Source: Candidatus Woesearchaeota archaeon
Lineage (GTDB): Archaea; Nanobdellota; Nanobdellia; Woesearchaeales; ARS49
Direction: 5' to 3'
DNA: 64,000 nt
Assembly: GCA_002687275.1 (NCBI GenBank)
Contig: NYZT01000011.1
Location: 8,040-72,039 of the forward strand
The notes under the pieces are model-generated. The model saw nothing but the letters and a program-made list of their open reading frames with translations, had not been told where the DNA came from and made no database searches. Every line of letters starts with the position of its first letter. Positions within the stretch are counted from its first letter, which is position 1. A program made the position numbers and the translations under genes. Positions 1 to 64,000 of the stretch are shown one piece after another.

Positions 1-278
1 ATCTCGAGATCATCTAACGAGCCCTGCATCATCTGGAGAACATTGATGCGATTAGCGCGAGCGTGAAGCAAGGGGATGTGGGAATCAACAATGACGAACG
101 TTCTACGAAAGCCTGGTTGTATGAGCTGGGGAGCGACATGGCGCACGGTTCCTTCGCACATGAGCCGGACATGGTCGTCCATGCTCCATCGTTCGTCTTT
201 GGGCATGCCGTGTGCGTAGATGGACACCAAAGGACTGCGGTATGATAGCGCATGCATAGGGGTGGTAAGGTAGAAGAT

Positions 279-971
279 CTATTTAAATCTCTCCCAGAAT
301 TGTTTGTGGAAGTTGCGGAAGCTATTAGCAACGTCCTTGTCCCTGATTTCGATGGCTTGTAAGTTATCCTTCCAAAAGAACAGTATGGTCTTGTCCTCGT
401 AGACGTTGACCTCGACACAGGTTTCGAAGCGTTTTTTGAAGTGTTTGAGCTTCAGATAGTCCTTGCTTCCGGGCGTCTTTCCCCGCAGAGCGACCAGCTC
501 GAAGTGGGTCTTGTTTTTTGTGAACTGCTCAAATATGTGCTGGTACTCGTAGGGAAGATACTTTTTGATCTTTCCCTCTGCACCAAACCCTATGACCTTG
601 GTGCCAGAGGTGGCGATGTCGTCACACACGCTGCGTATTCCTTTTTTGCCCTTGAAAATTCTTATCTCTGTATCTTGTATCTTTTCTCTTTTTTCTGACG
701 CTCTCAGGTCGTCCTCTACCGACTTTTTTGCCTTGTCCATGCTGGCGAGTATGCTTTCTTTTGGCATGGCCTGCCACAGCACTCGTTCTGGTGTTTTTAT
801 CTGGGTGATGAGCCCTGCCTTTCGTAATCTTTCCAGGGCTTGGTAGGTGTAGCTTCGGTTGGTGCCTGCAAGTTTTGAGAGTTCTAGCACGGTTTGTTCT
901 CCGTGCTTGATCAGGCTAGAAAGCATCCGGCTCTCTCCCTCAGAAACACCCAATGGTTGGAAGGCCCACAT
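279..971 (-). CDS. TrmB-family transcriptional regulator (paralog 1 of 3 in window)
   Basis: N-terminal segment GVSEGESRMLSSLIKHGEQTVLELSKLAGTNRSYTYQALERL aligns with the TrmB-type HTH of the two other paralogs here (LTDGESKVYLALLELGASTTGPI...). C-terminal region is also paralogous (FWKDN/FWERFK vs FWKRS). Confidence 0.6.
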   Translation of the reverse strand: MWAFQPLGVSEGESRMLSSLIKHGEQTVLELSKLAGTNRSYTYQALERLRKAGLITQIKTPERVLWQAMPKESILASMDKAKKSVEDDLRASEKREKIQDTEIRIFKGKKGIRSVCDDIATSGTKVIGFGAEGKIKKYLPYEYQHIFEQFTKNKTHFELVALRGKTPGSKDYLKLKHFKKRFETCVEVNVYEDKTILFFWKDNLQAIEIRDKDVANSFRNFHKQFWERFK

Positions 972-1056
972 TTTTGGGGTGGTTCAACCGTGGCTTATAA
1001 ATGTTGTTTGCCACCACACAACTCGTTCTTATAGTCTGTGGGGTTTTGGCAAGAGG

Positions 1057-1542
1057 ATGCCACAAGTCATCATAGATTATGAAGAGACAAACTATGATGG
1101 TTTGGAGACTGGGCAACAAGAACTTCTGGATCAAGCTGAGGCCATGCTAGTTCGGGCGTACAAACCGTATTCTGGGTTTTTGGTGGCAACAACGGTAAGG
1201 ACGCCTTCTGGCGAGGTGTTCTCTGGCTGCAATATTGAGAACGCATCGTATGGGTTGACGGTTTGTGCAGAGCGAACCGCGATTTTCAAGGGTGTCTCAG
1301 AGGGATATAGACAGTTTTCCCAGGGAGCGGTTATTTGTAAGGGGGAGGATTTTGACACGCAAGAACCCACAGGATCTTGTGGTGCGTGCGCCCAGGTCAT
1401 GAGAGAGTTTTCTGATCCTGAGGACCCCATGCAGTTGATATTTTCCACCACAAAAAAGGACAAGATATGGCTGGTGAGCTGCACCGACCTTCTTCCGTTA
1501 GGCTTTGGCCCCCAAGACTTAGGGATAGATCCGACCCGATAG
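1057..1542 (+). CDS. cdd: cytidine deaminase
   Basis: Zinc-binding CAERTAI ... CGACAQVMREF motifs (C/H-A-E and PCGxC) typical of cytidine/deoxycytidylate deaminases. Start placed at the internal ATG at 1057 (MPQVI..) because the upstream part of the long ORF overlaps the divergent TrmB gene. Confidence 0.65.
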   Translation: MPQVIIDYEETNYDGLETGQQELLDQAEAMLVRAYKPYSGFLVATTVRTPSGEVFSGCNIENASYGLTVCAERTAIFKGVSEGYRQFSQGAVICKGEDFDTQEPTGSCGACAQVMREFSDPEDPMQLIFSTTKKDKIWLVSCTDLLPLGFGPQDLGIDPTR

Positions 1543-1572
1543 CTTTAAAAAGCCAAGTCTTGTTGTAGTCGT

Positions 1573-2079
1573 ATGGCCAAACTCAGAAAGTTCTCAGCCT
1601 ATCAAACGGTTGAGCGACCCTACACGAGGCATTCCAAGTACAAGACCAAGAACTTCGTACGTAGCAGGCCAAACAACAGAATCGTTCGCTTTGTGATGGG
1701 AGATAGAAAGAAGCAGTTCAAGCAAAAACTGCAGTTGATATGCGACCAGCGCATGCAGATGCGTGACAACGCCATCGAGGCAGCGAGACAAACCTGCAAC
1801 AGGCTGCTAGAGCTAGAATTGTTGCCTCCTAACTACCGATTCATGATCCATGTTTTCCCACACCACATTCTTCGAGAGAATCCATTATCTGCAGGAGCAG
1901 GCGCCGACCGAATGAGTACCGGAATGGCGCACAGCTTTGGTAAGAACATCGGTATTGCCGCCCAGGTAAAAAAGGGAAAGGTAATTCTCTCCGTCCAGTT
2001 CAGCGAAAAAGAAGACATAGTCAAAACAGCGTTGAAGCGCGCAGCCGCAAAGCTGCCATGCAAATGTCTGATACGCTAA
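1573..2079 (+). CDS. rpl10e: 50S ribosomal protein L10e (uL16)
   Basis: MAKLRKFSAYQTVERPYTRHSKYKTKNFVRSRPNNRIVRFVMGD is the characteristic archaeal/eukaryal L10e N-terminus; length about 168 aa. Confidence 0.85.
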   Translation: MAKLRKFSAYQTVERPYTRHSKYKTKNFVRSRPNNRIVRFVMGDRKKQFKQKLQLICDQRMQMRDNAIEAARQTCNRLLELELLPPNYRFMIHVFPHHILRENPLSAGAGADRMSTGMAHSFGKNIGIAAQVKKGKVILSVQFSEKEDIVKTALKRAAAKLPCKCLIR

Positions 2080-2402
2080 CGTACGAGGAATTCTTGAAGG
2101 TAGACATCCGTGTCGGTAAGATAGTCATGGCTGAGGAGTTTCCAGAAGCAAAAAAGCCAGCCTACAAGCTAAAGATAGATTTTGGAGATTTGGGCATCAA
2201 ACAAAGCAGCGCCCAGCTAACCAAAGATCACGCCCTAGAAGAATTGGAAGGCATGCATGTGCTGTGCGTGGTTAACTTTCCGCCCAAACAGATAGGCCCG
2301 TGGAAGAGCGAAGTGCTAACCTTGGGCGTGCCAGGCAAGAACGGTTCTTGGACGCTGGTCGGACCAACAAAAGACGTCGAGATCGGCGGCAGGCTAGCGT
2401 AA
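2058..2402 (+). CDS. tRNA-binding (EMAP/Myf, CsaA-like) domain protein
   Basis: EEFLKVDIRVGKIV...KLKIDFGDLG...QIGPWKSEVLTLG matches the OB-fold tRNA-binding domain found in CsaA/MetRS C-termini. Overlaps the L10e 3' end by 22 nt. Confidence 0.6.
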   Translation: MQMSDTLTYEEFLKVDIRVGKIVMAEEFPEAKKPAYKLKIDFGDLGIKQSSAQLTKDHALEELEGMHVLCVVNFPPKQIGPWKSEVLTLGVPGKNGSWTLVGPTKDVEIGGRLA

Positions 2403-2432
2403 GGTTAAAAGCGCACCACTTCTTGTAGCGTA

Positions 2433-3059
2433 ATGCTTTATCACAGACCGATAGTAGAGGCTGCAGGCAGGAGTTTTGCTTGGTGGCTCACACACTTTGT
2501 CTACAAGATTAACGCCTCCTATTCTGACCGCATGGTGGATGTTTTCGAGCAGGGCTGTTTCGTGCTTGCAAACCACCAGAAATGGGTCGACCTCGTCTTT
2601 GAGGGCCAGGCAATATACGACGCTTTTGACTGCCATCCTTTGTACATCATGCGAGACACCCTGCCCTTCCAAGACTTGTTTGCGGCAGCAGGAGGCGTGC
2701 CCATGACACGCCAGCGAGATCTTCCTGAGCGACTGGCTAATGATAAGCCTGTCCACCGACCAAGAGATGTTTTTCCTTATCTTGTGGAGCACGTGAAAGA
2801 TAGGGGGGTCGTGGTCATCCATCCGGAGGGCACGAGACATCCAGAGCAAGGCGTAGATACCGAGAAGTGCATGATGGCTCTGACGCACTACTCACGCAAG
2901 GCGTCCATCCGTCCTTGGTATGTACCTCTCAACATCACGTATGACCGCGGGATTCTTGGCAGCAGAGTCAAGCTAGACTTTGGCACTCCCCTAAAGACAG
3001 AGCAAGTGGATACTTTACTAAAACACATGCAAGACCAGATTCCTCTACTTCATACCTGA
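2433..3059 (+). CDS. PlsC-like (lysophospholipid) acyltransferase
   Basis: Acyltransferase motif I NHQKWVD (NHxxxxD) and motif III HPEGTRH are present at the expected spacing. Confidence 0.5.
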   Translation: MLYHRPIVEAAGRSFAWWLTHFVYKINASYSDRMVDVFEQGCFVLANHQKWVDLVFEGQAIYDAFDCHPLYIMRDTLPFQDLFAAAGGVPMTRQRDLPERLANDKPVHRPRDVFPYLVEHVKDRGVVVIHPEGTRHPEQGVDTEKCMMALTHYSRKASIRPWYVPLNITYDRGILGSRVKLDFGTPLKTEQVDTLLKHMQDQIPLLHT

Positions 3060-3940
3060 GTGATGACTTCTACCTGGTCATCGATAAGAATGGTGTGTTC
3101 TGCTTGGGCAACAACGCCCTTTGCTCGCTCTATCAGTGGTGGGTAGCCATGGATGGCTCCTGCCTGCCGTAGCTCTCGCAATCCTAGTTTTGTCTTTCCC
3201 TCGCCAAACTTTTCCATCAGCCATCTTGTCGTGAAAGGAAGGGTGGTGTACTCTTTTTGGATGTGCTGGAGTATCTGTCTTGCGAACACGCTGCGGATGG
3301 GCTTTGGTGCTACCAAAGAAAAAATGTTAGCCTCTTGCTCGCTCTCTGTCACCAATCCGGCTCCGGTGGTGGAGAATGGTTCGATGGCAAACACGCCCTT
3401 ACCCAGCTTGACATCTTCGCCAGTGTCATGGTTTGGTATGGTTGGTGGTACGTGGATTAGGTTTTCACCAAGCCCGTGGCCCGAAAGGTTTCGGATGGGT
3501 TGGAATTTGTACCCGTTGATGGCGGTTTCTATCGTTCTTCCAATCTCTGCAAGCGTGACATCTTCCCCTTTTTCTTTTACTAGCGCGATTGCCTTGTCTC
3601 TTGCCTCCTCGGCTGCTTTGACAAGCTCTGCATGGTTGCCACTCAGATCTATGGTGACTGCGTTATCCCCAATCATGCCGTTTACCGCAACACCCAGGTC
3701 TAGCTTTACTAGTTGATCTTGGAAGGTTGCCTCATCGTTAAGATCTGGGCAGGAGTGCGCTGCGACATGGTTCAGGCTTATCTGGGCAGGAAACGCTGGC
3801 TTTCCCCCTAGAGCATGAATCTTGGCTTCTATCTTGTCGCAAACCTCGACAATCTTTACCCCGCTTTTTATCAGGCCCTTGCCAAACTCTCTTGCCTCGG
3901 CAGCGATCTTCCCTGCCTTGCGCAGGCTTTCCACGTCCAT
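3050..3940 (-). CDS. map: methionine aminopeptidase, type 2 (archaeal)
   Basis: Pita-bread fold with metal-ligand regions (AVTIDLSGNHAEL, GHGLGENLIHVPPTIPN, VFAIEPF, HTILIDDQ). Start moved to internal ATG (MDVESLRKAGKIAAEA) to match typical length of about 295 aa. Confidence 0.8.
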   Translation of the reverse strand: MDVESLRKAGKIAAEAREFGKGLIKSGVKIVEVCDKIEAKIHALGGKPAFPAQISLNHVAAHSCPDLNDEATFQDQLVKLDLGVAVNGMIGDNAVTIDLSGNHAELVKAAEEARDKAIALVKEKGEDVTLAEIGRTIETAINGYKFQPIRNLSGHGLGENLIHVPPTIPNHDTGEDVKLGKGVFAIEPFSTTGAGLVTESEQEANIFSLVAPKPIRSVFARQILQHIQKEYTTLPFTTRWLMEKFGEGKTKLGLRELRQAGAIHGYPPLIERAKGVVAQAEHTILIDDQVEVITQV

Positions 3941-4359
3941 ACGTGCGCGAACTAGAACGGGTATATAAAGCTGCACTCGGAAATGCTTATAAATGGTCTG
4001 TGCCTAGATGATCTCATGGATATCGACAGCCTGCCAGACATCGACGCAAGAGCATACTTTGCGCTACCGCCTTCTTTGCAGGAATCAAGGGGCATGATAC
4101 CGATGAAGCTAGAGGGTCGCGTGCTCCACATTGCGGTGATGGAGGAGTGGTGGAGCAGCAGGACTGACGCCGAAGAGCACGTCAGAAAGTGCGGGTTTAC
4201 CCGTCGTGCCGAGTATCACCGGCTGGAAACGGTAGACTTTCTCAAGCTCCAACACCGGTGGCAGCAGCTCGAGTTAAGGGAACCTGCCGCCCCATCGTAC
4301 GAGGATAGCCAACCCAATAGAGGGGAGGAGCCTCGAGGGTCAGGAGATTCCGGACTCTT

Positions 4360-5304
4360 ATGACCGTCAAACAAGCGGCCACCACCTCTCCAGACCACGG
4401 CTGCGCTCCAGAAGAACGGCACATATCAGATCTTCTACAAACAGGCATGCTTGTGATTAACAAGCCAAAAGGGCCCACTTCCCACATGGTGGCAGAGTAC
4501 GTAAAAAAAATTCTGAAAGTAAAAAAGGCAGGCCATGGAGGAACCCTAGACCCGGGTGTCACGGGCGTGCTTCCTGTCGCGCTAGCAAAATCAACCAGGG
4601 TAAGCCAGGCGTTGTTGCTGGCAGGAAAAGAATACGTTTGCCTAATGCGCCTGCACAAGGACGTGCCAGAAAAGAAGATAGCCTCCAGACTAAAACAATA
4701 CCAAGGAGAGATCACCCAGCTACCACCCGTAAGAAGCGCGGTAAAAAGAGAGAAAAGAAAGCGAACAGTATATAGTATAGAGTTGTTAGACGTCAAAGAT
4801 CGAAACGTGCTCTTCAAGATGCGCTGCCAGGCAGGCACGTATGTAAGAAAATTCGTCCACGACTATGGTCTACCCTTGGGAGGGGCGCACATGGCACAGC
4901 TTATCAGAACCAAGGCAGGCCCGTACACAGACAAGGAAATGCACACCTTGCAAGAGTTAGAAGATGCGTACCAGTTCTACCAAGAGGGCGATGAGGCCAT
5001 GCTACGAGAGATACTCCTCCCCCTAGAGACAGCGATAAGCCACCTGCCAAAGATGTGGCTATTAGACAGCACCATCGACAGCATAGCCCACGGAGCAAAA
5101 CTACACCTACCCGGCATTGCAAAATATGACGATCATATAATAGAGGATGACATGGTTGCCCTGTTATCCCTGAAAGGAGAGTTAGTCGCCCTAGCAAAAG
5201 CCGCCACAGACAGCAAGGGCATGGCAAAAGCCAAAGGGCTAGCCGCCTCCCCACACACCGTGTTTATCCAACCCGGAGTTTATCCTAGAGAGCAACGTTT
5301 ATAA
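4360..5304 (+). CDS. cbf5: tRNA pseudouridine synthase Cbf5 (TruB family with PUA domain)
   Basis: VINKPKGPTSHMVAEYVKKIL...KAGHGGTLDPGVTGVLPVAL is the TruB/Cbf5 catalytic core with catalytic Asp. A C-terminal PUA-like region follows (LLDSTIDSIAHGAKLHLPGI). Confidence 0.85.
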   Translation: MTVKQAATTSPDHGCAPEERHISDLLQTGMLVINKPKGPTSHMVAEYVKKILKVKKAGHGGTLDPGVTGVLPVALAKSTRVSQALLLAGKEYVCLMRLHKDVPEKKIASRLKQYQGEITQLPPVRSAVKREKRKRTVYSIELLDVKDRNVLFKMRCQAGTYVRKFVHDYGLPLGGAHMAQLIRTKAGPYTDKEMHTLQELEDAYQFYQEGDEAMLREILLPLETAISHLPKMWLLDSTIDSIAHGAKLHLPGIAKYDDHIIEDDMVALLSLKGELVALAKAATDSKGMAKAKGLAASPHTVFIQPGVYPREQRL

Positions 5305-5326
5305 GCCTGAATACTAAAACAGGGGC

Positions 5327-7108
5327 ATGGATTTTGCCTTTCCTGCAGGACTGTGGGCTCTGTTAGCCTTAGTCCCTTTCATCCTGCTCTACCTCATCCG
5401 GCCCAGGCCCAAACAGATGGGCATTCCTAGCCTGATGTTCTTCATGAAGCACGAAGGAGCGAACAAGGTCACCAGTCTGTTCAGAACGTTCCTGAAGGAT
5501 TGGTTGTTTTTAATGCAACTACTCTTGTTGTTATTACTCGCGTTCTCAGCAGCACGACCCTTCACTGAGTACAGCCAGGACGTCACCGCAGAGAACATCG
5601 TTTTTGTCATCGATGCTAGCGCGAGCATGCACACCAAGGAAGGGCCAACCACTCGCTTCCACCTGGCCAAAGAAAAAGCAAAAGGTCTTGTGGGTGCGCG
5701 AAACACGGTAATCCTAGCCAAAGAGGTACCCCTCATAGGCATCAAGAACGAGAACAGCATAACCACACAAGAATACATACAAAGTCTCGCTCCCACAGAG
5801 ACCCCGACAAGATTGGGAGATTCCATCTTGCTCGCAGGCGAGACACTAAGCAAAGGGCGAGTCATAGTCATATCCGACTTTGTCAACACTGGAGGCCAGG
5901 ATCCGGTCACCGCAAGAAGCGTGGTCGAGGCCAAAGGAATAGCCGTAGACTTCATCAACGTGGCAGGTCTGGACAAGAGCAACATGGGCATCGTTGACCT
6001 CACGTTCGGAGAATCCATAACCGCAATAATCGCTAACACGGGAAGCAAAAAACAAACACGGACGCTCAGCGCAGGCGCGACGAGAAAAGAAATCACGCTA
6101 GAACCAGGCGAGAGCGACGTCTTTAGCTTCGAAGAACCACAGGGCGTGCTAAAACTAGCATTAGAAGGGGAGGATGACTTCAAAGTGGACGACATAGCCT
6201 ACGTGGCGGGCTCAGCAACGAGCAACGTCAGCGTGCTGCTCGTCACGAACAACCAAAGCGTGTTCCTAACCGCCGCCCTGAAAGCCACAGGACTTGTCAC
6301 GCTCGAGGTTGCCGAGCCACCTATCGTGCCCAAAGAAAGGTACGACATCTTCATCCTACATAACGTGGACAAGGACGAAGTGCTGCCTGGCACGCTAGAA
6401 GCCATAGCTGCCCATGTCAAGGAAGGCAGCGTTCTCATAGCCCATGCACAGAAAGACTCAAACCTCTTTGACTACAAAGGGCTAAACCCTGTAACCATCG
6501 ATGGCTTCAAAGACAAGGCAAAAGTGGTGGTGCAGCAGGTAACCGCCTTCACCAAAGACATAGACTTCAGCGTCATCGAAAGCGTGCCCAACGCACAGAC
6601 AGAAGGAGACGTGTACGCTTCGGCAGCAGGCACACCCGTGCTCGTCTCAAAACCACTCGGAGCAGGAACGACGTTCTACTTTGGCTTTATAGAAGAAGCA
6701 TCCAACTTCAAGTTCACACCTGACTACCCCATATTTTGGAACAGTCTGGTAAGCTTCCTGTCTGGCCACCAAGAGGCAAAACGCCTTAACTACAAGACCG
6801 GACAGCAATTGTTTGTAGGACAACGAACCCTCATAAAAACACCTGCCGGACCTGTGGAGGCAGCCAGCCTGCCCCTAGAACGTATAGGCACGTATGCCAT
6901 GACCGGGCGAAGCTATGGTGTGAGCTTGCTGAACGAAATAGAAAGCACGGTAAACGCAGGAGCAAGCGTGGGACAGAAAAGCACAGACTACCAACTCCAC
7001 ACAGTTGAAGAGACCAAAAAGTACGATCTCGACCTAGCATTGTTGAGCCTCGCCCTCGTGTTTGTCCTACTAGAGGTTGTTTTCATCAAGATGAGGGGTG
7101 ACCTATGA
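5327..7108 (+). CDS. BatA-like membrane-anchored von Willebrand factor A domain protein
   Basis: N-terminal 2-TM aerotolerance-regulator-like segment (LLALVPFILLYLIRPRP), then a vWA domain with the MIDAS start (VFVIDASASM). A C-terminal TM follows. Confidence 0.6.
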   Translation: MDFAFPAGLWALLALVPFILLYLIRPRPKQMGIPSLMFFMKHEGANKVTSLFRTFLKDWLFLMQLLLLLLLAFSAARPFTEYSQDVTAENIVFVIDASASMHTKEGPTTRFHLAKEKAKGLVGARNTVILAKEVPLIGIKNENSITTQEYIQSLAPTETPTRLGDSILLAGETLSKGRVIVISDFVNTGGQDPVTARSVVEAKGIAVDFINVAGLDKSNMGIVDLTFGESITAIIANTGSKKQTRTLSAGATRKEITLEPGESDVFSFEEPQGVLKLALEGEDDFKVDDIAYVAGSATSNVSVLLVTNNQSVFLTAALKATGLVTLEVAEPPIVPKERYDIFILHNVDKDEVLPGTLEAIAAHVKEGSVLIAHAQKDSNLFDYKGLNPVTIDGFKDKAKVVVQQVTAFTKDIDFSVIESVPNAQTEGDVYASAAGTPVLVSKPLGAGTTFYFGFIEEASNFKFTPDYPIFWNSLVSFLSGHQEAKRLNYKTGQQLFVGQRTLIKTPAGPVEAASLPLERIGTYAMTGRSYGVSLLNEIESTVNAGASVGQKSTDYQLHTVEETKKYDLDLALLSLALVFVLLEVVFIKMRGDL

Positions 7109-9444
7109 ATCTCGAACAACCCACGCTACTGCTGACAATCATCCCCTTACTCGTGGTGTTCTTCTTCTTGTTACGAAAACAGTTCGTCCAGGTGACCGAA
7201 GATGACGACACGAGCAAGCGAAAAAAGAAAGTACGCTGGATCATGCTCTTCACCAGAACGCTAATAGCTCTGGCACTGCTCACCGCCATCGCCAGCCCCT
7301 TTACAACCATAGAAAAAACAATCCAAGGAGATCCCGTCGTAAAAATACTCATCGACAACAGCTCTAGCATGGGCGCCATGGAAGCCTTTGACCTGGGCTT
7401 TGTTGAAAAAATGAAAACCAAGGTCGAGGTAGAGGTACACTCTGTCGCAAGCCCAGAGGTCTCAGACATTGGAGATGCGGTGCTAGCCAATCTGGGTCCA
7501 TTTGAGAGCATACTCCTCGTGAGCGATGGCAACGTCAACCAGGGGGCAGATCTCGGTGACGTCGCACTTTTTGCCCAGCAAATAAACTCCACCGTCCACG
7601 CGGTCAAGCTCAACACGCTAGTGGAGGACGTGGCGGTTTCTATAGACGGTCCAGACAAGACAAGCGCAGACGTGGACACTGAGTTCAGAGTCCACACCAC
7701 AGGTCCAGCACTAACCAAGGTAACCGTTGACGGCAGTGTTGTGTTCGAAGGCCAGCTTGACGGAAGCAAAGCCATAACTCGCCAGTTCAAAGAAGGCTAT
7801 CACAGAGTTGTGGCTAGCATACAAAAAAACGACCACTACCTAGACAACAACGTCTTCTACAAAACCATCAAGGCCGTGACCCCGCCAAAGATACTGTTCG
7901 TGACAGAAAAAGGGGAAAGCAGCATGCTCACGCTCCTGCGTCAGGCATACGAGGTAGAGGTCAACAGCCTGGTGCCCTTTGACCTCGACCCCTACTACGC
8001 CGTCATACTCAACGACGTCCCTGCAGGAAGCACAGACAAGTACGTTCCAACACTCACGGACTACCTCACCGAAGGCAATGGCGTCGTGGTGGTGGGTGGC
8101 AAAAAAAGCTATGACAACGGCGGCTACCGAAACAGTCTATTCGAAAAACTCCTCCCCGTCCACATCGGCAGCCCAAAGCGCAAAGAAGGCGATAACAACA
8201 TTGTTTTGCTCATCGACATATCTGGCAGCACAGGGTCGGGCTTTGGCGGCAACAAAGCCGTAGACGTAGAAAAGGCCCTGGCCATCAACGTCATCGAAAA
8301 CGAGGTCAGCTCTGACACCAAAGTAGGAGTTGTGGCCTTCAACACCCAAGCCTTCACCATATCCGACATCGACTACCTAGGCAACAGACAGGCCACGCTG
8401 GAGGACCGCATAGCAAGACTGAAGGATGGTGGGGGCACGCTCATCGGCGTGGGCATGATCAAGAGCCTCCAAATGCTCGAAACCGTCCAGGGCAGCAAAA
8501 ACATCATACTCATCAGTGATGGAAGAACCCAAGGAGAAAACGTCGCTCTAGAAAGCATCAAGCTCGCCGCGAACAGCGGCGTACGCGTCTACACGGTTGG
8601 AGTTGGAGGAATGACGCGAGAACACGTCATGGTGCAATACGCAGACATGACTGGAGGAATCTACTTCAGAGCAGATGACAGCAACCGACTAAAACTACTC
8701 TTTGGCAAGGCAGAGCCAGACTCTAGCAGCCAAAAACAAGTCATCGTGCTAAACCAAGACCACGACCTCACCCGAGGCATGGATAATCTTACCGCGAAAA
8801 TCACCGGCTACAACCAGATCGCACCAAAAACAACAGGACAACTACTCATCAGCACCAGTGATGGATTACCCGTGCTTGTTGTTGGCAGGGTGGGCCTGGG
8901 CAGGGTGGCAGCTGTGGGCACGGATGACGGCAGCGCGTGGGGTGGTGAGTTACTAGGAACGGCAAACAACATCTTCCACACCCGCACCATCGACTGGGCC
9001 ATTGGCGAGCCAGACAGGAAAGACAAGGAACTCGTCATGATCGCAGACACCCGAGTCAGGAGCAGCACGCCCATAATCGTAAGAAGCAGCAAACAACCAA
9101 AAATGGACGGCAAAAGCTTCGTACGCGCAGACAGAAACACGTACACCAGCACGATAACCCCAGATAAGATAGGTTTCCAAGAGATTCTGGGTGCGACGTT
9201 TGCCGTCAACTACCCCTCAGAGTACGACAGGATAGGCCAAGGAGAGGCGCTGGCCTTCATCACCAAGAGCACGGATGGACAAGTATTCGCCCAAGACGAC
9301 GTTGAGGGCATAGTAGAGGCTGCAAAAGCACGCGCAAAACGCACGCTAGCCACAAGAGACTACGTTCGATGGCCCTTCATCTTAGCAGCCATAATAGTGT
9401 TCTTGCTAGAAATCTTTATAAGGCGCTACTTGCGTGTAGAGTAA
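7105..9444 (+). CDS. BatA-like membrane protein with two vWA domains
   Basis: N-terminal TM (LLLTIIPLLVVFFFLLRKQ) and two MIDAS-like starts (ILIDNSSSMG and VLLIDISGSTG). A C-terminal TM follows. ATGA start/stop overlap with the preceding vWA gene. Confidence 0.6.
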   Translation: MNLEQPTLLLTIIPLLVVFFFLLRKQFVQVTEDDDTSKRKKKVRWIMLFTRTLIALALLTAIASPFTTIEKTIQGDPVVKILIDNSSSMGAMEAFDLGFVEKMKTKVEVEVHSVASPEVSDIGDAVLANLGPFESILLVSDGNVNQGADLGDVALFAQQINSTVHAVKLNTLVEDVAVSIDGPDKTSADVDTEFRVHTTGPALTKVTVDGSVVFEGQLDGSKAITRQFKEGYHRVVASIQKNDHYLDNNVFYKTIKAVTPPKILFVTEKGESSMLTLLRQAYEVEVNSLVPFDLDPYYAVILNDVPAGSTDKYVPTLTDYLTEGNGVVVVGGKKSYDNGGYRNSLFEKLLPVHIGSPKRKEGDNNIVLLIDISGSTGSGFGGNKAVDVEKALAINVIENEVSSDTKVGVVAFNTQAFTISDIDYLGNRQATLEDRIARLKDGGGTLIGVGMIKSLQMLETVQGSKNIILISDGRTQGENVALESIKLAANSGVRVYTVGVGGMTREHVMVQYADMTGGIYFRADDSNRLKLLFGKAEPDSSSQKQVIVLNQDHDLTRGMDNLTAKITGYNQIAPKTTGQLLISTSDGLPVLVVGRVGLGRVAAVGTDDGSAWGGELLGTANNIFHTRTIDWAIGEPDRKDKELVMIADTRVRSSTPIIVRSSKQPKMDGKSFVRADRNTYTSTITPDKIGFQEILGATFAVNYPSEYDRIGQGEALAFITKSTDGQVFAQDDVEGIVEAAKARAKRTLATRDYVRWPFILAAIIVFLLEIFIRRYLRVE

Positions 9445-9445
9445 C

Positions 9446-9991
9446 ATGGCCTTTGTGGACAAAAACGCCAACCTGTTACTGTTATTCCTCATAGTGATTA
9501 GTGCGACAGGCCTGGTGGCAGCCACCGTCTACTTCCAGAAGAATTTTGAGACCATCAACGAAGACTACGATAGCAAGGTAGCCCAGCTCAACAAGGTGAG
9601 CGATGAGCTCGAAAACCAGCGATCCGCTCTAGAGGCCATACGCTCAGAGCTGCTATTGAAAGAAAACCGTGAGGAAGAATTCGTAGAAAAGTTCACCGGC
9701 ATCAAAGAAGAAAAGAAAGGGCTAGAAGAGGAGCGGACCAATCTCCAAACCCAGAACGAAATACTCGAGAGCGCCAAGATAAGTGCGGTGGCAGCACAGC
9801 AAAAAGCCGAATCCGACCTTGGCGACGCCCTGGTCGCGCTGAACCGTGCAGACCAAGAGGCCGAATTCCAAAGAAGCGAGGCAGAAAAGTGGCGCAAAGA
9901 GACAGATAGAAGGCAAAACAGCCTCAACACGTTCGCCTCAAGGCTAAGCAGTTGTAAGAACACTTGCGGCAGCGGCTGTGACGGTATCTAG
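9446..9991 (+). CDS. coiled-coil protein with N-terminal TM helix and C-terminal Cys cluster
   Basis: N-terminal hydrophobic helix, long heptad-like region (ELENQRSALEAIRSELLLKENREEEF...) and a C-terminal CKNTCGSGCDG. Immediately follows the vWA pair with a 1-nt gap. Confidence 0.4.
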   Translation: MAFVDKNANLLLLFLIVISATGLVAATVYFQKNFETINEDYDSKVAQLNKVSDELENQRSALEAIRSELLLKENREEEFVEKFTGIKEEKKGLEEERTNLQTQNEILESAKISAVAAQQKAESDLGDALVALNRADQEAEFQRSEAEKWRKETDRRQNSLNTFASRLSSCKNTCGSGCDGI

Positions 9992-10305
9992 GACCAAACG
10001 CCGCGAAAATCTTTATACTTCCTAGCCGTGCTTTCGAGGTCGCCTTCGCGACACGTGCCAACAAACTCGGCACCACCCTCAAAGGTTTTCACATGCTCTG
10101 CGTACCATTTTTGTAATCCTGTATCATCTCCTATGGTGACATCTATGGCATCGATGGGGATTTCTATCACTCGCTCGTACGCGCACCATACTCCTTTTCT
10201 ACTCCCTTCGGGGATGCGAAAAAGGACGTAATGGAATTCAGGCAGTCGAGTATGCATGATGTTATTACTTACGCACGACATAAAAAGATATTCTAAAAAG
10301 GGCAC
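9988..10305 (-). CDS. hypothetical protein
   Basis: ORF in a gap between convergent/divergent neighbours; no recognisable motif. Confidence 0.25.
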   Translation of the reverse strand: MPFLEYLFMSCVSNNIMHTRLPEFHYVLFRIPEGSRKGVWCAYERVIEIPIDAIDVTIGDDTGLQKWYAEHVKTFEGGAEFVGTCREGDLESTARKYKDFRGVWS

Positions 10306-10319
10306 ACGTTATTGTATGC

Positions 10320-10877
10320 CTATCTCAGCTTCTTGGCATCCTTGTCTCGGATGTCCCAGACCTCAGAAGGGATGGGGCTTAGCTCTCCGGCATCGATGAT
10401 GTAGTCCACGTACAGATCAGAATCTAGCTGGGAGATGCTGGTGCAGACGCGACCGCCGTGCTTGTTCGCACTCGTTGTCACTATCGGAACGCCTGTGGCT
10501 TGCAACAATTGGGTTATGGGATGGTCAGGAATGCGTACGCCGATGCTTGCGTGAGGTGCGACATCTTTCAGAAGGTCTGTATCCTTCTTGTCCATGATGA
10601 ACGTGAGCTTTGCAGGCAACTCCTTTAGTCGCTCTCTATGCCTGCTGTCGCAGTGCTCATCGATCCACTCCATGCTGGGCGCGATAACGCTCAGTGGTGC
10701 ATCTGTCTGTTTGAGCTCTCGAAGTTTTTTGACCGCCTTCGGGTTGGTGGCATCACACCCAATCCCATAGATGGTGTCGGTGGGGTAGATGATGAGCTTG
10801 CCCTTGAGCAACTCAAACTTGAGATCCTCTTGCAATGTGGGGGTGGCCTGGACGTCCTGCCACGAGATGATTTTCAT
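10320..10877 (-). CDS. YrdC/Sua5-domain protein (L-threonylcarbamoyladenylate synthase family)
   Basis: IYPTDTIYGIGCDATNPKAVKKLRELKQTDAPLSVI is the YrdC-domain signature. At 185 aa it is YrdC-only, with no Sua5 C-terminal domain. Confidence 0.7.
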   Translation of the reverse strand: MKIISWQDVQATPTLQEDLKFELLKGKLIIYPTDTIYGIGCDATNPKAVKKLRELKQTDAPLSVIAPSMEWIDEHCDSRHRERLKELPAKLTFIMDKKDTDLLKDVAPHASIGVRIPDHPITQLLQATGVPIVTTSANKHGGRVCTSISQLDSDLYVDYIIDAGELSPIPSEVWDIRDKDAKKLR

Positions 10878-10939
10878 TGATTTTCAAGAACGCACATGAT
10901 TAATAAAGTTTCCCGGAAACGCTTTTAAAGGCGAGTTGG

Positions 10940-11731
10940 TTGCTAGGGTGGATGAAAAAGGTCCAGCAAGCGCTAGGCGAATTACGACGGAGCGTGCTCT
11001 CTGTGGTGCTGTTCCAGAAGTACATAGACACCTTGGTCGTGTTTGCCCTGTGCTTTCTAGCCACCGTGCTCGTGAGCGTGGACTGGCGATGGGCTTTCCT
11101 ACCCACCGTGCTCTACCTGGTAGTCCACTGTTGGGGAGGCCTGAGAGAGGCCAAGCTTGCAGAGGTCGAGGCAAAAGTGCCAGAGATGGAGATGCAATTG
11201 AGAACTGTTGCAGACAACGAAGGCCACGAAAACCAAGTCATAAAGGAATTACAACAGGAAGTGCTTGACCGCATGAAAAAGGTAAAGACCAGCGTGTTCG
11301 TGCACTTTGGCAGGATCGGCGTCAGAGTTATGTCGCTAGTATTCCTGAGCTTGGTGACCATCTTCGTGAGCGCGAGCAACATCCAATTCCTGGACCTGCC
11401 AACAACCATTGACGCCATTCGTTCTGGAGAGAGACCAGACCACGACCTTAACGCTTCCTTGCTAGAACTGTTGCAAAACGACAGCGAGTACGCGTATGGC
11501 AATCGCAGCGTGGCAGAACTCGGCTATGAGGAGTTAGAACTCAAAATAAGCCCGGTCATGAGCGAGATAGAAATAGGGCAGGTTGAGGACCCCACCCAGA
11601 AACAGTTCTCAGAACGCGCAGGCGCGGCAGGCAAGGCACAAAAAACCGGTGGCACCTACCAAGAGTCAGAAAAGGTAAAAGAAAACTACGACCTAGTCCA
11701 AAAATACTTCACCGGCATCAGCGGGAAGTGA
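10940..11731 (+). CDS. membrane protein with coiled-coil segment
   Basis: Several hydrophobic helices (VVLFQKYIDTLVVFALCFLATVLVSV..., VMSLVFLSLVTIFV) and a charged helical region; no family recognised. Confidence 0.4.
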   Translation: MLGWMKKVQQALGELRRSVLSVVLFQKYIDTLVVFALCFLATVLVSVDWRWAFLPTVLYLVVHCWGGLREAKLAEVEAKVPEMEMQLRTVADNEGHENQVIKELQQEVLDRMKKVKTSVFVHFGRIGVRVMSLVFLSLVTIFVSASNIQFLDLPTTIDAIRSGERPDHDLNASLLELLQNDSEYAYGNRSVAELGYEELELKISPVMSEIEIGQVEDPTQKQFSERAGAAGKAQKTGGTYQESEKVKENYDLVQKYFTGISGK

Positions 11732-11927
11732 TCTCCACCACCTTAATCCTTGACGTTTTCCCCTGGACTATGCGAACGTCAGACTTCTTCACCATGAATT
11801 GTTTAGCAACTAAAGCTATGACTGCAAGATTTGCCCTTCCTCCTACCGGCTTTGCCGTGACGTACGCCTTGCCTGCGGCAAGCTTTTCCTGCTTTGCGTT
11901 TGGAATGACCCGGATGGTGAGACGCAT
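11718..11927 (-). CDS. DUF167 (YggU-like) small protein
   Basis: LTIRVIPNAKQEKL...AKPVGGRANLAVIALVAKQF...VRIVQGKTSRIKVVEI fits the DUF167 pattern (P.A..n...apP.dGkAN.al...G.tsr.K). Confidence 0.5.
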   Translation of the reverse strand: MRLTIRVIPNAKQEKLAAGKAYVTAKPVGGRANLAVIALVAKQFMVKKSDVRIVQGKTSRIKVVEITSR

Positions 11928-11960
11928 GGGGAACCAAGAACCTTAGAGTTTAAATACTGT

Positions 11961-12374
11961 ATGGTGGTAGGTTATTTGATGACGTTAACGCCTGTAGAGA
12001 GTAATGATTATTTCCCCTTTGCTGAGAAGATAAGACAAACCGTGGCCACGCTGGAGCCTGCTCCTGATGTCGTGCTAGCCATTGACGACCGACTCGCCCA
12101 TGTGTTTGGTGTTGAGTCAACAGAAGACCTCACCACGCTTTACTTTAATGCTGGTCAAAACACTGCGGATCACGAAGGAAAATTAGACGAAATACGGTTT
12201 GATCATTGTGAAGACAGAATGGTCATCGTCACCCTGAACCAGAACGCTTATGACTTCTTCAGAGCACGTTTTCCTGGTGCCGACAAGGATTATATCTCAT
12301 GCCCCGAAGGCCAGATCAGACTTGTACGCCACGAAACCGGCCCTGAGCCCATAATTGAAGCAGCCAACAACTAA
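11961..12374 (+). CDS. hypothetical protein
   Basis: 137-aa ORF with no recognisable motif. Confidence 0.35.
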   Translation: MVVGYLMTLTPVESNDYFPFAEKIRQTVATLEPAPDVVLAIDDRLAHVFGVESTEDLTTLYFNAGQNTADHEGKLDEIRFDHCEDRMVIVTLNQNAYDFFRARFPGADKDYISCPEGQIRLVRHETGPEPIIEAANN

Positions 12375-12921
12375 CCACGTAGAGCAGCACGATCATCAAC
12401 AGCATGTCTACGAAAAATATTTCTGGCAGCAACCGAATAAGGTAGGAGTCGGGTGGGAAGGTGTAGTTGCCCTGAGGGAAGAACCACTCATGGAACCATA
12501 TGAATGAGCGGCTGAAAAACACCATGATCAATGCTAGCGGGGCGAGCAGCCATATCCCTTGTCTCGAGGCAACAAGCAATGCCGCTCGCTTGTTAGGCAA
12601 CAACAGCATGCACCCTACCGTGAGCCAGAGCAGCAAGGCAAATGCCGCTGTCACAGAATGCATGACGTCCTTGACATCTGCCATGTGGCTCCTCTCATCA
12701 TCGGTAAGCTCCAAATCAAGCTTTTCTCGCCATAAGAAGTACGCAATCATACTGTTGGCAGCCTTGTCAGGCTCTCCCACGCCAAAACTGTCGTACGTGC
12801 CTGCATGCCAAAAGCCCAGGCTGTACGCTAGTGGGTTGTACATGACAAGATTAGCGCTTAACAGCAGTAGTGTTATAGGGAATAGGGCCAGTAAAACATG
12901 GAGCACGATGGTGTTCCGCAT
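12316..12921 (-). CDS. integral membrane protein
   Basis: Multiple predicted TM helices (LHVLLALFPITLLLL, LLWLTVGCMLLL, WLLAPLALIMVFF, MLLMIVLLYVVSCWLL). Confidence 0.45.
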   Translation of the reverse strand: MRNTIVLHVLLALFPITLLLLSANLVMYNPLAYSLGFWHAGTYDSFGVGEPDKAANSMIAYFLWREKLDLELTDDERSHMADVKDVMHSVTAAFALLLWLTVGCMLLLPNKRAALLVASRQGIWLLAPLALIMVFFSRSFIWFHEWFFPQGNYTFPPDSYLIRLLPEIFFVDMLLMIVLLYVVSCWLLQLWAQGRFRGVQV

Positions 12922-12983
12922 TATAAAACCCTAAACAGAACCTTTATAAACCTTTACGCAATCTTCAGTCTTACTGGGGATGG

Positions 12984-13379
12984 GTGTATTCCAAGTTCTC
13001 CCAGTATTCGAAGACGATGGACGAAAACAATCATGACGCTGCTGTGCTTAACGCCTACCTACTTGCGGACAGGTGGAAGCTTGTTGAGGGAACTGGCTGG
13101 GATGCTGTGTACCAGCGAGAAAACGGAGAAATGCAAAAAGAGTCACTTGCCAAGATTGCACACAGCGCGACGTATCTTGGGTTTAAAACGGGAGCAGCAC
13201 ACCCTGACGAGGCAAGATGGCAAAACATTCCCAAACCTTCCCTTGAAGATGAGGGGCTCGAGCTGAAGATGACGATGGGCGTTGCCATGGGCTGGGGCTG
13301 GCGAAAAAGAGTGGCTAACGAAGCTGAGACTCAAACTTCTGGTACGAATGGTGCTGTGCATACGGCGGCACCACGATAG
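12984..13379 (+). CDS. hypothetical protein
   Basis: Plausible soluble protein ORF; no motif recognised. Confidence 0.3.
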   Translation: MYSKFSQYSKTMDENNHDAAVLNAYLLADRWKLVEGTGWDAVYQRENGEMQKESLAKIAHSATYLGFKTGAAHPDEARWQNIPKPSLEDEGLELKMTMGVAMGWGWRKRVANEAETQTSGTNGAVHTAAPR

Positions 13380-13671
13380 CTGCCAAGAACACAACCACCC
13401 AGACCATCATTACTAATAGTGGCGGTCGGGTTTGCAAGCTTGCGAGAATGACGCTAAACGCGACTATTGCCCCAAGAATGGGTGCCACGATACAAACGAT
13501 CTTTCCCGTGTGCGTGTTGATTCTTATACTTCTAAAGAACAGGCTTGGCTCTTTGTTCACGTGCTCGACATAGCACTCGTTATGGTAGCCAAACACGCTC
13601 AAGCCGCGCAGGGCAGTGGTGAGCTCATTCTTAGAACGGATGTCTTTTCCACACCTGTGGCACTCAACCAT
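13315..13671 (-). CDS. zinc-ribbon membrane protein
   Basis: N-terminal CHRCGK...HNEC (CxxC...HxxC) followed by two TM helices. Confidence 0.4.
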   Translation of the reverse strand: MVECHRCGKDIRSKNELTTALRGLSVFGYHNECYVEHVNKEPSLFFRSIRINTHTGKIVCIVAPILGAIVAFSVILASLQTRPPLLVMMVWVVVFLAAIVVPPYAQHHSYQKFESQLR

Positions 13672-13891
13672 GCTCCTGGCCCGGAGTTTTTGTATTTAAG
13701 CGTTGCGTTCTGTCGTCCATTGCTTAGCATGGAATCTCATGCTTGATTTTGCCTGGACTTGGTCACAATGATGGCTATCCCAGTCAGGAACTTGTTTTGG
13801 TTTTGCGATGTGTGCTGCACGCAATATGCCTGATCTTCCAAGAGCACTTAGTAGAATCCACTTCCTTCCGTCGCGTTCAACAAATGGAAGA

Positions 13892-14137
13892 TCAACGGAC
13901 TTCATGGACTTTCCCTTCCTTGTGCAAATGTTCTAGGGCTTCGTTAATGTCTGGGAAGGGGAGTTTTGTTTTGAGATGTAGGTCGATAACATCAAACTTT
14001 TTTTTACCTTCTCGCTTAAGACTTTGGATACACTGTGTCACCTGCTTCCGTGCAGACTTGTTGGTGTTGTTCTGTTTACGTTGGATGGTGGCAACCTCTT
14101 CTTCCAAGCGCTCCACTCTTGTTACTATTGACTCCAT
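13892..14137 (-). CDS. small putative winged-helix DNA-binding protein
   Basis: 81 aa with an N-terminal coiled segment and a C-terminal FDVIDLHLKT...INEALEHLHKEGKVHEV helix-turn-wing-like segment. Lies next to the TCCGGAA palindrome. Confidence 0.3.
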   Translation of the reverse strand: MESIVTRVERLEEEVATIQRKQNNTNKSARKQVTQCIQSLKREGKKKFDVIDLHLKTKLPFPDINEALEHLHKEGKVHEVR

Positions 14138-14178
14138 AATAGTCTTGTTCCCATTTTGCTTTTTAAGCGTTGCGGAAT

Positions 14179-14200
14179 AATTTCCGGAAGATTTCCGGTT
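14179..14200. promoter_or_regulatory. TCCGGAAGATTTCCGG palindromic motif (copy 1)
   Basis: aatttccggaagatttccggtt; the inverted repeat TCCGGAA-N2-TTCCGGA is identical to the 16-mer at 38309-38324. Confidence 0.45.
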
Positions 14201-14702
14201 AGAGACGCATTTGCTTTGCTAGCACTATCTTTTTCTTGCCTACCATTTCTGCCTCTCTGACTTTGGTGCAGGGCAGTGCAAGTTTATGCACTTCTACCGC
14301 AAAGCCGAGCTGTTGGAGTTTTGGAATGCACTTTTTTTGGCTTTTTTGTAGTTGTTCGTGCCCGAGCTTGCACTCTACAAACTTGAAGCGTCCGTTTCTA
14401 TAACAAAGAAAGTCTGGCATGCCGTGGTGCACGATGGCTAGGTATTTCAGGTGGCAGAGCGTGCCAACGCGGTGCTTTTCTAATAGCTTGCATAGCCTTT
14501 CGTACTTCTTCCTCACGTTTGGATAAAGATTAACGCGTAGGGTGATGTCGATGAGTGCGCTTCTCCACACCTCCCACCCTTGCTTTTCTAGTCGTTTTCG
14601 TAAGTACTTCTCTGACAGCCCTCTCCTTTGGGTGGGCATGAACAGCATGGGCACGTAGACGTGCTTTACTGGCTCGTACTCGAATAGTTGCGTCTGACTC
14701 AC
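14199..14702 (-). CDS. VRR-NUC / PD-(D/E)xK family nuclease
   Basis: GMPDFLCYRNGRFKFVECKLGHEQL gives a PD...(E)CK catalytic motif typical of VRR-NUC. Gene is bracketed by TTCCGGAA palindromes on both sides. Confidence 0.5.
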   Translation of the reverse strand: MSQTQLFEYEPVKHVYVPMLFMPTQRRGLSEKYLRKRLEKQGWEVWRSALIDITLRVNLYPNVRKKYERLCKLLEKHRVGTLCHLKYLAIVHHGMPDFLCYRNGRFKFVECKLGHEQLQKSQKKCIPKLQQLGFAVEVHKLALPCTKVREAEMVGKKKIVLAKQMRL

Positions 14703-14781
14703 CCATCAAAGAAGCGTTTCGTGCTTAAAACCCTCACGCGCCCGTGTCCAGTGTCTAGTGGCACCGACGGAGACGGAAGCT

Positions 14782-14810
14782 TTCCGTATATTCCGGAAGC
14801 CTTCCGGAAG
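14782..14810. promoter_or_regulatory. TTCCGGAAG palindromic motif, tandem (copy 2)
   Basis: ttccgtatattccggaagccttccggaag; two adjacent self-complementary TTCCGGAA units in the upstream region of the VRR-NUC gene. Confidence 0.45.
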
Positions 14811-14865
14811 TTTACTCACAAGCGAATTTCCTTCTATATAGAAAAGAATTCGGGCATAGCCACAG

Positions 14866-15678
14866 CTAGGTTTGTTCCCTTTCAAAAAACTCGTACATGT
14901 TGGCCGCCTCGGCGGGAATAGGGAGGTCATCCACCTCGATCAGGTACTCGGCAAGGTGGGGTAGGGTGCAGTGCCTTCTTGCCAACGCTTGTAGGGGTGG
15001 GTACCGCCATCCGTGCTCGTCAACGATGACGACAGAGATGTCGTGAGCGTAAGCAGCCCCCATCATGAAGCAAGCGTGTCTATCCCAATCCTTTCCTGCA
15101 GGGAAGTAGGCCACGATGAGATCAAACTGGGGCATGTGGCGAGACTCTTGGTAGGCGTCATCCGAGATCAACAGTGTTCTGTCCGGGCGCTCGTTCCTGA
15201 CACGCGCGTATACTTCATCCATGGCCCCATCACTCTCGCCGCAAATTAGAATGGTGTTGATGGGCAGGCGCTCGTCAGTGCCCGCAGGATACTTACTCTC
15301 GATGTAGACGTCCTTTTTTGGTAGTTTAGGTTGGGTCTTGAGATAGGAAATAGCTTCGTCTAAAGAACCAAAATGATCGTCTGCCAACTGCTCAAGAAGC
15401 GGGTCTGGGTTTTCCTCATCCACAACGATGAGGTGGTTGCCGTGCGCACTCGCAACCGCGATCTCTGCATAGCTCATCACACCACGACTCTTTCCTTTTG
15501 GGAAAATGGCTAGCGCAACAGGACACTTCTCTGCCTCCCTCAGATCATCGTGTGCGAGCTTGAGCACGCTGGATTGACGGTGCTCTCTAGGATCAGAAAA
15601 GGAATATTGAGGCAATGCTTCAATGATGCCATCTCGAAAGCCATGGAACGAGCCAATCAGGTATACCTTGTCCATCAC
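14866..15678 (-). CDS. tandem nucleoside 2-deoxyribosyltransferase-like (Rossmann/SLOG-type) domain protein
   Basis: Two internal repeats: KVYLIGSF...ALAIFPKGKSRGVMSYAEIAVASAHGNHLIVV and TILICGESDG...LIVAYFPAGKDWDRHACFMMGAAYAHDISVVIV. Both fit the NDT-like pattern (YLAG...D.GT.fE.GyA.a.gkpv); the second copy lacks the conserved Glu. Confidence 0.45.
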   Translation of the reverse strand: MMDKVYLIGSFHGFRDGIIEALPQYSFSDPREHRQSSVLKLAHDDLREAEKCPVALAIFPKGKSRGVMSYAEIAVASAHGNHLIVVDEENPDPLLEQLADDHFGSLDEAISYLKTQPKLPKKDVYIESKYPAGTDERLPINTILICGESDGAMDEVYARVRNERPDRTLLISDDAYQESRHMPQFDLIVAYFPAGKDWDRHACFMMGAAYAHDISVVIVDEHGWRYPPLQALARRHCTLPHLAEYLIEVDDLPIPAEAANMYEFFEREQT

Positions 15679-15710
15679 GAAAGAAAACGTTCTTGGCTTA
15701 AGAAGATGTT

Positions 15711-16241
15711 CTACCGTACCACGATGACGTCCATGCTGTCGGGGTTGTGTCCGAGGAGTCCTGTAGTTGTAGCGACATAGTTGTACGGGTTGGGACCGCT
15801 TGCCCCTGAAATGGTGGTCTTCATCATAAGATTATGGACGCCTTTGAAACCGCCATGGCCGTCATTGTCTCCAGGGGTTGGCAAGCTGATGAATTGTTCA
15901 CCTGGTGCCAGCCTGCCAAACTTTGTGGTTTCGTAAGACTCTTCAGGATGGCCCTCAAAAAGATTTCTTGGTTTGAGATATGCTGGCATAACAACGATCG
16001 CGTCCCATTGATCAGGACGCAGAGGTTCGCTTCTCACTTCTTGTATAACCCGATCGCCATGCTCTTCGTTAACACCCAAATAGAAACGCCGCAGTGTTGC
16101 GTCATTAGTCGCAGGATCCGCCAACCACATAAGATCCTTTCCACCAAGATCGTCCATGGTTGCCTGGTGTCTGGAATCCACGACAATTGCCTTTGGGCCT
16201 CGTGCTTTCGTTAGTATGTGTCCTGGCAGGAAAATTCTCAT
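15711..16241 (-). CDS. hypothetical protein
   Basis: 176-aa ORF in the same orientation as its neighbours; Gly/Pro-rich C-terminal half; no family recognised. Confidence 0.4.
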   Translation of the reverse strand: MRIFLPGHILTKARGPKAIVVDSRHQATMDDLGGKDLMWLADPATNDATLRRFYLGVNEEHGDRVIQEVRSEPLRPDQWDAIVVMPAYLKPRNLFEGHPEESYETTKFGRLAPGEQFISLPTPGDNDGHGGFKGVHNLMMKTTISGASGPNPYNYVATTTGLLGHNPDSMDVIVVR

Positions 16242-16281
16242 GGGTCAAAAAATGAGAAACCATATCTAAAGATGAGGGTGG

Positions 16282-16560
16282 TTACTCTGGCTTATCCGCT
16301 TTCACGTACTTAGTGATCCAGCCTTCCATTCTGAAGTAGCTACCGCTGCCGTCAGGGTCAAAAATCAGGTATATGGGTTTTCCTTCCTTGTTCTTTTCGG
16401 TTTCGTACTTTCCCAAAAAGGAGGTACCATCAGGGCGAACGCCCACCATGAGCGCTGGCGGGGTGATGGGGGTAGGTACGGTAACCGTGGTCCTTTGTTG
16501 GGGCACGGCTTGGCATCCTGCCAGTATGGCCGATAACGCCACAGGTATTACCCATCTCAT
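16282..16560 (-). CDS. small lipoprotein
   Basis: Signal peptide with lipobox MRWVIPVALSAILAGCQAV. Confidence 0.45.
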   Translation of the reverse strand: MRWVIPVALSAILAGCQAVPQQRTTVTVPTPITPPALMVGVRPDGTSFLGKYETEKNKEGKPIYLIFDPDGSGSYFRMEGWITKYVKADKPE

Positions 16561-16697
16561 AAGACTCGGAAGAAGATGGAGGTATATAAATATGCCTCTA
16601 CATGGCTACTTCACTTCCACAAAGTTAATAAGCTAGGCCGCAATCGTCGTCTACAACCGGGTGAGCGACGATAACGAACTATATCCGAAACATTGCT

Positions 16698-17084
16698 ATG
16701 TATGTCATGATGGGGGTGGCAGCAATCCAAACTTTTGGCTGTCATACTGCCGGCAAAGTTCGTTCCACCGTGCTTCCTTTCACGTCACACTACTTTCCCA
16801 ACACGCTTTTTGAGAGCCGAGAGGCAGAAAACGTAACCTCCATGGTCTTCCAACGCTTGTACGACGCCACAGGAAAAGCCCTAAGTCCACAACAACAAGA
16901 GACCTACATGCGCTCCAAGTGGGACCTTCGCAGAGACAGACGAGGAGATGAGCACGCCATGAAAAGAGGCAAAGTGTTCATCTCACTATGGGAAGCCCGA
17001 CGCGTGCTACAGATGTGGGACAAGCAAGACCACATGAAAGCTGTGGAAGAGCTAGTGCGGGAAGGCAAAGAATCTAAGCTTTAA
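16698..17084 (+). CDS. hypothetical protein
   Basis: ORF with a possible N-terminal hydrophobic segment; no motif recognised. Confidence 0.3.
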   Translation: MYVMMGVAAIQTFGCHTAGKVRSTVLPFTSHYFPNTLFESREAENVTSMVFQRLYDATGKALSPQQQETYMRSKWDLRRDRRGDEHAMKRGKVFISLWEARRVLQMWDKQDHMKAVEELVREGKESKL

Positions 17085-17121
17085 CACTAAAATTTATATT
17101 CTAGTACGCTTCGCCAGTGGT

Positions 17122-17595
17122 ATGGAGCTCATTTCCGCGCCAGACCCGCAATGGGAGACGCTAAAAAAGTACGCAGTCATCCCGACCGTTGATCTCATCA
17201 TTGAATGGGGAGACAAGGGAATCTTGTTTGTTCGCCGCAAGGTAGAGCCGTACAAGGGATTATGGGCATTTCCCGGTTTGCGCGTGTACAAGCCAGAGGA
17301 CATCCCTGACGCCATCCGACGTGTTGCCAAGAGCCAGGTAGGCTTGGATGTTTCAGGATGCATTGCCATACCTCTCGGCCAGTTCGTTGGCAAGTTCAAA
17401 GACCGTCAAGATATTAGTGCAGGTTACTACGTCAAACTCTTAGACACCGACCAGCACATACAGCTAAACGCAGACCATCTTGCCGCCTACGAGTTCTTCA
17501 AAGACGTCCCCGAAGGCACGGGAAGCATGTACGCCCACTTCTTCGAGGAATACTTGAAATTAAAACACGGAGAGATATCTAAGATTGAGCTATGA
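17122..17595 (+). CDS. NUDIX-fold protein with degenerate NUDIX box
   Basis: NUDIX-fold layout (IPTVDLIIEWGDKGILFVRRKVEPYKGLWAFPGLRVYKPEDIPDAIRRVAKSQVGLD). In the box the REUxEE glutamates are replaced (RRVAKSQVG). Confidence 0.45.
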   Translation: MELISAPDPQWETLKKYAVIPTVDLIIEWGDKGILFVRRKVEPYKGLWAFPGLRVYKPEDIPDAIRRVAKSQVGLDVSGCIAIPLGQFVGKFKDRQDISAGYYVKLLDTDQHIQLNADHLAAYEFFKDVPEGTGSMYAHFFEEYLKLKHGEISKIEL

Positions 17596-17945
17596 CTGTT
17601 CTCTCACTAGATTTCGACGGCGTGCTTGCCGAGTACCACGGCTACAAAGGCAGGGGGGTGTTTGGCAAGCCCATGCCAGGGGTGAAACAATTTCTTGAGC
17701 GAATAAAAAAAGCAGGCATTGGCTTTGTGGTAATAACAACAAGAAAGGAGAGCAAGCTAGTCAAGGAATGGTTTGTCAAGAATGACCTTCCCCTGCCCTC
17801 AAAGATCACCAACCAAAAAGTTTCTGCCTCTGCTTATGTTGATGATCGAGGCATAACCTTCACAGGAGATTTTGACAAGCTCGTAAAAGACCTGAGGAAG
17901 TTTACCGTCCACTGGCGAGACAAGAAAGTGTTCAAAGACTTATAA
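17592..17945 (+). CDS. HAD-like hydrolase (small phosphatase)
   Basis: N-terminal LSLDFDGVLA (DxDGV motif I) and ITTRKES (motif II T) and AYVDDRG (motif IV). 4-nt overlap with the upstream NUDIX-like gene. Confidence 0.5.
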   Translation: MTVLSLDFDGVLAEYHGYKGRGVFGKPMPGVKQFLERIKKAGIGFVVITTRKESKLVKEWFVKNDLPLPSKITNQKVSASAYVDDRGITFTGDFDKLVKDLRKFTVHWRDKKVFKDL

Positions 17946-18158
17946 GATTCCTAGTCTGTACAACGCGCAGCCAACCCATGCAACCATGATAAGGTACCAT
18001 ACGCCGAAGGCTTTGGTCACGGGGAACCATTTGGACATGACCGGGAAGTATTTTTTGTAACATTTTTGTTCTCTCCACGCAACGACGTTTGCGCACAAAC
18101 AGTCTGCTGCAACCAAATACCAAAATACGGCTTCCCAAGGGATCATAGGGCTGGGCAA
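17940..18158 (-). CDS. small 2-TM membrane protein (uncertain)
   Basis: 72-aa ORF with two hydrophobic helices; fills the gap between HAD and the oxidoreductase. Confidence 0.25.
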   Translation of the reverse strand: MPSPMIPWEAVFWYLVAADCLCANVVAWREQKCYKKYFPVMSKWFPVTKAFGVWYLIMVAWVGCALYRLGIL

Positions 18159-18183
18159 GAGTTAGGATTAATAAATGCTTTGG

Positions 18184-19731
18184 TTAAACGGTTTGGATGA
18201 CTTTCTGGGCGGCGTTATGGCCAGGCATGCCGGTGACGCCGCCACCAGGGTGTGCGCCAGAGCCGCCAAGGAACAATCGATCGATTGGTGTTGTGAAGTC
18301 TGCATAGCCAGGAACGGGTCGCATGGGTCCTAGGCTTGCCAGCCCCATGCCGCCATGGAAGGCATTGCCCTCGTCCAAGCCCATGATGTTTTGTAGGTCC
18401 TGCGGGCTTAGGATTTCTTTCTGCACGATGCTGTCCCTAAATCCTGGTGCGTTCTCATCAATGATGTCTATCACTCGTTCGCGATAGGCGTCTTTTCGGT
18501 CAGAGGCCTCCCAAGATAGGTACTGCGTGAAGATGTTTGCCACCCACAATCCGTTGGGTGCTAGTGTGTCATCCAGCGTGCTCGGGATGGTCATCTCGAT
18601 CATAGGGCTTGAGGACATGTCGCCATGTCTTGCCTCGTCAAACGCTACCTGCAAGTACTCCACGGTGGGTGAGATGTGGATGGTGCCTCTGAGAAAATCC
18701 TCAGGAGGGTCGCAGGTAAATTGTGGCAATGCGTTCAATACCAGATTGATCTTGGCGTTGCCGTTCTTGTAGCTTGTCCTCATGACTCTCTTTTCGTACG
18801 CTTCGTCCATCTCGCCGTCAAGCATGCGGCACATGGCTCTTGGACTAGCACAGCACACCACTGCATCAGCGGGGAGATAGCTTCCGTTTTCGAGGCGTAC
18901 TCCCTTGGCGCGCTTTCTGTCGTCAAGGACAATCTGTGCTACCGGGCTTTCTCTAAGAATGGTGAGGCCGTGCTCTTCGCCAGCGCGAGCTATGGAGTTG
19001 CTTACCTCGCCCATGCCTCCCCTGACGTAGCCCCACACGCCTGCCTTGCCGCCGGTCTCGCCCATGACGTGGTGTAAGAGTACGTAGGCGCTGCCAGGAT
19101 CTTGTGGTCCTAGCCACGCACAAATAACGGCATCTGTGGCGAGAACGCTCTTGAGCTGCTCGCTCTCAAACCATTGGTCAAGGAACTCCGAGCCGCTCAT
19201 GCCCATGAGGTCTGTAAGGGTGAATCTGTGATCCCACAATTTTCTGTTTACTACGCTGTCCCAGGCTAGCGAAGGCATGCTTTCTAGGCTGGGTGGCGGC
19301 CTGAGCATGGCGGGCTCGATAGCCCTGCCGATGGCTGCCAGGTTTGCTTCGTACGCAGGATAGGCGTCTGCATCTGCTTCAGAAAACTTGGCAATCTCGG
19401 TCCGCAACTCTGCAGGATCGCCGTGGAAGGCAAGATAGCTTCCGTCAGGGAATAGGGATAGGCCGCTAGGATTGCGTTCTAAGATTTCCAAACCGTGCCT
19501 TTCCAGCTCTAGCTCTCTCTTGATCTTTTCTGGCATGAGGCTTAGCAAGTAGGAGGCTCGAGAGGTTTTGATACCTTCCCACACTTCCTCTGTTCTTGCA
19601 GCGCCGCCAAGAATCTTGTCACGTTCTAACAGGGTGGTGTCGTAGCCTGCCCTTGCAAGGTATGCTCCGCAGACAAGACCGTTATGACCGCCACCAATGA
19701 CGACTACCTTACGCATGAGTCTAGACAACAA
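18184..19731 (-). CDS. FAD-dependent oxidoreductase (phytoene desaturase/CrtI-like family)
   Basis: N-terminal dinucleotide-binding motif VVVIGGGHNGLVCGAYLARAGYDTTLLERDKILGGAA; length 515 aa is typical of the CrtI/amine-oxidase superfamily. Confidence 0.7.
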   Translation of the reverse strand: MLSRLMRKVVVIGGGHNGLVCGAYLARAGYDTTLLERDKILGGAARTEEVWEGIKTSRASYLLSLMPEKIKRELELERHGLEILERNPSGLSLFPDGSYLAFHGDPAELRTEIAKFSEADADAYPAYEANLAAIGRAIEPAMLRPPPSLESMPSLAWDSVVNRKLWDHRFTLTDLMGMSGSEFLDQWFESEQLKSVLATDAVICAWLGPQDPGSAYVLLHHVMGETGGKAGVWGYVRGGMGEVSNSIARAGEEHGLTILRESPVAQIVLDDRKRAKGVRLENGSYLPADAVVCCASPRAMCRMLDGEMDEAYEKRVMRTSYKNGNAKINLVLNALPQFTCDPPEDFLRGTIHISPTVEYLQVAFDEARHGDMSSSPMIEMTIPSTLDDTLAPNGLWVANIFTQYLSWEASDRKDAYRERVIDIIDENAPGFRDSIVQKEILSPQDLQNIMGLDEGNAFHGGMGLASLGPMRPVPGYADFTTPIDRLFLGGSGAHPGGGVTGMPGHNAAQKVIQTV

Positions 19732-19763
19732 TCTCGACTTAAAAAGATGTTCCTTCTGAGTGG

Positions 19764-20492
19764 TTACGGTACTTTACAGAGGTCTGCGCCGAACTCGGTT
19801 GTGGGCGCAAACCACTTGTCAAAAGTCTCATGCAATCTCTTGCTGGGATCTTTTAGCTCTTCTACAGGAACTCCGTCCTTTGCCATGTCTCTGAGCTCGC
19901 ACATGATGTATGCGTGGACCTCGTCACGCACCACATTGGGATGATAGGTCTGAAAATGCATGTACTCGGTGACAGGATCGATGACTTTGGCAGGTAGGTT
20001 ATTGAGTACTTCTTCTACCTCTGCCCAGTATTCTGGATTGGTGTGCTTGAGCCCATGGGCCACCTCGTGCCTGCCGTCTGTGGCGTCAGATCGCACGCTC
20101 ACCCCGATGAGGTAGTCTTCCTTAGGGAGGTGTTGGCACATGTAGAGAAGGTCTATCTCCTCTTGAGAAAGAGGATTGAACTCGAAATTGTAGAACCTGT
20201 CAAGCGCGCTTACCGGAATGTTGAACGCTCTGAACTCTGTGGGGTAGACGAACACACCGGTTTCCTTGGCTTTGGGGTAGGCATGCATGAACCATGACCG
20301 GTACTGCTCAAACGAGAAGATCTTGCCCGCGAACTCTATGGACTCATGGTGTTCGGTAGGCCTGCAAAAGAGTGCTGCTTGGTGTTCTAACGTGCGTGTG
20401 TACACGCAATGCACGCCCTTGCACACCTCGTATAACCACATGGCAAAGAAAGTGGAGTTTTGTTTAAAAACTTGTCCAAAACCAAAAACCAT
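19764..20492 (-). CDS. hypothetical protein with HExxH motif
   Basis: HEVAHGLKH in the central region (HExxH...H); possible minimal zinc-metallopeptidase/SprT-like motif. No other recognisable features. Confidence 0.35.
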   Translation of the reverse strand: MVFGFGQVFKQNSTFFAMWLYEVCKGVHCVYTRTLEHQAALFCRPTEHHESIEFAGKIFSFEQYRSWFMHAYPKAKETGVFVYPTEFRAFNIPVSALDRFYNFEFNPLSQEEIDLLYMCQHLPKEDYLIGVSVRSDATDGRHEVAHGLKHTNPEYWAEVEEVLNNLPAKVIDPVTEYMHFQTYHPNVVRDEVHAYIMCELRDMAKDGVPVEELKDPSKRLHETFDKWFAPTTEFGADLCKVP

Positions 20493-20518
20493 TTAAACTG
20501 ATGGAAGCCAGAGGGTGT

Positions 20519-20749
20519 ATGGTTAAAAGTAGTAAACAAAGTAGCAAACGACCGGTTAACTGGATCATCTGCCTGGTAATGTCTATCCTGTTTGGCACGC
20601 TTGGCGTGGACCGCTTCATCATGGGCCATGTCGGCCTTGGCATTCTGAAGCTGATACCGGCTGGTGGCTGTGGCATTTGGTGGCTGGTTGACCTCATCCT
20701 GATCGCGACCAAGCATCCGTTCCAGGACATCGAATGGGTCGAGGACTAA
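20519..20749 (+). CDS. TM2-domain membrane protein
   Basis: NWIICLVMSILFGTLGVDRFIMGHVGLGILKLIPAGGCGIWWLVDLILI matches the TM2 domain pattern (two TM helices with a conserved (V/H)(D/R)RF and a GxxG-GIW second helix). Confidence 0.5.
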   Translation: MVKSSKQSSKRPVNWIICLVMSILFGTLGVDRFIMGHVGLGILKLIPAGGCGIWWLVDLILIATKHPFQDIEWVED

Positions 20750-21087
20750 GATTTTCGGAGTGCATAGGTTTTGCATCCCCTCGAGCCATAGTTTTTAACC
20801 TCGTGGCAATCCTTTCTTTTTTGGCGATACTTCCAACTTCTGTGGCCGCCTCGGGACCTAGGTGCGTGTTTAAGCTGATTCTTTCGCTCATCTATCGCGA
20901 TGGCTGTCCAACATCAGGGTTGTTTGCACACTGTGAGGGGCCTAGCTGTGGCATGATTAGGGGCATGGTTGAATTGCTAAACGGAAACCTCGGTGCTGCG
21001 GTGGCCCACAACCGAGCGGTCCCGTTAGTTTTCACAGCGATGCTTATAGTCTTGATTATAAATATTGTAAAGGTTGTTAGGGAATAG
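20734..21087 (+). CDS. DUF2752-like membrane protein
   Basis: CPTSGLFAHCEGPSCGMIRGMVELLNGNLGAAVAHN resembles the DUF2752 CP...G..CPxCGxTRA...G signature, flanked by TM helices. Confidence 0.4.
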   Translation: MGRGLRFSECIGFASPRAIVFNLVAILSFLAILPTSVAASGPRCVFKLILSLIYRDGCPTSGLFAHCEGPSCGMIRGMVELLNGNLGAAVAHNRAVPLVFTAMLIVLIINIVKVVRE

Positions 21088-21101
21088 CTAGTTTGGGATA
21101 T

Positions 21102-21422
21102 CTATTTTTTACCCACTTTTTCCATTTTCAAGACTTTCTTAGCTATTAAGAAGACGAGCACGGCTAGGATGGCAAAATTGAGCAGTTCTGCCACAAACGG
21201 ACCCCATTTGAACACGAACGGGCCTAGGATTAGCTTGGACTCTGCCCAGCCACCTGCAGGCACGAATGGTGTTATGATAGGCATGATGATGTTTTCCACT
21301 AGGCTCTTCATCAAGTCCTTAGAGGCCGCACCCATGACAAAGGCGAGCGCCATGCCTACGATGGCGTACTGGTTGAGAAATTCTCGGAACTCCCCATGGA
21401 TTGCGACAACGCGTTCTTTCAC
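21102..21422 (-). CDS. mscL: large-conductance mechanosensitive channel
   Basis: EFREFLNQYAIVGMALAFVMGAASKDLMKSLVENIIMPIITP parallels the MscL N-terminus (KEFREF...NVVDLAVGVIIG...IVSSLVADIIMP). No in-frame ATG near; GTG at 21422 proposed as start, with a TATA-like element about 25 nt upstream on that strand. Confidence 0.65.
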   Translation of the reverse strand: MKERVVAIHGEFREFLNQYAIVGMALAFVMGAASKDLMKSLVENIIMPIITPFVPAGGWAESKLILGPFVFKWGPFVAELLNFAILAVLVFLIAKKVLKMEKVGKK

Positions 21423-21494
21423 AAAAACCCTGCTTTCCTTGTAGTATATAATTCTATCGCAGCAATTAATAAGGCAAGAAGTATAGCTACAGAT

Positions 21495-22007
21495 ATGCAA
21501 GAGGTAGAAGTCAAGGTTTTGGATGTTGACGTCCAAGCAGTACGACAGAAGCTGGTCGACCTTGGAGCAAAACAAGTGTTTGACGGCGAGCTAGACATCA
21601 CCATTTTTGACACAGAAGATGACAGGATGAGGAAAGCAAAAAATCTTTTGCGACTACGCTCAGACGGAGAGAAAACAGTGCTCTGCCACAAAGCCCTTAT
21701 CACCAAACAAGGCGCAAAAATAATGGATGAGCACGAGGTAGAGGTCCAAGACAAGGAAAGAGCAAAACTATTCCTACAAAGCCTCGGCTTCACCAAGCAG
21801 CGAAAGCAAACAAAACACAGAACCTCTTACGTTCTAGGAGACGTACGCTTTGAGCTCGACACCCTTCCAGGCATCCCAACGTTTCTTGAGATAGAAGCTA
21901 AAGACGTGGAAACCCTACAAAAAGCGGTGGCACGGTTAGGCTACACTTCCCAGGATACAAAACCTTGGTCAGGTAAGGACGTTCTTGATCACTACGCGAA
22001 GGTTTAA
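21495..22007 (+). CDS. CYTH-domain protein (CyaB/ThTPase-like triphosphate tunnel metalloenzyme)
   Basis: N-terminal ExExK signature (MQEVEVKVLDVD) and the typical later acidic motifs (FLEIEAKD...). About 170 aa from the internal ATG. Confidence 0.6.
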   Translation: MQEVEVKVLDVDVQAVRQKLVDLGAKQVFDGELDITIFDTEDDRMRKAKNLLRLRSDGEKTVLCHKALITKQGAKIMDEHEVEVQDKERAKLFLQSLGFTKQRKQTKHRTSYVLGDVRFELDTLPGIPTFLEIEAKDVETLQKAVARLGYTSQDTKPWSGKDVLDHYAKV

Positions 22008-22031
22008 AAGAACCTCCTAACTATATGTTCT

Positions 22032-22316
22032 ATGGCTCTCACAGATATAAGCAACCTTGTCATTGGTGCGGTGGACGCTAGTGTTGACTTGCCCTGGCCT
22101 GCCAATGTTGGTGGAATAATTGCGAATGCGTGGTACTGGAAGTATGATTTTGCTGAAAAGTACGCGACGGAAGGTCATGAGACAGCGGATAATGATCCTG
22201 TATTGAAAACCTGGGACGAACGAGGTTATGTGGGCCTTATTTGGGGTCCTGTGGCGGCACTGGCAGAGCAGGGCGGTGCATGGTTGCTCATGCGGGCCAT
22301 CATGGAACTTTCTTAG
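22032..22316 (+). CDS. hypothetical small protein (uncertain)
   Basis: 94-aa ORF; competes with a minus-strand ORF of low complexity; no motif. Confidence 0.2.
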   Translation: MALTDISNLVIGAVDASVDLPWPANVGGIIANAWYWKYDFAEKYATEGHETADNDPVLKTWDERGYVGLIWGPVAALAEQGGAWLLMRAIMELS

Positions 22317-22651
22317 GGCAAAATTAATAAGTTTCAAGACTCTTCCCGTCCTATGTTGCAGCAAGCAAACGTGAACGCGATGGTATTTCTTTCTTACTTG
22401 TGGCAGCAGCAATCCATAACTGCGGAACACCCTTCACTTCAAGACGCGTATGCCAAGGGAGCACACCACTTTGGGCGAGCCGCGGAGTGCGCAGAAAGGG
22501 GGTACGAATTTGGCATGCAACAAGAGTCATGGTTTGCGTATTTTGGACTGAAACAAGCACGGAGAGGTATACGTATTGACCGCATAGGTAAGATCTTACA
22601 GACGATATCCAGTCGAAACATATTTAAAAGAGCACATTTTCCTCGACGGTA

Positions 22652-23146
22652 ATGGTTGACATCCAGCTACAGGCATATATTGATGAGGTGCGAAGCCAGG
22701 GTCACAAGGAAGACGAACTGCGTGCTCACCTTCTAGAACACGGCTATGACGCCAAAGCAGTGGATGAGGCACTAGGCCCAGGACCTGCAGCACCGCCAAC
22801 AACCGCACATCCACCTCTACCCGCGATGGAGGGTGGTTTCAAGCACAGAAACCCTGCGCTAGTCTTACTCTTTAGCATTATCACTGCAGGCATCTACTCC
22901 ATCTACTGGCTGGCCTCGACAACACACGAACTCAAGACGCAGACAGAGCTCGCACCCAGTCCGTACCTATTGATCCTGTTCGTGATTCCATTCGTGAACA
23001 TCATTGCATTAATCGTGTACTTTTGGAAGTACGGCAAGGCACTGCACGAGGTCACTGGTTTTAGTGCCATAGGCATGCTGGTGCTGATGCTCTTTGTCTT
23101 CCCAGTAGGACAGGTGCTAGCACAAGTGCAGTTGAACAAGCACTAG
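22652..23146 (+). CDS. DUF4234-like membrane protein
   Basis: FKHRNPALVLLFSIITAGIYSIYWLASTTHELK resembles the DUF4234 core (RnpvvalLLsiiTcGIYgiYW). Preceded by a soluble N-terminal domain. Confidence 0.45.
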   Translation: MVDIQLQAYIDEVRSQGHKEDELRAHLLEHGYDAKAVDEALGPGPAAPPTTAHPPLPAMEGGFKHRNPALVLLFSIITAGIYSIYWLASTTHELKTQTELAPSPYLLILFVIPFVNIIALIVYFWKYGKALHEVTGFSAIGMLVLMLFVFPVGQVLAQVQLNKH

Positions 23147-23164
23147 CGCATCCTTTTATACTTC

Positions 23165-23500
23165 TTGAGACTAAACCTACCTATGATAACTTGTCTAGAC
23201 CGCGCAAGAGAGTTAGTGGGTCAATACGTCCGTGTCATATCTCAACGTAATAGTGCTTTGAATGCTGGAGGAAATGCCTATCCCGCACCGCAAGCAAGAG
23301 AACAGTTTGACCTCGGAAATGCCAAGTTGGATGACGAAGAGATGGTGGGTATTGTGTGGGTGAAGCCACCTCCGGAAGGTCTACCACGTCCAGACTGCCA
23401 TGAAGAGTTGAACATTTTCTACGTTGCGCGCCCAGAACCTAAGAGGCTGAAAGCGCACACGCCGTTTAGCGCTCCCTCTGCGCACCCGTCAAGAGAATAA
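23165..23500 (+). CDS. hypothetical protein
   Basis: 111-aa ORF; no motif. Confidence 0.3.
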   Translation: MRLNLPMITCLDRARELVGQYVRVISQRNSALNAGGNAYPAPQAREQFDLGNAKLDDEEMVGIVWVKPPPEGLPRPDCHEELNIFYVARPEPKRLKAHTPFSAPSAHPSRE

Positions 23501-24277
23501 CTACTGTGTGCTTCGCTTCCAGAATTCCTCAAAATACGCTTTGAACGAGTCAGCAATATGCTTGTTCACGATCTCCACCGCAATCGCCTCTGGATCTTGG
23601 AGAATGATGACGACCGTGTCTGCATACATCAGGAACATGGCAGGCGTTTGGATGTCAGAATCCATAACCTTGGTGACGCCGTCCTTGTAGCTGTTACGAT
23701 TCTTCAACGTTTTTGCATCCACCCCCTTGTTGAACAACGCGCGGAAGGTGATGCCTTCCCTAACCCTACGAATGTGGTCTTTTTTCCAGTACGCATGCTG
23801 TTCTTCTGGCTGGAAGATGGGCACGCCAAGATACACCCACTCATCACCTTTACCGAGCTTGTCGTACAAGTGCTCGTGCGCCGTTCTTATGCCTTTGAAG
23901 CCGGTGTACACAGTGGCCTGGGTCTTGGCAGCGCTGGCCTGCTTTAACAGTAGTTGTGGAATGGCTGCCTCCACCTTTTTTCTATGATCTGCAAGCGTGT
24001 TTGCTCGCTGGTCCATGTATTCTAACAACTTCGTGGGCGTTGCAGCCTGGTAGTACTTGGTTTTTTGTTTGGTGATGAAGGATACAAGACCTTTTTCCAT
24101 GAGTCTTTCAAGAATTTGGTAGATGATGGATCTGGCCACGCCAGACTTGTCCACGATGGGCCCTGTGGTCGAGGCTCCCAGCTCTAAGAGTGCAAGGTAG
24201 ACTTTTGACTCTCCATCCGTAAGATCGGCATGTTGGAGCAACGCTGTTTCCATACTATCAACAGAAGAGGATGGCAT
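23501..24277 (-). CDS. TrmB-family transcriptional regulator (paralog 2)
   Basis: N-terminal LTDGESKVYLALLELGASTTGPIVDKSGVARSIIYQILERLMEKGLV is a TrmB-type wHTH. C-terminal domain is paralogous to ORFs at 279-971 and 48113-48913. Confidence 0.65.
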   Translation of the reverse strand: MPSSSVDSMETALLQHADLTDGESKVYLALLELGASTTGPIVDKSGVARSIIYQILERLMEKGLVSFITKQKTKYYQAATPTKLLEYMDQRANTLADHRKKVEAAIPQLLLKQASAAKTQATVYTGFKGIRTAHEHLYDKLGKGDEWVYLGVPIFQPEEQHAYWKKDHIRRVREGITFRALFNKGVDAKTLKNRNSYKDGVTKVMDSDIQTPAMFLMYADTVVIILQDPEAIAVEIVNKHIADSFKAYFEEFWKRSTQ

Positions 24278-24347
24278 AAAAACCTTGCTATTGCTCTACC
24301 ACCGCTGGTGGGCGTATCATTAAATGGGCTGTTTGCCTCAATAAGAT

Positions 24348-25412
24348 ATGAAAAAAGCACTATTAGTAACACTCATACTGCTGTCCGCATGCACCATGCA
24401 TGCTGCTGTGCCATATGAACAACAACCAATAGTAATAGGCTATATCGGTCCTTTCACAGGCGACGCAGCCAGTTTTGGTCTTGTGGAACAACACGTCATG
24501 GATCTGTTGGTTGAGGACCTCAATAACAAAGGAGGCATACGGGGAAGACCGTTGAAAATAATCTACGAGGATGGAAGGTGCAATGCCAAGCATTCGGTGA
24601 CTAGCGCCAATAAACTAATTTTTGTGGACGAGGTCAAGATACTTTCAATAATCTGTAGTGAGTCGGCCCTCGCCGTAAGTCCCTTGACAGAAGAAAACCA
24701 TGTCCTTCAGTATAATGCATGGACAACGCATGCGGACATTACGAATGCTGGAGATTATGTGTTTAGAAATAGCTACTCAGACGCTGATGCCGCTAAGATT
24801 GCTGTGGGGTTGTTGGAACAACACACTAAAGTGGGCATGCTGTACGAGCAGGCGGGTTATTCTGAAGGGATTAAGAACACCGTTGCGGAGTTGCTGCCGC
24901 ACGTACTTGTTGAGGGCTATGCCTCTGACAGTTTGGACTTGCGTGCACAGATAACTAAACTTTTGGGAGGAGATGTCGAGGCAATCTTCCTCAACCCTAA
25001 CACGCCTGCTACTGGCCTAGCAGCCCTACGACAGGTGAGAGAGCTGGGTTTTGAAGGACCCATCTATGGCAACTACTTTGGTGGCTATGCTTCTTTGAGC
25101 GAGTATCCAGAAGCAAAAGGCATGCAGTATGTTGCAGATCCGCTGGTTCCCGACTCTCCATTGAAATCTGAGCTATGGCAAAGGTACCAGGATCGGTATG
25201 GCGAAGAACCAGCATTCGAGTTTGCCGCAGCAGCAAGATACGACGCAGCCATGATACTCTTCGAAGCATTACGAGAGGTTGGCGACGATCCAGACGCACT
25301 ACGCGATTGGCTGTACGCCATGCCTCCTCACACAGGCATGCTCGGCACCTACCGCTTTGACGAGAACGGCGATATTACTGGAGTGGAGCCATCTGTGAGG
25401 GTTGTGGAGTAG
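24348..25412 (+). CDS. LivK-like (Leu/Ile/Val-binding family) solute-binding lipoprotein
   Basis: Lipobox LLSACT; PIVIGYIGPFTGDAASFG...LNNKGGIRGRPLKIIYEDGRCN...V..IICSESALAVSPL matches periplasmic binding protein type I (LivK) architecture. No permease/ATPase genes adjacent. Confidence 0.65.
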   Translation: MKKALLVTLILLSACTMHAAVPYEQQPIVIGYIGPFTGDAASFGLVEQHVMDLLVEDLNNKGGIRGRPLKIIYEDGRCNAKHSVTSANKLIFVDEVKILSIICSESALAVSPLTEENHVLQYNAWTTHADITNAGDYVFRNSYSDADAAKIAVGLLEQHTKVGMLYEQAGYSEGIKNTVAELLPHVLVEGYASDSLDLRAQITKLLGGDVEAIFLNPNTPATGLAALRQVRELGFEGPIYGNYFGGYASLSEYPEAKGMQYVADPLVPDSPLKSELWQRYQDRYGEEPAFEFAAAARYDAAMILFEALREVGDDPDALRDWLYAMPPHTGMLGTYRFDENGDITGVEPSVRVVE

Positions 25413-25550
25413 TTTACTTTCGAGCCATCAACTTTCCCAGAATAAAGCACAACAGCGCAATAATCCAGAACCATAGCCAGGGGATTCGGCCCATGGCGGC
25501 CATGGTGAGGCTGGCGATGAGGAGGATGCTGGCGAGGATGGCTATTTTTT

Positions 25551-26381
25551 TCATGTGACCTTCTTGATGGCGGCGATGGCCACCTCGATCTGTTTTCCGG
25601 TAGGCTCGCGCGTGGTCAGGCTCTGCGTCCACTGTCCAGGCGTGCTCAACCAGCGAACAAACTTGTTATCGTAATGGTTAGCAGTAAACATCAAGATCTC
25701 GTAGGATATGCCGACGATGACTGGCACGAGCACGATTCTGGCTAGTATGTTATAGTACCAATGCGGCGTTCTCACGACGGCAAACACGAAGATGCTTATC
25801 AAAACGACAAACAGGAGCAAGCTGGTACCACATCTAGGATGGAAGATGTTTGATTTTTTGCAATTCTCAACGGTCAGCTTTTTCTTGCTTTCATAGCAGT
25901 TGACTGCTTTGTGCTCGGCGCCGTGATACTGGAAGACGGTCTTGATGTCTGCCCATAGGCCAATACCCAAAAGATAGGCAACGAAGATGACCAATCTGAA
26001 CACGCCGTCCCAAATGTTGAAAGCAACGGTTTTTGCTGGCGCTATGAACGTTGCTAGCCAGTAGGGTAGCAGGATAAACAGGCCCAGCCCGAGTAGAAGG
26101 GACACCATGACGGTGATGCTGGCTTCGGTGTTAGATATCTCTCCTTCATCATCTTGCTGGCCTGCGCTCCAGATCAAGGATTTCATGCCAACAACGATCA
26201 TTTCAATGAGGAACACGAACCCTCGCACTAGGGGAATCTTTAGGACGGGGTGTTTTTTTGTGACGCTAGAAACTTTTTGGTTGTGGAATATGATCTTTCC
26301 CTTTTTGCGTACGGCTGTGCTTACCTTTTCTTTGTAGCGCATCATGACGCCTTCGATGACTGCCTGTCCCCCTACTTTCAT
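25551..26381 (-). CDS. DUF1385-like membrane protein
   Basis: Start set at MKVGGQAVIEGVMMR (characteristic N-terminus as I recall it for DUF1385/COG3872); multiple TM helices follow. Confidence 0.45.
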   Translation of the reverse strand: MKVGGQAVIEGVMMRYKEKVSTAVRKKGKIIFHNQKVSSVTKKHPVLKIPLVRGFVFLIEMIVVGMKSLIWSAGQQDDEGEISNTEASITVMVSLLLGLGLFILLPYWLATFIAPAKTVAFNIWDGVFRLVIFVAYLLGIGLWADIKTVFQYHGAEHKAVNCYESKKKLTVENCKKSNIFHPRCGTSLLLFVVLISIFVFAVVRTPHWYYNILARIVLVPVIVGISYEILMFTANHYDNKFVRWLSTPGQWTQSLTTREPTGKQIEVAIAAIKKVT

Positions 26382-27103
26382 AGCTTCCACAGCCCCCAGT
26401 AGAATTCTCTGCGAGCTTGTTCTAGGTGTTCTACCGTGCCAATGTCCACCCATCTTCCGTTTAGCACCACGCTGTGTACGTCTCCTTTTCCCATTAAGTG
26501 CTTTATGAGCTCGCCAGAGTTGTCATGTCCTTGCTCGGCAAACTCGCGCACGTGCTTTAGGGCCTCTTTGGGTATATAATAAACTAACGTGCTGATGAGC
26601 GTGCTTTCTGGCTTTTCTGGTTTTTCAACAAACCGTACCACCTGGCTGTCCTTGCGGGAGACAACACCGAACCTTTTTGCTTCGTTGTCTTCCTTGACAT
26701 CATACAGTCCGATAACCACTCCTTTTGTTTTTGAGGCCATCGCTAACAGGTTTTGTAGGTTGTCCTCGAACAGGTTATCCCCGCCAATGACTAAGACGTC
26801 CTCCTCATCACCGACACAGTCCAGCCCGAGCACGCAATCCCCTACCGCGCCCTTGCGATCGTCATTCGAGACAGAGCCATCATCGATGACCTCCACCTCT
26901 TGGTGTTTTCCCCAGTCTGCAAACAACGGAAAAAAGCGGTGGTTGGTGACTGCGCATATTTTGCTCATGCCCAACCCTTTGACCTTATCAATAATATGGT
27001 CGATTATGGGTTTTCCGCCCACGTCTAAGAACGGTTTTGGCACGTGCATGGCCAGGGGATGCATTCTGGTGGCATATCCAGCAGCAAGAATGACACATCT
27101 CAT
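26378..27103 (-). CDS. sugar-phosphate nucleotidyltransferase (GlmU/RmlA N-terminal-like)
   Basis: MRCVILAAGYATRMHPLAMHVPKPFLDVGGKPIIDHIIDKV is the G-x-G-T-R nucleotidyltransferase signature. Confidence 0.65.
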   Translation of the reverse strand: MRCVILAAGYATRMHPLAMHVPKPFLDVGGKPIIDHIIDKVKGLGMSKICAVTNHRFFPLFADWGKHQEVEVIDDGSVSNDDRKGAVGDCVLGLDCVGDEEDVLVIGGDNLFEDNLQNLLAMASKTKGVVIGLYDVKEDNEAKRFGVVSRKDSQVVRFVEKPEKPESTLISTLVYYIPKEALKHVREFAEQGHDNSGELIKHLMGKGDVHSVVLNGRWVDIGTVEHLEQARREFYWGLWKL

Positions 27104-27153
27104 ACCTCCTAAAAACGAACAAGCTTTTTAAATACTTTCACGATTCCAGTTCT

Positions 27154-28488
27154 ATGCTGGAAAAGCTTGGCCAAGGGATCAGGGGAACGCTGCAAAAAGT
27201 AGCTAAAGCCCTGTTTGTTGACGAAAAGCTTATTGACGCCCTCATCAAGGATATCCAGCGGGCGCTACTGGCCTCAGATGTCAACGTACAGCTAGTGTTT
27301 GACCTGAGCAAGCGCATCAAAGAACGTGCAAAAGCAGAGACCGCAAAGGGCCTGACAAAAAAAGAGCAGCTCATCAACATTGTGTATGAAGAGCTGACCG
27401 CATTTCTGGGTGGAGATGGCAAGGAGCTCAAGGTTGAGAGCAAGCCCTTCAAGATACTCCTCGTGGGCCTGTACGGAAGTGGAAAAACGACGGCTTCTGG
27501 AAAGCTTGCCAAGTACTTCACAAAACGAGGGAAAAAAACCGCCATCCTAGGATTGGATACCATGCGGCCGGCAGCCATGGACCAGATCCAACAGACCGTC
27601 AAAGGTACAGGAATCAGAGCGTTGATAGACCAAGACAGCAAAGACCCGGTTGCCATCTACAAAAACTACGAAGACGCCGTAAACAAGCACGACGTGGCCA
27701 TCATAGACACTGCAGGAAGGGATGCCCTGAGTGACGACCTTATTGACGAAATCTCTAAGATCAAGGAAGCGGTGGATCCTGATGAGATCTTCCTCGTGAT
27801 GAGCGCGGATATCGGCCAGACCGCAAAAAAACAAGCCGATGCCTTCCACGACCATTGTGGAATAACCGGAGTTATCATCACAAAAATGGATGGTACGGCA
27901 CGAGGCGGAGGCGCCCTGAGTGCGTGCGCTGCCACCGACGCGCCAGTCCACTTCTTAGGTGTTGGCGAGAAGATTGACGATCTTGAGGTTTTCGATGCCA
28001 AGCGTTTTGTGGGAAGATTGTTGGGCATGGGCGACCTAGCAAGCCTTGTAGAAAAAGCACAAGGTGCTGTGACCGAGGAAGATGCCAAGGACATGGAGAA
28101 AAGGTTGCTCAAGGGAGAGTTCAACCTTCTGGACCTGTACAATCAGATGGAAGCCATGAACAAGATGGGAACGCTAGGCAACCTAGTGGAGATGATTCCT
28201 GGCATGGGGCAGTTGAAACTACCCAAAGACGCCATCAACGTCCAAGAGGGCAAGCTCGTTCAGTGGAAGAGAGCGATGGACAGCATGACAAAGAAAGAGT
28301 TGGAGGAGCCCGACGTCATTGATTCTAACCGAGTAAAACGTATAGCAACAGGCAGCGGGGTTAAGCAGGATGACATTAGGGGTTTGATCAAGCAGTACAA
28401 GCAGTCGAAGAAGATGGTCAAGCTCTTGAAGGGCGATGTCAACCCCGAAAAATTGTTGAAAAAGCTAAAGCACCAGTACAAGGGTTAG
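27154..28488 (+). CDS. srp54: signal recognition particle protein SRP54
   Basis: N domain, GTPase G domain (LVGLYGSGKTTASGKLA, DTAGR, TKMDG) and Met-rich M domain (MEAMNKMGTLGNLVEMIPGMG). Confidence 0.9.
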   Translation: MLEKLGQGIRGTLQKVAKALFVDEKLIDALIKDIQRALLASDVNVQLVFDLSKRIKERAKAETAKGLTKKEQLINIVYEELTAFLGGDGKELKVESKPFKILLVGLYGSGKTTASGKLAKYFTKRGKKTAILGLDTMRPAAMDQIQQTVKGTGIRALIDQDSKDPVAIYKNYEDAVNKHDVAIIDTAGRDALSDDLIDEISKIKEAVDPDEIFLVMSADIGQTAKKQADAFHDHCGITGVIITKMDGTARGGGALSACAATDAPVHFLGVGEKIDDLEVFDAKRFVGRLLGMGDLASLVEKAQGAVTEEDAKDMEKRLLKGEFNLLDLYNQMEAMNKMGTLGNLVEMIPGMGQLKLPKDAINVQEGKLVQWKRAMDSMTKKELEEPDVIDSNRVKRIATGSGVKQDDIRGLIKQYKQSKKMVKLLKGDVNPEKLLKKLKHQYKG

Positions 28489-28952
28489 CGAACGTAGTTA
28501 ATGTCGTCAATGCTCTGGACGATGCCGTGATTATGATCGGGCATTTCTATGCTGGTGAAGTGGAAGTCTCTGTCCCCCCACTGACCGTACAGTCGCACTT
28601 TATCTGAGTCGCCGTCGTGATACTCGTCGTTGAAGGCGTGCATCCATGATCTCAATCTTTGCATGCCTTTCTTGTCTGTTGAAGCAACGGTTGCTCTGGC
28701 GAATGCAGGAATGCCTGTGCGTTTGTACACGGGCAGGGTGAGCGTGTGCGTGCCGCCAGGCAATTTTTCCAGGGTTGCCTCTTTACTTGGCTCGCACGAC
28801 ACTTCCTCTGAACCCTTCTTGGGTTGGTTGGTGATCCTAGATTGGGTTCTGTACAAGGATCGTGGAAAATCAAAGTTGACGTGCAGAAAGACGCCAATCA
28901 TGGCTGCGCAGGCAATGGCAAACAAGCCCTGGCCAGTGGTAGGCTTTGGCAT
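28485..28952 (-). CDS. hypothetical secreted/membrane-anchored protein
   Basis: N-terminal hydrophobic segment (GLFAIACAAMIGVFL); no family recognised. Confidence 0.35.
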   Translation of the reverse strand: MPKPTTGQGLFAIACAAMIGVFLHVNFDFPRSLYRTQSRITNQPKKGSEEVSCEPSKEATLEKLPGGTHTLTLPVYKRTGIPAFARATVASTDKKGMQRLRSWMHAFNDEYHDGDSDKVRLYGQWGDRDFHFTSIEMPDHNHGIVQSIDDINYVR

Positions 28953-28982
28953 GCGCTTGGTACAACCTCAGAACTTAAAAGC

Positions 28983-30458
28983 TTAATGCTTCATGAAGGG
29001 AAATATGATGACGTCACGGATGCTTTGTTTGTTCGTGAGCAGCATGGTCATCCTGTCGATGCCGATGCCTAGCCCGCCTGCGGGTGGCATGCCGTGCTCT
29101 AGTGCTTTGATGTAGTCCTCGTCAAAGGGATGTGCCTCTTCGTCTCCTTTCTGTCGTTTTTCTTCGCCCGCGGTAAATAATTCCTTCTGTCGTTTTGGAT
29201 CGTTAAGCTCTGAGTACCCGTTTGCTAGCTCCATGCCACACGCGAATGGCTCGAAACGTTCGATGGCAAACTCTGGGTCCTCTCTGCACTTCTTTGCCAA
29301 AGGACACGTCTCCCAGGGATGGTGGGTGATGAATGTTGGCTGGATGAGGTGGGACTCTACCTTGTCCTCAAAGATCGCGTTGATCAACTCTCCCCTGCTA
29401 GCACCTTGCTTGACGTCGTCAGGGTTTGCGTGTTGCATGAGATCTTCCTTGCTCATGGATGCTGCGTCGATGTTGGAAAACTTTTTGATGGCTTCGAGCA
29501 TGGTCATTCTTGGCCATGGCTTTTTGAACTCTAGCTCGTGATCGCCATACGTGACCTTTGTTTTGCCATGGAGTGCGAGGGCGCACTGTTCATAGATCTC
29601 TTCGGTTATCTCCATCATGGTTGTGTAATCTCCATACGCGCAATAACACTCCATCATGGTAAATTCTGGATTGTGGGAACGATCGATGTCTTCGTTTCTG
29701 AACACCTTGCCTATCTCAAAGACCTTGTCAAAGCCTCCTACCAGTAATTTCTTTAGTGGGAGTTCCAGAGCGATGCGCATGTACACGGTCATTTTGTGCG
29801 CGTTCAGGAAACTCTTGAAGGGCTTTGCCTCTGCGCCTCCATAGATGGGTTCTAGCACTGGAATCTCTACCTCTAGGTATCCCTTGTCGCGCAGGACCTT
29901 TCTTGTGGTGTCTAGGATGGTCTGGCGTTGTTTGAAAACCTCTTTTACCTCAGGATTCATGGTGAGGTCTAGGTATCTTTGGCGGTACCTTTGCTCTACA
30001 TCTTTCAGGCCGTGCCATTTTTCTGGTAGGGGTCTCAGCGCTTTGGATAACAATTGGAAGCTAGTGACGGCTACGGATAGTTCTCCTTGTTTGCTTTTGA
30101 AAATCGTGCCTTTTGCCCCGATCCAGTCCCCACCATCCAACATTTTTAGCAGGTCATACTGTTTGAGGTCATCCTTTCGGAAGTACAATTGTATTTTTCC
30201 TGTGCTGTCCTGGATGTGGGCGAACGTGATCTTGCCAAGGTTCCTAAATCCTAACAACCTGCCAGCTACGCTGACCTCATCTTGTGTTTTTCCTTCTGCA
30301 GGAAGGCTGTCGTACTGCTCATGAAGCGCGCTAGCGGTGTGCTGCACGTCATAACCGTGCGGGTAGGGCTCTATTCCCTTCTCTTGCAAGGCTGCTAACT
30401 TTTTCTCACGTTCTGCTATGAGTTCTTCTTCGCTAGGCATGGCTCTGTTCTCGTGCAT
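28983..30458 (-). CDS. lysS: lysyl-tRNA synthetase, class II
   Basis: OB-fold anticodon-binding N-terminus plus class II core motifs (FRNEDIDRSHNPEFTMMECYCAY; GGLGIGIDRMTMLLT). Confidence 0.9.
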   Translation of the reverse strand: MHENRAMPSEEELIAEREKKLAALQEKGIEPYPHGYDVQHTASALHEQYDSLPAEGKTQDEVSVAGRLLGFRNLGKITFAHIQDSTGKIQLYFRKDDLKQYDLLKMLDGGDWIGAKGTIFKSKQGELSVAVTSFQLLSKALRPLPEKWHGLKDVEQRYRQRYLDLTMNPEVKEVFKQRQTILDTTRKVLRDKGYLEVEIPVLEPIYGGAEAKPFKSFLNAHKMTVYMRIALELPLKKLLVGGFDKVFEIGKVFRNEDIDRSHNPEFTMMECYCAYGDYTTMMEITEEIYEQCALALHGKTKVTYGDHELEFKKPWPRMTMLEAIKKFSNIDAASMSKEDLMQHANPDDVKQGASRGELINAIFEDKVESHLIQPTFITHHPWETCPLAKKCREDPEFAIERFEPFACGMELANGYSELNDPKRQKELFTAGEEKRQKGDEEAHPFDEDYIKALEHGMPPAGGLGIGIDRMTMLLTNKQSIRDVIIFPFMKH

Positions 30459-30583
30459 ACTGCATATAAACCTTTGCCCTTCACTTCTGAGAAAGGATTA
30501 AATCTTGTCTTTAACGAGTGAACGCATTCCACCACAACCTTTTTAAGGCTAGTGTCCCTGCTAAGAGTTGGAGTGAATGAAGT

Positions 30584-30868
30584 ATGACCACACTTACTCG
30601 GGAACCGATAAACCGCGGATATGCTAGCACAGAAACTAACTCGCAGACTCCTGCAATAGCGGGTGTGCAGCAAAGCGCGTTTGACAAGTTAGTGGATTTT
30701 TATGGGCTACAGGGTGTCCAGAAGGTTTATGCGATGTTTGTGGGTACCTTAGGCGTGACTGGTGCTGCAGATGCCCTGAATAGAGCTGCCAGCCAGCTAG
30801 GAAATACATCGGCACAAGAATTAGAAGCGGTGCTTGCGTCCGTCGATACTGGCGCTTCAACTGACTAA
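30584..30868 (+). CDS. hypothetical small protein
   Basis: 94-aa Ala/Gly/Thr-rich ORF immediately upstream of the 566-aa ORFan, same strand. Confidence 0.3.
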   Translation: MTTLTREPINRGYASTETNSQTPAIAGVQQSAFDKLVDFYGLQGVQKVYAMFVGTLGVTGAADALNRAASQLGNTSAQELEAVLASVDTGASTD

Positions 30869-30888
30869 GCTTTTTAAAGCACCTAGAA

Positions 30889-32589
30889 TTGTTACACTTG
30901 GGTATGGCAAGTAACAGTACACATGGCTTAGCTGACGCAGTAGTCGAGCTAACCACGCTTATGGAACAGCTTGAAGGGGACGAAAGTCTCAGCGATGTCG
31001 TTAGGAATATTAGAATTGTTGCGTGGGCACAAGGACACCCTCTAGGGGTCCAAGCAATGCTGCAGCTTGACTGTTGGCCAGAACTACCTGAGTACGACAG
31101 CGCCGAAGAATTCAGAGAAAAAATACATGAGTACACGCCGCAAAACGCGGCAAGCCTTGCCATGCTTGCGGCAGCGCACGTTGGTCACCCCGAAGACGAA
31201 GGCAGAATCTATAATTATCTAGAAAGAGCATTTGCAGAGCGCAACGCATCTGCCATACCTTGGGCACACATACCGTTTGTCAGAAACGCGATAGGCCGGG
31301 AGACACCATACCTTAGAAGATTCCTTTTCACTCCAGATGGCACGAACGCGTGGAAGGCATACACTAGTGACTCAAAACTTCCCATAACGCTCCTGGAGAA
31401 TTCTGGCTGTGTCCAGGATGTTGTTGACTGGAGGGGCAATCCTGTTCCTGTGGCTGAGGTCACCCGCGTTCTTTCTGGCGAGGGTGCTGCTTCCTTCGTC
31501 CAGATGGAGAGAGTAAGGGGGAGGCCTCCTGATCCGTTAGAGGTACGGTCGTGGCCAGAGAAAGATCGTGTGCAGCTCTTCCAAAAGTGTGTAGACATGG
31601 GCATGGCGCTGGGTTACAAGCTTAAAGAGGCTCGCGGAGAAGAGGTTGATGATGACACGGTTGTCACACGACCTGCCGAGCGTTCGCATATCACTCTTAA
31701 TGATCTTGGTCCGATGGCAGGAGCTGTGGAACGATTCTTTAGCTTGCTTGAGCTGCGAGGTGTTTACACTAAAAATCCCGATCTCATACGCATCGAAAAC
31801 GAGATCATACGAACGATCCAGAACTATGATGATCAAGCGCGGGATTTCCCTGACGATTTCTCCCTCGTCTTCACGGACTGTGGACCAAGAAACGTGTTAC
31901 AAGATTTTGCTGCACCAGACGCAGAAGAACAGCACAAACGAGTTGATGTGGAGAGCCGGACAAAGGTGTGGTGTACTGATGATCAGTGGAGGCCGTTTGT
32001 CTCGGATAATTATGGGTTCCAGCTAAAGAAGCACAAGGAATTGCTAAGGAGTTTTAACATCTACCCGCTTGCTATCGCTGCATATCACGCACAGCCCGAC
32101 GACGAACTCGTTGATATCGCGAATGCATGGGAATATCTTCAGTCAGACACCGTTGACTCTGGCCACCGAAACAGGCTAGATGCATTATTTACGAAACGAG
32201 ATTATGGCGTCACCACAGAACAAATGTGGTACCATGGTGTTGCACAACTGGCGAAAATTTCTTTTGAACTTGGGTTCTACGACCTAAATGATCTGAGAAT
32301 ACTGAAAGACAAGATGTCTGGCGTCAGAGAGGATCACGGCACAATATGCGGCGCTGTTGATGAGCTAAGTGCGCAGTCACTCAGAAGGGAGTTAGAGATG
32401 CCGGTGGATACCTTCCAAGAGCAAGATGTTGTAAGGCGAGAGTATGCGGTCTACAAGATCCTGTATGATGAGTTTGTGCAAGAACTCAAAATGTATGCTA
32501 GATTATGTAAAGAGGCACTGAGCATTCTCGACTGTCCTTCTGCAAACAAACTAGATCCTTACTTTAGTTCTTCTTTGCTGGACCAATAA
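30889..32589 (+). CDS. large hypothetical protein (566 aa, no recognisable domain)
   Basis: Long uninterrupted ORF with balanced composition; no motif I can assign. Confidence 0.45.
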   Translation: MLHLGMASNSTHGLADAVVELTTLMEQLEGDESLSDVVRNIRIVAWAQGHPLGVQAMLQLDCWPELPEYDSAEEFREKIHEYTPQNAASLAMLAAAHVGHPEDEGRIYNYLERAFAERNASAIPWAHIPFVRNAIGRETPYLRRFLFTPDGTNAWKAYTSDSKLPITLLENSGCVQDVVDWRGNPVPVAEVTRVLSGEGAASFVQMERVRGRPPDPLEVRSWPEKDRVQLFQKCVDMGMALGYKLKEARGEEVDDDTVVTRPAERSHITLNDLGPMAGAVERFFSLLELRGVYTKNPDLIRIENEIIRTIQNYDDQARDFPDDFSLVFTDCGPRNVLQDFAAPDAEEQHKRVDVESRTKVWCTDDQWRPFVSDNYGFQLKKHKELLRSFNIYPLAIAAYHAQPDDELVDIANAWEYLQSDTVDSGHRNRLDALFTKRDYGVTTEQMWYHGVAQLAKISFELGFYDLNDLRILKDKMSGVREDHGTICGAVDELSAQSLRRELEMPVDTFQEQDVVRREYAVYKILYDEFVQELKMYARLCKEALSILDCPSANKLDPYFSSSLLDQ

Positions 32590-33485
32590 CACAGCAGGGT
32601 TATCGGGCTCGCCATGTTGCGCACGGCAAGAGTGATATGCATGAGCGAGGAGGCCTGAAGCATCTCTGCGTTGTTGCCTGTTTTTGCTTTCATCACCGCT
32701 TGTTTTGTCTTCTCGCTAGTTTCCAGCAAGGCCTTGAGCCTGTCTACTTTCTTTGATTGGAGCAAGGAAATGGTTTCGGCAAGATACGTCTCCACCTCCT
32801 TTGCTGCCTTGATCAGCACGGGCCGGGGCTTGTTGCTCTTTTGTACGCGATAGCTCAATTCCTTGTAGGCATCACCTATGCCTTCTAGGTAGTCGATTAT
32901 TTCGTACATGGGTCCAAGAGGTTCCCCTCTTGCGTCAGGATGTTTGTTCAACGCCCGGAGGCAAAAGTAGGCGAGCTTGTTCACGCTCGTATCCATGAAC
33001 GCCACGCTGCTATACCCGCTTTTGTCTGCAGTCTTCATGGCTTCAACCATCTCGCTGGACATGGTTTTTACGAAAATTAGCAGGCGTTTGAAGACGGGCT
33101 CGAACTCTTCGAATATCGTGTCGCTAATCTTTCTGAGCACGATGGAGTCGCGCGATTGCTCCACGACCTCGAAGCCCACACAATTGCTGCTGACAAAGTC
33201 CTGGGCTTCCTTGACCAAGCTAGGCTCTTTGAAGTTTATTCTGATCTCGTCGAAGCCACCCTTGTAGAGCGCTCCGATAAGCAGGCCACTAAGCCTGCGC
33301 TCGTCGGAAGAAACGGTTACCGTGCGTAAGGGCGGCTCGTGCTCTCCCTTGCTCACGAGCAATCCTTTTGTCGTGGGGCTGACGTCAAGCTCATCCCCTT
33401 TCTTGATGCTGTTGTGTTTGCACCATTCTCGTGGCAACGAGATGAGTTGCGTGCTATTCGCTATTTGTATAACTTTTCGTTTCAT
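32559..33485 (-). CDS. SpoVT/AbrB-domain plus PhoU-like domain regulator
   Basis: N-terminal VIQIANSTQLISLPREWCKHNSIKKGDELDV is a swapped-hairpin AbrB/MazE-type DNA-binding domain. The long helical C-terminus resembles archaeal PhoU-like regulators. Confidence 0.55.
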   Translation of the reverse strand: MKRKVIQIANSTQLISLPREWCKHNSIKKGDELDVSPTTKGLLVSKGEHEPPLRTVTVSSDERRLSGLLIGALYKGGFDEIRINFKEPSLVKEAQDFVSSNCVGFEVVEQSRDSIVLRKISDTIFEEFEPVFKRLLIFVKTMSSEMVEAMKTADKSGYSSVAFMDTSVNKLAYFCLRALNKHPDARGEPLGPMYEIIDYLEGIGDAYKELSYRVQKSNKPRPVLIKAAKEVETYLAETISLLQSKKVDRLKALLETSEKTKQAVMKAKTGNNAEMLQASSLMHITLAVRNMASPITLLCYWSSKEELK

Positions 33486-33525
33486 CCACCATGGCTAGCG
33501 TTTGATTATATAAAAAGGTTGCGAT

Positions 33526-33548
33526 TATATAAAAATTATAAATTATAA
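33526..33548 (+). promoter_or_regulatory. AT-rich promoter-like 23-mer upstream of microprotein cassette 1
   Basis: ttatataaaaattataaattata; near-identical to 33934-33956; contains TATA-box-like ttatata preceded by A-rich BRE-like context. Confidence 0.4.
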
Positions 33549-33599
33549 GGAATAACTATATTAAAACCTATTATAGGTTGATTCACAGAGGAAACCCGA

Positions 33600-33722
33600 A
33601 TGATGGGGAGTACAAACAAGCGTAACGAGCCGCATCTGGACCGCCTCCGATGGGATGAAGACCTATGGGAAGAGGAGCTAGATGAGGACGAAATAATGGA
33701 GGAAAGCGACAATGGAAAATGA
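33600..33722 (+). CDS. microprotein A1 (40 aa, acidic, Trp-containing)
   Basis: MMGSTNKRNEPHLDRLRWDEDLWEEELDEDEIMEESDNGK; GAGG 10 nt upstream; paralog of 34038-34163 (shared W[DE][EN]D...LWEE). Not in the supplied ORF track because it is under 60 aa. Confidence 0.45.
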   Translation: MMGSTNKRNEPHLDRLRWDEDLWEEELDEDEIMEESDNGK

Positions 33723-33828
33723 AACACCAATGAACATTGAAGATATAGGAGACCTACAAGCTTTCCTATGTAACAATCTACAAGACAGAAAGAAGCGTGC
33801 ACGATACCAGCGCGCATCACCGCAATAA
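33712..33828 (+). CDS. microprotein A2 (38 aa)
   Basis: MENETPMNIEDIGDLQAFLCNNLQDRKKRARYQRASPQ; overlaps A1 by 11 nt. Paralog of 34166-34276 with conserved IED(I/V)..AFL.N.L.DR..R..YQ. Confidence 0.45.
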   Translation: MENETPMNIEDIGDLQAFLCNNLQDRKKRARYQRASPQ

Positions 33829-33852
33829 CGCGTCTTCACTCACTTGAGACTA

Positions 33853-33895
33853 CCCCGTCCCTCTCACGAGGGATGGGGTCTAATTCTATTTTGTT
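33853..33895 (+). terminator. hairpin plus oligo-T terminator-like element
   Basis: ccccgtccctc-tcac-gagggatgggg (11-bp stem, one G.U) followed by tctaattctattttgttttg. Confidence 0.45.
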
Positions 33896-33933
33896 TTGAA
33901 TTCTTAGTTGTAACTTTGCGTCCTTTTCACTCA

Positions 33934-33956
33934 GTTATATAAAAATTACAAATTAT
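33934..33956 (+). promoter_or_regulatory. AT-rich promoter-like 23-mer upstream of microprotein cassette 2
   Basis: ttatataaaaattacaaattata; 22/23 identical to 33526-33548. Confidence 0.4.
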
Positions 33957-34037
33957 ATAATCATTATAAACTTTATAGCATAATTATATAATTGCGGAGG
34001 GGTGAGTAGACAATAACAAACATCGGGGGTGAGCACC

Positions 34038-34163
34038 ATGAACGAAAACGATTGGATGGACGACACCATATGGGAAAACGACATGGATGAAGGATCTCTA
34101 TGGGAAGAGGCCTTTATGCAGGGCGTGCGCGAAGCCGAGGAAGAAGGCTTCGGGGAGGCATGA
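34038..34163 (+). CDS. microprotein B1 (41 aa, acidic, Trp-containing)
   Basis: MNENDWMDDTIWENDMDEGSLWEEAFMQGVREAEEEGFGEA; GGAGGGGTGA 20 nt upstream; paralog of A1. Confidence 0.45.
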   Translation: MNENDWMDDTIWENDMDEGSLWEEAFMQGVREAEEEGFGEA

Positions 34164-34165
34164 GC

Positions 34166-34276
34166 ATGGAAGACGTACCCTTTGTGGTGACTGATATTGA
34201 GGATGTCCGCGCGTTCCTCATGAACGAGCTACGGGATAGAGAGCGCCGAACCAAATACCAACAGCATCTACACTAG
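34166..34276 (+). CDS. microprotein B2 (36 aa)
   Basis: MEDVPFVVTDIEDVRAFLMNELRDRERRTKYQQHLH; starts 2 nt after B1 stop; paralog of A2. Confidence 0.45.
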   Translation: MEDVPFVVTDIEDVRAFLMNELRDRERRTKYQQHLH

Positions 34277-34975
34277 ATCAGCCAGCCTGCCAAAAGGAAA
34301 TAGTTGCCTGTCTACCACGAACACTTCTGTTTTGGTGGGTACGGCTAGATCTGGTGGATTCTTGATCACGTCAGAACCTTCCTTGAGCGTGTTGAAAGAA
34401 GGCTGTATGACGATGGTGGACTGGCCTTGTTTGATCTTCAAAAAGCACTTGTACAGCTCGCTCTTCCTGTCCTCTCGGATACGGATGGCAGGGTGATGGT
34501 GTCCTATGAGGAGTGTCTTAGGTAGGGGGGAGGGTAGTGTGTCGCCATGCATGATGGTGATGCCTCCGGCAGTGTGTGCGGTGACAAGAGTAAGATCGCG
34601 ATCCTTTGCAATGGGGTCCAGCACGGTGTCGTGATTGCCCTTCACGACAACTAATTTTGCTCTTTTCTGAATGAAATCAATCAGTTTCTTCACGTCCCTC
34701 CACTCCTGCGGGCCTATGCTGCCAAACTGGTCTTTGATATCTCCGTTAAGCACGACCGTCTCTGGATGGGTGGCGTCTAAAATACTCTCTAGTCGGTCAA
34801 GAACTTCGGTAAACGGGGTCCGGGGTACGAGAATGCCCTGTCTGTTGAGGCTTTCCTCTAACCCGATATGAAGATCACTAATGACTAACGTGCTAGCTGC
34901 CTCAATGAACAGCCCCACGTCAACCACCTGCGTTCCTTCTAGAAGCGTCATAGGGTAGATATGGGGGAGGGTCAT
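34268..34975 (-). CDS. metallophosphoesterase (calcineurin-like)
   Basis: LVISDLHIG, VLNGDIKD, VVKGNHD and GHHH motifs in canonical order. Confidence 0.6.
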   Translation of the reverse strand: MTLPHIYPMTLLEGTQVVDVGLFIEAASTLVISDLHIGLEESLNRQGILVPRTPFTEVLDRLESILDATHPETVVLNGDIKDQFGSIGPQEWRDVKKLIDFIQKRAKLVVVKGNHDTVLDPIAKDRDLTLVTAHTAGGITIMHGDTLPSPLPKTLLIGHHHPAIRIREDRKSELYKCFLKIKQGQSTIVIQPSFNTLKEGSDVIKNPPDLAVPTKTEVFVVDRQLFPFGRLADLV

Positions 34976-35241
34976 AAAAACGTTTCCAACCCAAACTTTT
35001 TTATACTCTTATTCGGGCGTTTTACAAAAGAGGTGATGCGCATGGCAAAACGAGGTATATCCTGTACGTGTAATGCGCCAAAGCTGGCAGCAGGAGTGCT
35101 GTCTGTCGCGGTGGGCATATACTTGATAGTGCTAGGTTGGGCAACGCAAGGACTGGGCCAGACGTTCTGGAGTGTGTTATGGTATTTCTTGGGAGTGTTT
35201 GCGATAACGCTAGGAAATGCCATTAAGAGCAAGGCCTTAGT

Positions 35242-35904
35242 GTGCGAGATCCATTGAACAAGCAATTAATGTCCTATTTTGAGAACCTTAGAGGGGTGCT
35301 CAAGCAGCAAGGATATGACCAGACGGATATTGAGCAAGCTTCTGTTAAAGAGAGCGCGCCATTACTATTCGTGGTAGGGTGGGGTCTGAGCGCTGCCTAC
35401 TTTTTCATCACTCTGGCCTTCATCTTAATCTCTTTGCTTGCTGACGCGCTGCTAGCCTGGGTGGCCCTGTTGGTCGGAGCGTTTGTTATCGGCACGATTG
35501 CAGGCTTTGGGTTAGTACGAGCTACGACACGGCCGTGGAAGGTGGCCACCATGGCAAGCCTTGCTCCCTTCCTGGCCATGATTCTTCTACCCATAATGAC
35601 GTTGTTGGAGTTAACGCTAGAGAAGGTTGGCATGATGCTTGAACCGTTTACTCAGTATGGTGGCAAGGCAGCTGCAGCAGTAGGAGTGGTAGATATTTTT
35701 GCAAACTCTCTTCCTAGCAGGTTTACCGCCGCGTTCCTCATATTCATCTCAGCCGTGTTCATCCCCACAATGTTCTTGATCAAGCGAAAAAAGTTCAAGG
35801 CTCTAGCCTGTTTATTGATAGGGGTTGTCGTGTGCTTTGTTGCCTACCAGATCTCTCACACCCTGATGCTGTTGTTGTTTGAGAATGTTGCAGGAAGATT
35901 CTGA
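35242..35904 (+). CDS. polytopic membrane protein
   Basis: At least five hydrophobic helices; no family recognised. Confidence 0.4.
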   Translation: MRDPLNKQLMSYFENLRGVLKQQGYDQTDIEQASVKESAPLLFVVGWGLSAAYFFITLAFILISLLADALLAWVALLVGAFVIGTIAGFGLVRATTRPWKVATMASLAPFLAMILLPIMTLLELTLEKVGMMLEPFTQYGGKAAAAVGVVDIFANSLPSRFTAAFLIFISAVFIPTMFLIKRKKFKALACLLIGVVVCFVAYQISHTLMLLLFENVAGRF

Positions 35905-36789
35905 CTACATCTTTTCCAGGCGAGAAATCCTTTCTTCGATAGGTGGGTGGGTGGCAAACAGCGCGATGGTTTTGCCCTTGGTCTTTCTGAAGGGTGTGGA
36001 GATGAATAAGTGCGCGGTTGCCCTGTTTGCCCTGTCTACTAGGGGATCAGGATCTCCTTGGATTTTTTTGAGAGCGCTGCTGAGACCAGGAGGGTATCTT
36101 GTCAGGGCCGCTCCTGTGGCGTCGGCCAGGTATTCTCGCTGTCTGCTCACGGCTAGCCGCATTAGGTGTCCGATAATGGGTGCGAGGATGGCGAGTGCTA
36201 TGGCTAGGATGAGTAGTGCAGGATGGCCCTTTCTGTTATCTCCGCCCCCAAACCAAAGACTTCGTAGGAAGAAGTCTCCTAGCAGCGTCACCACGCCGAC
36301 GAGGACGGTGGTGAGCATCATTAATCGAATGTCAAAGTTCTTGATGTGCGCCATCTCGTGCGCTATGACTCCTTCTAGCTCTTGCCTGTTGAGCTTGTCC
36401 AACAATCCTGTTGTCACGGTGACTGAGGAATGTTTGGGGTCTTTGCCTGTGGCAAACGCGTTTAATGCTGTATCATCGATCACGTACGCTTTTGGTGTTG
36501 GTATGCCTGCTGCAACGGCTAATCCTTCTATGGTGTGGTGGAGGTGGGGAAATTCTTTCTTGGTCACGGGTCTTGCGCCGGTCATGTTGAGTATCATGCT
36601 TCCTCCAGTGTTGAAGACTATGAAGAAGTATATAGCTCCCACTAAGGTGGACATGATGACGCCAAACCACATGTTGCCGTAGTACAGGCCCAAAACGCTG
36701 CCGAGCAAGCCCACGATGATGACGAAAAGTATGACTAGGATGGCGGATTTGATGTTGTTAGACCGAATTTGCTGGAATAGCGTTGCCAT
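35905..36789 (-). CDS. htpX: M48 zinc metalloprotease HtpX
   Basis: HEMAHIKNFD (HExxH), N-terminal TM helices and a downstream Glu region; classic LemA-HtpX gene pair. Confidence 0.8.
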   Translation of the reverse strand: MATLFQQIRSNNIKSAILVILFVIIVGLLGSVLGLYYGNMWFGVIMSTLVGAIYFFIVFNTGGSMILNMTGARPVTKKEFPHLHHTIEGLAVAAGIPTPKAYVIDDTALNAFATGKDPKHSSVTVTTGLLDKLNRQELEGVIAHEMAHIKNFDIRLMMLTTVLVGVVTLLGDFFLRSLWFGGGDNRKGHPALLILAIALAILAPIIGHLMRLAVSRQREYLADATGAALTRYPPGLSSALKKIQGDPDPLVDRANRATAHLFISTPFRKTKGKTIALFATHPPIEERISRLEKM

Positions 36790-37341
36790 CTAAAACTCTA
36801 CTTTTACGTTCTTTTTTTCTGACTCTTCAACCTCAAACATCTCTTCTTGTTTGAAGCCGAGACTGTTAGCGATAATGTTGTTTGGAAAGACTTGTATTTT
36901 GTTGTTAAAACTCATCACGACGTCGTTGTAGTGTTGTCTTGAGTAGCTGATCTTGTTCTCTGTGCCTGTTAATTCTTCTTGGAGTTGCAAGAAATTTTCG
37001 TTGGCCTTGAGCTGTGGGTAGTTTTCTACTTGTACCATTAAACTACCGAGTGCGTTGCTGAGTTTTGTGCTTGCCTGTGCCTTCGCTCCCATGGTGGCAG
37101 CCTTCATGACCGCTGTTCTTTCTTTGGTGATCTCTGTCAGCAAGTTCTTTTCGTGTTTTGCGTATCCCTTGACTGTGTTGATGAGGTTGGGGATGAGGTC
37201 GTGCCTCCGTTTCAACTGCACGTCGATCTGTGCCAGGCTGTTCTTGATCTCGTTCTTCAGCCTGATGAGGCTGTTGTACAAGAAAATAACTGCTAGGATG
37301 ATGATTCCAAGAATGATCGCAATCCACCAACCAATACTCAT
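36790..37341 (-). CDS. lemA: LemA family membrane protein
   Basis: N-terminal TM (GWWIAIILGIIILAVIFLYN) followed by the LemA helical domain (LAQIDVQLKRRHDLIPNLINTVKGY...ENYPQLKANENFLQLQEEL). Confidence 0.75.
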   Translation of the reverse strand: MSIGWWIAIILGIIILAVIFLYNSLIRLKNEIKNSLAQIDVQLKRRHDLIPNLINTVKGYAKHEKNLLTEITKERTAVMKAATMGAKAQASTKLSNALGSLMVQVENYPQLKANENFLQLQEELTGTENKISYSRQHYNDVVMSFNNKIQVFPNNIIANSLGFKQEEMFEVEESEKKNVKVEF

Positions 37342-37919
37342 GCACTAGCAGATTGGTCCACTCTTTTTAAAGCTTCCTGAAAGGCGATGCTGTGTCCTAT
37401 GCCTTGAAAGCTGTAAGGATTCCAGCAGAAGAGCCTTGCTGCCCAGGCCATGGCACCAACACTCTCTCTAGGTTCATGGGTGTATCCATAATTGTTCTGC
37501 CATACTGCTAGTTTGACTATTTCGTACGCAAGATCACAGGCAAAGTCCCTGTCTGCGGTGGGATGTACAAGATTGCCAAAGCTGCTCAACACGTAGTCAC
37601 TCACTATGTTTTGTGGCGCATGATCGTCTATGCCTCCTTGATGTTGGTCAAGACCAACACGGTCAAAGCAGAGATAGACGTCATTTTCCTCGCGAACGTT
37701 TGAACGTTCGATCACTTCTAGAACTTCTGGGCCTTCACTTGGGTCTTTATCGTAGAACTCTCTGTGCACGATGCCAATCCGTATCGCCTTGTAGGCCGCT
37801 CCCACCTCGTTGCGTCCTCCGCCCCAGATAATCTGGTGTTTGGCATCTACTACCTTGAACTCCTTGAGGCCGTGGGTGGGTTCTACTGGCTTTCGGGGTC
37901 TACCTATCAGGGTCATCAC
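37338..37919 (-). CDS. hypothetical protein (possible macro/PARG-like fold, weak)
   Basis: IIWGGGRNEVGAAYKAIRIG is loosely reminiscent of macro-domain Gly-rich loops; otherwise unassigned. Confidence 0.3.
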   Translation of the reverse strand: MMTLIGRPRKPVEPTHGLKEFKVVDAKHQIIWGGGRNEVGAAYKAIRIGIVHREFYDKDPSEGPEVLEVIERSNVREENDVYLCFDRVGLDQHQGGIDDHAPQNIVSDYVLSSFGNLVHPTADRDFACDLAYEIVKLAVWQNNYGYTHEPRESVGAMAWAARLFCWNPYSFQGIGHSIAFQEALKRVDQSASA

Positions 37920-37947
37920 TAAGAGAGTAAAATAAGCCTTATAAAGG

Positions 37948-38262
37948 TCATTGTTCCAGCCTGTCCAAGCGCTTATCGTGATGAGACACTGTTTTCTTTA
38001 GTTGGGTGATCTCATACTCTATCTTGGTGAGCTGAGCAGTATGGGTCTGCAAGGTTTGCTCAATCCTCTGCAGTGTTTTGCCTGCCTGGAAACCGAGACC
38101 TATGATGGTTATGCCGCCTGCAAAATGGGGAAGATACTCAAGCCAGACCGGCGTGTGGATGAACCCTAGCAAGCCTGCGATAGCATACCCTAGCCATACG
38201 ACTAACCCTGCAATGGTTACCACGCGTGCTAGCGTCATCTGCCAGTCGGCAATTTGGGCCAT
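37948..38262 (-). CDS. small membrane protein with C-terminal coiled coil
   Basis: Two TM helices then LQRIEQTLQTHTAQLTKIEYEITQLKKTVSHHDKRLDRLEQ. Confidence 0.35.
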   Translation of the reverse strand: MAQIADWQMTLARVVTIAGLVVWLGYAIAGLLGFIHTPVWLEYLPHFAGGITIIGLGFQAGKTLQRIEQTLQTHTAQLTKIEYEITQLKKTVSHHDKRLDRLEQ

Positions 38263-38306
38263 TCTTCCTGCAACGTATCATTCCTTTTTATGCCTTTCGA
38301 CGAGAG

Positions 38307-38325
38307 ATCCGGAAGATTTCCGGAT
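38307..38325. promoter_or_regulatory. TCCGGAAGATTTCCGG palindromic motif (copy 3)
   Basis: atccggaagatttccggat; the 16-mer is identical to 14183-14198. Lies between two minus-strand membrane-protein genes. Confidence 0.45.
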
Positions 38326-38891
38326 TATTTTAGGGTGTCAGCTAGGCTTGCGCTCATGCTGGCAGGGAAGGTCACTATGGCGGTGCGTTTGAACGCGAGC
38401 AGTGCATCGGTACTCCAGGGTGCTTGCTGGATGAGGAAGAGTATGAGTCCTACGACACAGAAAGAAACGGCATAGGTTATGATGGCGCGCTTGAGAAACT
38501 CGTCAAAATAGTCTTGGATGCGGTTTTGTTCTTTGTAGTAATGGTAAAAGGCGAATATAGCCACGAAGGCTATCGAGAGCGCCATTATGCCAAGAATGTT
38601 GTTCAGGGGAAGTGTCGCTCCTAGCCTCCAGGTCTCTTCTGTGAACGCGACAGGAATGGCCAACAGGCTCGCGCCCACGACAACCTGGAAGAAGTCCTTC
38701 CAGTGAAACTCCACCATCAAGGGTTGCATGAAGTGGTGGAGCACCTTGCCCTTGGCGTCATGGACAGTGATGATCTCTTTTAGCTTGCCACCAATCCGCA
38801 TCACTTCGTGCTTTGCCTTGGCCATTACCGTCGAGAAAAGATTGCGGTTATTTAAGTGTTTCTGGTGGCCAACTTTATATGGTGTTGGCAT
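38325..38891 (-). CDS. membrane protein
   Basis: Four or five hydrophobic helices in the C-terminal two-thirds. Confidence 0.4.
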   Translation of the reverse strand: MPTPYKVGHQKHLNNRNLFSTVMAKAKHEVMRIGGKLKEIITVHDAKGKVLHHFMQPLMVEFHWKDFFQVVVGASLLAIPVAFTEETWRLGATLPLNNILGIMALSIAFVAIFAFYHYYKEQNRIQDYFDEFLKRAIITYAVSFCVVGLILFLIQQAPWSTDALLAFKRTAIVTFPASMSASLADTLK

Positions 38892-38906
38892 ATTCTAGGT
38901 CTTATG

Positions 38907-39185
38907 GATGTTTGCTGGCTAGTGGAGAGGGCTAAAGGGGGTTATGAATGGTCTGACACGAAAAAGAATGCCCGAATTCACCGAAAATTGGGAGAGCCTG
39001 TCACGCATGATCTTTCTGAGGCGCATGAGTCTTTTCTTGAAAAACCTGAATTTGTAGCTTGGAACTATAAACCATTCGAACGTTCCTTGCCTAAGAAAGG
39101 GGAAGTGTCGTTTATTGTTGAAGAGATTGATGTTGAAGCTCAACCTCCATACATTCGCGTCCAGTATGTGGTTGCGAAGAGATAG
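38907..39185 (+). CDS. hypothetical small protein (uncertain)
   Basis: ORF from internal ATG (MDVCWLVERAKGGYEWSD); converges on the lhr 3' end. Confidence 0.2.
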   Translation, partial: DVCWLVERAKGGYEWSDTKKNARIHRKLGEPVTHDLSEAHESFLEKPEFVAWNYKPFERSLPKKGEVSFIVEEIDVEAQPPYIRVQYVVAKR

Positions 39186-42032
39186 CTAGTCAATAACTTC
39201 TGCTTTTTTCTTCATGACGAACTTGATGAGGCGGTCTGGGTAGGCCTTTGGGATGGTGCCCTGGACGAGCTCGTTGAGGTAGCCGACGAACTCGTCGTTG
39301 AACTTGTCCTCGCCGTCTATCAAGCGGAAGAACTCGTCTGCGTACATTCTTGGAAGCCTTAGCTTTCTGGTGACTTCTAGGGCGTCGTGGCGCAACTCGT
39401 CCTGCGCTGACAGTTTTTCTTCTACCTTTTCGTCTTCTTGCTGCTTCCAGTAGTTTTGGTAGTCAAAGTCGTGGTCTTCCTGGCCTATCTTTGCAAGCAC
39501 GAGCTTGTGCATCCTGCGTAAGAACTCGTGCTTGTCCTCGATTTTCAGCACGTCTAGGTGTCCTTGGAGCGCGAGGTTGAAGGCGAAAGGACTTGGTGGG
39601 TTGGCGTGGATCTCTTTGACCAATATTTTGCCATCTCTCACGCCTTGCAATACGTTCATGGTGTTTTTGATGTCCATGACGTCCTCTAGGCATTCTCGTT
39701 TGGCTTCTTGGAGTATGCAAAAGTCGCGATCTAACCTTTCTAGTGCTTTCATGAGGATCATGCTGCTCACCTGCTGCCTGCCCACTCGCTTTTGCCTGCC
39801 TTTGTAGTTCCTTAGTATCATGAGGGCTCTTCCTGCACAGTGTCTGAAACGTCTCTTATACAACTCTGAGCGTTGGATGGCCAAGTCCATGACTTTTTCT
39901 AGCTTGTCTGGGCGTAACAACTTGAAGGCTTCTTTTGCCTTCACACGCTTGCCGGAGATGAAGAAGCCGTTGTCAGATATGCCTAGTTCTACGTCTCGCT
40001 TGTCTTTTTGGGCGAGCACGAAGGCCACGGCTCTGCTCAGGCAGTCGTTCACTCTTCTGCTGAAGAGTGTGTGGAAGACTGTTTTGCTGTCTTCTGTATT
40101 TTGTTCTATGCAAATAAGCTTGTCGTTGCCTAGCACGTTGCAGTAGTCGTACTGTTCGCGTAAGTAACTATAGAGTGCTAGCGCGGTGGTGGCATCAACC
40201 TCTAGGTATTCTTGTATCCAGGCGAGGATGTCTTTTTGTGGCTTGTTGTGGAGCATTCTTTCAAACACGAAGCGTCTGAACTTGCCGATGTCCTGTGCTA
40301 GGTCGTAGCTTAGCGGTAGCATCTCTGAGAACCAAGAAGGGACGGTGGGCATCTTGCTTATGGCTGGCTTTACCTGTGCCACCATGCCTCTGCTGAAGCG
40401 AAACTCGTACGGGTCCCCGCCTAGGAGGAAGATGTCTCCTTGTTTGAGGTGTTCGACAAAGGCTTCGTCGAGCGTTCCTACTGGATCTTCTCGTACTTTT
40501 ACGGTGATGTGGCTTTGGTCGGGTATGGTGCCGATGTTGGTCATGTAGATGACGCGGCTCATGCCACCGCTCTTGCCGATGCGGCCCCTTTCTCGCCATA
40601 ACCTTGCGAAGATGTTTCTGTCTGCAAGGGGTGCGAACTTTCCTGCGAGATAGTCCGCTATCTGCTCGAACTGTGAGCGTTTAAGGTCGTGGTAGCAATA
40701 ACTTTTTTTGATGGTCTTGTACATGTCATCCTCGTCCCAGTTTTGTTCTAGGGCCATCCCTAGGACGTGCTGCGCTAGGACGTCTAGCGCCATGGTGGGG
40801 ATGTGGAGTCGATCTATCTTTCCTTCTCTGGCGTTCTTCACCAGGCAAGCGCATTCTACGAGGTCGTCACGATCTAGCACGATTATCTTTGCTTTGATGG
40901 TCTCGTGGAGTTTGTGGCCCGCTCTTCCTGCTCGTTGCAAGAATCTGGCGACGCTCTTGGGACTGCCGAGACATATTACTAGATCAACAAAGCCGATGTC
41001 GATGCCGAGTTCTAGGCTTGTTGAGCTTACGCACGTTTTGAGCTCGCCTTTTCTGAGCCTGTTCTCTATCTTTAGTCTTGTGCTCTTGCTCATGCTGCCG
41101 TGATGCGCCCCTATGTTATCAAAGTATTTTTTTGGGAAGGTTCGTTTGAGATGGTCCACCACCCTTTCCGTGGCTGCCCTGGTGTTGGTGAAGACTATGG
41201 TGGTGCGATGTTCTTGTATGAGGGTGTCTATCTTTTTGTACAACTTCCTGTGGAGTTTTTGGTGGGAGGAATCAATAAGGTTTGCCACAGGGCTTAGCAC
41301 TTCTAGGTCGAGGTCTTTGGTGAAGTGTACTTGGACGATGTTGCAGTCTCGCTTGCCTACGAGGAAGCGTGCTATCTCATCTATTGGCGCGACGGTGGCA
41401 GAGAGTCCTACTCGGGACATGCTGGTCGCTATCCTGTTAAGCCGTTCTAAGGACACGGACAGGTGCACGCCTCGCTTGTTTTCTGCCAGGGCGTGGACTT
41501 CGTCAACGATGCACCACTGGACGTCGTGCAGGTGGTCTCGAAATTTTAGGCTAGAAAGCACAATACCTAGACTTTCTGGCGTTGTTATGAGGATGTGTGG
41601 TGGCTTTTTGAGCATCTTTGCTTTTTCTGATGCTGTCGTGTCTCCTGTTCTTACCGCCACTCTTACTTTTTTGGCACTGTCGCTTAGCTTGACCATCTCT
41701 TTTAGCGGTTCCAGCAGGTTGACCGCGATATCATTGTTCAACGCTTTTAGGGGCGAGATGTAGACGCAGTACACCTTGTCCTCAAGGATGTCCTTTTCTG
41801 CGCTGTCTACGAGCTCGTTGAGGATGGCAAGAAAGGCCGTTAGTGTTTTTGTGCTGCCGGTGGGAGCGCTCACCAACAGGTTTTGCCTGCTGTGGATTCT
41901 TTTGACGCCGTACCGTTGTGGTAAGGAAAACGAAGGAAATTTTCTAGTAAACCATTTTTTTACGGTGGGGGTGAGCAAGCGAGCTACGTCAGTCTGGCTA
42001 CTGGGCTTGTCCACATACGAGAGCGTTCCCAC
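39186..42032 (-). CDS. lhr: Lhr-like large ATP-dependent helicase
   Basis: 948 aa. Superfamily-2 motifs (APTGSTKTLTAFLA Walker A, VDEVHAL DExH, GSMSKSTRLKIENRL...LELGIDIG helicase C) and the long Lhr C-terminal extension. Confidence 0.85.
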   Translation of the reverse strand: MGTLSYVDKPSSQTDVARLLTPTVKKWFTRKFPSFSLPQRYGVKRIHSRQNLLVSAPTGSTKTLTAFLAILNELVDSAEKDILEDKVYCVYISPLKALNNDIAVNLLEPLKEMVKLSDSAKKVRVAVRTGDTTASEKAKMLKKPPHILITTPESLGIVLSSLKFRDHLHDVQWCIVDEVHALAENKRGVHLSVSLERLNRIATSMSRVGLSATVAPIDEIARFLVGKRDCNIVQVHFTKDLDLEVLSPVANLIDSSHQKLHRKLYKKIDTLIQEHRTTIVFTNTRAATERVVDHLKRTFPKKYFDNIGAHHGSMSKSTRLKIENRLRKGELKTCVSSTSLELGIDIGFVDLVICLGSPKSVARFLQRAGRAGHKLHETIKAKIIVLDRDDLVECACLVKNAREGKIDRLHIPTMALDVLAQHVLGMALEQNWDEDDMYKTIKKSYCYHDLKRSQFEQIADYLAGKFAPLADRNIFARLWRERGRIGKSGGMSRVIYMTNIGTIPDQSHITVKVREDPVGTLDEAFVEHLKQGDIFLLGGDPYEFRFSRGMVAQVKPAISKMPTVPSWFSEMLPLSYDLAQDIGKFRRFVFERMLHNKPQKDILAWIQEYLEVDATTALALYSYLREQYDYCNVLGNDKLICIEQNTEDSKTVFHTLFSRRVNDCLSRAVAFVLAQKDKRDVELGISDNGFFISGKRVKAKEAFKLLRPDKLEKVMDLAIQRSELYKRRFRHCAGRALMILRNYKGRQKRVGRQQVSSMILMKALERLDRDFCILQEAKRECLEDVMDIKNTMNVLQGVRDGKILVKEIHANPPSPFAFNLALQGHLDVLKIEDKHEFLRRMHKLVLAKIGQEDHDFDYQNYWKQQEDEKVEEKLSAQDELRHDALEVTRKLRLPRMYADEFFRLIDGEDKFNDEFVGYLNELVQGTIPKAYPDRLIKFVMKKKAEVID

Positions 42033-42103
42033 TACGATCTAATGCATGATTCCATCGTATAAAAGGATATGGTTAGTACTGACATTGCCACACCCTTGCT
42101 ATA

Positions 42104-42505
42104 GTGCCGTCTCGTTTGAGTAAGCGGTGTGATCCTTTACCATCGAAAACATTAAATATGAGTTGTTATGGCTTAGTAGTCATGGGCTTTTTGGATCTTT
42201 TAAAAACTCGGGGAATGAAGAACAAGGAACTCGAGATGAATCTTAATAATTGGAGCGCCAAGGTATCTAAGTGGACGATGGCTTTGGACGGTCTTGGGGC
42301 TACCCAAACGGGAGATGGGAGCAGGGCGCTGCAGGAATTTACCGGTTTGGCTAATAAAACGGTGCGCGAAATCCGGTCAAAACCAAGAGTAAATGTTTCT
42401 GAAGCTAAGGCGAAAATGGTTGCTGCCTTGTCTGTGGTTCTTGATGTCATGCAGGATGATGAATCAAAGGCAGAGATAGAGGCTGCCAGAGCTCTCCTGC
42501 AGTAG
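42104..42505 (+). CDS. hypothetical protein
   Basis: 133-aa ORF; no motif. Confidence 0.3.
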   Translation: MPSRLSKRCDPLPSKTLNMSCYGLVVMGFLDLLKTRGMKNKELEMNLNNWSAKVSKWTMALDGLGATQTGDGSRALQEFTGLANKTVREIRSKPRVNVSEAKAKMVAALSVVLDVMQDDESKAEIEAARALLQ

Positions 42506-42517
42506 TTTTTCTTGTGG

Positions 42518-43396
42518 TTACGGTTGGTACCTGATAAGAAGTCTTCCGCGTGCGATATTTGGGAGGGTTTTTCTGCCGTCTTCGCCAACAATGTACGTGG
42601 AGATGTTACCTGCGTCCACGGCGTACTCTAGCTGGGCACCGGTGCGTAGGGTGGGCCTGCCAAAGTGCTTTTCTAAGGAAGCGAGTGCCTCCGCAGGGTC
42701 GGCCTCACCGAAGTCACCTGCGGTTATTCCGCAGGAGGAAAACAAGACTACCGCGGTGAGCGGTGGCATTTGGTTATCCTTGTCGCTGCTCCAGCCGCGC
42801 CGGCCTACAAGATTAACGTTGTCGTTGTGTGGTATGCAGATTCTGCCAAGATCTACAGGTTCATCGGGTTCTCGCAGATCGCTGCCCTCTGCGGTGAGAA
42901 GTGTGTACAGTTGGCCTGGTTTTGTTTTTGGCATGTATATGTTGATTTCGTCAGGTTGGGGATGTCTCCAGTCGTCCATGAGCGTGCTGACTTCGTTAAC
43001 TCGGTCAACAACCGCGCCTAGGGTGGCGTAGCCTCCCCATCTTTGATTTACTGGTTCCTCTTCGTCAACGTTCCGGCTATGCAAGGAAAACAAGGGCACC
43101 GTAAGCACTTGGGAGAGACTCATTTCTTGTGGACCCTGTAGGTGTGGTTCGGCGTGTACGGTTCCGCGCAGATAGAACGTGCACCACTTGCCTGGCTCTT
43201 CTGCACGGCCTGGTGGAATGTCATTTCCGGTGACGAGTTCGAACCCAGAATATTCAACAGGGAAGTCTTCAAACAGCCATTCCATGGCGGCGATGCTTGT
43301 TCTTCCTGAGACGTCCTCAAGAGGAGTCTCTCGGATTTCTTGAAGAGTTGCACCAACGTCATCAGCAAGAGTCTCAAGCCACTCATCCGAGATCAT
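42518..43396 (-). CDS. hypothetical protein
   Basis: Start set at the internal ATG (MISDEWLETLADD), which removes the overlap with the upstream gene; no recognisable domain. Confidence 0.4.
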   Translation of the reverse strand: MISDEWLETLADDVGATLQEIRETPLEDVSGRTSIAAMEWLFEDFPVEYSGFELVTGNDIPPGRAEEPGKWCTFYLRGTVHAEPHLQGPQEMSLSQVLTVPLFSLHSRNVDEEEPVNQRWGGYATLGAVVDRVNEVSTLMDDWRHPQPDEINIYMPKTKPGQLYTLLTAEGSDLREPDEPVDLGRICIPHNDNVNLVGRRGWSSDKDNQMPPLTAVVLFSSCGITAGDFGEADPAEALASLEKHFGRPTLRTGAQLEYAVDAGNISTYIVGEDGRKTLPNIARGRLLIRYQP

Positions 43397-43442
43397 TGGT
43401 GGTGCAAAAAACGGGTGGCATAAAAACCTTAATGTCCGCTTT

Positions 43443-44606
43443 TTAAGCGTCGACGCGTCGCACAAACTCGCCCATGTCGTCCAGCGCGATCTTGACGGCT
43501 TCCTTGTCCCCGACGCGGGCGATGAACTCGAGCGAGGAGGGGAAGCGTTTGTAGAGATCCTCACCCTCTACGTCATCTCTGTGACTTTTTGCCCATCTCG
43601 CAGGTTCGGGGATGCCGAGTTTTTCCCCAAAATGCTCAAGAATGTAGTTTGCTAGACCTTCCTGGAATCCTTCTGCTGCGTGATGGATACTCCTGTCGGC
43701 CTCAACAGGGTGCGTCCCCTGACGGAGTAGTTCTCTTTGGTACCGCTGTTCTGAGAATACGCTGTTTAGGGGTATGGTCTCTGAGAACACGGTAAAGCTC
43801 ACCACGTCTCGTACAGGAAGAAAGATGGAAAAGCCAGGGTTGGTGCGGGAATGCTTTTTGTAGAGGGTGACGCTAGCCCCTAGTTGTTGACTAACTCGGT
43901 ATGTTCTGGCAATCTTTTCTGGTTCGTCAATGTTAAATCCTGATAACTCTGTGACCCGCCACACGTACCGTCCAAGATAGGCCTTGTTATGTGCAGAGCC
44001 TTCTTGTTTTCCGTTAATGCCTATCCAGGGTATCTCGAAAGGATGGAAGTCTGGATAGCGATCGTAAAGAAATTCGCATGCTCGCTCGGCGTAAGCCCTT
44101 ACATGCTCTGTGTGTTCTCTTAGTTCAGGAAGTACATAGTTACTGTTGGTGACCTTTGGGACGATATTTCCTTTTCTAACCCCTTTTCGCTCCATCTCTT
44201 TTTCGAGGCTATTCCACCCTCCTTTGATAACCTCGCGATATTCGTGCTCACTACCTCTTAGCGTTCTCTCGCTGTGAAGGGTGTGGAGTCTTTTCAGATT
44301 GTCAACAAACTGTTTTACGGAAGATGCGGAGGGTGCTCGAACGTCATATCTTTCAGGATAGTCGTCTTGTAAGTACAAAAACTTCCATTCTGGTGGCGTG
44401 CGTGGCCAGAACATCCAGGCGCCGCTTGCTAGTAGGGCTGTGCCGCCTAAACTTGCAAGAGCGAAGTTTCTGCGAGACGTGTTTGTGAGGGATTCTACAG
44501 CAGGGGTCGAAGCAGTACTTTGGGGTTCAGATTCTCCCTCCCACTCGCTTGGATGATTATTTTTTCTCTTTCTTTTGGCAATAGCCTTCCTCGTACGCCT
44601 ATTCAT
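43443..44606 (-). CDS. membrane-anchored hypothetical protein with basic N-terminus
   Basis: MNRRTRKAIAKRKRKNN... then one TM (LASLGGTALLASGAWMFW) and a 300-aa soluble domain. Confidence 0.4.
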   Translation of the reverse strand: MNRRTRKAIAKRKRKNNHPSEWEGESEPQSTASTPAVESLTNTSRRNFALASLGGTALLASGAWMFWPRTPPEWKFLYLQDDYPERYDVRAPSASSVKQFVDNLKRLHTLHSERTLRGSEHEYREVIKGGWNSLEKEMERKGVRKGNIVPKVTNSNYVLPELREHTEHVRAYAERACEFLYDRYPDFHPFEIPWIGINGKQEGSAHNKAYLGRYVWRVTELSGFNIDEPEKIARTYRVSQQLGASVTLYKKHSRTNPGFSIFLPVRDVVSFTVFSETIPLNSVFSEQRYQRELLRQGTHPVEADRSIHHAAEGFQEGLANYILEHFGEKLGIPEPARWAKSHRDDVEGEDLYKRFPSSLEFIARVGDKEAVKIALDDMGEFVRRVDA

Positions 44607-44712
44607 CTCTCGGAAAGCAAAACTTGCTTTAAAAACCCCTTCTTATTTATCACGACGGTGTGACGGTCATGAAGACTAACCTTATTATAGGGTTTTGTGC
44701 GTACAGGGAGGT

Positions 44713-45057
44713 ATGGGCTTACAAAAGAAGTTCGCAACCGGATTGGGTGCGGTGCTGTTGATTGTAGGCATTTGGGGTTTTGTGGCTAACAGCGTGTTGA
44801 TTTTTGACGTCAACACCGCCCACAACGTCCTGCACGTCATCACTGGCGTGCTAGGATTGGCTGCGGGCTTGGGTGCCGGAGCGCAAGCAAAGACGTTCAA
44901 TGTGATTTTTGGCTTGGTGTATGCCTTGGTCACGGTGTTGGGCTTGCTTAACGTTGCTAGCGTTGTGAACCTGCTGAACCTGAATGCTGCAGACAACATT
45001 CTGCACTTGATCATCGCCGTGGCCGCGCTTGGCGTGGGCTTTGGCAGCCATGACTAA
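44713..45057 (+). CDS. small four-helix membrane protein (DUF4383-like)
   Basis: MGLQKKFATGLGAVLLIVGIWGF... with repeated Gly/Ala-rich helices. Confidence 0.35.
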   Translation: MGLQKKFATGLGAVLLIVGIWGFVANSVLIFDVNTAHNVLHVITGVLGLAAGLGAGAQAKTFNVIFGLVYALVTVLGLLNVASVVNLLNLNAADNILHLIIAVAALGVGFGSHD

Positions 45058-45088
45058 CCTTTTTATTTCTTTTGTTTATTATTAGTCT

Positions 45089-45364
45089 ATGTCAGAAGTA
45101 GTTGATTTACGAGAGATGTTTCCCGGTTTGAGCGGTTATGCGATGCGTTCTATGGTAAAAACGGCTACTAACGATCCTAGTGATTTTGGGCATCTCCACC
45201 GCAGGATCTTTGAGGCGCGATTTGCTAATAGTGGTTTTAGGGGCAGCATGATTGCAGACAACCAAATATTCCTCGTTTTTGAAGGTGAGGGGAAAACGAG
45301 ACTGGGTTATCTGGGTGATGTCTCTCCGCAGCCAGGCGCGCGTTACAGCGTAACGCATATATAG
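45089..45364 (+). CDS. hypothetical protein
   Basis: 91-aa ORF; no motif. Confidence 0.3.
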   Translation: MSEVVDLREMFPGLSGYAMRSMVKTATNDPSDFGHLHRRIFEARFANSGFRGSMIADNQIFLVFEGEGKTRLGYLGDVSPQPGARYSVTHI

Positions 45365-45384
45365 TAATACGTCTGAGCACGGGT

Positions 45385-45864
45385 ATGCACCCGCTACAGA
45401 ACATCATCGATGAGGCAAAGAGAAGAGGTACGGATGTTGCAGCCACCGAACGAATGTTCTGTCAAAGATTTAACGAACACCTAGATATTGCTAGCAAGCG
45501 ATTGGCTCCCAGGAAAAAGTATCCTCGGAGTCCTGCCCAGATGCATTCCATACTGTTCGAGGCAAAAAAGCAAGAGATGCAGTTGCTCATGCCCCTTGCA
45601 GAAAGCTTTGCTTCTTACTCTGCACACCTAAAGGTGGTGGATGCTAGCCTGGCAGAGGGAGTTATTGCTGGCACGAGCACGTTTCATCCTGCCCTGCTGC
45701 AAAAGCTTGCCGAGCACATGCAGACGCTTATGCCTGAAGATCCTGCCTCCCACATCCAAGGGAATATACAATTTGCTGATAGCGAACAAGGGCCTCGTGC
45801 GAGCCTGGCAGAGCCGCTAAGCCTAAGGATTGAAGACTTGAATGACTTGCTTTCTCAGCTATGA
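45385..45864 (+). CDS. hypothetical protein
   Basis: 159-aa helical ORF; no motif. Confidence 0.35.
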   Translation: MHPLQNIIDEAKRRGTDVAATERMFCQRFNEHLDIASKRLAPRKKYPRSPAQMHSILFEAKKQEMQLLMPLAESFASYSAHLKVVDASLAEGVIAGTSTFHPALLQKLAEHMQTLMPEDPASHIQGNIQFADSEQGPRASLAEPLSLRIEDLNDLLSQL

Positions 45865-46314
45865 CCAGAAGCCTGCGTCTCGAAGCACGTGCTCTACGAC
45901 ATCTACGCAGTCTAACTTTTTGATCTCCTCAATGTTGAAAAATTTTGCTTGTGAGATGTCCTCTCTTGCCTCTAGTTCTGCATTTTTTGGCGATGCGAGA
46001 AAGAAAAAGACCACGCTATGGTAGTCTCCAGGTAAGTTGATGATTTCTTTATGGCACAAAAACTTGTGGATGTCGACGTCGAGGTTGGTCTCTTCTTTGA
46101 TCTCTCTTATGGCTGCCTCATGCAAGGTCTCACCCCACTGTACGCCGCCGCCAGGGATGACCCACTTGTCCTTGGCGTTCTTCTTGTTCCTCTGGCCCAG
46201 CAAGAACTTGCCATCCTTCATCACTAACGTTGCTGCGCCGATGCGTGGGCGTTGCTTGTCCATGATGGTGGCAATTTTGCTTTGTATATAAAACTGCGTA
46301 GAGGGGCGATCCAT
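45859..46314 (-). CDS. NUDIX hydrolase
   Basis: Canonical NUDIX box GGGVQWGETLHEAAIREIKEETNL. Confidence 0.7.
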   Translation of the reverse strand: MDRPSTQFYIQSKIATIMDKQRPRIGAATLVMKDGKFLLGQRNKKNAKDKWVIPGGGVQWGETLHEAAIREIKEETNLDVDIHKFLCHKEIINLPGDYHSVVFFFLASPKNAELEAREDISQAKFFNIEEIKKLDCVDVVEHVLRDAGFWS

Positions 46315-46347
46315 AATCCTTATAAATCGTGCGCTAGGATTACGAGT

Positions 46348-46992
46348 ATGGATTGCATCATCTTAGCTGGCGGTAAGGGAACTCGCATGGGTGAGGGACC
46401 GCCAAAACCTTTGGTGGTTGCCCAGGGCAAGACCATACTGGACCGTCAGATTAACTACTTCAACGACAAGGTAGAGAACATCATTGTTAGCCTTGGCCAC
46501 CGTGGTGATGAGGTGGTGGAGCACCTCAAAAAGGAGCACGCTGACAAGAACGTGACCTGGGTTGTTGAAGATGAACCCCTAGGCACTGCCGGAGGATTGC
46601 GATTAGCGTTGGGCAAGACGGACGCTGACAAGATCGTGGTGTTGAACTGCGATGACATTGCCGATGTTGATCTGAAAAAGCTAGAAAAACAGGATGATCC
46701 TACCATCTGTGTCGCCCATCCTCGTCTTCCTTTTGGTCTGGTTGAGGAGCACGCAGGCCATGCAAAGTTCACAGAAAAGCCCTTGCTTGACCTGTACTCC
46801 AGCATGGGTTGGTACACGTTCAAAACAAAAGACATCCTTTCCCTGCTGCCCACCTCAGGCATGCTAGAGTACGACGTCTTCCCCAACATGAAGCTCAGGG
46901 TCCACCATCATGAGGGCTTCTGGCGCAGCCTAAACCTCAAGAAGGACGTTACCGCGTTTGAAGATGAAGAGTTGCCGCTTGCTCTAAGATAG
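46348..46992 (+). CDS. sugar-phosphate nucleotidyltransferase
   Basis: MDCIILAGGKGTRMG (G-G-x-G-T-R) from the internal ATG; overlaps the NUDIX gene 5' region only if the longer ORF is used. Confidence 0.6.
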   Translation: MDCIILAGGKGTRMGEGPPKPLVVAQGKTILDRQINYFNDKVENIIVSLGHRGDEVVEHLKKEHADKNVTWVVEDEPLGTAGGLRLALGKTDADKIVVLNCDDIADVDLKKLEKQDDPTICVAHPRLPFGLVEEHAGHAKFTEKPLLDLYSSMGWYTFKTKDILSLLPTSGMLEYDVFPNMKLRVHHHEGFWRSLNLKKDVTAFEDEELPLALR

Positions 46993-48057
46993 CGCAACAA
47001 GTTCTTTTCCTTGTATCTTCTTTTGTGTCGCTTCCTTAGAAACTCCACCCTTACCGTCAAAGACTAGGTAGCCAGACTCTCCTGTGTATTCTTGTAGTGC
47101 GTTTAGATGGACTTGCAGGTCTTCTGGCTCAACGCTGCCTGTTGTCCTCATCGCTCCAGCAAGAAGCATGATTGCGTCGTATGATGTGTCAGCACCAATA
47201 TCTGGAGTTCTGTTGTAGGCTTGTTCGAATTTTGCTACAAACACAGTAGAAGGCGTAAAGTCTGTGTTCACGATGGTTCCTTCCATGAAGCCATTGTGCG
47301 TTTCTAATGTTTCATGGTAGACGAGAACGGAGTAGAACGGTGTTGTCACTCCTAACTCTTTGAGTCTTCTTGCTAACGTCTGTTGCCCGGCACTGTTGGT
47401 GAAGACAATTGCGTCTGGATTTACTGCTTTCACTTTGGTTGCCTCTGTGCGATAATCTTGTTCCATCAATTGAGGGAGTTGGAATGAGACAACGGTGCCG
47501 CCCGCTCCCTCAAATCCTTTTTTGACGGCTCGTGCTTGTTCTTCCTCCCATGCTTGGGTTGAGCCTACGATTGCAAGGGTTTTGTGACCTTGTTGGTAGA
47601 TGTGCCGGCCAAACTTCTCGTTTAGAACCTCATCATGAGGTCGCAGGGCAAACAAATACTCACATTCTTCGTTAAAGGCTACGCCTGCAGTGGGTGACAT
47701 GAGAATTATGTGTTCAGAACATGCTATAGGTGCCATGGCTTTTGCGGTGTTGGACCATGTCGGTCCGATAACAACATTGATATCTTTGTTGATAAATCGG
47801 GTGAGCACGGTGACGGAGGTCTTGGCGTCAGCGCTTTTTGTGTCGTCCACTTCCCACGCAAGAAGTCTTCCGTTAATACCTCCAGCTTGGTTAATTTCGT
47901 TAATGGCGAGCTCTGCAGCCTGCGCTGAGTCCTTTCCATGTGTTGCTGCTGGACCGGTGAGCATGAATATCCCTCCTATGTTTATGTCGTCGGGGGAGGA
48001 GCATGCCGCAAGCATGAAGAGTAGGATGGTTAGTCTTTTCATGATGTTATTGTGCAC
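46984..48057 (-). CDS. LivK-like solute-binding lipoprotein (paralog of 24348-25412)
   Basis: Lipobox LAACSS; GGIFMLTGPAATHGKDSAQAAELAINEINQAGGINGRLL...VVIGPTWSNTAKAMAPI is the type I periplasmic binding fold. No transporter genes adjacent. Confidence 0.65.
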   Translation of the reverse strand: MHNNIMKRLTILLFMLAACSSPDDINIGGIFMLTGPAATHGKDSAQAAELAINEINQAGGINGRLLAWEVDDTKSADAKTSVTVLTRFINKDINVVIGPTWSNTAKAMAPIACSEHIILMSPTAGVAFNEECEYLFALRPHDEVLNEKFGRHIYQQGHKTLAIVGSTQAWEEEQARAVKKGFEGAGGTVVSFQLPQLMEQDYRTEATKVKAVNPDAIVFTNSAGQQTLARRLKELGVTTPFYSVLVYHETLETHNGFMEGTIVNTDFTPSTVFVAKFEQAYNRTPDIGADTSYDAIMLLAGAMRTTGSVEPEDLQVHLNALQEYTGESGYLVFDGKGGVSKEATQKKIQGKELVALS

Positions 48058-48112
48058 AACTCCAGTATAAACATTAGCACACCGGTACTAGTATGCAAAG
48101 GGTAGGGTTTTT

Positions 48113-48913
48113 ATGTTATCTGCATATTGCAAGACTATGGATAGGGAAGTACTCATTGAGGCTGGGCTTACTGATGGCGAGTCGAGGGTGTATCTAGCTT
48201 TGCTTGATCTTGGTTCATCTACCACTGGCCCTATAATCCAAAAGTCTGGGGTCACGAGATCGTTCATCTACGAGATTCTTGACAAGCTGATCAAACTAGG
48301 CCTCATCACGTACGTGGCCAAGGACAGGACAAAGTACTACCAAGCGGCAGACCCTAAACGCTTGCTTGAGGGCATCAAGGAGCAAGAGGACCATCTTAAG
48401 CAAAGCAAGACAAAGGTGGAAAAGCTCATCCCTGAGCTGATGGCAAAACTACACGCCTCCAACCAGAGCGAGGTTAGAGTATACCAAGGATTTAAGGGCA
48501 TGATTGCGGTGCATGAGCAGACCTACAACAAGCTAAAACGTGGAGATGCACATTGCTATTTTGGTGGCGCAGAGCAGCCAAAAGAACACCATCTTTTCTG
48601 GCAGCGAGACCATGTACGTAGGGGAAAGCTAGGAATAAAAAGTAAGATTTTGTTTAATCAGGACACCCCAACCCAGGTTTTGAATAATAGAAATAGTTAC
48701 AAGGGTTGCGATGCCCGGTATATGCCGATAAAATTTGATTCACCGACTTATTTTTTGGTGTACAAGGACACGGTTGTTGTCTACATCCCTACCGGCCAGA
48801 ATCCCGAGGATATGCTGGCGGTGGAGATCGTCAAGCAGGAAGTTGCTGACTCTTTTCAGGAATTTTTCGATGAGTTTTGGAAAAGAAGCGATCCTAGACT
48901 GCAGATCAATTAG
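48113..48913 (+). CDS. TrmB-family transcriptional regulator (paralog 3)
   Basis: LTDGESRVYLALLDLGSSTTGPIIQKSGVTRSFIYEILDKLIKLGLI wHTH; C-terminal domain paralogous to the other two copies. Confidence 0.65.
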   Translation: MLSAYCKTMDREVLIEAGLTDGESRVYLALLDLGSSTTGPIIQKSGVTRSFIYEILDKLIKLGLITYVAKDRTKYYQAADPKRLLEGIKEQEDHLKQSKTKVEKLIPELMAKLHASNQSEVRVYQGFKGMIAVHEQTYNKLKRGDAHCYFGGAEQPKEHHLFWQRDHVRRGKLGIKSKILFNQDTPTQVLNNRNSYKGCDARYMPIKFDSPTYFLVYKDTVVVYIPTGQNPEDMLAVEIVKQEVADSFQEFFDEFWKRSDPRLQIN

Positions 48914-48971
48914 CTATTTAAAGCGGTTATTGATGCGTTAGAATAGCCAGAAGACAATAACTTCTGCGCCG

Positions 48972-50030
48972 TCAGAACAACCAGCCTTTCTTAGGGGAGC
49001 CGGCGAAGTCTTTGAGTGCGTCTTTTTGCTTCTTGGATAGGCGTTTTGGCACGTCTGCTAGGACGCGGACGTGGAGGTCTCCTTGCCCGCCGCGGACGGA
49101 GGGCATGCCCTTGCCGCCGAGCTTGAAGACGGTGTTGTCTTGCGTCCCTGCAGGGATTTTGAGGTCTCCCTTGCCGTCTAATGTCTCTATCTCTACCTTG
49201 CCGCCAAGGCATAGTATGGGGAAGGGTACGCGTTGTTCTGCTAGCAGGTGTGGCCCGCGTCTCTCAAACCGATCATCTGGTTTTACGTGGATGAAGACGA
49301 ATAGGTCCCCATCTCTGCCGCCTTTGAGGCCTGCCTCGCCCTGTCCTGCTAGGCGTAGTCTCATGCCATCTTCTACTCCTGCAGGAATTTCTGCTTCTAT
49401 CTTTCGTTTCTTTTTGGAGCGTCCTTGACCTTCACAATCTTTGCACTCGTTTTGGTAGCTCACGCCTGCTCCTGAGCAGTCTTTGCATGGTCGCTGGGTG
49501 GCAAACACGCCTAGCGGCGTTTGGTGGGCTTGTTGGATGCTTCCTTGGCCTTTGCACGTGTCGCAGGATTGCTCACCTGTGCCGCCCTGGCCTTCGCACT
49601 CTTCGCAGCTTGTGAGGCTGTTGATGGTGACGTCTTTGGCTAGGCCTTCGCTGGCCTCTTTGAGCGTTATGCTTACTTCAGTTTGCAAATCATTGCCATG
49701 CTGGCCGTGTCTTCGGCCAAATCCTTTGAAGCCGAAGCCGCCAAATATGCTGTCTACGAGGTCATCGAAATTGCCGAAATTGAAGCCGCTAAAGTCGTGT
49801 CCTTGAAAGTTGGGTGCGTCTGCGGTGCCGAACTGGTCGTACTGCTGACGTTTTTGGTCATCGCCGAGCACTGCGGCTGCTTCTGAGATCTCTTTGAACT
49901 TTTCTGCAGCGTTTTCTTCCTTAGAAATGTCTGGATGGTATTTTTTTGCGAGTTTTTTGTACGCTTTCTTGATGTCCTCTTTACTTGCGTCTCTGCCTAC
50001 GCCTAGTAGCTCGTAGTAATCCTTACTCAT
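48972..50030 (-). CDS. dnaJ: chaperone DnaJ
   Basis: J domain with HPD (DYYELLGV...KKYHPD), Gly/Phe-rich linker, and four CxxCxGxG zinc-finger repeats. Confidence 0.9.
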
Positions 50031-50059
50031 CCTTGCGCTTGCTCTTGAATGCCTTTAAA

Positions 50060-51907
50060 TTACTTCTTCTCTTTGAAGTCAGCATCCACTGTTTTTTCTT
50101 TTTTGTCCTTGGCGTCTGCTTTTGGATCTTTAGCTTTCTTAGCTTCTTGTTCCTTGGCTGCCTTTTGGTAGAGTTCGGTGGCCATTTTTTGGGCTACCTC
50201 TTTGGCTGCCTCTACCGCTTTCTTGAGTGCTGTAAGATCTTTTGGATCTTTGGCTAGCTCTTTCTTGACAACCTCGACCTTGTCTTTGACGGCTTTGATC
50301 TCGTCTTCCTTGACCTTGTCTTTGACCTCACCAAGGGTTTTTTCTGTGCTGTACACCAAGGTTTCTGCTTCGTTTAACAACTCTGCTTCTTCCTTGCGCT
50401 TCTTGTCCTGCTCGGCGAACTTTTCTGCGTCCTGGCGCATCTTCTCGACCTCTGCTTCGTCCAACTTGTTGGGTGCAGTTATCTTGATGCTTTGTTCCTT
50501 GCTCGTGCCGAGGTCTTTTGCGGTGACGTGCAGGATGCCGTTGGCATCTATATCAAAGGTTACCTCGATCTGTGGCACGCCTCTTGGTGCTGCAGGGATG
50601 CCTACAAGATCAAACTGTCCGAGGTTTTTGTTGTCCTCGTACATCGGTCGTTCTCCTTGGCCTACCCGGATGGTTACCGCGGGTTGGTTGTCTGCTGCCG
50701 TGGAGAAGGTTTGCTTTTTCTTGGCAGGTATCGTGGTGTTCTTGTCTATCACTTTGGTGAAGACTCCGCCCAGTGTTTCTATGCCTAGGCTTAAGGGCGT
50801 GACGTCTAACAATAAGACGTCTTTGACGTCTCCTGATAGCACTCCTGCTTGGATGGCTGCTCCTTGGGCGACGCATTCCATAGGGTCTACGCCGCGTTCT
50901 GGTTTTGCGCCTAGCCACTCTTCCACTTTGCGTTGGACGATGGGCATTCTTGTTGGCCCGCCGACCATGATGACTTTGTCGATGTCATTGGTTGACAATT
51001 TTGCGTCTTCTAGCGCTTGCTGGACGCTTTTGTGGCACTTTTCTACGATGTCGTCTACCAAGCGTTCTATGTCTGTTCTTTTTAGCGGGAAGCTGCAGCT
51101 TATCGGTCCTGAGTTTCCTTGGGCGATGAACGGTAGGTTAACTTCGGTTTCTACCACTTGGGAGAGTTCGATCTTTCGCTTTTCTGCCTCTTCGCGTACT
51201 CGTTGCATGGCTGCGCCGTCGTCATTCAGGTCAACGTTGTGGAGTTCTTTGACTTTTTCCACGATGTGGTTGATTATGGCGTCGTCCATGTCGGTGCCGC
51301 CGAGTTGGGTGTCTCCTGAGGTTGACTTTACTTCGAAGACGCCATCTCCGAATTCCATGATGGTGACGTCTAGGGTGCCACCGCCAAGATCGAAGACGAG
51401 TATTTTTTGTTCGCCTTCTTTCTTGTCTAGTCCGTAGGCTAGTGATGCTGCGGTTGGCTCGTTGATTATTCTCTCAACTTTTAATCCTGCAATCTCGCCT
51501 GCGTCTTTTGTCGCCTGTCTTTGGTTGTCGTCAAAGTAGGCGGGCACGGTGATGACTGCTTTTTCTATTTTTTCCCCTAGGAATGCTTCTGCGTCTTGCT
51601 TGATCTTTTGGAGGATTAAGGCGCTTATCTGTTGGGGGGTGTAGTCTTTGCCGTGGATGGTGTACTTGAAGTTTGAGCCCATCTTTCTTTTTGCGGCCAT
51701 GACTGTTCCGTCTGGGTTGCTGACTGCCTGGCGTTTTGCTGGCTCGCCAACGAGTGTTTTGCCGTCTTTGTCAAAGCTTACCACTGAGGGGAAGGCTTTG
51801 CCGTACATGCTGGCTCCTTCTGCTGATGGTACGATTTTTGGTCTGCCGGCTTCTAATATTGCGGCTGCGCTGTTACTGGTTCCTAAGTCAATTCCTAAGA
51901 TTTTCAT
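50060..51907 (-). CDS. dnaK: chaperone DnaK (Hsp70)
   Basis: [16 protein letters not shown]..., DLGGGTLDV, and other Hsp70 signatures; 615 aa. Confidence 0.95.
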
Positions 51908-52347
51908 GGTTTCCTCCTGCTAATGCTTACTTTGGCATAGCGTAGTACTTTGTCTCCGATGGTGTATCCTGTTTGGACCTCTTGGACTATGGTTCCTTCG
52001 GGTTGTTTGCTGTCTACTTCTAGCACGACTTCGTGCTTGAAGGGGTCTGGCTTGCCTTTGCACTGTATGCACTTTACCCCTTGGCTTTCGAGGAACTTGT
52101 CCAGGCGTTTTGCTATGGTTACGACGCCTTGGGCGAGTTCTTCTTGGGAAGCGTTTGTTGCGTTGTGTACTGCGTGATGGAAGTCATCTATGATGTGTAG
52201 GAGGTCATGGATGACTTGGTGTCGGATTTGTTGTTGGGATGTCTCTCTTTCTTTCTCTACGCGTTTTACGTAGTTTTCGAAGTCTGCTTGGACGCGTTTG
52301 AGCTGGTCCAACGTGCCGTTTTTGGTTTTTTTTGTTTTTCCCACCAT
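51904..52347 (-). CDS. grpE: nucleotide exchange factor GrpE
   Basis: [13 protein letters not shown] and C-terminal beta-domain (DPFKHEVV); 4-nt overlap with dnaK start. Confidence 0.8.
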
Positions 52348-52354
52348 CGTATAT

Positions 52355-52373
52355 TGTTGACCTTACGTCAACA
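52355..52373. promoter_or_regulatory. perfect 7-5-7 inverted repeat TGTTGAC-CTTAC-GTCAACA upstream of grpE
   Basis: Located 8-26 nt upstream of the grpE start on the minus strand and inside the divergent intergenic region shared with the wHTH regulator gene at 52449. Confidence 0.45.
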
Positions 52374-52448
52374 TAATGGTATGTAAACTACGTTCACTAT
52401 ATAAACCTTTCGGAAAAGCTTATATAGGGGGGTTGGCTAACTAGTGCT

Positions 52449-52841
52449 ATGATCAAGCGCAAGATCGTTCTTGTCCGTACTGGCTCACCAAGCAACAACA
52501 TCAACGCAGAGCTGCAATGGTTTGGACAGAGCCTCGGTTTATTCGGTCCTAGAGATCGAGATAAGAGTGCGTTCAGGCTGTTTTTAGAGCTCCTAAAGGC
52601 TGCAAAGGCCCAGGAGAGCATGAGCTCTGACGAGTTAGCAAACCGGCTGCTTATCACGAGGGCTACTGTCGTGTATCACCTGAACGAGCTCATGGAGCGA
52701 GGACTTGTCGTGCAGCAAAGGAAGCGATACTTGCTACGAGAGAACGAACTACAGCGCCTTATGGATGACCTGCAGCGAGATGTGGAGGCCACGCTACACC
52801 ACATGCGTGATGTTGCTAAGGAAATAGACGAACGCCTATGA
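52449..52841 (+). CDS. winged-helix transcriptional regulator (candidate heat-shock operon regulator)
   Basis: SSDELANRLLITRATVVYHLNELMERGLVVQQRKRYLL is a wHTH; divergent from grpE-dnaK-dnaJ. Confidence 0.5.
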   Translation: MIKRKIVLVRTGSPSNNINAELQWFGQSLGLFGPRDRDKSAFRLFLELLKAAKAQESMSSDELANRLLITRATVVYHLNELMERGLVVQQRKRYLLRENELQRLMDDLQRDVEATLHHMRDVAKEIDERL

Positions 52842-53343
52842 TTAAGTGGATGAGATAGATAAGAATTATTCCGCCTACAAACACTCCTAAGAGCACAAGC
52901 CAGCCTTGTTTTGAGGCAGGCATGCTCCAACTAACTTTTGCGGGTGCTGGAGGCTCTACGGTTATCTCGACGGGGATATCGATCTGTGGCTCGGTGGTGG
53001 CTTCTGTGGTTGGTGCGTGGGAGATGAATAACGTTGCTACCTTGAACGGGCTCACGTCTAACAGGTTAACGTTCACCGTTCTTCCCTCGAGCTCTAGCTG
53101 TTGCAAGGCATTGACGCCGATCTCGTGACTCACCTGGCCAGGGAAGAGCTCGTAAAAAACGCTCTCGTTGGTGATATCTTTGATCGCAAAAGAGATGGTG
53201 GTTCCGTCGATTCTTACCACGTCATCCTTGATGATTTCGATGGTGGCACTCTCTTCTTTAACATCGATAAAGTCAGGCTGTCGTAGTTGCTCTGCAGCCA
53301 TCACCGACGTGGCCAGCAACATGAGCAAAAGTAACCATCGCAT
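52816..53343 (-). CDS. secreted protein with C-terminal membrane anchor
   Basis: Signal peptide (MRWLLLLMLLATSVMAA), Thr/Pro-rich linker, and a C-terminal TM (GWLVLLGVFVGGIILIYLIHLII). Confidence 0.4.
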   Translation of the reverse strand: MRWLLLLMLLATSVMAAEQLRQPDFIDVKEESATIEIIKDDVVRIDGTTISFAIKDITNESVFYELFPGQVSHEIGVNALQQLELEGRTVNVNLLDVSPFKVATLFISHAPTTEATTEPQIDIPVEITVEPPAPAKVSWSMPASKQGWLVLLGVFVGGIILIYLIHLIIGVRLFP

Positions 53344-53384
53344 GGTGGGGAAATCAGAACTTGGGTTAAAAAGGTGTGCTTGGT

Positions 53385-53711
53385 TTAACCTTGTTCAGAC
53401 ACTGCCAATTCTTCGGATAGCTCGGGGAAGGCATCGTCGAATTGCGCTAGTGCCCATTTGCAGATACTAATTCGGTTTACCAGGACCAAATAGCTCGACC
53501 TCCTAGACTCTTCACGCTTTTGATTTCTTTTGTCATCGTCTTCTACGGATTGATTCACTTCGGCTGTTTGGTAAGGCAAAAACATTCTGGTCGGGCTTCC
53601 CGGTCTTTGCTGATCGGTGTCATGTTCTTCCTGGTCTTGCGCAAGCTGCATTTCGAGTGCTGTTCTGTATCCGCGAAGTCTCTCCATGACCTCGGCTGAA
53701 ATCTCTGTCAT
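53385..53711 (-). CDS. hypothetical protein
   Basis: 108-aa charged ORF; no motif. Confidence 0.3.
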   Translation of the reverse strand: MTEISAEVMERLRGYRTALEMQLAQDQEEHDTDQQRPGSPTRMFLPYQTAEVNQSVEDDDKRNQKREESRRSSYLVLVNRISICKWALAQFDDAFPELSEELAVSEQG

Positions 53712-53775
53712 GTCTTATATAAGTGAGGCATGACCGATAAACGTTGGCATATTCGAGAAATATACTTTTGTGCGG

Positions 53776-53880
53776 TTACTCAGGATCGGGGATGGCGCCC
53801 TCGTCGTGGCCGTCGTCTTCGAAGACGTCTTCTTCATCTTCGTCGTCCTCTAGAAAGTCCTTTGGGTTGTACTCTGTCAT
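53776..53880 (-). CDS. tiny acidic ORF (34 aa) translationally coupled to L15e (uncertain)
   Basis: Reverse-complement reads MTEYNPKDFLEDDEDEEDVFEDDGHDEGAIPDPE*. Its ATG overlaps the L15e stop as ATGA. Confidence 0.3.
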   Translation of the reverse strand: MTEYNPKDFLEDDEDEEDVFEDDGHDEGAIPDPE

Positions 53881-54431
53881 TGTTTCCTCTTGTTTGCCCT
53901 GCGGCTAGGTCGCGCCTTTACTCTTCCTTTGCCCTTGCCGTGCATGCCTCTGGCCTTCTTGCCAGCGCTGGTTAATCCTCGGTTGACACGGCCTTTGCGA
54001 TGTTCCAGGGAAGGCATTCTTGCCTTTACGTCGGGGCTTTGTGGGTCTGCTAGTATGACTTCGTACCATGCCTTGGTGCCATCCTGGCCTACCCAGTAGG
54101 AATTTAGCACTTCGGTGTTGGGGAATGCCTTGCCTGCTCGCTGCTCGGCAATGACGCGATAGTTCTGTCTTAGGTTTAGTCTGCCTGTTTTGCGCTTGCT
54201 TCTTCTGCCGCCAGCAAAGCTCTTCTTGTGCGGTCCTCGAATGACGGTTTGTCTGACAACGAATAATCCTTTGATGGGTTTGTACCCCAGACTTCTTGCA
54301 CGATCAAGACGCGTCGGTCTTTCTAATCGTAACGTGGCAGGGTCTCGACGCCAGGCCATGATCCTTGTTTTCCACAGCTCCATCTTCTTGGGCTGTTTCC
54401 ACAACGACCTCATTCTTGTGTATAAAGACAT
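53877..54431 (-). CDS. rpl15e: 50S ribosomal protein L15e
   Basis: MSLYTRMRSLWKQPKK...RPTRLDRARSLGYKPIKGLFVVRQ...AWYEVILADP matches the L15e family; length 184 aa. Confidence 0.85.
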   Translation of the reverse strand: MSLYTRMRSLWKQPKKMELWKTRIMAWRRDPATLRLERPTRLDRARSLGYKPIKGLFVVRQTVIRGPHKKSFAGGRRSKRKTGRLNLRQNYRVIAEQRAGKAFPNTEVLNSYWVGQDGTKAWYEVILADPQSPDVKARMPSLEHRKGRVNRGLTSAGKKARGMHGKGKGRVKARPSRRANKRKQ

Positions 54432-54470
54432 AGGTCGAAAAAACAGTAGGCAGTTTAAAAAGGTTTTGGA

Positions 54471-55166
54471 TTAGAATGAGGCTGCGGTGGTAAAGCCCCA
54501 TCTTCGAAAGAATCCTTCCTTTTTGGGTTCTGGTCGTGCCATTTTTGGAGCTTTGGGTCTGGGTGTGTTAAGATAGTCTGTGTCTGTCAGTCCTCTTCGG
54601 AAATCGTATTGGCGGCTAAAGTTCGCGTTGCCAAAGTCTTCCCGACGATCCCTAAAAAACATGCTAAACTCTGCGGTCTGCAGTTCGTTAGCATCCAACG
54701 CTTTCTCGTAGGCAATTCTGCCTTGTATAAGGTTGAAAACGTGCTTAAAGTCATCAGTAGATATTTTTGGTTTGCGAATGGTTCCTACCTTCACTCGTTT
54801 TGCGTAGATATTTGCTTGTTTAACAAGCGCGTTTCTGGCTGTTCGCAGACAATCCACATCTAATCTTTCTTGGGAGTCTCGCAAGTCATTTGCGGTCATG
54901 TATAGTGCGCTCTCGAGTGTGTCTGCAGGGTCGCTAGTATTATGGTTATGAACTTCTTGTTCTATGGTTTCTCCGCCAACCCTAAAATACTCTTTTGCCC
55001 GGTCACGAATTTTTTGAAAGAATGATCGCTCAACGCCATGGCCTTCTTTTACGCGTAACCACTCGTCTGGACTTTTCGATCTGCCCAGCATACGATAAGC
55101 TATCGCTTTTGAAGTGCCTAACCCTGTCCCATCATAGGTTGCGGTTGTCACGTAGCAAAGGCACAA
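54471..55166 (-). CDS. hypothetical protein
   Basis: 231 aa. The N-terminal YDGTGLGTSKAIAYRMLG faintly resembles a dsRBM C-terminal helix but is unsupported otherwise. Confidence 0.35.
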   Translation of the reverse strand: MCLCYVTTATYDGTGLGTSKAIAYRMLGRSKSPDEWLRVKEGHGVERSFFQKIRDRAKEYFRVGGETIEQEVHNHNTSDPADTLESALYMTANDLRDSQERLDVDCLRTARNALVKQANIYAKRVKVGTIRKPKISTDDFKHVFNLIQGRIAYEKALDANELQTAEFSMFFRDRREDFGNANFSRQYDFRRGLTDTDYLNTPRPKAPKMARPEPKKEGFFRRWGFTTAASF

Positions 55167-55203
55167 CTAACCAAAGAAAAAAGTTTCGTACGTGCTGTAC
55201 GTG

Positions 55204-56406
55204 TTATCGACGGAAGCTTCCAAACCTTGGTCGGTCGGTTCTGCGCCGTTGTGGCATGCGTCCTCGGCCGCCTGGTTTTTCTGCAAACGGATTGAAGGCT
55301 ACCTTGTTGAATTTTGGTAGGTCTCCTCGCTGGATTTTTAGCGTTGCATCTTCTAGGACGTTGTTGAAGTTGTCGTAGTCTCTCTCGCTTAGCAAGGTTA
55401 CTGCGTCTCCGCTTTCGCCTGCTCGTGCGGTTCTCCCAATTCTGTGGATGTACTCATCAGATGTTGGTGGAACGTCGTAGTTGTACACGTGGGTGACGTC
55501 TTTGATGTCTAGTCCTCTTGCAGCAACGTCGGTTGCCACCAAAACTTGGATTTTTGCATCATGCAAGCTTTGTAACGCATGCTCTCGCTTGTTCTGGGTC
55601 ATGCCGCCGTGGATGCCCATGGCTTTGACCTTGTTGTTTTGCAAGTTCTTTGCAACCAATGAAGCCTCTCTTCTTGTCGCACAGAACACCAGGGCTAGCC
55701 CGTCTGTCTTTTCTCGTAAGAAGTGGACGAGGGCTGAGAACTTTTCTCTTCTGTCAACAACAAAATACTCTTGCTTTAGCTGTGAGTGGTCTACCTTGTC
55801 CTCTCCTTTGATGGTGACAGGATCTCTCAGGTGTTTTTCTGCTAGCTTGTAGATGTGCTCTCCTACGGTTGCAGAAAATAATAGTGTCTGTCTGTCGCTG
55901 GAAACATCGCTGATGATTCTTTCTACATCCTCGATGAATCCCATCTCAAACATTCGGTCTGCTTCGTCAAGAATCAACCATTTTACGGTTTCAAGATTTA
56001 GCGTACCTCGTTCGATGTGGTCTAGCACTCGTCCGGGTGTGCCAACCAAGATCTCTGAGGTTTGTATGCCGTGTTCTTGTGGTTCGTAGCCAACACCGCC
56101 GTACACTTGGACGACGTTTACGCCTACTGTCTTGCCAAAGTTTTGGAAGACATCGGCAACTTGGGAACAGAGTTCTCTTGTTGGTGTTAGTACTAGTACT
56201 TGTAGTTTGCCTGGCTGTAGTTTGTTCAGCACGGGTAGGCAGAATGCAGCGGTCTTTCCGCTGCCTGTCTTGCTTTTTCCCACGACATCCTTGCCTTCAA
56301 GGATGAGGGGTATGCACTTTTCTTGTATCGTGGTCCACTCTGTGAAACCTTCTTTTTTTACGGCCTGATTTAGCTCAGGCTTTAGTTGTATGCTATCTAT
56401 GCTCAA
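55204..56406 (-). CDS. DEAD-box ATP-dependent RNA helicase
   Basis: Q-motif, Walker A (SKTGSGKTAAF), PTRELC, DEAD (LILDEADRM), SAT, HRIGRTARAG motifs all present. Confidence 0.9.
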   Translation of the reverse strand: MSIDSIQLKPELNQAVKKEGFTEWTTIQEKCIPLILEGKDVVGKSKTGSGKTAAFCLPVLNKLQPGKLQVLVLTPTRELCSQVADVFQNFGKTVGVNVVQVYGGVGYEPQEHGIQTSEILVGTPGRVLDHIERGTLNLETVKWLILDEADRMFEMGFIEDVERIISDVSSDRQTLLFSATVGEHIYKLAEKHLRDPVTIKGEDKVDHSQLKQEYFVVDRREKFSALVHFLREKTDGLALVFCATRREASLVAKNLQNNKVKAMGIHGGMTQNKREHALQSLHDAKIQVLVATDVAARGLDIKDVTHVYNYDVPPTSDEYIHRIGRTARAGESGDAVTLLSERDYDNFNNVLEDATLKIQRGDLPKFNKVAFNPFAEKPGGRGRMPQRRRTDRPRFGSFRR

Positions 56407-56572
56407 TTTTAACCTCCTCGGTCAAAAGAATTCGTATTTCCAGCCATCTTTATGGCAGGTTAATCCTCCTAACCTTCTCTCTACCAGTAAGTAACAGTTC
56501 ACGGTTTATAAACCTTGCGATTCGTGACTAAATAAGGGACAGGTTTAAGAGTGCAAGAGGATAATAGCCATC

Positions 56573-56971
56573 ATGCGCATCTACCGAGGAGAAAGCGGAG
56601 GCTTTGTGTTTGAGTGCTCTGCAGCGCCGTCTCACGTGGTGACCAAACTTTCTGATACTGATGACGCGTACTGGACGTTCTATCATCTTGTGGATTGCGA
56701 CGGGTGGAGGGTTAACCGCTCAGAAGAGGTCTGCACCTCGCTTGATATGGCAGGCCAGAGAATACGTCCTAACGTACGCTCTAGTAGGGTCTGGGGGACC
56801 CAACCCCAAAGAACTAGACAGCTCATCCGCCAGGTCGTCAAAGAAAGCCACGGCAAGCCAGGCGTACACGCAGACTGCCTCGAAGAGGCACTAACAGATG
56901 TGTTACTCCTCGGAAAAGATCACCTTTATCAATCAGACCCTGTTGAAGCATCCAAGGACGGTAATGGGTGA
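56573..56971 (+). CDS. hypothetical protein
   Basis: 132-aa ORF ending 3 nt before the aminopeptidase gene on the same strand. Confidence 0.35.
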   Translation: MRIYRGESGGFVFECSAAPSHVVTKLSDTDDAYWTFYHLVDCDGWRVNRSEEVCTSLDMAGQRIRPNVRSSRVWGTQPQRTRQLIRQVVKESHGKPGVHADCLEEALTDVLLLGKDHLYQSDPVEASKDGNG

Positions 56972-56974
56972 AGC

Positions 56975-58543
56975 ATGGCTGACAAACCAGGGACACCTAA
57001 ACGCAAAAAGGCAAGTACCTCGCGGAAGAGGACGTCTAGAAGGAGACCTCCGAAGCCGCCTCAGACCCAGGCGGAGAAGCTAGAAAGAGAGATATTTTTA
57101 CAAAACCGCCATCACGTCCAAGAGCATCATTCGCATGACAGCGCCTGGCACGCCCTCCCTCCTGGAGGAATTAGTGATGTTCGTCGCTATGCTACAGGCT
57201 ACATGAGGGCCTTGGCCCATAAGCATCACCGCTTACGAGCAGACTACCTTTGCAACGAATTAGAAAGAGCAGGGTATGTGGAGATGGACTTAGAAACCGC
57301 GCTTACCGCAGACATGGAAAGCTTGGGAAACCGAAAAAAATTCTATGCAAGACGGGGATTGATGGTTTTTGGCATCCAAGTGGGTCTTAAGGGTATTGAA
57401 GAGGGAATGCACATTGTAGCAGCCCATATTGACTCTCCGTGTTTGAGAGCGACAGACCATCCTCTACGTCAGAATTACAACCAAGCAGGCATACAGTGCA
57501 TGCATTATGGCGGAATAAAATCGAACGATTTCATGAACATACCTCTTGCAATGTATATCCATGCGGCTTTGAGAAACCGCGAGGGAAAGCTAGAAGAACG
57601 ACACATTATCATCGGGGATGACAACGGCGAGCCACACTTTTTTGCCCCGTCCGCAGCCTTCCATTATACTAATGAAGAAGCTGAGATGGACGCGCTTCGA
57701 GTGTTGATTGGCAACCGGCCATATAATGATAAAGGCTTCAATCCTAAGAAAACAGTCATACTACAGGCCATGAACGGCCTGCGTAGAACCACACAAACCC
57801 AGATTACCGAGCGAGACATTGAAGATGCAGATATTTGGTTCTTCCCCGCCGGGCAGGCCAGATTTGCTGATCTTGACAAGTCAATCATTGCAGCGCCTGG
57901 CCAAGACAACATGGCAACGGCCTATGCTTTGTTGAGAGGCTTTATTGGAACGACACGACCTGAGTATACAAAGCTTGCAATATGGTATTCTGGAGAGGAG
58001 GTTGGAGATGCCGGAGCTGGTAGCCTACGACAGAACACGTTCTCAGATGTTGTCACGCCCGCAATAACCTTCTTAAGAGGTAAAGAGTCAGGTCACGAAC
58101 ACAAAGGCCTCAGAAATGGGTGGAGCCTGTTCTTAGATGTCACAGCCCCTGGAAGTCCTAGCCAGATGGGGTTGCACGATGTTAAGGATTGTGCTTACAT
58201 GGGCGCTGGACCTGTGCTTGTTTACAGCGGTGGTGATACTGGTGCCTATGGAGGATATGACTCAGACCCTGTGTTCCGCAGCATGTTTAGACGCGTGCTG
58301 GATGATAACGACATCCCACATCATGTGGCCATGATGGGATCGCAAGAGGAGCGTATAGCTAACGCTTCAGATATTTTCCACACCACGCTCGGCACGCGAG
58401 GAATCGATGCGGCAATATCCATACTGGGCATGCACCGAGGGATAGAACACGTCGCCGCAATAGATGCGTATTACTTAGAAAGATTGGTGAGAGCATTCTA
58501 TGGTGTCAAGAACCACGCAAAATACGAAATTCCTCTGAAATAA
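56975..58543 (+). CDS. M18-family (aspartyl) aminopeptidase with basic N-terminal extension
   Basis: AAHIDSPCLR (M18 signature around the catalytic His/Asp) and the overall 430-aa core. It is preceded by about 45 aa rich in K/R/P (KRKKASTSRKRTSRRRPPKPP). Confidence 0.6.
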   Translation: MADKPGTPKRKKASTSRKRTSRRRPPKPPQTQAEKLEREIFLQNRHHVQEHHSHDSAWHALPPGGISDVRRYATGYMRALAHKHHRLRADYLCNELERAGYVEMDLETALTADMESLGNRKKFYARRGLMVFGIQVGLKGIEEGMHIVAAHIDSPCLRATDHPLRQNYNQAGIQCMHYGGIKSNDFMNIPLAMYIHAALRNREGKLEERHIIIGDDNGEPHFFAPSAAFHYTNEEAEMDALRVLIGNRPYNDKGFNPKKTVILQAMNGLRRTTQTQITERDIEDADIWFFPAGQARFADLDKSIIAAPGQDNMATAYALLRGFIGTTRPEYTKLAIWYSGEEVGDAGAGSLRQNTFSDVVTPAITFLRGKESGHEHKGLRNGWSLFLDVTAPGSPSQMGLHDVKDCAYMGAGPVLVYSGGDTGAYGGYDSDPVFRSMFRRVLDDNDIPHHVAMMGSQEERIANASDIFHTTLGTRGIDAAISILGMHRGIEHVAAIDAYYLERLVRAFYGVKNHAKYEIPLK

Positions 58544-58581
58544 CTACCACCTTATTTATATGAGTTTGCCACAACGAGGGT

Positions 58582-58995
58582 ATGCGATGGCTATTACTGT
58601 TTTTGTTGGTCGGCTGCGGAACCTTTCCCCATATCGATTTTGAGACGAAAGATTCCACCCTAGAGGTCGAGGTAGAGTTAGCGATAGAGTCTATGGACCA
58701 AACACGAGGGCTGATGTTTCGGAACTCGCTAGCACCTGACAAGGGCATGCTGTTCATGTTCGATAGCGAAGAGCACAGAGCGTTTTGGATGAAAAACGTA
58801 CGATTCCCTATTGACATGATCTTCTTAGACAAGGACTGGGTGGTGGTGGACATCCAGCAGGCAGAGCCCTGCCTTGCCGACCCTTGCGAGCATCACGTGA
58901 GCAAGCAACCCACACAATACGTCCTAGAGGTCAACAAGGGCTTTGCCAACAAGCACGGCATCCAAGAAGGGCACTACGGTCGTTTCCACCCATAG
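58582..58995 (+). CDS. DUF192 family protein
   Basis: Signal/lipobox-like N-terminus (LLVGCGT) then LEVEVELAIESMDQTRGLMFRNSLAPDKGMLFMFD...FWMKNVRFPIDMIFLDKD, the DUF192 core. Confidence 0.55.
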   Translation: MRWLLLFLLVGCGTFPHIDFETKDSTLEVEVELAIESMDQTRGLMFRNSLAPDKGMLFMFDSEEHRAFWMKNVRFPIDMIFLDKDWVVVDIQQAEPCLADPCEHHVSKQPTQYVLEVNKGFANKHGIQEGHYGRFHP

Positions 58996-59043
58996 AGTAC
59001 GTACTAAATCGTTTAATACGGCCATATTTGCCGCTACTATGAG

Positions 59044-59241
59044 GTGAATATAATGCAAGGATGCGAAAAGTGCATGAAAATGTGCGGCACCATAACGCTT
59101 GTTCTAGGTATATTGTTCTTACTTAGAGACTTGAGCATATGGCACTTCTGGAATATCCAGTGGTGGACAGCTGCATTTTTGATGATGGGCTTAGGAAAAG
59201 TAGGCTCACAAAACTGCAAAGCATGCAAATCCAAGAAGTAA
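59044..59241 (+). CDS. small Cys-rich membrane protein (uncertain)
   Basis: MNIMQGCEKCMKMCGT...two TM helices...NCKACKSKK; Cys pairs at both termini. Confidence 0.3.
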   Translation: MNIMQGCEKCMKMCGTITLVLGILFLLRDLSIWHFWNIQWWTAAFLMMGLGKVGSQNCKACKSKK

Positions 59242-59293
59242 GGTACAACCTTACTTTCTGGTCCATGTTTATAAGTAGACTTCACGCTATACT

Positions 59294-60196
59294 TTGATGC
59301 GTGTTTTAGTTACTGGCGGGACAGGCTTCATCGGAAGCAACCTCGTCCAAGAACTCATAAAACAAGGTCACGACGTTCTCATTACAGGGCATGATGCCGA
59401 ACAAAAAATACCTGACTTTTCTGGCACCGTGCTCCAACCCTCTCTCGTAGGCATAGATTTTGAGAGACTAGGGAAGATCGATGTTTGTTTCCACCAAGCA
59501 GCCATCAACGACACCACGCTGATGGACAAGGAGGAAATGTTCCGTGCCAACGTCCACAGCAGCATAGAATTATTCAAAAAGCTCATTGCAAACGGTTGCA
59601 CGCGTATTGTTTACGCCTCCTCAACAGCAGCATATGGTGATGCGCCCGTGCCATTCAAAGAAGATGGCCCTATGCGCCCGATGAACCCGTACGGTGAAAG
59701 TAAACAACGACTAGAAGAGGAAGCAATGATACTAGCAGCACAAAACCCAGGTGTTGTGTTTGTTGGCTTGCGTTATTGCAACGTGTACGGGCCAGGCGAG
59801 GACCACAAAGGTCCGAGAGCAAGCATGATCTACCAGCTAGCACAGCAGATGAAAGAAAAAAATCCAAAACTGTTCAAGATGGGCGAGCAAAAAAGGGAGT
59901 GGGTGTACGTCAAGGACGTGGTAAAAGCTAATCTGCTAGCAGCAAAGGCAACGCGAAATTGTGTTGTTAACGTGGCCACAGGTACTGCGACAACTTTCAA
60001 CAAGATCGTGGAGATACTAAACAACGCCATGGCCACCTCACGCACGATAGAGTATATAGACAACCCTCATGAGGCGTATCAAACGCATACAGAATGCGAC
60101 ATGGGCCATGCCAAAGAAATGATCGGTTTCGAGCCAGATTTCGACGTGGAAGCAGGCATCAAGGACTACTTCGAAAGCGGACGCCTGCTAAGCTGA
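59294..60196 (+). CDS. NAD-dependent nucleoside-diphosphate-sugar epimerase/dehydratase (SDR extended family)
   Basis: VLVTGGTGFIGSNLVQEL Rossmann motif and YxxxK-type catalytic region (YGESKQRLEEE). Confidence 0.75.
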   Translation: MMRVLVTGGTGFIGSNLVQELIKQGHDVLITGHDAEQKIPDFSGTVLQPSLVGIDFERLGKIDVCFHQAAINDTTLMDKEEMFRANVHSSIELFKKLIANGCTRIVYASSTAAYGDAPVPFKEDGPMRPMNPYGESKQRLEEEAMILAAQNPGVVFVGLRYCNVYGPGEDHKGPRASMIYQLAQQMKEKNPKLFKMGEQKREWVYVKDVVKANLLAAKATRNCVVNVATGTATTFNKIVEILNNAMATSRTIEYIDNPHEAYQTHTECDMGHAKEMIGFEPDFDVEAGIKDYFESGRLLS

Positions 60197-60224
60197 GGTT
60201 TATATACTACTTGTTAGTTACTCT

Positions 60225-60728
60225 ATGATGCATACTGTTGAGCTCGATATTTCCAATCGTGAATGTGATCTAGAATTTGCACACATCCTGTTAGGAGATA
60301 ATGGCTATGTACATCAAGTCCTAAGGCAGGTTGAACTCGCTAGTGAAAAATTCCAAGGATTCCATTCGCGAGGAAGAGGAGAGCTCTATCTCGGCAGCAG
60401 GAAAACTACTTGCGAAGATGGAGTCATTCTTGCTAACTCCCTTGGGACAGGCGTCATATTCTATAGTTCATATGACATTCGGCAAGGTGTAATACCTGAA
60501 GAATTCGAAGCATTTAGGGAAACGCGTACTCTTTTGTCACGACTCAACACCGCTGTGCTTCAAGGAACTAGAAAACTTGCCGCTCTCACGAGTGAATGGT
60601 TAAATGTTTATTCTACATCTCAGGTGCAAAGCCTTCTCGAGGTCGCACAAACCCGACAATTCGTGTTTTCTGTAACGTTAAGAGACGAGACCCTAAGACC
60701 TGCGATAAGAAGAATGCAAAAACACTAA
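60225..60728 (+). CDS. hypothetical protein
   Basis: 167-aa ORF; no motif. Confidence 0.35.
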   Translation: MMHTVELDISNRECDLEFAHILLGDNGYVHQVLRQVELASEKFQGFHSRGRGELYLGSRKTTCEDGVILANSLGTGVIFYSSYDIRQGVIPEEFEAFRETRTLLSRLNTAVLQGTRKLAALTSEWLNVYSTSQVQSLLEVAQTRQFVFSVTLRDETLRPAIRRMQKH

Positions 60729-60799
60729 GATCGCAACTGAAACTACCTCTAAGTGATATCAAGGTGAAGGTTTATAAGGATGCTGCTGCTCCCCCTGTC

Positions 60800-61180
60800 A
60801 TGTTTAAGGACAGGGATTTGAGAAAGCTGTGCGAGGATTCTTTCAGCCGTGTCAAGCACGACATGGACCAACTCAACGTTAAACAAACTGATCAGCAAAA
60901 GGAAATGGATCAGATGAAAGAAAAACTATTGAATCTTTACGGCATGCTCACGGACATGCAAGCTGCGCTTGCAGATCCTGTAAAGAAAGAATCTGAAGCA
61001 AAAGAAGAGACCAAGCAAGAACGTAAGAAGAAAGATTTCGTGGTCAGCATGAGGTCGGGGAAAGTCCACCAACGAGAATGCTTTTTTGCTCGAAAGATCG
61101 ATCCACGCCACAGATTATTGTTTGATACTAAGTTAGATGCTGTGAATGATGGCTATGCGGTTTGCTCTGCTTGTGCTTAG
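60800..61180 (+). CDS. coiled-coil protein with C-terminal Cys motif
   Basis: Start placed at the ATG after the upstream stop (MFKDRDLRKL...), which avoids the 130-nt out-of-frame overlap. Ends with ...DGYAVCSACA. Confidence 0.35.
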   Translation: MFKDRDLRKLCEDSFSRVKHDMDQLNVKQTDQQKEMDQMKEKLLNLYGMLTDMQAALADPVKKESEAKEETKQERKKKDFVVSMRSGKVHQRECFFARKIDPRHRLLFDTKLDAVNDGYAVCSACA

Positions 61181-62949
61181 TACGGTTCTGGCTCATCTCT
61201 CCATATCTCCTCAGCTGTCTTAATCCCGTAGATGAGAGGGATGCCTGCTGTCGCCCGCTTACTAGTGGGTCGATACTCATATTCCCATGTTTGCCAGCGC
61301 TCTGCCCCGTCGTACACCGAGTCCATTTCGATGAACTTGTGCCATCCTACCCTGCGCTCGTTAAATCGTCTTCTTGTACGCGCGATCCAGCTGTTGGGTG
61401 CTGTCTCTGTTTTGAAGTGTTTGGCTGCTTGGTAGCAAGCGTAGCGGGGTCGGGTCTCGGCGATCTTAGCTAGGCATTGCATGACGTCTGCATGCTCTCG
61501 CAGGTCTACTTGGGGCGGTGAGAGTCCGCGATCATCATTTGTTCCAAACCACTCGTTCAGGAGAACTGCTGCCATGTCTCGCTCCTCAAGCGGGGCGGGT
61601 GTTTCGTCTTTGTGTTCTTCAATGTATCGCCATACTTCCTCAACGTGTTTTTGTGTACCTCTGAGATGTTCGTTTAGTCCGTCCATGAACGGGTTTAGTC
61701 TTTCCTCAGGCAAGGACACCAACCATGACATCGCTGCTAAGGGAATGTATTGCTGGACGAAGTGCCTGTTGGCCCAGCACAATCCTAGTCTTATGTTTTG
61801 CATTCGGTCACGAAGATCCGTGCACTGTTGGGCGTAATCGTTATCTAGATCATGTAGGTTAGCGTATCGTGCGGCTTCCTGCCATCGATAGTCGTCCATG
61901 AGTAGCTTGTGGTAGAATTTTTGTTGGTACAATCGGTTGGCTGCATCTTCGCTGTGGAGAAGATGACCATACATGTCATCTCCAGGAACGAGCACTAACT
62001 CTTCTAGATAGTATTTTTCTACCGCTCGCCGCCTTATCTTTTCTATGGTTGCCTTAGGCCGGTCGACCTTTCTGTAGAGTAATGCTGCGCTGTACCAGCT
62101 GGTTGCCTTGTCAAGTAAGTCAAAGGCCGTCTCAAAATCTTGCATCTCTGTGCACACTCTTCCTTCTGCTCCATGTTGGTTGCAGTAGGAGAGCATGACG
62201 CGGGCTGCTTCGTAAATGTCAAGATACCGCTCACTCCCTCTCGCTTTTGCGGTTCTTGCCCATGTGACTATTTCCTTTGCTGCTCCAAGGGGTGTCTTGC
62301 CAAAGGCAAATTTGCATTCTGCCACCTCCGTCCACCCCTCCAATTTTAACTGTTTTATTCCGCTCTCTGTGCGTTGTGCGAATTGCGGCCATTCCACATC
62401 CTGAAACATGATTACAGAATCTACTATCCAGTCGAAGCGCTCTGCTTTGTAGCCGACGCGCGCTGCCCTGAAGTGATCTCCGCGAGCTTGGTGGTGTTTT
62501 CGCCACTTGTCGTATATTGGCATGGGATCTTTTTCTGTTTTGAAATGCACGCTCTTGGCAAGGTAGTGGCACATCTCTGGTGAGGCTCGTTCTGCTAGGA
62601 CCTCGACAGATTCGTCATTTGCAAGCCATTCTAAGAACAGGGCGCCCATGCTCTCGTCTCCGTTGATGTTGTGGTGTACTAGTATGGCGGTGTCATAGTC
62701 TTCTAGGCCCTCTGCAACCATGGCTATCCGAAACTTTTGTGCAGGACCTAGGCGATCGAAGAAGGGATGCTCTTGTGGTCCTGATCCAACAAACTCGTGT
62801 TGGAGACTTTTTAGCTCACGATATCTGACGTAGTTTATACGCGCAGGGTTCCTGTCCTTGGTGGTTATTATATTAGATGAATCAAACTCGCCCATCAGGC
62901 TCTCGATGCTTGGAATGTCCGACATATCCCGCCAGGGCAGAGATGGCAT
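61177..62949 (-). CDS. large hypothetical protein (590 aa, Trp/Tyr-rich, no recognisable domain)
   Basis: Long ORF with no motif I can assign; followed on the same strand by a B3/4-domain gene. Confidence 0.45.
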   Translation of the reverse strand: MPSLPWRDMSDIPSIESLMGEFDSSNIITTKDRNPARINYVRYRELKSLQHEFVGSGPQEHPFFDRLGPAQKFRIAMVAEGLEDYDTAILVHHNINGDESMGALFLEWLANDESVEVLAERASPEMCHYLAKSVHFKTEKDPMPIYDKWRKHHQARGDHFRAARVGYKAERFDWIVDSVIMFQDVEWPQFAQRTESGIKQLKLEGWTEVAECKFAFGKTPLGAAKEIVTWARTAKARGSERYLDIYEAARVMLSYCNQHGAEGRVCTEMQDFETAFDLLDKATSWYSAALLYRKVDRPKATIEKIRRRAVEKYYLEELVLVPGDDMYGHLLHSEDAANRLYQQKFYHKLLMDDYRWQEAARYANLHDLDNDYAQQCTDLRDRMQNIRLGLCWANRHFVQQYIPLAAMSWLVSLPEERLNPFMDGLNEHLRGTQKHVEEVWRYIEEHKDETPAPLEERDMAAVLLNEWFGTNDDRGLSPPQVDLREHADVMQCLAKIAETRPRYACYQAAKHFKTETAPNSWIARTRRRFNERRVGWHKFIEMDSVYDGAERWQTWEYEYRPTSKRATAGIPLIYGIKTAEEIWRDEPEPY

Positions 62950-62956
62950 AAAAACG

Positions 62957-63625
62957 TTAGCTCAGAACTTCTACTTTGGACTCGCCGCCGCAATATTTTG
63001 TAACTAGCTCTGCAAGTTCGTCAGAGATGGCTTGGATGTCATCTTTGGAAAAGGGAGGTAAGCCTTCTACGACGAGAACGGCATTCTTTGTGGCTTCGGT
63101 CATTTTTGTCTTGTCGCACTCTCGCCAGTTCCACCTGCGGCAAAGAACTTCCTTGTCATCTTTGTAGATGACTTCTCCTGGCTTGGGATTGCTTTGTTCT
63201 TTGCTGTTTAGTTGCTCGAACGACTCATCCCCTTTTGCTAGCGTTAGCGTGATCTCGCCGTCTACCTTGTCTGCGTCATCCCCGCCAGCAGGGATGGTGT
63301 GCTTGAGTGAGATGTAGTTGTAGATGTCCACCACTGGGTTTATGCTTCGTAGCGTCATGCCTTCTAGAATCATGCGGTAGAGGTTTTCTACTGAGCACCG
63401 GTATTTTGAGGGCTTTGCGCCAAACGAGCGGTAGGCCTCTTGCCAGGATTTTATTTTTGGGTTGTCAACTAGCTCGTGAATGTTTAGACTCTTGACTTTT
63501 GTTTGTTCTTGTTGTACCAGCTTCGCAACTTCGTCGTGCGGTTTGGTGTTGTCAATGCCTGTTATACTTACAACACCTATGTGCAGGCCTGGAAACTTTT
63601 CTTTTACTTCAGGATTCAGGTTCAT
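62957..63625 (-). CDS. B3/B4 tRNA-binding-domain protein (stand-alone)
   Basis: Length about 220 aa. Regions FPGLHIGVVSITGIDN and NPVVDIYNYISLKHTIPAGGDD resemble the PheT B3/B4 domain found as solo proteins. Confidence 0.45.
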   Translation of the reverse strand: MNLNPEVKEKFPGLHIGVVSITGIDNTKPHDEVAKLVQQEQTKVKSLNIHELVDNPKIKSWQEAYRSFGAKPSKYRCSVENLYRMILEGMTLRSINPVVDIYNYISLKHTIPAGGDDADKVDGEITLTLAKGDESFEQLNSKEQSNPKPGEVIYKDDKEVLCRRWNWRECDKTKMTEATKNAVLVVEGLPPFSKDDIQAISDELAELVTKYCGGESKVEVLS

Positions 63626-63963
63626 GATGTCAAAGTGACCGCTTTATATTCTATCTCTACGGGCTTGCCTTCTTTCAATAAGCCGACAATGCCTGCTCTG
63701 CCTGAAGCTGCTATCTTGGCGTGGACGGTGATGTCTCGTGTGGGCACGTCTGCGTGGTGTTCGAAGAAGAACTGTTCGATGCCGAAGCGCAGACTTCGTC
63801 CTTCTAGTGTTCCACGGATGAACAAGCCATCAGGAACGGTTGTTGAGACCGTGGTTGCTCTGGCAATTCCCTCTGCGTCTGGTTGGAGGCCTATGTAGAC
63901 GTGGTCTCCGTTTGTTAGTCCTTCTGGTCTCTCAACATTTGCTATTTCATAATTGATGATCAT
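63622..63963 (-). CDS. hypothetical protein
   Basis: 113-aa ORF 4-nt overlapped with the B3/4 gene; no motif. Confidence 0.3.
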   Translation of the reverse strand: MIINYEIANVERPEGLTNGDHVYIGLQPDAEGIARATTVSTTVPDGLFIRGTLEGRSLRFGIEQFFFEHHADVPTRDITVHAKIAASGRAGIVGLLKEGKPVEIEYKAVTLTS

Positions 63964-64000
63964 GTACTGGCCTCGGAAGGGATCAAACGGATCTACGGGT

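Follow-up and report, generated by a model that had tools for sequence, protein, structure and literature searches.

To our knowledge, gene regulation has not been studied experimentally in Woesearchaeota or any other DPANN archaea, given that these marine lineages remain uncultured. The closest described counterparts of the locus analyzed here are the archaeal winged-helix regulators, namely TrmB and TrmBL1/Tgr (the TGM motif, TATCAC-N5-GTGATA), the Lrp-type proteins with their 15-bp boxes, and Ptr2, TFB-RF1 and EarA, whose sites are located upstream of the BRE. The palindrome described below resembles their sites in being a short perfect dyad with half-sites about one helical turn apart, in lying directly upstream of the BRE/TATA at a fixed spacing, and in occurring at several putative target promoters, including that of the candidate regulator itself, with a tandem pair at one of them. 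In characterized archaeal regulators, a site upstream of the BRE/TATA is linked to activation (TrmBL1/Tgr, Ptr2 and TFB-RF1; PMC4158304). The candidate protein here differs from these regulators in being much smaller (81 aa) and devoid of an effector domain, in probably dimerizing via an N-terminal coiled coil, and in having a winged-helix domain that by sequence is nearest to the RPC34/RPC6 type rather than to TrmB or Lrp. We did not encounter the word CCGGAA-N3-TTCCGG as an operator in the archaeal literature that we searched. The nitrogen operator of methanogens recognized by NrpR is GGAA-N6-TTCC, which is likewise an inverted GGAA/TTCC dyad in euryarchaeal promoters; in our case, however, the spacer is 3 nt rather than 6 nt in every copy, the half-site is longer (CCGGAA), and the adjacent genes have no link to nitrogen.

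We analyzed a 64-kb stretch of DNA from an uncultured marine woesearchaeon (hereafter, the window), in which the motif takes the form of the dyad CGGAA-N3-TTCCG, extended to CCGGAA-N3-TTCCGG. Exact dyad cores are present at 14185-97, 14774-86, 14794-806 and 38310-22, and all four are intergenic in a window that is ~95% coding; the respective extended sites, denoted A to D, span 14184-98, 14773-87, 14791-809 and 38307-25. The original prediction had reported a 16-mer, TCCGGAAGATTTCCGG, that recurs identically at two places and forms an inverted repeat with a 2-nt spacer. Both exact occurrences are confirmed (14183-14198 and 38308-38323, the latter having been placed one nucleotide off, at 38309-38324), and the dyad is real but is better described with a 3-nt spacer. 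The palindrome is non-random, in agreement with the earlier view that such recurrence is unlikely by chance in 64 kb: when one mismatch was allowed, six dyads were observed against a shuffle mean of 1.4, and none of 100 shuffles reached six. Because both half-site words are rare in the window (38 CGGAA and 34 TTCCG) and CCGG is depleted (93 occurrences versus ~241 expected), only about 0.02 dyads of the form CGGAA-N3-TTCCG are expected by chance. Two near-matches, at 58617 and 59532, are located in ORFs and probably fortuitous; we also treat as chance a second over-represented dyad, TTGCC-N3-GGCAA, all four copies of which are within ORFs and consist of common words.

A further 12 kb of sequence from the same genome contains no additional dyads, so that the total is four in ~76 kb, and no comparable recurring palindromes were seen at other Woesearchaeota loci. 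A metagenome scan with WTCCGGAAGATTTCCGGW returned at least 119 loci; among the matches listed, only L358 comes from this population. The multi-copy matches L340, L323 and L347 have no relation to this archaeon. These are contigs of low GC content with TTCCGGAAG arrays that look eukaryotic or giant-viral, given their plant glucanase-like ORFs and a histone-fusion ORF. A viral origin of the palindrome was considered and rejected given that the 56 matches of the exact 16-mer in a viral scan are all single-copy, consistent with chance. The GC-rich palindrome located right behind stop codons and recurring between genes is reminiscent of the bacterial REP/BIME-type repeats. Unlike these, however, the copies share only 15-19 nt and number four in 76 kb, their distance to promoter elements is strict and no RAYT-like gene was seen; neither the many copies nor the unit longer than the core that would mark a REP/MITE-like family was found in the ~76 kb of the genome.

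Site A (CCGGAA-ATC-TTCCGG on the sense strand; 14184..14198, minus strand) is located right behind the TAA stop codon of a VRR-NUC nuclease gene and upstream of the gene for the 81-aa protein (13892..14137, minus strand), as originally reported. It is followed by a TATA-like box, CTTAAAAAG (14159..14167, minus strand), of a leaderless-type promoter; the centre of the box is separated by 28.5 bp from that of the palindrome and by 25.5 bp from the start codon (ATG) of the 81-aa gene. Site D, a perfect 8+3+8 palindrome, ATCCGGAA-GAT-TTCCGGAT (38307..38325, minus strand), starts 1 nt past the stop codon of a DUF2391 gene and is accompanied by the TATA box CATAAAAAG (38284-38292). The geometry of the two sites is identical: palindrome, 28.5 bp, TATA centre, 25.5 bp, ATG, such that the distance from the start of the palindrome to the ATG is 61 nt, without gaps, both for the 81-aa gene at site A and for a 104-aa gene at site D. 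In both cases the palindrome is followed by C(T/A)TAAAAAG, a layout typical of the promoters of this genome, with TTTATA or TTTAAA found ~27-33 nt ahead of the start codon in many genes of the window. The sequence that sites A and D have in common is limited to 16 nt, and their flanks are not conserved. The genes 3' of site D (35905..38262, minus strand; gaps of 28, -4 and 0 nt) form a putative operon that encodes the 104-aa protein, with two transmembrane segments and a coiled coil, an uncharacterized 193-aa protein, LemA, and an M48/HtpX-like peptidase.

A role of the palindrome at the RNA level, as a 3' hairpin (terminator, stabilizer or processing site) of the VRR-NUC and DUF2391 genes, is very unlikely, even though sites A and D start 0 and 1 nt past the upstream TAA on the transcribed strand and predicted folds contain a stem of 6-8 bp. 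The folding energies fall within the range of shuffled sequences (z = -0.5 to -1.7), and the stable hairpin with a U-tract that characterizes intrinsic terminators is missing: there is no U-tract on the transcribed strand, and a terminator scan was empty there. In addition, the copies retain the sequence rather than pairing alone, with no compensatory changes; the stem of site B is short; sites B and C lie 57-93 nt beyond the nearest upstream stop codon; hairpins behind stop codons are not a general habit of the window; and there is no match to an Rfam family.

The nuclease gene next to site A (14199..14702, minus strand, with a GTG start at 14702) had been assigned to the VRR-NUC family, and the assignment holds: the protein matches PF08774 above the cutoff (E = 2.5e-7), and the PD...ExK residues are invariant. 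Its proximal TATA box, GGTTTTAAGC (14723-14732), is conserved in L130, the nearest relative. The original prediction also described a tandem variant of the palindrome in the 5' part of this gene. The letters are present at 14782-14810 (TTCCGTATA at 14782-14790 and TTCCGGAAGCCTTCCGGAAG at 14791-14810), but the tandem is outside the gene, 71-108 nt upstream of the GTG. It consists of site B, ACGGAA-N3-TTCCGT (14773..14787, minus strand), centred 78 nt upstream of the GTG, and site C, a perfect 8+3+8 palindrome, TTCCGGAA-GCC-TTCCGGAA (14791..14809, minus strand), centred 98 nt upstream. The distance of 20 bp between the centres of B and C, together with the 9 bp between half-site centres, would fit a dimeric helix-turn-helix protein that binds to one face of the DNA. 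The distance from B/C to the proximal TATA box differs from the spacing at A and D, which counts against the operator interpretation. A TATA-like palindrome upstream of both sites, TTCTATATAGAA (14832..14843, no strand assigned), may be a second promoter, in which case B/C would lie just downstream of its start site.

We identified 140 homologues of the nuclease, which is kept in Woesearchaeota/Nanoarchaeia and is present in 66 GTDB genomes (the scan covered GTDB representatives other than the source species; the best match has 87% identity), whereas the dyad occurs at the loci of these 66 genomes only at chance level. In L130, the gene (87% identical) is syntenic and has no palindromes, and a comparison with PADLOC produced no match for the nuclease. 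The suggestion of a VRR-NUC-containing mobile or defence cassette with palindromes at its ends is thus not borne out; by these comparisons, VRR-NUC is a conserved gene of Woesearchaeota rather than a mobile or defence insert, which corrects the earlier idea of this gene.

What was acquired, according to pairwise alignment, is a two-gene cassette next to VRR-NUC. A block of 494 nt (13708..14201, minus strand) that is present here and absent from L130, where its counterpart is 6 nt long, encompasses a new VRR-NUC stop codon, site A, the promoter, the 81-aa gene and a 69-aa gene (13696..13905, minus strand) that overlaps the 81-aa gene by 14 nt; the insertion shortened the C-terminus of VRR-NUC. 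L130 accordingly lacks site A and both small genes and has different DNA at the position of B/C. In another genomic neighborhood, L196, a relative with 84% identity in the DUF2391 protein, lacks site D. In the comparison with L130 and L196, motif and regulator gene thus go together in a single lineage. A 13-nt direct repeat, CGCAACGCTTAAA, is found at 14162..14174 (minus strand), where it includes the BRE/TATA of the 81-aa gene, and at 13695..13707 (minus strand), where it includes the TATA box of a 118-aa gene; the latter copy retains the ancestral C-terminal codons of VRR-NUC (RNA, in one-letter code, plus the stop), with which the 69-aa ORF now terminates. In our view, the repeat does not qualify as a clean target-site duplication, given its overlap with the BRE/TATA consensus of the region and an additional difference at the left junction, the 27-nt palindrome segment.

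These junctions bear on the rather unlikely possibility that the palindrome is tied to DNA rearrangement, either as a sequence at which small mobile cassettes end or insert, or as a small palindromic repeat that itself inserts between genes, with solo B/C and D representing insertion hot spots. At the left junction of the 494-nt insertion, site A lies within 0-3 nt and generates the new stop codon of VRR-NUC, the 13-nt repeat is found on both sides of the coding block, the relative has another small DNA-binding gene exactly at the position of B/C, and assemblies break repeatedly at 14907/8. Furthermore, the nearest relatives differ in gene content at all three motif loci, which also agrees with a recombination-linked element and counts against an operator. 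Against this interpretation, the copies share just 15-19 nt with unconserved flanks, the right end of the insertion has no palindrome, the extra 12 kb of the genome adds no copies, the 13-mer partly coincides with AACGCTTAWA, the common BRE/TATA consensus, and the TATA/ATG spacing is kept exactly in three promoters. The attC sites are 55-140 nt long and recombinase cores have spacers of 6-8 nt; a site of 15-19 nt with a 3-nt spacer matches neither attC nor the known core sites of tyrosine or serine recombinases. No integrase or transposase domain was detected in the annotated stretches at 4-20 kb and 28-48 kb of the window, and no relatives of either cassette protein were found in viral contigs, phages or plasmids.

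The 81-aa protein consists of an N-terminal coiled-coil helix and a winged-helix domain. A word-indexed search had suggested that it is an ORFan; a full HMMER search overturned this and delineated a small family of 27 clusters, the profile of which matches the winged-helix domain of RPC6/RPC34 in the PDB (E = 3.7e-5). The AlphaFold2 model obtained with the family alignment (pLDDT 87.8), used in place of the single-sequence model (pLDDT 57, too poor), shows a long helix followed by a winged helix; Foldseek hits for this model are weak, with every E-value >0.2, and all are winged-helix DNA-binding domains. Thus, the predicted structure shows a winged-helix fold, and the protein is the candidate binder of the palindrome. 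Three observations argue against such a role, namely that the structural hits are weak, that the putative recognition helix is rather acidic and that RPC34, the nearest relative by sequence, is not a classical operator binder. In every case with readable downstream DNA, an overlapping gene homologous to the 69-aa gene follows the homologue of the 81-aa gene. The pair is present in at least five other metagenomic lineages (L377, L378, L379, L380 and L381-383), with neighbors that differ from lineage to lineage, and is absent from the nearest relative and from the 66 Woesearchaeota loci, a patchy distribution. The 69-aa protein is better conserved than its partner (43-48% versus 33-40% identity), with invariant W, LRA, KP, D-x-D-x-HHC, K-x-S-x-R and K-x-W elements, and has no match in Pfam, PADLOC, PHROGs or the PDB. 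It represents a small conserved family, marked by the D-x-D-x-HHC signature and of unassigned function, that is the constant partner of the regulator.

In L377, where the 81-aa homologue is 39% identical and the GC content is 36%, the sequence CCGGAAGATTTCTGG is the same palindrome with one mismatch, located 61 nt from the start codon and with an equal offset of the TATA box (one match versus 0.01 expected in 10 kb). Compared with site A, 11 of 12 arm positions are identical, as opposed to 19 of 46 in the remaining promoter. At the corresponding position in L378 and L381 (33-35% identity) there is another sequence, so that the palindrome is kept in one of the three homologue promoters that are readable in full. 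The latter observation weighs against an operator of the 81-aa protein and is compatible with an operator of a host factor encoded elsewhere, for example a TrmB-family protein, with the cassette promoter being one member of its regulon; there is a TrmB-family gene in the window at 279-971, and sites D and B/C precede genes unrelated to the cassette. Nevertheless, we deem this explanation unlikely. The palindrome accompanies the cassette, with identical spacing, in a genome that differs greatly in composition, and it is missing from the promoters of the orthologous genes in the two nearest relatives, neither of which has a cassette at the VRR-NUC locus; the host factor would need to be present in both hosts and yet absent or disused in near relatives.

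Taken together, these findings lead us to favor, at about even odds, the interpretation of the palindrome as the predicted operator of the cassette's own winged-helix protein and not the edge of a mobile nuclease element. This interpretation develops the original proposal of a dedicated transcription factor with the 81-aa protein as the candidate, which gains support from the predicted fold, the joint insertion with site A and the L377 palindrome at equal distance. It had also been stated that absence of the motif from orthologous intergenic regions with conserved flanking genes would refute the prediction; such absence is what we observe, and we attribute it to the recent joint acquisition of regulator and sites rather than to a lack of function. 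Under the operator interpretation, CCGGAA-N3-TTCCGG would be a transcriptional operator, most likely bound by a dimer of the 81-aa protein, encoded in the cassette of the 81-aa and 69-aa HHC genes that this lineage acquired immediately 3' of VRR-NUC. Site A, which closely precedes the BRE/TATA of the leaderless-type promoter, would be the autoregulatory operator of the cassette; site D would act with equal geometry ahead of the four-gene operon for the membrane coiled-coil protein, the uncharacterized protein, LemA and the HtpX-like peptidase; and B/C, separated by two helical turns, would act in tandem upstream of VRR-NUC. The putatively functional sites B, C and D would together tie these host genes to the cassette regulator.

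The organization of the cassette also resembles that of type II toxin-antitoxin modules: two small, overlapping, co-oriented genes are kept as a pair with the DNA-binding one first, a palindrome is present in their own promoter, conservation is higher in the second protein than in the first, and the distribution is patchy, with insertion at unrelated chromosomal places. In contrast to such modules, searches of Pfam, PADLOC, PHROGs and the PDB linked the 69-aa protein to no toxin family, the operator is located upstream of the TATA box instead of over it, and extra putative operators are found ahead of host genes. It is a tentative possibility that the pair represents a new DPANN family of mobile, self-regulating, addiction- or defence-like modules, whose operator copies appeared later before host genes and placed VRR-NUC and the LemA/HtpX-like operon under the incoming regulator. 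The locus offers a concrete pair for in vitro tests, namely the 81-aa protein and its putative site of 15 bp, along with three promoters that are candidate targets. It suggests that a small, recently acquired cassette may bring its own operator, copies of which then appear at host promoters; if the module interpretation is correct, a conserved nuclease and a membrane-stress operon would have come under the control of an incoming regulator.

The 16-mer TCCGGAAGATTTCCGG is present in exactly two copies in the window, at 14183-14198 and 38308-38323; the original prediction located the first of these correctly and recognized the exact recurrence, with the coordinates of the second (38309-38324) one base too high. 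The tandem variant that it described at 14782-14810 is also there, as TTCCGGAAGCCTTCCGGAAG at 14791-14810 with TTCCGTATA immediately before it. The unit common to all copies is the inverted repeat CGGAA-N3-TTCCG, with four exact occurrences denoted A (14185-97), B (14774-86), C (14794-806) and D (38310-22). The dyad reaches at least CCGGAA-N3-TTCCGG in A, C and D, with a perfect 8+3+8 palindrome in C and D, so the spacer is 3 nt, not 2 as proposed. The expectation that such a repeat is unlikely to arise by chance is borne out: given the rarity of CGGAA (38 copies) and TTCCG (34 copies) in the window, ~0.02 exact dyads are expected, and six matches with at most one mismatch were observed compared to a mean of 1.4 in dinucleotide-preserving shuffles (n = 100), none of which reached six. 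All four exact copies are intergenic in a window that is ~95% covered by ORFs. Thus, a chance origin is excluded, and the palindrome is a real, non-random motif. Dense arrays of TTCCGGAAG with a ~11-nt period in three low-GC metagenome contigs (L340, 1750-1990; L323, 2830-3010; L347, 440-620) were rejected as relatives: the word is the same, but these contigs, with plant glucanase-like ORFs and a histone-fusion ORF, look eukaryotic or giant-viral and are unrelated to the Woesearchaeota archaeon. CCGG is depleted across the window (93 copies versus ~241 expected from base composition), which may reflect restriction-site avoidance; the palindromes hold 6 of the 93.

Many genes in the window carry TTTATA or TTTAAA ~27-33 nt ahead of the start codon, as in archaeal promoters with short leaders or none. 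Sites A and D conform to this arrangement, and their spacing to the promoter elements is identical, with 28.5 bp from the palindrome center to the center of C(T/A)TAAAAAG, 25.5 bp from the TATA center to the ATG and 61 nt from the palindrome start to the ATG. Both palindromes start 0-1 nt past the preceding gene's stop codon, which is the same fact as the ATG distance because the spacers are 61 and 62 nt long. An RNA hairpin or terminator at these places is unlikely considering that there is no U-tract, the folding energy is ordinary, the conservation is at the sequence level and there is no Rfam match; hairpins after genes are not seen as a general habit in the window. Sites B and C, 20 bp apart, lie 78 and 98 nt upstream of the VRR-NUC GTG start codon (14702) and 53.5 and 73.5 bp from the conserved proximal TATA of this gene; judging from the sequence, a TATA-like palindrome at 14832-14843, upstream of both, might specify a second start site with B and C just downstream. 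Separately, the 18-mer GGRTGGCATAAAAACSTT occurs three times in the window (24269-24286, 43413-43430 and 62941-62958); read on the other strand as AAGGTTTTTATGCCAYCC, it is found at or near the starts of minus-strand ORFs and may be a common start region or promoter element.

The VRR-NUC gene (14199-14702, minus strand) encodes a true VRR-NUC protein of 167 aa (PF08774, above cutoff) with 140 homologs (45-87% identity), nearly all from Woesearchaeota/Nanoarchaeia, in which the PD...ExK residues are invariant. Among the GTDB species representatives scanned, 66 genomes carry it, and 892 kb from these contain a single dyad, the chance level, away from VRR-NUC. Given the wide spread of homologs, the 66 genomes and the lack of a PADLOC match, VRR-NUC is a conserved lineage gene rather than a mobile or defense insert, and the idea that the palindromes mark the ends of a VRR-NUC cassette is not supported; most likely, this gene is a bystander or target of a cassette rather than its cargo. 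Contigs identical to this region are present in marine assemblies, among them those of TARA Oceans.

The nearest relative, ETNP7_MAG_72 (locus L130; VRR-NUC 87% identical), shares with the window the order of the 270-aa gene, VRR-NUC, the 118-aa zinc-ribbon membrane protein and Lit, and the alignment shows two differences, exactly at the palindrome positions. Downstream of VRR-NUC, a 494-nt block (14201 down to 13708) takes the place of six bases in L130 and comprises, in order, TAA-CCGGAAATCTTCCGG-AAATTATTC, BRE/TATA, an 81-aa winged-helix gene (13892-14137, minus strand) and an overlapping 69-aa ORF; the TAA gives VRR-NUC a new, earlier stop. The 13-mer CGCAACGCTTAAA is found twice in the window (14162-14174 and 13695-13707) and once in L130, where it supplies the last VRR-NUC codons (RNA-stop) as well as the TATA for the gene that follows; the 69-aa ORF terminates on the ancestral VRR-NUC stop codon. 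The last codons of this ORF (RNA-stop) are the duplicated ancestral VRR-NUC C-terminus. On the upstream side, homology with L130 begins at CCACTAGACACTGG (14761), beyond which the window has ~100 nt with sites B and C, and L130 has ~600 nt of other DNA including, at the B/C position (9437-9948), a 71-aa ORF and a 111-aa zinc-ribbon/MazE-AbrB-like ORF (E = 1.6e-4 against PF04014, below cutoff). L130 also lacks the 176-aa gene of the window (15711-16241). The VRR-NUC flanks appear to be hot spots for small DNA-binding gene cassettes.

At the position of site D, L196, a relative with an 84% identical DUF2391 protein and retained Lhr-DUF2391 synteny, has a 39-nt spacer that lacks the palindrome and leads into a different gene. 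GAAGAATGG, at the start codon that follows DUF2391, is common to window 38263-38324 and L196 2837-2875, although the gene encodes a 104-aa membrane protein in the window and is methyltransferase-like in L196; the rearrangement junction at site D may lie within the first codons. Because the palindrome is missing from the corresponding places in L130 (A, B/C) and L196 (D), the motif is lineage-specific at all three loci. Orthologous intergenic DNA with conserved flanks does lack it, an outcome that the original prediction had counted against itself, but the candidate regulator gene is equally lineage-specific at the VRR-NUC locus. In independent metagenome assemblies, contig starts recur at 14907/14908 and ends at 12807, which suggests strain-level structural variation flanking the VRR-NUC/cassette locus. 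A recombination-linked or mobile palindrome seems improbable: although site A is at an insertion junction, a 13-nt repeat is present, all palindrome loci coincide with synteny differences and assembly breaks recur at 14907/8, the common unit is very short with a 3-nt spacer, no recombinase was found nearby, 12 kb more of the same genome contain no additional copies, and the promoter spacing is strict.

The 81-aa protein, listed by NCBI as hypothetical and assigned to 'Candidatus Woesearchaeota archaeon', matched only itself in a word-indexed search, and a full HMMER search of 1.84 billion representatives yielded 27 clusters (E < 1e-3, 29-49% identity, 60-143 aa). In the family alignment, a heptad-like helix occupies the N-terminus and the block IDLHxxTxLPxxQINxIMxxLEKEGxV the C-terminus, and the profile matches the winged-helix domain of the Pol III subunit RPC6/RPC34 (E = 3.7e-5) and GCN4-type coiled coils. 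The AlphaFold2 model obtained with this alignment (pLDDT 87.8) consists of a long helix (residues 2-42) followed by helices 50-57 and 61-74; its Foldseek neighbors in PDB, with weak scores only (E > 0.2), are winged-helix DNA-binding domains, among them LrpC, Z-alpha, AraR/GntR and DeoR.

The 69-aa ORF (13696-13905, minus strand), unannotated-looking, overlaps the 81-aa gene by 14 nt, and on the contigs read for five 81-aa homologs, a homologous ORF of 66-75 aa always follows in an overlapping frame (43-48% identity; invariant W, LRA, KP, D-x-D-x-HHC, K-x-S-x-R and K-x-W). The surroundings vary among the six lineages in which the family was read: the pair follows VRR-NUC in the window, S27e in L378 and an FtsX-type permease in L381, and in L377 it is located among small membrane proteins close to EF-2/S10. 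The 66 Woesearchaeota loci lack the pair, as do the viral, phage and plasmid collections; it behaves as a two-gene cassette with a patchy distribution. In layout and distribution it resembles type II toxin-antitoxin modules, but the 69-aa partner has no match, to a toxin family or otherwise, in Pfam, PADLOC, PHROGs or PDB.

In L377, which derives from the same TARA sample but another archaeon (GC 36%), the 81-aa homolog (39% identity) is preceded by CCGGAAGATTTCTGG, then ATATTAAG, then the ATG, and aligns with sites A and D without gaps from the palindrome through the start codon. CCGGAAGATTTCTGG is the only match with at most one mismatch in 10.3 kb of L377 (0.01 expected from shuffles). Compared to site A, the arms are identical at 11 of 12 positions and the 46 nt from palindrome to ATG at 19, indicating a phylogenetic footprint on the palindrome. 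This support amounts to one independent comparison, since L378 and L381 (33-35% identity), the two more distant cassettes with readable promoters, have other sequences at this position, GTCCAGGAC in one and TTCCGC-N4-TTCC in the other. A host factor, not the cassette protein, may bind the palindrome, but the palindrome moves with the cassette and near relatives lack it. A TrmB-family regulator gene (PF01978) at 279-971 (minus strand) has no palindrome copy nearby.

The palindrome is a real, lineage-specific cis-element. Given the lineage-specificity shared with the cassette and the L377 footprint, the best-supported part of the original prediction is an operator of a dedicated factor, with the 81-aa protein as candidate; most likely, the palindrome is the operator of this putative winged-helix regulator. 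In this model, the protein would bind the palindrome as a coiled-coil dimer, site A would be an autoregulatory operator of the cassette, and site D, with identical geometry, would place under the same factor the predicted operon at 35905-38262 (minus strand), which encodes the 104-aa membrane coiled-coil protein, a 193-aa protein, LemA and an M48/HtpX-like peptidase; sites B and C would do so for VRR-NUC. In characterized archaeal systems, binding sites upstream of BRE/TATA are associated with activation and those over or after TATA/start with repression (TrmBL1/Tgr, Ptr2, TFB-RF1; PMC4158304); by position alone, A and D look like activator sites. Transcription factors with dyad operators and toxin-antitoxin-like cassettes are already known kinds, with new members here; the regulator is most likely a newly recognized, small one acquired in a two-gene cassette.

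Follow-up and report, generated by a model that had tools for sequence, protein, structure and literature searches.

A conserved 17-bp palindrome at a woesearchaeal grpE-dnaK-dnaJ promoter, the probable operator of an archaeal heat-shock repressor

Known heat-shock regulators and the woesearchaeal locus

Heat-shock regulation is poorly understood in archaea. The sole factors named are Phr and HSR1, both from hyperthermophiles without Hsp70 (PMC9133787, PMC10653856). The Phr operator, built of the elements TTTA, TGGTAA and AAAA, lies over the transcription start site, and Phr represses by blocking RNA polymerase recruitment; the HSR1 motif is CTAAC-N5-GTTAG (PMC9133787). Archaeal Hsp70 operons are of bacterial origin, and surveys of the DnaK-DnaJ-GrpE system in archaea mention no regulator (PMC3564930, PMC12874294). 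We searched the literature on heat-shock regulation in DPANN archaea and Woesearchaeota and found nothing relevant.

Among the bacterial systems, HspR with its HAIR element and HrcA with CIRCE each pair a dedicated repressor, encoded at the locus, with an inverted-repeat operator at the promoter of the dnaK operon. Chaperone feedback sets the activity of these repressors, through DnaK in the case of HspR and GroEL in the case of HrcA. RheA of Streptomyces albus is the repressor of hsp18 as well as a thermosensor; its operator is TGTCATC-N5-GATGACA and its gene is divergent from the small-hsp target. Proteins of the ST1889, Lrs14, Sta1 and Sso10a types are crenarchaeal and are known for low-specificity DNA binding or for biofilm or viral regulation.

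Here we describe a locus in a 64-kb stretch of DNA (the window) from a member of the Woesearchaeota, which are to our knowledge uncultured. A grpE-dnaK-dnaJ operon lies next to a divergent gene for a small winged-helix-turn-helix (wHTH) protein, hereafter the regulator (Table 1). The first-pass annotation of the window had singled out a perfect 7-N5-7 inverted repeat between the two, TGTTGAC-CTTAC-GTCAACA, as a candidate novel operator for the adjacent regulator. The parts of that proposal that can be tested in silico, namely conservation, co-occurrence with the regulator gene and the absence of a known motif, hold and are consistent with such a role. The gene for ribosomal protein L15e marks the genome as archaeal. 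The repeat sits exactly where it had been placed, at 52355-52373; the minus-strand ATG of grpE at 52347 is 7 nt from the repeat, and the ATG of the regulator gene at 52449, said to be about 75 nt away, is 76 nt from it. The locus offers a compact hypothesis on archaeal heat-shock control, with a small protein, a 17-bp site and a defined promoter geometry, and it bears on how a bacterial chaperone operon is wired into the archaeal transcription machinery.

Table 1. Features of the locus, in window coordinates
Feature	Position	Strand	Details
grpE	51904..52347	-	Pfam GrpE, E = 6.7e-34; first gene of the operon
dnaK (Hsp70)	50060..51907	-	Pfam HSP70, E = 2.4e-218; 4-nt overlap with the grpE stop codon
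dnaJ (Hsp40)	48972..50030	-	Pfam DnaJ, DnaJ_CXXCXGXG, DnaJ_C
wHTH regulator gene, 130 aa	52449..52841	+	Pfam HTH_20, MarR_2
TrmB-family regulator gene	48113-48913	+	PF01978, E = 6.5e-14; convergent to dnaJ, just beyond the operon end
Ribosomal protein L15e gene	53877-54431		Pfam
Putative operator O1	52356..52372	none	17-bp palindrome GTTGACCTTACGTCAAC; family consensus GTTGACTTWAAGTCAAC
Leftward (grpE) TATA box	52398..52405	-	TTTATATA on the minus strand
Leftward BRE-like purine-rich element	52406..52411	-	GAAAGG; inverted repeat I1 arm CTATATAAACCTTTC
Rightward BRE-like element and TATA box, regulator promoter	52413..52426	+	GAAAAG and CTTATATA
Predicted grpE-dnaK-dnaJ transcription start	52373..52376, ~52375	-	predicted from TATA spacing

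The nearest archaeal counterparts resemble the locus in several respects. The regulator is a wHTH protein, as are Phr (Pyrococcus furiosus and Thermococcus) and HSR1 (Archaeoglobus fulgidus). The putative operator is placed as the Phr operator is, past the TATA box and over the start, here a predicted one, and like the HSR1 site it is a short inverted repeat whose arms are 5 nt apart. The regulons of both factors include hsp20, a gene that the motif precedes in 5 relatives, the window itself having no hsp20. By contrast, Phr is about 200 aa in length and the window protein 130 aa; autoregulation is a feature of Phr and HSR1, and at the predicted start of the gene for the present regulator no operator was seen; the target here is a bacterial-type Hsp70 operon, whereas the hosts of Phr and HSR1 lack Hsp70; and those hosts are hyperthermophilic Euryarchaeota, in contrast to the mesophilic DPANN host of this locus. 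Phr, whose structure is solved (2P4W), appears neither among the 60 best PDB profile matches of the regulator (E up to 0.76) nor among the top 50 Foldseek matches of its model. The HSR1 motif occurs nowhere in the window at up to one mismatch, the conserved site being GTTGACTTWAAGTCAAC. A Phr-like TGGTAA between operator and TATA box was considered and dropped, as it is found in 6 of 61 loci.

Turning to the bacterial elements, the claim of the first-pass annotation that the palindrome is neither CIRCE nor HAIR was borne out by a motif search. CIRCE (TTAGCACTC-N9-GAGTGCTAA) has no match with up to five mismatches in 52250-52460, its sole match in the window being at 2980; HAIR (CTTGAGT-N7-ACTCAAG) has none with up to three mismatches in the intergenic region, and there is no CtsR box in that region. 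The protein gave no match to HrcA in Pfam or to MerR-type models in Pfam and NCBIfam, and by these comparisons it has no detectable relation to Phr, HSR1, HrcA or HspR. The proposed circuit nonetheless has the HspR-HAIR and HrcA-CIRCE layout of a dedicated repressor encoded at the locus and an operator in inverted-repeat form in the promoter region of the dnaK operon, with the difference from HspR that the regulator gene is divergent from the operon and outside it. Chaperone feedback, known for HspR and HrcA, is a matter of speculation for this protein. Because the promoter is of the archaeal BRE/TATA kind, repression would have to act on TBP, TFB or RNA polymerase and not on a sigma-70 holoenzyme. 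The 7-N5-7 architecture and divergent regulator gene also recall RheA, which we take as a lead only; RheA is bacterial, belongs to another protein family and recognizes another half-site.

The best matches of the regulator in both sequence and structure are proteins of the ST1889, Lrs14, Sta1 and Sso10a types (best PDB profile match 2d1h, E = 3.7e-07; Foldseek TM about 0.46-0.59), which likewise have a wHTH followed by a C-terminal dimerization helix. The NCBIfam cut-offs for these families are not reached, however, with 30.2 bits against 80 for Sta1 and 27.0 against 90 for Lrs14. The system would work like HspR/HrcA and Phr/HSR1 but belongs to none of them: the circuit would be of a known type, and the regulator family and its operator appear to be new.

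The palindrome and its conservation among relatives

Taken without regard to conservation, the palindrome is within chance expectation. The window holds 8 perfect 7-N5-7 repeats where shuffled sequences hold 3.7 +/- 1.7, and 66 inverted repeats with spacers of 0-12 where 52 are expected from shuffles. With counts this near to chance, the case for a real site rests on conservation. We therefore turned to 84 related loci, gathered via the neighboring wHTH protein and mostly 47-58% identical in that protein; together with the window itself they made up a set of 85 sequences for the motif scan. GTTGAC-N5-GTCAAC occurs 35 times without and 25 times with one mismatch in the intervals between grpE and the regulator gene, which add up to 32 kb, whereas the flanking DNA of the same loci (337 kb) contains 0 copies at up to one mismatch. 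With the wHTH gene as the search handle, the motif was present in about 60 of the ~70 loci that have enough upstream DNA, and in a comparison of 61 unique loci anchored on the motif, the intergenic DNA around it is otherwise diverged.

Conservation also redefines the element. Across the 61 unique sites, positions 1-5, 8, 10 and 13-17 are essentially invariant. The spacer positions T8 and A10 are invariant (122/122) though they were not selected on, and positions 7 and 11 are T and A in 100 of 122 cases, which gives GTTGACTTWAAGTCAAC, a palindrome of 17 bp, as the consensus. The outermost T/A pair of the 7-5-7 repeat, by contrast, is Watson-Crick in just 17 of 66 unique sites, and in the 98%-identical relative (L001/L007) the outer T is replaced by G while the core is kept. 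The repeat unit proposed in the first pass thus stands in its core and loses its outer pair, and the conserved unit is O1 of Table 1. Loss of the palindrome from close relatives with the same gene arrangement had been named as an outcome that would count against an operator; it is retained in L001/L007, and also in distant relatives with regulators about 50% identical and the same arrangement.

The association of the motif with its gene neighborhood, seen in many small DPANN archaea, is exclusive: it accompanies the regulator gene and heat-shock operons (grpE-dnaK, hsp20), and all three elements co-occur in about 60 loci. By tblastn, grpE, and usually also dnaK, lies divergent upstream of the regulator gene in essentially every locus of adequate length. 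Behind the motif, grpE comes first in 43 unique loci, hsp20 in 5 and a 165-aa ORF followed by grpE (ORF165) in 5; on the opposite side the first gene is the regulator gene in 46 and a DUF3467 gene followed by the regulator gene in 16. The arrangement persists despite an inserted hsp20, ORF165 or DUF3467 gene. In seven loci the regulator gene does not adjoin grpE or hsp20 (L003, L040, L057, L065, L070, L073 and L079, of which L065 and L070 are identical in sequence over the compared region), and none of the seven has the motif, the best PWM score anywhere in them being at most 3.8 bits. Since the motif is missing where the regulator lacks an adjacent heat-shock operon, it belongs to the promoter of the heat-shock operon and not to that of the regulator.

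Within the window the site is unique. A PWM built from the other loci, with the window sequence left out, scored the window site at 24.5 bits, the runner-up in the 64 kb reaching 6.0, and neither a 3-mismatch search nor the PWM scan found another operator copy above 6 bits in the window. The first-pass annotation had suggested looking for the same palindrome at other genes, such as htpX-like ones; there is no second site in the window. A match at 59608 with 2 mismatches was rejected as an operator copy with a PWM score of -4.5 bits. A further palindrome at 44794-44816, GTGTTGA-N9-TCAACAC, has the TGTTGA/TCAACA arms in common with the operator; its spacing differs, it sits within a plus-strand gene for a DUF4383 membrane protein (44695-45057), and we judged the likeness coincidental. 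The PWM can be used to predict stress regulons, and the locus is relevant to hundreds of uncultured DPANN genomes.

Two genes recur beside the motif in relatives of the window locus, and both belong to uncharacterized families that this arrangement points to as stress-linked. The DUF3467 (PF11950) protein, of 113-135 aa, is encoded directly upstream of the regulator gene in 16 of 62 unique loci (L032:2645-2995(+), L009, L020, L046 and others), where the two genes seem to share a transcript, and in L002 its gene (2107-2466, minus strand) lies elsewhere within the dnaK neighborhood. No function is assigned to it; it may act with the regulator as a partner or serve as its sensor. The conserved 165-aa ORF (MDYEKGIK...AKTIADIFEIVKEMV...), which has no Pfam match, comes first behind the operator and before grpE (L037:2366-2863(-), plus L035, L038, L056, L060, L061 and L074) and is a candidate new member of the heat-shock regulon. 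The window itself holds neither a DUF3467 homologue nor an hsp20 gene.

Promoter geometry

The motif has a fixed place in the promoter. TAT[AT]TAAA, which is TTTATATA in the window when read leftward, is conserved at a constant distance from O1 in all unique loci: operator and TATA box are 25 nt apart in the window, and 61 of 62 unique loci fall within 23-27 nt. The distance from the operator to the start codon, unlike the TATA spacing, is variable (3-93 nt). Between the two TATA boxes lies the consensus cTTTCGGcAAAAg, which represents back-to-back BRE-like elements (61 unique loci), and the gap between both boxes is 14 nt in 23 loci. The conserved order is thus the leftward start codon, a variable gap, the operator, TAT[AT]TAAA, cTTTCGGcAAAAg, a rightward TTTAWATA, at least about 22 nt, and the rightward gene.

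Archaeal TATA boxes are usually centered ~26-27 bp upstream of the start, with a usual spacing from box to start of about 22-24 bp. By this spacing the grpE transcript is predicted to start near 52375, and the operator would span about +3 to +19, or in rounder terms +1 to +20, and overlie the predicted start. On the other side, the regulator ATG is 22 nt past its TATA box, so a leaderless mRNA is predicted. No operator was seen over the predicted start of the regulator gene itself, and the regulator is therefore probably not directly autorepressed. In the window, just 8 nt (AATATACG on the grpE strand, 52348-52355) separate the operator from the grpE ATG; no Shine-Dalgarno-like sequence was seen between the two, and the predicted leader is about 28 nt. 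Several relatives have a Shine-Dalgarno-like GGAGGTG downstream of the motif. A scan for bacterial promoters and terminators found nothing, the scan being made for bacterial signals and the host being archaeal.

In many relatives a degenerate second copy (O2) lies exactly 20 bp from the main site on the TATA side. The mean PWM score at the +20 offset is -17, as compared to about -50 at all other offsets, and it exceeds 5 bits in 8 of 61 loci. This periodicity suggests that two dimers may bind cooperatively along one face of the DNA. O2 was seen in L077 (~807-843), L063, L011, L058, L068 and L052, an example being GTTGATTTAAAGTAAAC-ttt-GTTGATTTAAAGTTAAC. In the window O2 is not evident, and a GTAAAC half-site stands alone at 52383-52388, out of register. 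More broadly, most loci have a tCAACTa half-site directly against the TATA box; 56 of 61 carry an A at position -5 followed by a C at -4.

The regulator protein and the proposed repression

The regulator belongs to the ArsR/MarR-like winged-helix superfamily: it narrowly passes the Pfam gathering threshold of 27 bits, scoring 30.8 for HTH_20 and 30.9 for MarR_2, and its model has the wHTH fold. The models that it matches are generic wHTH models alone (HTH_20, MarR_2, HTH_IclR and others). A word-index search with the regulator returned 131 matches, which below the two closest are mostly 47-60% identical, and an exhaustive profile search 289 clusters (50% identity) at E<=1e-10, and the family occupies at least 405 loci in metagenomes. 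Its alignment has three conserved parts, an N-terminal block, the HTH and the C-terminal helix. The N-terminal block comprises N19, L22, W24, G30, L31, R35, D36, D38 and S40, and the segment marked by the residues from N19 to D38 is what proteins of the ST1889, Lrs14, Sta1 and Sso10a types do not have. The recognition helix, TRATVVYHLN in the window and (T/S)R(G/A)T(V/I)(V/I)HH(L/I)N in the family, is nearly invariant and in this parallels the invariant half-site. In an AlphaFold model (pLDDT 87.7), helices at residues 18-28, 40-53, 60-67 and 71-83 are followed by a beta wing (87-96) and a long C-terminal helix (101-129), and the Foldseek neighbors are wHTH regulators throughout. As modeled, the wHTH with its long C-terminal helix resembles the dimeric proteins of the Sso10a, Lrs14 and ST1889 types.

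Residues 1-17 (52449-52500), modeled with low confidence, contain a conserved basic-hydrophobic-basic stretch with the consensus RRITIVNVRRP and the sequence KRKIVLVRTG in the window. This stretch is probably disordered and, by way of speculation, resembles the type of segment that Hsp70 binds. We also looked for helix residues that track operator variants. R-A-T versus R-G-T loosely follows a C at position 7; this correlation is confounded by phylogeny and for that reason was not used.

More distant members of the family differ in their sites. P0185 (L085:3410-4405), which has a cluster mate labeled as coming from a MAG of the Methanobacteriota, is encoded divergently from hsp20, and the intergenic region holds a different perfect 17-bp palindrome, GTCTAAA-TTC-TTTAGAC, at ~3939-3955, 5-7 nt from a TATA box. 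A changed palindrome is what would be expected if operator and regulator co-evolve, and it suggests that there may be regulator subfamilies with altered operator specificity. Another distant member, P0243 (L086/L087), has no chaperone neighbor and no clear palindrome.

The 17-bp site is very probably the binding site of an archaeal heat-shock repressor that has so far not been described. More specifically, we put at roughly 0.7 the probability that GTTGAC-N5-GTCAAC is a DNA operator bound by a homodimer of the divergent wHTH protein and serves to repress grpE-dnaK-dnaJ. In the proposed mechanism, a homodimer of the 130-aa winged-helix protein would sit on the palindrome with one recognition helix in each GTTGA half-site, the half-site centers being 12 bp apart. 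The bound protein would leave the BRE and TATA box open to TBP and TFB and would block either the recruitment of RNA polymerase or its loading at the start site. Heat or proteotoxic stress would then take the repressor off the DNA and allow the operon to be transcribed. The signal might be chaperone titration via the conserved N-terminus (RRITIVNVRRP-like), which is speculation. The regulator would be transcribed from its own back-to-back BRE/TATA promoter, probably without direct autorepression. We infer repression because the operator falls on the downstream side of the TATA box, and stress as the signal because of the gene content, GrpE-DnaK-DnaJ and Hsp20. Co-localization points to the neighboring protein as the likely binder, short of proof.

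An alternative is that the element acts as RNA, with a 7-bp stem and 5-nt loop at the 5' end of the grpE mRNA leader that would serve as a stabilizer, a thermometer or the site of an RNA-binding protein. The palindrome is probably transcribed, given the predicted start at ~52375, and for the 32-nt leader a folding energy of -8.9 kcal/mol was computed (z = -3.1 relative to shuffles), so that it may have some additional role as RNA. The pattern of substitution nevertheless makes a structural RNA improbable. In 66 unique sites, pairs 1-5 and 8 never change their pair type and hence do not covary, although the proteins have diverged by about 50%; at pairs 6 and 7, 11-21 of the 66 sites have true mismatches, whichever strand is read; and one-sided changes are equally frequent both ways (9 TG versus 11 CA, with C.A as often as G.U). 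Neither the covariation nor the sequestration of a Shine-Dalgarno sequence or start codon that would mark an RNA thermometer or structured 5' leader was found, the start codon lying outside the hairpin and the Shine-Dalgarno sequence of relatives downstream of it. Searches of Rfam returned no family, either for the region at a permissive threshold or for the whole window at the gathering threshold. Finally, the second copy at exactly +20 bp falls upstream of the predicted start, and phasing by two helical turns (20 bp) is a property of DNA, which counts against a structural RNA. The lack of covariation, the tolerance of inner mismatches and the copy at 20 bp collectively fit a protein-bound DNA operator and not an RNA hairpin.

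Three further readings accept the palindrome as DNA. One is that it is a true operator with another binder, either the TrmB-family protein or a factor encoded elsewhere, and that the wHTH gene merely shares the promoter region. Archaeal genomes encode many wHTH proteins, and in the window dnaJ has the TrmB-family gene as its close neighbor beyond the operon; set against this, the wHTH gene as search handle retrieved the motif at the frequency given above, the arrangement survives the insertion of hsp20, ORF165 and DUF3467 genes, the recognition helix and half-site are invariant together, and a distant subfamily has a changed palindrome. We consider a different binder unlikely. That the same protein instead activates grpE or, from about -75, its own gene is less probable again. 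With respect to grpE, the site is located past the TATA box and over the predicted start, whereas the archaeal activators known to us bind upstream of BRE/TATA; with respect to the regulator gene, it lies ~45 bp upstream of the TATA box and is missing when that gene stands alone. Speaking for activation, some small archaeal wHTH proteins are activators, among them Sta1, to which the regulator is weakly similar with an NCBIfam score far under the cut-off (PMC1635249). Lastly, a chance palindrome without function, which the commonness of perfect 7-N5-7 repeats in the window (8 observed, 3.7 expected) might suggest, has a negligible probability: it is refuted by the 60 interval sites against 0 in 337 kb of flanks, together with the conservation and constant position of the motif in relatives.

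A wider interpretation can also be drawn, to which we give even odds. The regulator would represent a third, hitherto undescribed family of archaeal heat-shock factors, widespread in Woesearchaeota and Nanoarchaeota (DPANN) and the first known to control GrpE-DnaK-DnaJ together with hsp20. It would be a repressor of archaeal type recruited to a horizontally acquired operon, possibly with DnaK feedback via its N-terminus, and its regulon would include the DUF3467 protein and the 165-aa ORF.

Elsewhere in the window we observed two nearly alike GC-rich palindromes, TCCGGAAG-CC-TTCCGGA at 14792-14808 and TCCGGAAG-AT-TTCCGGA at 38308-38324, with a weaker version at 14171-14188. Each of the two lies in a short gap between long minus-strand ORFs; they might represent an operator common to both places, or else hairpins resembling terminators.
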